DNA of 10,179 bases from Candidatus Bathyarchaeia archaeon (GCA_050012255.1 JBEKHN010000033.1:1-10179), one strand, 5' to 3'. Shown: positions 1 to 10,179, numbered from the stretch's first letter. Numbers and translations: made by a program. The notes: generated by a model from the letters alone, not told the origin.

Positions 1-167
1 TATGAATCGACAGTCTCGTCACTTCATGTCTTCGCTCCAGCTATTATAGAATGGAAATCGCTGTTAAAGCTTGCTTATCCCTTTAAGAAATCTCCTTCAA
101 GCCAATTTTATGTATCAGAGAAAAATGGGGAATGTGCGGGAAGCTTCTATACACTGGCAACATAAGA

Positions 168-188
168 CCCTTATAAAGGGTATTTAAG
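168..188 (+). promoter_or_regulatory. Probable tbp promoter: dyad CCCTT-ATA-AAGGG (168-180) abutting TATTTAAG (181-188)
   Basis: TATA-like box 30 nt upstream of ATG 219 with purine-rich BRE-like AAAGGG; no Shine-Dalgarno (SD), consistent with a short leader. Confidence 0.55.
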
Positions 189-218
189 CATCCGCTACAC
201 TATAATAAGTGGTTTTTA

Positions 219-779
219 ATGCCGAAAACTAAAGCCATAATAACCATTCAAAACGTTGTTGCCACTGTCACATTGAACCAGAAAGTTGACTTAAACGCCG
301 TCGTGAAGAGTTATCCTGGAGTTGAATACCACCCAGAGGAATTTCCAGGACTTGTGTTTAGGCTTAAGAGACCGAAGACCGCCACGCTGATTTTCAATTC
401 TGGTAAAATGGTTTGTACAGGCGCCAAATCAGAGCAGGAAGCGCGCAGGGCTGTTATGACAGTTGTTAAAGAGCTGAAGAGGGGCGGAATAATCATCATC
501 AGTAGGCCGGACTTGAAGGTTGTGAACATGGTTGCTTCTGCAAGCTTGGGCGGAAGGGTAGACTTGGAACTGGCAGTGAGCGCGCTTGGAAAAACCATGT
601 ATGAGCCGGAGCAGTTTCCAGGGTTGATCTACAGGATGGACGAGCCTAAGGTGGTCATACTGATATTCGCGAGCGGGAACCTTGTTTGCACAGGGGCGAA
701 GAAAGAACAGGACGTTTATGACGCAGTGCACAAGCTTCACGAAAGGTTGGAGGAACTAAACCTCATATTCTACGAATAA
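219..779 (+). CDS. tbp: TATA-box-binding protein
   Basis: 186 aa with two TBP repeats: IQNVVAT...YHPEEFPGLVFR...LIFNSGKMVCTGAKS and VVNMVAS...YEPEQFPGLIYR...LIFASGNLVCTGAK. Confidence 0.98.
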   Translation: MPKTKAIITIQNVVATVTLNQKVDLNAVVKSYPGVEYHPEEFPGLVFRLKRPKTATLIFNSGKMVCTGAKSEQEARRAVMTVVKELKRGGIIIISRPDLKVVNMVASASLGGRVDLELAVSALGKTMYEPEQFPGLIYRMDEPKVVILIFASGNLVCTGAKKEQDVYDAVHKLHERLEELNLIFYE

Positions 780-863
780 ACCTTCATAGTTAATCGCCTT
801 TCGCCTTCGTTTGTACGTTCCTCATCGTAGTGGAGTGGAACGCGTTTGTATCCGAAAACGGTG

Positions 864-878
864 GAAAGCTTTTTATCT
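864..878 (+). promoter_or_regulatory. BRE/TATA-like promoter of the Cren7-like gene
   Basis: GAAAGCTTTTTATCT about 50 nt before ATG 926; the same 11-mer GCTTTTTATCT occurs at 4805-4815 upstream of the RsmB gene. Confidence 0.55.
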
Positions 879-925
879 GTCCCCATCAGAAACCATGGTT
901 ATCAAGATATACTGGAGGAAATTGA

Positions 926-1096
926 ATGGGAAAATGTAAGAAATGTGGAACAGTTGTTTCATCACCTAGGAAGAAGTGGACAATGGCCGGACGTCCATCC
1001 AAAGCTGGAAAAAGAACGCAGTTAGAAATAGGCCTTTTCGACTGTCCAAAGTGCAAGAAGCCCTTCCGAGAAGTACTAAGCAAGAAGACGATTTAG
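926..1096 (+). CDS. Cren7-like small basic chromatin protein with two CxxC pairs (not in ORF track)
   Basis: MGKCKKCGTVVSSPRKKWTMAGRPSKAGKRTQLEIGLFDCPKCKKPFREVLSKKTI (56 aa). The P-x-K-x-W...IGLFxCP...FR pattern matches Cren7; SD GGAGG at 914-918. Confidence 0.85.
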   Translation: MGKCKKCGTVVSSPRKKWTMAGRPSKAGKRTQLEIGLFDCPKCKKPFREVLSKKTI

Positions 1097-1346
1097 GCAC
1101 GCCGAAGACGGCCTAAAAAGGCAAAAGAAGTCGCAGGCAAAGCCGATGTGGGTGGAGAAGGCACAAGGCATCAAGCTTACACCCCCATCATTCCACCATT
1201 TTTCAATCTAGCGCGCGCAAAAGTTCTTGTTCATCTATTTTTAAATACACTTCTTTCAATTTATAGAATGAAAGAACATTGGAAGGTTGAATGTGCTTCG
1301 CAGTGACATAACCAGGTAGGGCTATGTTGCGCTTCGCAAGGTTTTC

Positions 1347-1466
1347 CTACTCTTGTGTAAGCGTTATTTCTATTGTTGAAACCATCCGTGCTCTGTTTTC
1401 GCCTTCCCTTGCTGGCATCTCCTCTGTTCCGATAGCGATTCTACTTACTTTTAATTGAGCAAAGCG
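1347..1466 (-). pseudogene. 3' fragment of a second alba copy
   Basis: 1342-1430 is 87/89 identical to 2883-2971. It translates to (RFAQ)LKVSRIAIGTEEMPAREGENRARMVSTIEITLTQE*; the N-terminal ~55 aa of Alba are absent. Confidence 0.88.
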
Positions 1467-1552
1467 CCCGCTTTGTGCACGAAGAGGTAGCCTTCGCCTT
1501 AGGTTAAACATATAACCAATCAAGAGGATATCCTGATTTGGCGAAGAAGTGA

Positions 1553-1681
1553 ATGCGCGAAGAGGCTAGGCGGAAGTGTAAAGCTTGTGGAAACCTGTTC
1601 ATGCCAGACAATGATTTTCAAGGCTTCTGCTCAGACAGGTGCTACCACGTTTTCAGAGGAGAAATAAAACCAAGTGCCTAG
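1553..1681 (+). CDS. 42-aa Cys4 zinc-finger mini-protein (FCS/TRASH-like treble clef; not in ORF track)
   Basis: MREEARRKCKACGNLFMPDNDFQGFCSDRCYHVFRGEIKPSA contains CxxCG-x-x-F...FCSxxC; AT-rich TTAAACATATAA lies about 40 nt upstream. Confidence 0.65.
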   Translation: MREEARRKCKACGNLFMPDNDFQGFCSDRCYHVFRGEIKPSA

Positions 1682-1755
1682 CATAATCTAGCCTTTCACG
1701 CACATTTAGAGGCAGCTTTTCTGGACGATTTTAGCGCGCGCCCTATCGTTTGAAT

Positions 1756-2757
1756 CTACGAGGAAGAAAGCAAAGATGACTGGTCTGGCACTTCTAGCTT
1801 CAACTGCCTTTTCAGGGTCTTGTAGCGGTTTCTCACCGTGACCTCAGTGACGCCTGCTGCTTCGGCAATGTCCTTCTGTGTCTTCTTCTCGTTGTTCTGC
1901 AAACAAGCAATATACAATGCTGCAGCAGCCAACCCCATAGGGTCTTTTCCGGCAGCAGCCCGTTTATCTCTGGCTTCTCGAAGAATCCGTATAGCAATTC
2001 CCTGGGTCTTGCCCGAAATTCCTGTTCTTTCAGCGATTTTAGAAACGTATGTGAGGGGGTCAGGGATGGACATGTGCATGTCAAGTTCACGTAGCAAGAG
2101 CCGGTAGCAACGAGCAACGTCCTTTTTGTCGACTAGGCTTGCCTCTGCGATTTCATGAAGTGCTCTTGGAGTTCCACTTCCACGGCAAGCCGCATAAGCC
2201 GCAGCAGCCGTTATGGCTGCGATAGACCTGCCGCGGACTAAGCTCTTATCTAAGGCTTTACGGTAAATGACCGCAGCCTTCTCTTTGATTGGCCGTGGAA
2301 TGTAGACCTTGTCTGATAGGCGGTCAAGCTCAGCCATTGCCTGGGCAAGGTTTCTGTCAACTGAAGAATGCGCCCTAGAACGGATCTGCCATTTCCTCAG
2401 GCGCCACATCTGCAGGCGCGTTGATAATGGAAGTTTTCTTCCAAAGGCGTCACGGTCAATCTGGCTAATGGCCGTTGACAAGCCTTTATCATGGACAGAA
2501 TAAGACGTTGGCATCCCAACGCGGCTTCTTGAGGCTTTCTCTTCCTGGGTGAAAGCGCGCCATTCTGGTCCTTTATCCATCATTTGCCCGTATAAGACGA
2601 GTCCGCAGTCGCCGCAAACAGTCTCACCCGTATCATAATCATGGATAAGGTTTACACTAGCACATTCCGGACACTTATCTGGCAGCGTTTGCTGAGACCG
2701 TGCCACTTTCTTTCTTTTTTCCATCTTTTCTGTCTCGATCATATGGAGTAGGGTCAT
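1756..2757 (-). CDS. tfb: Transcription initiation factor IIB
   Basis: Zn ribbon CPEC...CGDCG, B-reader GPEWRAF, cyclin repeats (LVRGRSI; GKDPMGLAAAALY; AGVTEVTVRNRYK). Exact start is uncertain (2757, 2742 or 2724). Confidence 0.98.
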   Translation of the reverse strand: MTLLHMIETEKMEKRKKVARSQQTLPDKCPECASVNLIHDYDTGETVCGDCGLVLYGQMMDKGPEWRAFTQEEKASRSRVGMPTSYSVHDKGLSTAISQIDRDAFGRKLPLSTRLQMWRLRKWQIRSRAHSSVDRNLAQAMAELDRLSDKVYIPRPIKEKAAVIYRKALDKSLVRGRSIAAITAAAAYAACRGSGTPRALHEIAEASLVDKKDVARCYRLLLRELDMHMSIPDPLTYVSKIAERTGISGKTQGIAIRILREARDKRAAAGKDPMGLAAAALYIACLQNNEKKTQKDIAEAAGVTEVTVRNRYKTLKRQLKLEVPDQSSLLSSS

Positions 2758-2887
2758 AACAGATAACCTTCACAAAACGCAATTCCTCGTATTACTCGTC
2801 AGAATTTGGGCGATTTAATTGTTAGTCCGCAGTGCGCGCTAGAAAGAAGGATATTACCGGTTGACGCTTTGTTCAGCAGGGCTTTTC

Positions 2888-3175
2888 CTACTCTTTTGTA
2901 AGCGTTATTTCTATTGTTGAAACCATCCGTGCTCTGTTTTCGCCTTCCCTTGCTGGCATCTCCTCCGTTCCTATGGAGGTTTTGCTTATTTTTAGGTCTT
3001 TTAGGAAGCGGTTTCTGGTTATTTCAGCTACGTCAACAGCTGTTGTTATTGCTCGTCCTCTTGCTTTCAGAACTACTTCCTTGGCATTGCTCGCCGATAT
3101 TCTTGTCATAACTGCTAGAACATAGTCCATTGGTGTTTTGTTTCCAATGAAAACGATTCCCGATTTTTCAGACAT
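2888..3175 (-). CDS. albA: DNA/RNA-binding chromatin protein Alba
   Basis: VFIGNKTPMDYVLAV, KARGRAITTAVDVAE, IGTEE, VSTIEI; SD AAGGAGTGA upstream. Confidence 0.96.
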   Translation of the reverse strand: MSEKSGIVFIGNKTPMDYVLAVMTRISASNAKEVVLKARGRAITTAVDVAEITRNRFLKDLKISKTSIGTEEMPAREGENRARMVSTIEITLTKE

Positions 3176-3276
3176 TTCAAATCACTCCTTTCATCATTGA
3201 CTTTAACGTGCAACGTTGTTGTGTTCTTCCGGTCTCTCAACAACAGAACGCTGTTGCCCTTATACTACGCATACTT

Positions 3277-3288
3277 CCTTATAAAGCG
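3277..3288 (-). promoter_or_regulatory. Probable alba TATA box (CTTTATAAGG on the minus strand)
   Basis: Canonical TTTATAA about 105 nt upstream of the ATG; the same CCTTATAAAG 10-mer is upstream of tbp (169-178). Confidence 0.45.
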
Positions 3289-3558
3289 ATCAAACAGCGG
3301 GGCGTTCTAGGATATTTCGATCGATGCCAAGGATTTTTGGCTTTAGCGCGTGCATTCTTATAGCTTTCTTAGGATGGGAAGGGTTAATCGCTTTGAGCGC
3401 TACTAAGTAGGGGAGCAAAAGAGCTTGAAGAGTCAACATCCATTAGGGTGATATACGGGGAAGCAGTGGTTAGCGGATGGAAATTCAAGAGTGGTATTCC
3501 GGATATTCTCTTCGGTCGGAGCTCGTAGCGCGCGCGAGGTGTTTCAAAACTGTTCCTT

Positions 3559-4047
3559 GTGGATGACGAGACGCTAAAGAAGGTGGCTGCGTTGTTCGGA
3601 GAGGATGCTGTTAGAGTAGTTGAAGCCCTCAAAGAGGTTCACGAGATTACTGATAATGAGATAGCGGATAAAACCCAAATGCGCCTCAACCTGGTTCGCA
3701 AGGCGCTCTACAGGCTCTACGACCACTCCATCGTGGCTCTCAGGCGGGCCCGCGACAAAGAAACAGGCTGGTTTGTCTTCAACTGGAGACTCCAACCAGA
3801 CCAACTGGAAGGCTTTATCCTAAACCAAAAGCGCCGTGTTCTAGAAAAACTGGAAATCCGGCTTGAATACGAGAAAAGCCACGAGTTTTACAGCTGCCAA
3901 ACGCCAGGCTGCAAACGATTCCCCTTCGAAGAGGCATTTGAGCTTCTCTTTAAATGCCCCGCCTGCAACAAACCAATGATGTACCTCAACAACGACCGTA
4001 TCATTGAGATCCTAACCCGAAAAATTGAACATACAAAAGTTCTGTAA
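3559..4047 (+). CDS. tfe: Transcription factor E alpha subunit
   Basis: Winged helix (ITDNEIA...LNLVRKALYRLY...RDKETGWFVFNW) plus Zn ribbon (CQTPGC...FEEAFELLFKCPAC). The start may be the in-frame CTG at 3550. Confidence 0.95.
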   Translation: MDDETLKKVAALFGEDAVRVVEALKEVHEITDNEIADKTQMRLNLVRKALYRLYDHSIVALRRARDKETGWFVFNWRLQPDQLEGFILNQKRRVLEKLEIRLEYEKSHEFYSCQTPGCKRFPFEEAFELLFKCPACNKPMMYLNNDRIIEILTRKIEHTKVL

Positions 4048-4222
4048 GCGTTGAAATGTTATAGAATTATTCCATCCGCAGATTTGAGATGCAAGTTATT
4101 TAGCGAAGTTCTTGGGATGGCGGATAAAACTTTACCCCAACCAAACCACCAACCAAAGACCCAACGACAGAATCTTGTAAGAAAAAAACCTAGAGGGAGA
4201 GGAAGCTATTCCTGGGCGCGCG

Positions 4223-4294
4223 GAAGAAGCTTATTCGTCCTACCATCCTTGTGAGGATACCAACAATTCCAAGAACCTTCTTAACATTCACCAT
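4223..4294 (-). pseudogene. 5' remnant of a flavodoxin-fold (WrbA/NADPH-dependent FMN reductase/iron-sulfur flavoprotein-like) gene
   Basis: MVNVKKVLGIVG, then after a 1-nt deletion (AT in place of a Ser codon) PHKDGRTNKLL. This matches the KVLGIxGSPRxxGxT FMN-binding loop. It ends at GCGCGCG 4216-4222. Confidence 0.65.
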
Positions 4295-4850
4295 AGACCA
4301 TTCTGCGCGTGCGACTAAAGCAGAAAAACAATCGCGTTTTCGACTTTGATGCTTCATAGCCTATCAGCGTCAAGGCCTTATTGGTTTAAAGGTGTTCAAC
4401 TAAGGTTTCGGGTGTTGCCCCCGCGTCAAGATTACATTGCGTTTCATATCTACTATCTAAACGTCCCTATTGCGCATGAAAGCCTCCCCTTTAGTCCTTT
4501 ATGCCTCCGAATACACTGAAAGCCTGCAACCTTTATTCTTGACCCATGACCCTTCCTTTCACCAAACCTAGAACACTATTGCTCACTTAATGAAGATGTT
4601 GACATCCTTATGCGTATCTAGAATGCCTACAATAATATCATCTTAGAAACAACATATTGCTGTATGACGACGTTTCTTGCACAAATTTACTTTTTCTTTT
4701 GTTGACTCTGACGCCATGGAGGCGCGCGCATTTCAATTTGTTACAATTAGTGAACTTTCGATCATTCTTCAAAATCACTTGTGACATCCTTCATAAGCGC
4801 CCGCGCTTTTTATCTACGTCCTCGCCTTTGTCATCGGTGTGTGAACGCGT

Positions 4851-6203
4851 TTGCTCAAAGAAGCTTGGACGCTTGCCATTGAAACTCTGAGCTGGATGGA
4901 AATGCGAAGATTAAGTGAGCCTTTAGCCTTCGCGAGAACGGTTAAACAGCTAGGCATAGAAGACCATGATTCTTTAAGATTAGCTCATATGCTTGTTTCT
5001 GAAACTGTTCGCCGGCAAAACTTCATAGACAAATTCATAAATGACACCATGAAACCTGCGACAATCAACGAATGCAGTTTGGGCGTGCAGGCGTTCCTGC
5101 GACTTTATGTTTATCAAATGAGAATAGCTAAAAACTGGTTCAGTCCGAACCTCAAAGAAGCTGGGAGCATAGCTAAACTGGCACGCAGCGTTCTAGGATG
5201 GAAAACGCTAATTAAAGTAGAGCCTTTCTTAGGCGTGCTACTGACCCAACGGCCTGCAATGGTGTTTGCACGTGCAGGTGACGAGGAACAGGTTGGGCTT
5301 CAAACTTTCCATCCAACATGGTTCGTAAAATACTGCTTCAAACTATTCGGCAGAAACCAAACTACTGCCATGCTAGAAGCAAATGCGCAGCCGCCGCCAA
5401 CTTATCTTAGACTGAACACGCTCAAAGCTGAGGAAAAGCAAATTCTTGAAAGACTCTCTGAAGAAGGCGTTAGACTTGAGAAGGTTGAACAGTTGCGCTA
5501 CACGTACAAAGTCGCAGCAGCAAAACAACCTGTAACCAGAGCACCAAGCTTCCAGGAAGGCCTATTCTTCGTTGAAGACAAGGCAAGCTGCTTCACAGTA
5601 GAAGCCGCAAACCCGCAACCTAGAATGACCGTCTTAGATGTTTGTGCGGCCCCAGGAGCAAAAACCACCTATCTGGCCCAGTTAATGCAGAACCGCGGCA
5701 GCATCCTCTCCATAGATTACTCAAAGCGCAGAATCACCGTCTGGAAAAGCCAAATTGCACACATGGGTGTAGAGATCGCCGAACCAATCATCGCAGATGC
5801 ACGTACCCCATTACCGTTCACGGAAGAGGCAGACATTATAGTTTTAGATCCACCATGCACAGGCACAGGCACCTTTGGAAAAGTGCCTTCAGCCAAATGG
5901 CGGCTTACCCCCCGGTCGATTGAACGAATGGCTGAAATTCAATGGCAAATGCTCAACAACTGCGCAGATAAGGTGAAGTCAGGAGGCATATTAATCTATT
6001 CTACATGCAGTGTAACAGCCGAAGAAAATGAAATGCTCATTGAAAAATTCCTGAAATGGCATCCAGAGCTTTCACTGAGCGAAATAACGCCAAGAATAGG
6101 CTCGTCCGGACTGAGAGGATTAGAAAAATGTCAAAGGCTCTATCCTCACACTCACAAATGCAACGGCTTCTTTATCGCAAAACTATCAAAGGACAAAATC
6201 TAA
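4851..6203 (+). CDS. RsmB/NOP2/Sun-family RNA (cytosine-5)-methyltransferase with N-terminal NusB-like region
   Basis: RLNTLK, SAM-binding VLDVCAAPGAKT, motif IV LDPPCTG, motif VI YSTCS, C-terminal GFFIAKL; TTG start. Confidence 0.95.
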   Translation: MLKEAWTLAIETLSWMEMRRLSEPLAFARTVKQLGIEDHDSLRLAHMLVSETVRRQNFIDKFINDTMKPATINECSLGVQAFLRLYVYQMRIAKNWFSPNLKEAGSIAKLARSVLGWKTLIKVEPFLGVLLTQRPAMVFARAGDEEQVGLQTFHPTWFVKYCFKLFGRNQTTAMLEANAQPPPTYLRLNTLKAEEKQILERLSEEGVRLEKVEQLRYTYKVAAAKQPVTRAPSFQEGLFFVEDKASCFTVEAANPQPRMTVLDVCAAPGAKTTYLAQLMQNRGSILSIDYSKRRITVWKSQIAHMGVEIAEPIIADARTPLPFTEEADIIVLDPPCTGTGTFGKVPSAKWRLTPRSIERMAEIQWQMLNNCADKVKSGGILIYSTCSVTAEENEMLIEKFLKWHPELSLSEITPRIGSSGLRGLEKCQRLYPHTHKCNGFFIAKLSKDKI

Positions 6204-6470
6204 ACAGAAACCAAGAGCGAGGAGGAAGAACGGGCGTGCGTGTTTCGCAAGGTTTTCTTCGCGCGCACTAGTGAAGGGTGTGTATGAGTATGGAAAATTG
6301 TAACAGATTTCTGTAACAATCCCGTCACTTTCCCCAAATTACGCGCGTTAGTGGGTCGCAAACTAGTTCCATGGGGTCGTCGTTTGGTTTGGAATAAAAT
6401 TTAGTCATAAAGCTAAAACAACAAGAGTAAAAAAGATGGAAACTCTTTATTTATTCACAATGCAATGCTC

Positions 6471-6512
6471 CTATTTCTGTTTCTTATGTCCCTTCTTCTT
6501 CTTTTTTCCCAT
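6471..6512 (-). CDS. 13-aa Lys-rich micropeptide MGKKKKKGHKKQK
   Basis: Strong SD GAGGTGA (6528-6522) 9 nt upstream, TATA-like TTTTAAT near 6554-6548, and T-rich terminator-like sequence downstream on the minus strand (about 6435-6409). Confidence 0.55.
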   Translation of the reverse strand: MGKKKKKGHKKQK

Positions 6513-6578
6513 TCTTGTTTTTCACCTCAAACCATTTATTGTGTATGATTAAAATTTAGTTCCCAAATCCAAAAGCGC

Positions 6579-6740
6579 CTATTTTTTACCTTTCGAATGT
6601 TTTGCAGGAAGCGAAACCTGCTTTTTCTGTTTTCTTTCCTGGTCTTTCTCTCTCTGTAGTTTTTTATGTTGCTCTAAACCTGCAGCTTTCTTTTCTCTTC
6701 TTGACAAAAACTCATCAACCTTAGCAGGCAATAGAAGCAT
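6579..6740 (-). CDS. About 50-aa basic, charged helical hypothetical protein
   Basis: MLLLPAKVDEFLSRREKKAAGLEQHKKLQREKDQERKQKKQVSLPAKHSKGKK, strongly purine-biased sense strand; alternative TTG start at 6731. Confidence 0.55.
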   Translation of the reverse strand: MLLLPAKVDEFLSRREKKAAGLEQHKKLQREKDQERKQKKQVSLPAKHSKGKK

Positions 6741-7127
6741 TACGCATTCTAAAACGTTGTCCTATTTTCTACAACTGAAGGGCGTATACTCGATTCCGAT
6801 ACTACCTATATACCTGCCCTATTATGGTATTGGTTATTTCCTACCCACTTGATTACTGCAACAAAGCACTGTACGCTGGACCGTGTATACTGCCTCCCAG
6901 TAGCCTTTTCTGAAGTCACCTAGCACGTAGAAATTTGGTTTGGTTTGGATAAAACTTTACCATTAGCCAAAGAGTTCATGCAGAAAGTTGTCAACGGGTT
7001 ATGTCATGACAGAATCATCACGCGCGCGCCCCCTAACTAGAGGGACAGAGTACAAGAGATGGGGGTGCAGAGTGAGGGCAGACTTATTGAGAAGGAAGTG
7101 TCATAAGAATATTGAGAGAGTCTGTTT

Positions 7128-7241
7128 ATGAGCAAGCGCAGACGGTTTGACAGACTCGAATGTCAGGGTTGCATTTACAAAGCGAGCACGTACTGCTGGA
7201 GACAATGCCCGTACAACATCTGGAAGAAGGAAGAATACTAA
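7128..7241 (+). CDS. 37-aa Cys4 mini-protein (CxxC-x7-CxxxCP)
   Basis: MSKRRRFDRLECQGCIYKASTYCWRQCPYNIWKKEEY, with ordered cysteine spacing and a basic N-terminus. Confidence 0.55.
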   Translation: MSKRRRFDRLECQGCIYKASTYCWRQCPYNIWKKEEY

Positions 7242-7317
7242 ATCTTGCGCTGAGCAAACGCAACAATTTTGCTCTCTTACACACGCGCTTGCACCAACGT
7301 CTTAGCCTGCTTAGATT

Positions 7318-7385
7318 GTCCTATGGAAACCAAGGCAAACCGATTATTATATTATATACTCGGTTTTCTCAATTTTCCATAGGAC
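7318..7385. repeat. 68-bp nested inverted repeat
   Basis: GTCCTATGGAAA-N7-AAACCGA-(16 nt AT-rich)-TCGGTTT-N7-TTTCCATAGGAC, with perfect 12-bp and 7-bp arms and equal spacers. Confidence 0.85.
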
Positions 7386-7407
7386 TACTCAATGGTCAAG
7401 CGCGCGC

Positions 7408-7464
7408 CTTGAAAGTTTAGGGTCGAAAGGAAAAATAAAAGTTGAATTGCAGACGGGAGAATAG
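7408..7464 (+). pseudogene. Probable 3' remnant of cdvB (ESCRT-III C-terminal winged helix)
   Basis: LESLGSKGKIKVELQTGE* resembles the LxxLxxKGxI winged-helix tail. Its stop is 5 nt before the cdvC ATG and it begins immediately after GCGCGCGC 7400-7407. Confidence 0.55.
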
Positions 7465-7469
7465 AGGTT

Positions 7470-8648
7470 ATGAGTGCTTCCCAAGAGCTTGAGAAGAATG
7501 CAACCAACTACGCGTTGGAAGCAGTGCGCTTGGACAAGCAAGGGTCAGGAGGCATGGCAATAACCATGTATCAGAAAGCCATAGAAAGCCTGCTTCAACT
7601 TGTTCAACTCTATCCTGAATATGGCTTGAACAAAGTCTACGTGCAAAAAGCGATCGCCTACCAAGAACGCATAAAGGCGATACAAGGCGCCGTAGGTATG
7701 CCGCGCGAGCAACCTCACGCAGAAGTTAGAAACGGCGAGTGTGAGGGTGAAACCAAAAAGAGTGAAGGCGGCAAGTCCAGTTACGAAGAACTGATAGTCA
7801 CAGAGAAGCTCAACGTGAAATGGGAGGAAGTCGTTGGACTGGACCCCGCAAAGAAGGCGGTGAAGGAGGCAATAATATATCCTGTTCAGAGACCCGACCT
7901 GTTTCCATTAGGATGGCCACGGGGAATATTGCTCTTCGGGCCGCCAGGTTGCGGGAAAACATTGCTGGGAGCAGCCGTCGCTACCGAAATAGACGCTACT
8001 TTCGTCTCAATTGACGCGGCTTCGATAATGTCAAAATGGTTGGGTGAAGCTGAACAGAATGTCGCACGCCTGTTCGGTCAAGTAAGAAAATCATCGTTGG
8101 AAGGAAAGCCTGCAATAGTCTTCGTCGATGAGCTTGACTCTTTGATGGGAAAACACACAAATGAAGTAGGCGGCGAAATCCGAGTTCGCAACCAGTTCTT
8201 GAAAGAGATGGACGGTATCGTAGACAAGGGCAAAAACCTTCACGTGTACGTGATAGGAGCGACCAACAAGCCTTGGGACTTGGACTGGGCTTTCATAAGA
8301 AGATTTCAGAAAAGAATTCTGGTCCCACTGCCTGACCACCATGCACGATTGATGATGTTCAAGCTCTACACTGCCAGTCTTCAACTTGCTCCAGATGTCG
8401 AGCTGCAGGAGCTCGCGAGACTCTCAGAGGGATTCTCAGGAAGCGACATAAGAGATTTCAACCAGTCGGCACAGCTAAAACTCATCGGCGAATTCTTTGA
8501 GTCGGGTAAGGCAAGCGACAGAATGGCCAAGCCACGACCGTTGACGATGGAAGATTTCAGGGAGATACTCGAAGAAAGAAAGCCAAGCGTATCCCTTGAC
8601 ATGCTGGCGCTTTACAACAGATGGTTTGAAGCGTTTAAGGCTCTCTAG
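7470..8648 (+). CDS. cdvC: CdvC/Vps4-like AAA+ ATPase with MIT domain
   Basis: MIT (YALEAVRLDKQG...AITMYQKAIE), Walker A GPPGCGKT, pore loop SKWLGE, Walker B IVFVDE, GATNKPW, RRF, C-terminal FKAL. Confidence 0.95.
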   Translation: MSASQELEKNATNYALEAVRLDKQGSGGMAITMYQKAIESLLQLVQLYPEYGLNKVYVQKAIAYQERIKAIQGAVGMPREQPHAEVRNGECEGETKKSEGGKSSYEELIVTEKLNVKWEEVVGLDPAKKAVKEAIIYPVQRPDLFPLGWPRGILLFGPPGCGKTLLGAAVATEIDATFVSIDAASIMSKWLGEAEQNVARLFGQVRKSSLEGKPAIVFVDELDSLMGKHTNEVGGEIRVRNQFLKEMDGIVDKGKNLHVYVIGATNKPWDLDWAFIRRFQKRILVPLPDHHARLMMFKLYTASLQLAPDVELQELARLSEGFSGSDIRDFNQSAQLKLIGEFFESGKASDRMAKPRPLTMEDFREILEERKPSVSLDMLALYNRWFEAFKAL

Positions 8649-8726
8649 AAGGAGGATGATGCAACAAGAGTGTGTTGAAGCGTTGGGTGGATAGGTTTAG
8701 CGCGCGCAGCATTAAAATGCTGAAAA

Positions 8727-9872
8727 TCACAGTAGTCTCTGTTGCAGGACGTTCTCCAACCGTTTTATTCTTTCTTGGATAGCCTCGGAATTATCGGACT
8801 CGAAATACAGGCTCGTAGCGTCTATCAGGTCTGCGCTTTGAAGGGCTTCTTCCTTGGAACTCAGCGTTTCCTTGGTTTTCTCGCAATGCGATTTGGTCCC
8901 GTCAAAAACCCTTTCCAGCTTTTTCGTCACATGAAAATCGAATCTGTGGACAACCGTACATCTTCCTCTGAAGTCAGTTGAATCTATCGGTTTTCTTTTT
9001 CGGGTGTCCGCGTATGCCTTTCCATGGAGCCGCCAGTCCCATCCGGCTTCCTCCCCAATCTCAATCAAATCTGGACATTTCCCTTCAACGCGGACATATG
9101 CAGAGCCGTAAGGTTCTTCTTTAAAGGGAAAAATGCCTTCCGGATGATCTTTAGGCAGAACTGAGCAGGATGCCGTCGTTTTGAATCCGCATCTGTTCAG
9201 GTCTTCCACAACTCTGGCAATTCCTAAGTCCACTCTAGGATAGCCATTCAAAACTCTGACGCGTCTTGACGTTTTCTCATAAAGCTCACGTGCCACGGTT
9301 GGTTGAAAAAGCCACACTTGCACCGGAGAATATTCTCTTTCCCAGTCCAATTTCTTTTGATTGTCTATTCCTGAATGTTGTGGTTCTTCATCTATTATAC
9401 AAAGAAAACCATATCTGCATCTCTTGTTGTTGATTTGCTCGCTGAGTTTTCTTAAGTCTTTCAGAACTCCCTTTTTCCTCCGAGTGACGAAGAGGCTCTG
9501 CATCATGGAAATGTCTTTGTAGAACCACTTGACCTCAACAAAGATACCGTGCATTGTGCCTCTTCTGATGAATGCCTCAGGATCCGTAATGTCGATATCG
9601 ATGAATATTGTTCTATCACTCTCTGCATAATTATTGAAGAAGTAATGACTTATTGGAGAATCAAGATGAACATAGCCTTGTCCGAACCTTTTCAGGCAGA
9701 ACCTCGCTAGATGGAAAACAATGTCTCTTTCTTCCCTAAAGTAAGGCCCCCAACATTTCTCAATACCATACTTGAAAGCTTCGTGTACACTGTAGAATTC
9801 GCAAAAGCCCTTCCATGCGCTCTCAAATTGTGCATATTCATCTGGCGTCAAAAATACCATCTCGCTGGACAA
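8727..9872 (-). CDS. Hypothetical two-domain protein: PD-(D/E)XK-like nuclease + TYW3-like domain
   Basis: N-half EERDIV...IDIDI...FVEVKW...KDLRKL; C-half VDLGIARVVEDLNRCGFKTTASCS. 381-aa ORF; start uncertain. Confidence 0.7.
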   Translation of the reverse strand: MSSEMVFLTPDEYAQFESAWKGFCEFYSVHEAFKYGIEKCWGPYFREERDIVFHLARFCLKRFGQGYVHLDSPISHYFFNNYAESDRTIFIDIDITDPEAFIRRGTMHGIFVEVKWFYKDISMMQSLFVTRRKKGVLKDLRKLSEQINNKRCRYGFLCIIDEEPQHSGIDNQKKLDWEREYSPVQVWLFQPTVARELYEKTSRRVRVLNGYPRVDLGIARVVEDLNRCGFKTTASCSVLPKDHPEGIFPFKEEPYGSAYVRVEGKCPDLIEIGEEAGWDWRLHGKAYADTRKRKPIDSTDFRGRCTVVHRFDFHVTKKLERVFDGTKSHCEKTKETLSSKEEALQSADLIDATSLYFESDNSEAIQERIKRLENVLQQRLL

Positions 9873-9990
9873 TAGAACAAATCAATTTAGAAATAAAACT
9901 TCTGGCCGCGCGCGCATGCTTGACTATCAACACGCTTATTAATAGCGCTATAGCCTTGACCTAAGGGCGCTAATTTTGGAGCACAACGCT

Positions 9991-10092
9991 ATGAGCGAAG
10001 AGGAAGAAGAAGAGGAAGAAGAAGAGGAAGAGGAAATAGAGGAAGAAGAATGGGGCATTAGGTGTGGAGCCAAGCTCTACGGAGCCCTATAG
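9991..10092 (+). CDS. 33-aa poly-Glu peptide
   Basis: MS-E13-I-E4-WGIRCGAKLYGAL, with mixed GAA/GAG codons held in frame from the ATG, GGAG at 9978-9981 and CTTATTAAT near 9935. Confidence 0.55.
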   Translation: MSEEEEEEEEEEEEEIEEEEWGIRCGAKLYGAL

Positions 10093-10164
10093 ACGGGGAA
10101 ACAACGCCTTGTTTTTAATACCCTGTTTTTTAATCTTAAAACCTTTGAAGGAGGTGACAGACAA

Positions 10165-10179
10165 ATGGCTAAGTGTCCG
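10165..10179 (+). CDS. Start of a Zn-ribbon protein (MAKCP...), truncated by the window end; possibly a second Cren7-like gene
   Basis: Perfect SD GGAGGTGA at 10150-10157 and TTTTTAAT boxes upstream; only 5 codons are visible. Confidence 0.55.

Follow-up and report, generated by a model that had tools for sequence, protein, structure and literature searches.

Nearly every gene in a 10,179-nt stretch of DNA from a Candidatus Bathyarchaeia archaeon (the window) is bracketed by copies of a short GC palindrome, which raises the question of whether these copies mark places where DNA was cut and rejoined, and what left them there. The window contains eight exact copies of GCGCGCGC (Table 1), against a mean of 0.12 in 200 dinucleotide-preserving shuffles, none of which reached eight. 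Those at 1211, 1734, 3528, and 8700 have the form TAGCGCGCGC. The sites lie 20 to 170 nt from gene ends, and none falls in a credible long open reading frame (ORF); only an 86-amino-acid (aa) ORF at 7160 to 7420 reads through one, at 7400. One-mismatch or short copies occur at seven places (those in Table 1 and 4305), and two more are intragenic, at 578 in tbp and 7702 in cdvC. The excess over chance, the absence from long genes, the four TAGCGCGCGC sites, and the degenerate copies had all been pointed out in a first-pass annotation of the sequence, which was correct in these respects.

Pfam assignments in the window comprise TBP, TFIIB, Alba, TFE-alpha, RsmB/F methyltransferase, and Vps4-like CdvC, in line with the gene names first proposed. 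The exception is the "nuclease" of the last module, whose 381-aa ORF has no Pfam or NCBIfam family match. By our own reading this ORF carries a D...EVK motif, and its module has no DNA match elsewhere in the genome of the window (G000) or in five relatives.

TABLE 1 Scars and modules along the window
Feature	Coordinates	Strand	Basis and remarks
Exact (GC)4 scar, TA to left	1211..1218		Motif count
alba' remnant, truncated copy of alba 3' part	1342..1453	-	92% direct repeat of 2883-2994
Degenerate scar GCGCCCGC	1464..1471		Motif variant
Exact scar, 22 nt beyond tfb stop	1734..1741		Motif count
tfb module, gene 1756-2757 plus flanks	1742..2831	-	Pfam TFIIB and Zn ribbon
Degenerate scar GTGCGCGC, tfb/alba boundary	2832..2839		Motif variant
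alba module, gene 2888-3175	2870..3317	-	Pfam Alba
Degenerate scar GCGCGTGC	3346..3353		Motif variant
Exact scar, 31 nt ahead of tfe	3528..3535		Motif count; G007 block begins at 3536
tfe module, gene 3559-4047	3536..4086	+	Pfam TFIIE_alpha
Short/degenerate scar GGGCGCGCGG	4214..4223		Motif variant; no homology-block end
Exact scar	4722..4729		Motif count; crossed by X1, X2, X3, and X4 contigs
Degenerate scar GCGCCCGCGC, left edge of rsmB module	4797..4806		Motif variant
rsmB/NOL1-type methyltransferase module, gene 4851-6203	4807..6259	+	Pfam Methyltr_RsmB-F
Degenerate scar TCGCGCGCAC	6259..6268		Motif variant; edges of blocks 4796-6266 and 6253-6961
Exact scar	7022..7029		Motif count; crossed by X2 record 13
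Repeated module, small ORF 7160-7420	7066..7399	+	Homologous copies
Exact scar, two modules meet	7400..7407		Motif count; crossed by X2 record 14
cdvC module, cdvC 7470-8648 plus 51 nt after	7408..8699	+	Pfam Vps4-like CdvC
Exact scar, convergent genes on either side	8700..8707		Motif count; crossed by X1 record 8 and X2 record 15
Module with 381-aa ORF	8708..9907	-	ORF only, no known family
Exact scar, then ATGCTTG	9908..9915		Motif count
Repeat reaching contig end	9914..10179		Homologous copies

The gene-sized blocks between sites are found at scattered locations in relatives. Five of the eight exact sites (1734, 3528, 7400, 8700, and 9908) have a BLAST block ending no more than 3 nt away, whereas 4722 and 7022 have no abutting block edge, the latter none within 40 nt. 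The tfb module (1736 to 2828) is present scar to scar in G007 at 93%, where its edge falls at 1736; a block of the window's own contig C2 has its edge at 1739, and the 1734 site is kept in G001. The tfe module corresponds to G007:C2:1029-1575 at 93%, and alba blocks (2870/2880 to 3289/3317) occur at several places in each relative. The rsmB block (4796 to 6266), whose two ends carry sites here as in G001, is 97% identical to G001:1423971-1425441 but only 69% identical to the other copy in G000 (C7). Copies of the 7066 to 7399 module (~90%; C2, C22, and three in G001) all stop at 7399 to 7403, and copies of the terminal repeat (C2 and C22 ends, G001, and G008) all begin at 9914; the ATGCTTG after the 9908 scar is also found where the family-A terminal repeat starts. 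The scar at 2832 is old, as G004 (L003:2571) has the identical variant at the matching place.

Truncated genes also end at sites, as first reported, with two of three proposed remnants substantiated. The alba' remnant matches alba copies only over residues 21 to 58 (tblastn) and ends 11 nt short of the degenerate site at 1464; a 95% block common to the window and G001 begins at 1451. The cdvB-like tail is real but lies to the right of the 7400 site, not to the left, where positions 7408 to 7467 match the final 19 codons of the cdvB-like gene ahead of core cdvC. The third, a flavodoxin fragment at 4051 to 4254, found no backing in Pfam, NCBIfam, or tblastn searches. The cdvC module as a whole is 81% identical to the core locus, of gene order cdvA-cdvB-cdvC, at C18:25208-26501 and G001:54610-55900. 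The two scars are the exact limits of this homology, and at these points the core loci lack the motif.

The junctions are also found in Logan contigs, independent assemblies from four runs (X1 to X4) of four studies; the window itself may come from the X1 sample. X1 record 4 spans 4111 to 6210 with no differences, and X3 records 21, 22, and 24 cross sites as well. An alternative join of the kind that the first-pass annotation had proposed to look for was found in X4, where a contig joins 1210 to 1734 with 8 letters common to both ends. This shows that the 523-bp inter-scar block is present or absent in nature, and makes 1211, a sixth exact site, one end of a population-level joint.

Genome-wide, G000 contains 368 runs against ~25 expected, and the proposed count of intergenic versus coding DNA placed 292 of them outside long ORFs. 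Single-contig G001 has 419 sites, in arrays of up to 23 in 27 kb. Bracketing of nearly every gene, as claimed for the window, holds locally and not genome-wide, where only ~8 to 13% of intergenic regions have a site; it is a local trait of accessory DNA. The consensus form is tA-GCGCGCGC-Ta, with conservation limited to 2 nt on each side and otherwise unique flanks (1,444 of 1,574). Enrichment is confined to run lengths of 8 and 10, the counts of A(GC)nT and of its control being 479 versus 407 for n = 2, 74 versus 1 for n = 4, 28 versus 4 for n = 5, and 1 versus 0 for n = 6. The motif is found in all 10 sister species, with 7 to 114 copies of AGCGCGCGCT in each (reversed control, 0 to 4), and is patchy in other genera of the family.

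Comparison with a closed sister genome of ~93% identity (364 sites versus 3,000 random intergenic controls) showed that homology and synteny breaks are far commoner at sites. A single homology block ended at 22.8% of sites versus 6.4% of controls, and blocks of both sides at 6.0% versus 0.6%; collinear spanning was seen at 11% versus 46%. Blocks start at or just right of sites and end at or just left of them, and 55% of sites lie in DNA without homology to the sister species. In 26 cases (10 in G000 and 16 in G001), the motif stands in place of 35 to 3,292 bp of ordinary DNA. None of the 26 long alleles has the motif at either junction, ORFs cross these junctions, and outgroups have the long form in both events tested (G007 in one; G003, G008, and G009 in the other). 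The absence of the motif from the long-allele junctions and the long form in outgroups indicate that the sites are derived junction scars, located at deletion and homology breakpoints. Among 122 indels, the short allele has (GC)4 in 33 and GCGCGC in 13, and 63 are without any GC motif. Deletions are mostly 35 bp to a few kilobases, with a maximum of ~14.7 kb.

The earlier reading of scars left by gene capture thus stands as far as scars at joints are concerned, but not for a preexisting, sequence-directed recombination site. The core cdvC locus and all 26 long alleles lack the motif where the scar later lies; it is added in the making of the joint. Afterwards, the sites decay by point mutation, the collinear sites that are not intact in G001 (25 of 41) being mostly one or two substitutions off. 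Only ~4 plain insertions of 8 to 10 nt were seen among collinear sites, and most scars replace DNA.

The first-pass annotation knew of no described archaeal system of this kind, yet the same (T)A-GCGCGC forms the ends of IS5/IS1182-like insertion sequences and of at least 54 miniature elements (MITEs) in these genomes. G000 and G001 together have 64 terminal-repeat pairs, comprising 54 of 134 to 305 bp, three IS copies of 1,080 to 1,119 bp, and cargo-bearing units of up to 7.6 kb; all four terminal-repeat subfamilies begin with GCGCGC. The transposase has DUF772 and DDE_Tnp_1 domains, with IS1182 and IS5 as best named matches at scores below the curated cutoffs of both. Most MITEs are flanked by TA..TA, and bare scars share this preference, which is not absolute. 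At the one clean MITE-versus-scar locus, C3:43050, G000 has a MITE and G001 has TA-GCGCGCGC-TA; three further loci have a repeat-bounded element facing a bare or degenerate scar. Two repeat-bearing insertions, C22:25996 and C23:10769, face empty alleles without (GC)4, and the latter replaces 8 nt with no clear duplication. Across genera, terminal repeats occur in four of the five scar-richest others, and they are absent in 19 of 20 scar-poor relatives.

The most likely origin of the scars, to which we give an even chance of being correct, is that they are the outermost 4 to 5 bases of both ends of departed IS5/IS1182-like transposons and MITEs. An element would insert without target duplication, the DNA between two cut points being lost, and would later be excised a few bases inside its ends, with the flanks rejoined as A-GCGC joined to GCGC-T, followed by neutral decay. 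The insertion-with-deletion step is required because most scars replace DNA and few are plain insertions. Insertion with target replacement or deletion and no duplication is described for the bacterial IS5/IS1182 group (PMC5678879; bioRxiv 10.1101/2024.06.02.596822), and the literature searched contains no record of this group being excised with end bases left behind. The restriction of enrichment to lengths 8 and 10 is consistent with symmetric cutting within the 6-nt GC end, 4 or 5 nt in, although the cut position, the excision itself, and the identity of these elements as makers of most scars are our extrapolation. A gene flanked by two elements could move as cargo, and loss of the elements would leave scar-gene-scar; repeated rounds in accessory DNA, with selection for intact genes, could yield scar-bracketed single-gene modules as in the window.

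The main problem for a transposon origin is that some scar-rich genomes show no such element, and scar number does not track terminal-repeat number. G004, G008, G009, and G059 have 39, 56, 82, and 40 perfect 10-mers, with a perfect-copy share as high as in G000, and just 0 to 2 terminal-repeat matches, a provisional count given that the patterns miss at least one subfamily; a profile search found no DDE_Tnp_1 match in G004, G008, or G059. Only 13 of 368 scars in G000 and 13 of 419 in G001 adjoin a repeat-like arm, the frames of all three IS copies are split or broken, and G001 has no element of ≥500 bp in ≥3 copies. Such genomes would be expected if another cut-and-rejoin process stamped the 8- to 10-nt palindrome and IS1182-like elements merely landed there, an explanation that we consider unlikely but of some weight. 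IS1272, of the same group, is described as targeting inverted repeats (PMC5678879), the GC runs beside MITEs (6+6, 6+7, and 6+8) add up to what a 4-nt duplication would make of sites 8, 9, or 10 nt long, and most events with added filler have 0 to 2 nt of microhomology. However, this process names no source for the constant sequence, the two empty alleles without (GC)4 show that the elements need no preexisting site, and one terminal hexamer is kept in four subfamilies, as in a functional transposon tip. Ku/LigD end joining, tested as the candidate scar maker, fits poorly: Ku is present in 8 of 61 family genomes, four of which have 0 or 1 scar 10-mer, and absent in five genomes with 16 to 63 copies at 91 to 99% completeness.

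Integron-like cassettes, inserted, excised, and inverted by a site-specific recombinase with a (GC)4 crossover core, are improbable. They would account for the polymorphism between scar-module-scar and a single scar (the 1210-to-1734 joint; C2:86879), for the same modules in other order and orientation in G001, and for its arrays. Nevertheless, source loci have no site, the unique flanks leave no binding arms, no recurrent gene family was found in or beside modules, modules come with upstream regions of their own and in either orientation, and a block between identical 8- to 10-bp repeats can be lost without a dedicated enzyme. A selected cis-element, for example one that binds a dimeric regulator or a chromatin protein, acts as an insulator, or forms Z-DNA at gene boundaries, is very improbable. 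The motif is palindromic and mostly intergenic, and some sites are common to species ~10% apart, but densities in divergent, tandem, and convergent spacers are alike (0.55, 0.65, and 0.86 per kb), few spacers have a site, over half of the sites lack homology in the sister species, and the DNA displaced by the site is unrelated to it and takes in portions of ORFs. Conservation in collinear relatives, suggested earlier as a regulatory sign, amounts to 16 of 41 sites intact, about the chance expectation at 93% identity.

An iterated palindrome like HIP1, with a DNA methyltransferase and biased repair as its drivers, is barely credible: the octamer is overrepresented (434 versus ~25 expected) and HIP1 is linked to deletions and transformation in the literature consulted, but only 2 of the 11 genomes in the genus have C5 methyltransferase PF00145, genes seldom contain the motif, which is not conserved and is made by insertion or replacement rather than substitution, and a term search of the HIP review PMC4390886 returned neither archaea nor GCGCGC. 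An assembly, scaffolding, or library artifact, e.g., a linker at contig joins, or the ligation or amplification chimera considered earlier, has next to no probability: the sites resemble gap linkers, a short constant filler in place of missing DNA, and 419 occur in one single-contig genome, but contigs of four studies bridge them, which rules out an assembly artifact, orthologous sites, mutated variants included, are common to several species, and degenerate copies are present.

Among known systems, cyanobacterial HIP1 (GCGATCGC) is likewise a hyperabundant, lineage-restricted octamer palindrome, but the archaeal motif is mostly extragenic, lacks both conservation and a matching methyltransferase, and originates through insertion or replacement. 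Integron cassettes share single-gene units between palindromic sites, arrays, and unit presence or absence; unlike attC, the sites here are 8 to 10 bp, without conserved arms and in mixed orientation, the units bring their own upstream regions, and the source loci have no site. Cut-and-paste excision of Tc1/mariner elements leaves at the empty donor site a palindromic footprint of a few terminal bases from both ends, often adjoining TA. The scars resemble it in being palindromic, putatively from both element ends, and often near TA, but no IS630/Tc1-type transposase was found in G000, TA is preferred and not obligatory, and the remnant mostly lies at a deletion, not at a plain empty site. As in composite transposons and cargo-carrying MITE pairs, repeat-bounded units of 0.5 to 7.6 kb contain ordinary genes, and one gene-carrying 1.77-kb unit has only a bare scar as its counterpart in the other genome; the window modules differ in being flanked by scars only, the elements having gone, and their movement is presumed. 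IS1272 of Staphylococcus (IS1182 family) replaces its target without duplication, a process termed "inverted-repeat replacing" and irreversible (PMC5678879). The archaeal elements are similar in transposase domains and best named match, terminal inverted repeats, a tie to small palindromes, and the removal of target DNA at C23:10769; they differ in subthreshold transposase scores, in a length of ~1.1 to 1.2 kb with a conserved GCGCGC tip, in their archaeal hosts, and, compared with the irreversibility described, in hundreds of bare 8- to 10-nt remnants. An IS5/IS1182 element in Escherichia coli C bridged a 62-kb deletion without duplication ("IS-Del"; bioRxiv 10.1101/2024.06.02.596822), so that transposon sequence occupies the deletion junction, as in the first step proposed here. 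In that case the whole IS stays at the junction, whereas in these archaea the tips alone would remain, at deletions that are mostly much shorter.

Eight exact copies of GCGCGCGC are present in the window, as counted in the first-pass annotation, against a mean of 0.12 in dinucleotide-preserving shuffles, of which 0 of 200 reached eight. TAGCGCGCGC is indeed read at four of the eight, and about seven one-mismatch or shortened copies do lie between the genes. The gene names assigned earlier (TBP, TFB, Alba, TFE, RsmB, and CdvC) were upheld; the flavodoxin fragment found no support in domain-family or translated-sequence searches. The window is the entire contig C33 (10,179 bp) of the source genome, G000 (2.35 Mb in 38 contigs), and parts of it are present in 20 public sequencing runs from 12 studies. 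The sites, hereafter called scars, are real, as they are crossed by independently assembled contigs from four runs (X1 to X4), each from another study, which rules out an assembly artifact. Record 4 of X1, possibly the source sample of the window, spans 4111-6210 with zero differences, and record 8 spans 8672-9992; X2 (records 9 and 12 to 15), X3 (records 21, 22, and 24), and X4 (records 25 and 26), which are not the source sample, contribute further crossing contigs. In one X4 contig, 1210 is joined to 1734 with eight shared letters, showing that the 523-bp block between these two sites is present or absent in nature. The G+C content of the window is 45.5%, compared with approximately 48% in large contigs, and an Rfam search of the window gave zero matches. 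The window and contigs C19, C24, C32, and C34 have a site density 3 to 10 times the usual, as expected of accessory DNA.

Throughout the source genome, 434 overlapping 8-mers are observed where a second-order Markov model predicts about 25, and these make up 368 separate runs. By length, 201 are of 8 nt, 123 of 9 nt, and 63 of 10 nt, and only six are longer; because the lengths stop at 10, a microsatellite was rejected. Of the 368 runs, 292 lie outside open reading frames (ORFs) of at least 120 amino acids, which cover 81% of the genome, and 73 lie inside long ORFs. Site density is alike in tandem (0.65 per kb), divergent (0.55), and convergent (0.86) spacers, on which ground a promoter or terminator element was rejected, and only 8 to 13% of spacers hold a site. 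Among 307 exact (GC)4 cores, A is found at −1 in 57%, T at +8 in 49%, T at −2 in 37%, and A at +9 in 38%, with no conservation beyond 2 nt on either side, and 1,444 of 1,574 flanking arms in the source genome and its sister G001 are unique. The motif therefore stands alone as a palindrome, tA-GCGCGCGC-Ta, rather than belonging to a larger repeat, and the 8- to 10-nt runs do not form a REP- or MITE-type unit of at least 20 nt with conserved sequence or a hairpin at the site itself. Counted against reversed controls, the enrichment of A(GC)nT is limited to n = 4 (74 versus 1) and n = 5 (28 versus 4), n = 6 giving 1 versus 0. A doubled 4-nt GCGC target was rejected, since AGCGCT is not enriched (479 versus 407) and an exact-GCGC difference occurs in no collinear pair. 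A small family of sites, including C12:11219, C1:159576, C2:95436, C34:2791, and C3:116594 of the source genome, has tandem TTTTGCATATACG copies on one side and a conserved 30-nt arm on the other, and is another repeat element with the same GC joint.

The motif is common in the genus and patchy beyond it. AGCGCGCGCT occurs in 7 to 114 copies in all 10 other species of the genus (0 to 4 for the reversed control) and in 0 or 1 copies in the 20 nearest genomes of other genera. Its spread over a wider sample of 60 genera in the family is uneven, with eight genomes outside the genus having at least 20 copies (63, 53, 45, 40, 40, 35, 23, and 22) and most others 0 to 2.

Comparison of the window with five sister species reveals blocks of homology that start and stop at the sites and are located at scattered places (see table), and within the source genome, too, blocks matching the window begin and end at sites. 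The closed genome of one sister species, G001 (2,346,764 bp), carries 419 sites, in arrays of up to 23 per 27 kb, and its core identity to the source genome is 90 to 95%. Between these two genomes, 58 of 711 block edges (at least 85% identity) abut a site within 10 nt, the starts of blocks lying at or right of sites and the ends at or left of them. Homology breaks are enriched at sites over 3,000 random intergenic controls, in agreement with the earlier claim that sites coincide with breakpoints. Of 364 sites classified, 11% are spanned collinearly (46% of controls), 22.8% have one block ending at the site (6.4%), 6.0% have blocks on both sides ending there (0.6%), and 55% have homology on neither side (38%).

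The motif takes the place of other DNA. Where both flanks could be placed, 10 sites of the source genome and 16 of G001 replace 35 to 3,292 bp of ordinary, mostly single-copy DNA that has the motif at neither junction in the other genome; in eight further placeable cases, the long allele has a site at one junction or at both. The long-allele junctions are crossed by ORFs. Outgroups have the long form at two events (G007 at C2:65894; G003, G008, and G009 at C11:34962), which indicates that the scar allele is derived; at C8:16973, G007 shows another short arrangement that lacks a scar. The filler is 8 to 10 nt, a flanking A or T is also inserted in about one-third to one-half of events, and microhomology is mostly 0 to 2 nt. 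Among 122 indels between collinear blocks, each measuring 50 bp or more in one genome against 30 nt or fewer in the other, (GC)4 is present in the short allele of 33 and GCGCGC in that of 13, the motif is confined to long-allele junctions in 13 only, and 63 have no motif. The mark therefore goes mainly with DNA loss. With approximately 27 to 38% of the indels of at least 50 bp between these two sister species carrying it, this is one of the major ways in which genomes of the lineage change. G001 retains 16 of 41 collinear sites intact, with one or two differing positions in most of the remainder, from which the sites are seen, at the level of aligned sequence, to decay by substitution; 16 of 41 is the prediction from approximately 93% identity, so that selection on the sites is not seen. 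Two islands of approximately 14.7 kb and 13.1 kb (C25:11013-25667 of the source genome, and a G001 island at the junction C23:13616-13625 of the source genome) are each found in one genome only; one is replaced by a short GC joint (GCGCGCG) in the other genome, and one is bounded by GC sites.

Positions in the window of homology blocks, extra-copy genes, and other features
Feature	Position	Match or remark
Homology block	1736-2828	G007
Homology block	3536-4086	G007
Homology block	4796-6266	G001, 97%
Homology block	7080-7399	Three places in G001
Homology block	7407-8698	Core cdvC locus of all five species, 76-81%
Homology block	9914-10179	G001 and G008; right end of the window, a repeat also at the ends of C2 and C22
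Extra-copy gene	219-779	
Extra-copy gene	1756-2757	
Extra-copy gene	2888-3175	
Extra-copy gene	3559-4047	
Extra-copy gene	4851-6203	
Extra-copy gene	7470-8648	
cdvC module	7408-8699	
56-aa ORF	926-1096	Weak zinc-ribbon match
381-aa ORF	8727-9872	Minus strand; no family match
GGTTTGGTTTGGATAAAACTTTA repeat	4112-4157	Found in both orientations
GGTTTGGTTTGGATAAAACTTTA repeat	6382-6403	Found in both orientations
GGTTTGGTTTGGATAAAACTTTA repeat	6936-6959	Found in both orientations

The cdvC module illustrates how the scars relate to the genes between them. It shares 81% identity with the core cdvA-cdvB-cdvC locus, both on C18 and in G001. Homology starts within the last 19 codons of a cdvB-like gene, directly after the scar at 7400, and extends 51 nt beyond the cdvC stop, where the scar at 8700 follows immediately. 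Neither end point carries the motif in the core cdvC loci. The exact ends of homology at scars identify the module as an extra, diverged copy whose two sides have been trimmed back to just beyond the gene. Further modules also represent extra copies, with identities of 86% (TBP), 80% (TFB), 91% (Alba), and 69% (RsmB) to other copies in the source genome. The window reads as a collection of extra diverged copies (69 to 91%) of core information-processing and cell-division genes, with scars 20 to 170 nt from the gene ends. Each relative has several tbp and alba copies, and no gene family was found to recur in the modules or to travel with them. The 381-aa ORF has no DNA match in the source genome or in five relatives; a D...EVK motif noted by eye may recall PD-(D/E)XK nucleases. 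The 56-aa ORF has 55 to 73% identity to several loci of the source genome and G001. The GGTTTGGTTTGGATAAAACTTTA repeat matches many loci in relatives, is found at several joints of the public contigs, and may be a promoter-like or a small mobile element.

The shared start sequence of some long alleles led to families of miniature elements (MITEs) of 134 to 305 bp with ends GCGCGC-ATGCSTGTTCCKAAAWT. In a check for target-site duplication, both flanks were TA in about 9 of 27 MITEs and one flank in most. A scan of the source genome and G001 retrieved 64 terminal-repeat pairs, made up of 54 of MITE size, three insertion sequence (IS) copies of 1,080 to 1,119 bp, and cargo units of 0.5 to 7.6 kb that carry ordinary genes, two of them with inner scars. 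The elements thus have inverted repeats at their two termini, and derivatives that are non-autonomous exist as well. The repeats fall into four subfamilies with different interiors, all beginning with GCGCGC (ATGCGTGTTCC, CAGCTTGTTGC, TGGCTTGTCCC, and TAGCCTGTTTAG); tip and flank preference are common to scars and elements. The IS copies encode transposases with DUF772 and DDE_Tnp_1 domains; intact proteins of this kind occur in G046 and G003 (321 and 331 aa), and broken copies on C24 of the source genome. Their best named matches are IS1182 (166 to 171 bits; cutoff, 270) and IS5 (IS5_4, 99 to 121 bits; cutoff, 140), both below the NCBIfam curated cutoffs, and on these scores the transposases are relatives of the two families rather than filed members. 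The window itself contains no transposase gene of this kind. IS630/Tc1-type transposases (PF13358) were rejected, with 0 matches in the source genome and presence in 2 of 41 genomes of the family, as were rve-type transposases, which are sporadic, mostly weak, and not at repeat-bounded elements. A terminal-repeat-like end lies within 300 nt of 11 of 76 contig ends of the source genome, and a (GC)4 run within 300 nt of 10 of 76; these repeat elements break the assembly.

Occupied and scarred forms of one locus connect the elements with the scars. At C3:43050, the source genome has a TA-flanked MITE and G001 (position 1435565) has TA-GCGCGCGC-TA, the one clean pair; three less clean loci pair an occupied element with a remnant. 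A 1.77-kb repeat-bounded cargo unit of G001 is a bare scar in the source genome, and a 2.2-kb stretch of the source genome, from a degenerate scar to a MITE, is a bare scar in G001. Across genera, scars co-occur with the elements in most cases: the repeats are found in four of the five scar-richest other genera (64, 46, 18, and 2 hits) and are absent from 19 of 20 scar-poor relatives. The exceptions are G004, G008, G009, and G059, which hold 39 to 82 perfect 10-mers and 0 to 2 terminal-repeat hits, with a proportion of perfect copies that is not lower; no DDE_Tnp_1 match was found in G004, G008, or G059. Along 400 kb of G004 (contig C7), 18 sites show the usual flank preference, no repeat pairs are present, and the site flanks are too diverged for placement in the source genome or G001. 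The terminal-repeat patterns had missed the fourth subfamily until ends were read directly, so hidden subfamilies are possible. A repeat-like arm lies next to only 13 of 368 scars in the source genome and 13 of 419 in G001, the IS copies of both genomes are few and broken, and no IS of at least 500 bp is present in G001 in at least three copies at 85% identity or more. For these reasons (element-poor but scar-rich genomes, few adjoining arms, and few broken IS copies), the chances that the scars are transposon end remnants stand about even.

Another joining process could instead write the motif, with IS elements merely preferring such palindromes; we consider this alternative unlikely. The scar-rich genomes that are poor in elements leave room for such a process; two repeat-bearing insertions face alleles free of (GC)4, one of them replacing 8 nt with no duplication, which indicates that the elements need no pre-existing site. 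Ku and LigD were rejected as the stamping machinery: Ku first looked specific to the genus (8 of 11 genomes versus 1 of 20 other relatives), but the association disappeared in a wider sample, where Ku is present in only 8 of 61 genomes of the family and bears no relation to scars. The source genome does have, on C10 (L181:6504-10306), a complete bacterial-type end-joining operon with a LigD primase-polymerase (PolDom), Ku, a ligase-3′-phosphoesterase fusion, and then DUF72. Only 2 of the 11 genomes in the genus have a C5 methyltransferase (PF00145), which is not associated with the scars.

Under the transposon explanation, an element would first insert with replacement of target DNA and no duplication, by analogy with IS1272 and IS5/IS1182 in bacteria. 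For IS1272, insertion that replaces target DNA with no duplication is documented (PMC5678879), and an IS5/IS1182 element has been observed to span a deletion of 62 kb, again with no duplication (bioRxiv 10.1101/2024.06.02.596822). Excision would follow, with cuts a few bases interior to the ends, and rejoining would leave 4+4 or 5+5 terminal bases, which fits the enrichment of exactly 8 and 10. We infer this excision chemistry, including the cuts inside element ends, and the origin of most scars in it. Slippage between the terminal GCGCGC pair of a MITE, which predicts 6-nt runs, was not favored; the count of 6-nt runs includes the IS and MITE ends themselves. Pairs of elements could carry genes as cargo, and later loss of the elements would yield a gene between two scars; repeated deletion in accessory DNA, with selection for intact genes, would bring scars as close to the gene ends as they are in the window. 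A bolder version, which we regard as fairly unlikely, is a transposase-driven "cut, stamp and shuffle," in which arbitrary segments, from tens of bases through whole genes to islands of more than 10 kb, are cut out and each joint receives an 8- to 10-nt GC palindrome as its stamp. The stamps would then act as minimal ends, and single genes with their own promoters would be moved, inverted, lost, or captured between related species.

Prokaryotic deletions, insertions, and gene captures normally leave no trace. If the scars are transposon end remnants, they provide a countable record of such past events, and would account for the gain of additional core information-processing gene copies (here TBP, TFB, Alba, TFE, RsmB, and CdvC) as single-gene pieces pruned to gene boundaries. 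In metagenome-assembled genomes of the family, they can also serve in practice to mark accessory DNA and breakpoints. Should the transposon link fail, the interest would be much greater, since a fixed sequence would then be written by a new kind of joining process. Cut, stamp and shuffle, if true, would amount to a functional counterpart of integrons that relies on a different enzyme, and every past joint would stay readable in the genome.

The nearest known systems are replacement insertion by IS1182/IS5, IS-bridged deletions, eukaryotic-type excision footprints, composite transposons, integron cassettes, and HIP1. As in excision footprints, the same locus is found occupied and as a remnant, at C3:43050. 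Integron attC sites have approximately 60 to 140 bp with conserved inner and outer repeats, whereas nothing is conserved here beyond 2 nt. HIP-type palindromes are abundant inside genes and selectively maintained, whereas 73 of 368 runs lie in long ORFs and 16 of 41 are conserved here; nor does a cognate orphan methyltransferase accompany the palindrome across the lineage, within the C5 class (PF00145) searched. No description of GCGCGCGC scars or of IS footprints in archaea was found within the library of papers searched. In none of these known systems is a fixed palindromic remnant of 8 to 10 nt, present in hundreds of copies, combined with deletion junctions and with single-gene modules, and there is a real chance that the scars are something more unusual than a variant of known transposon behavior.
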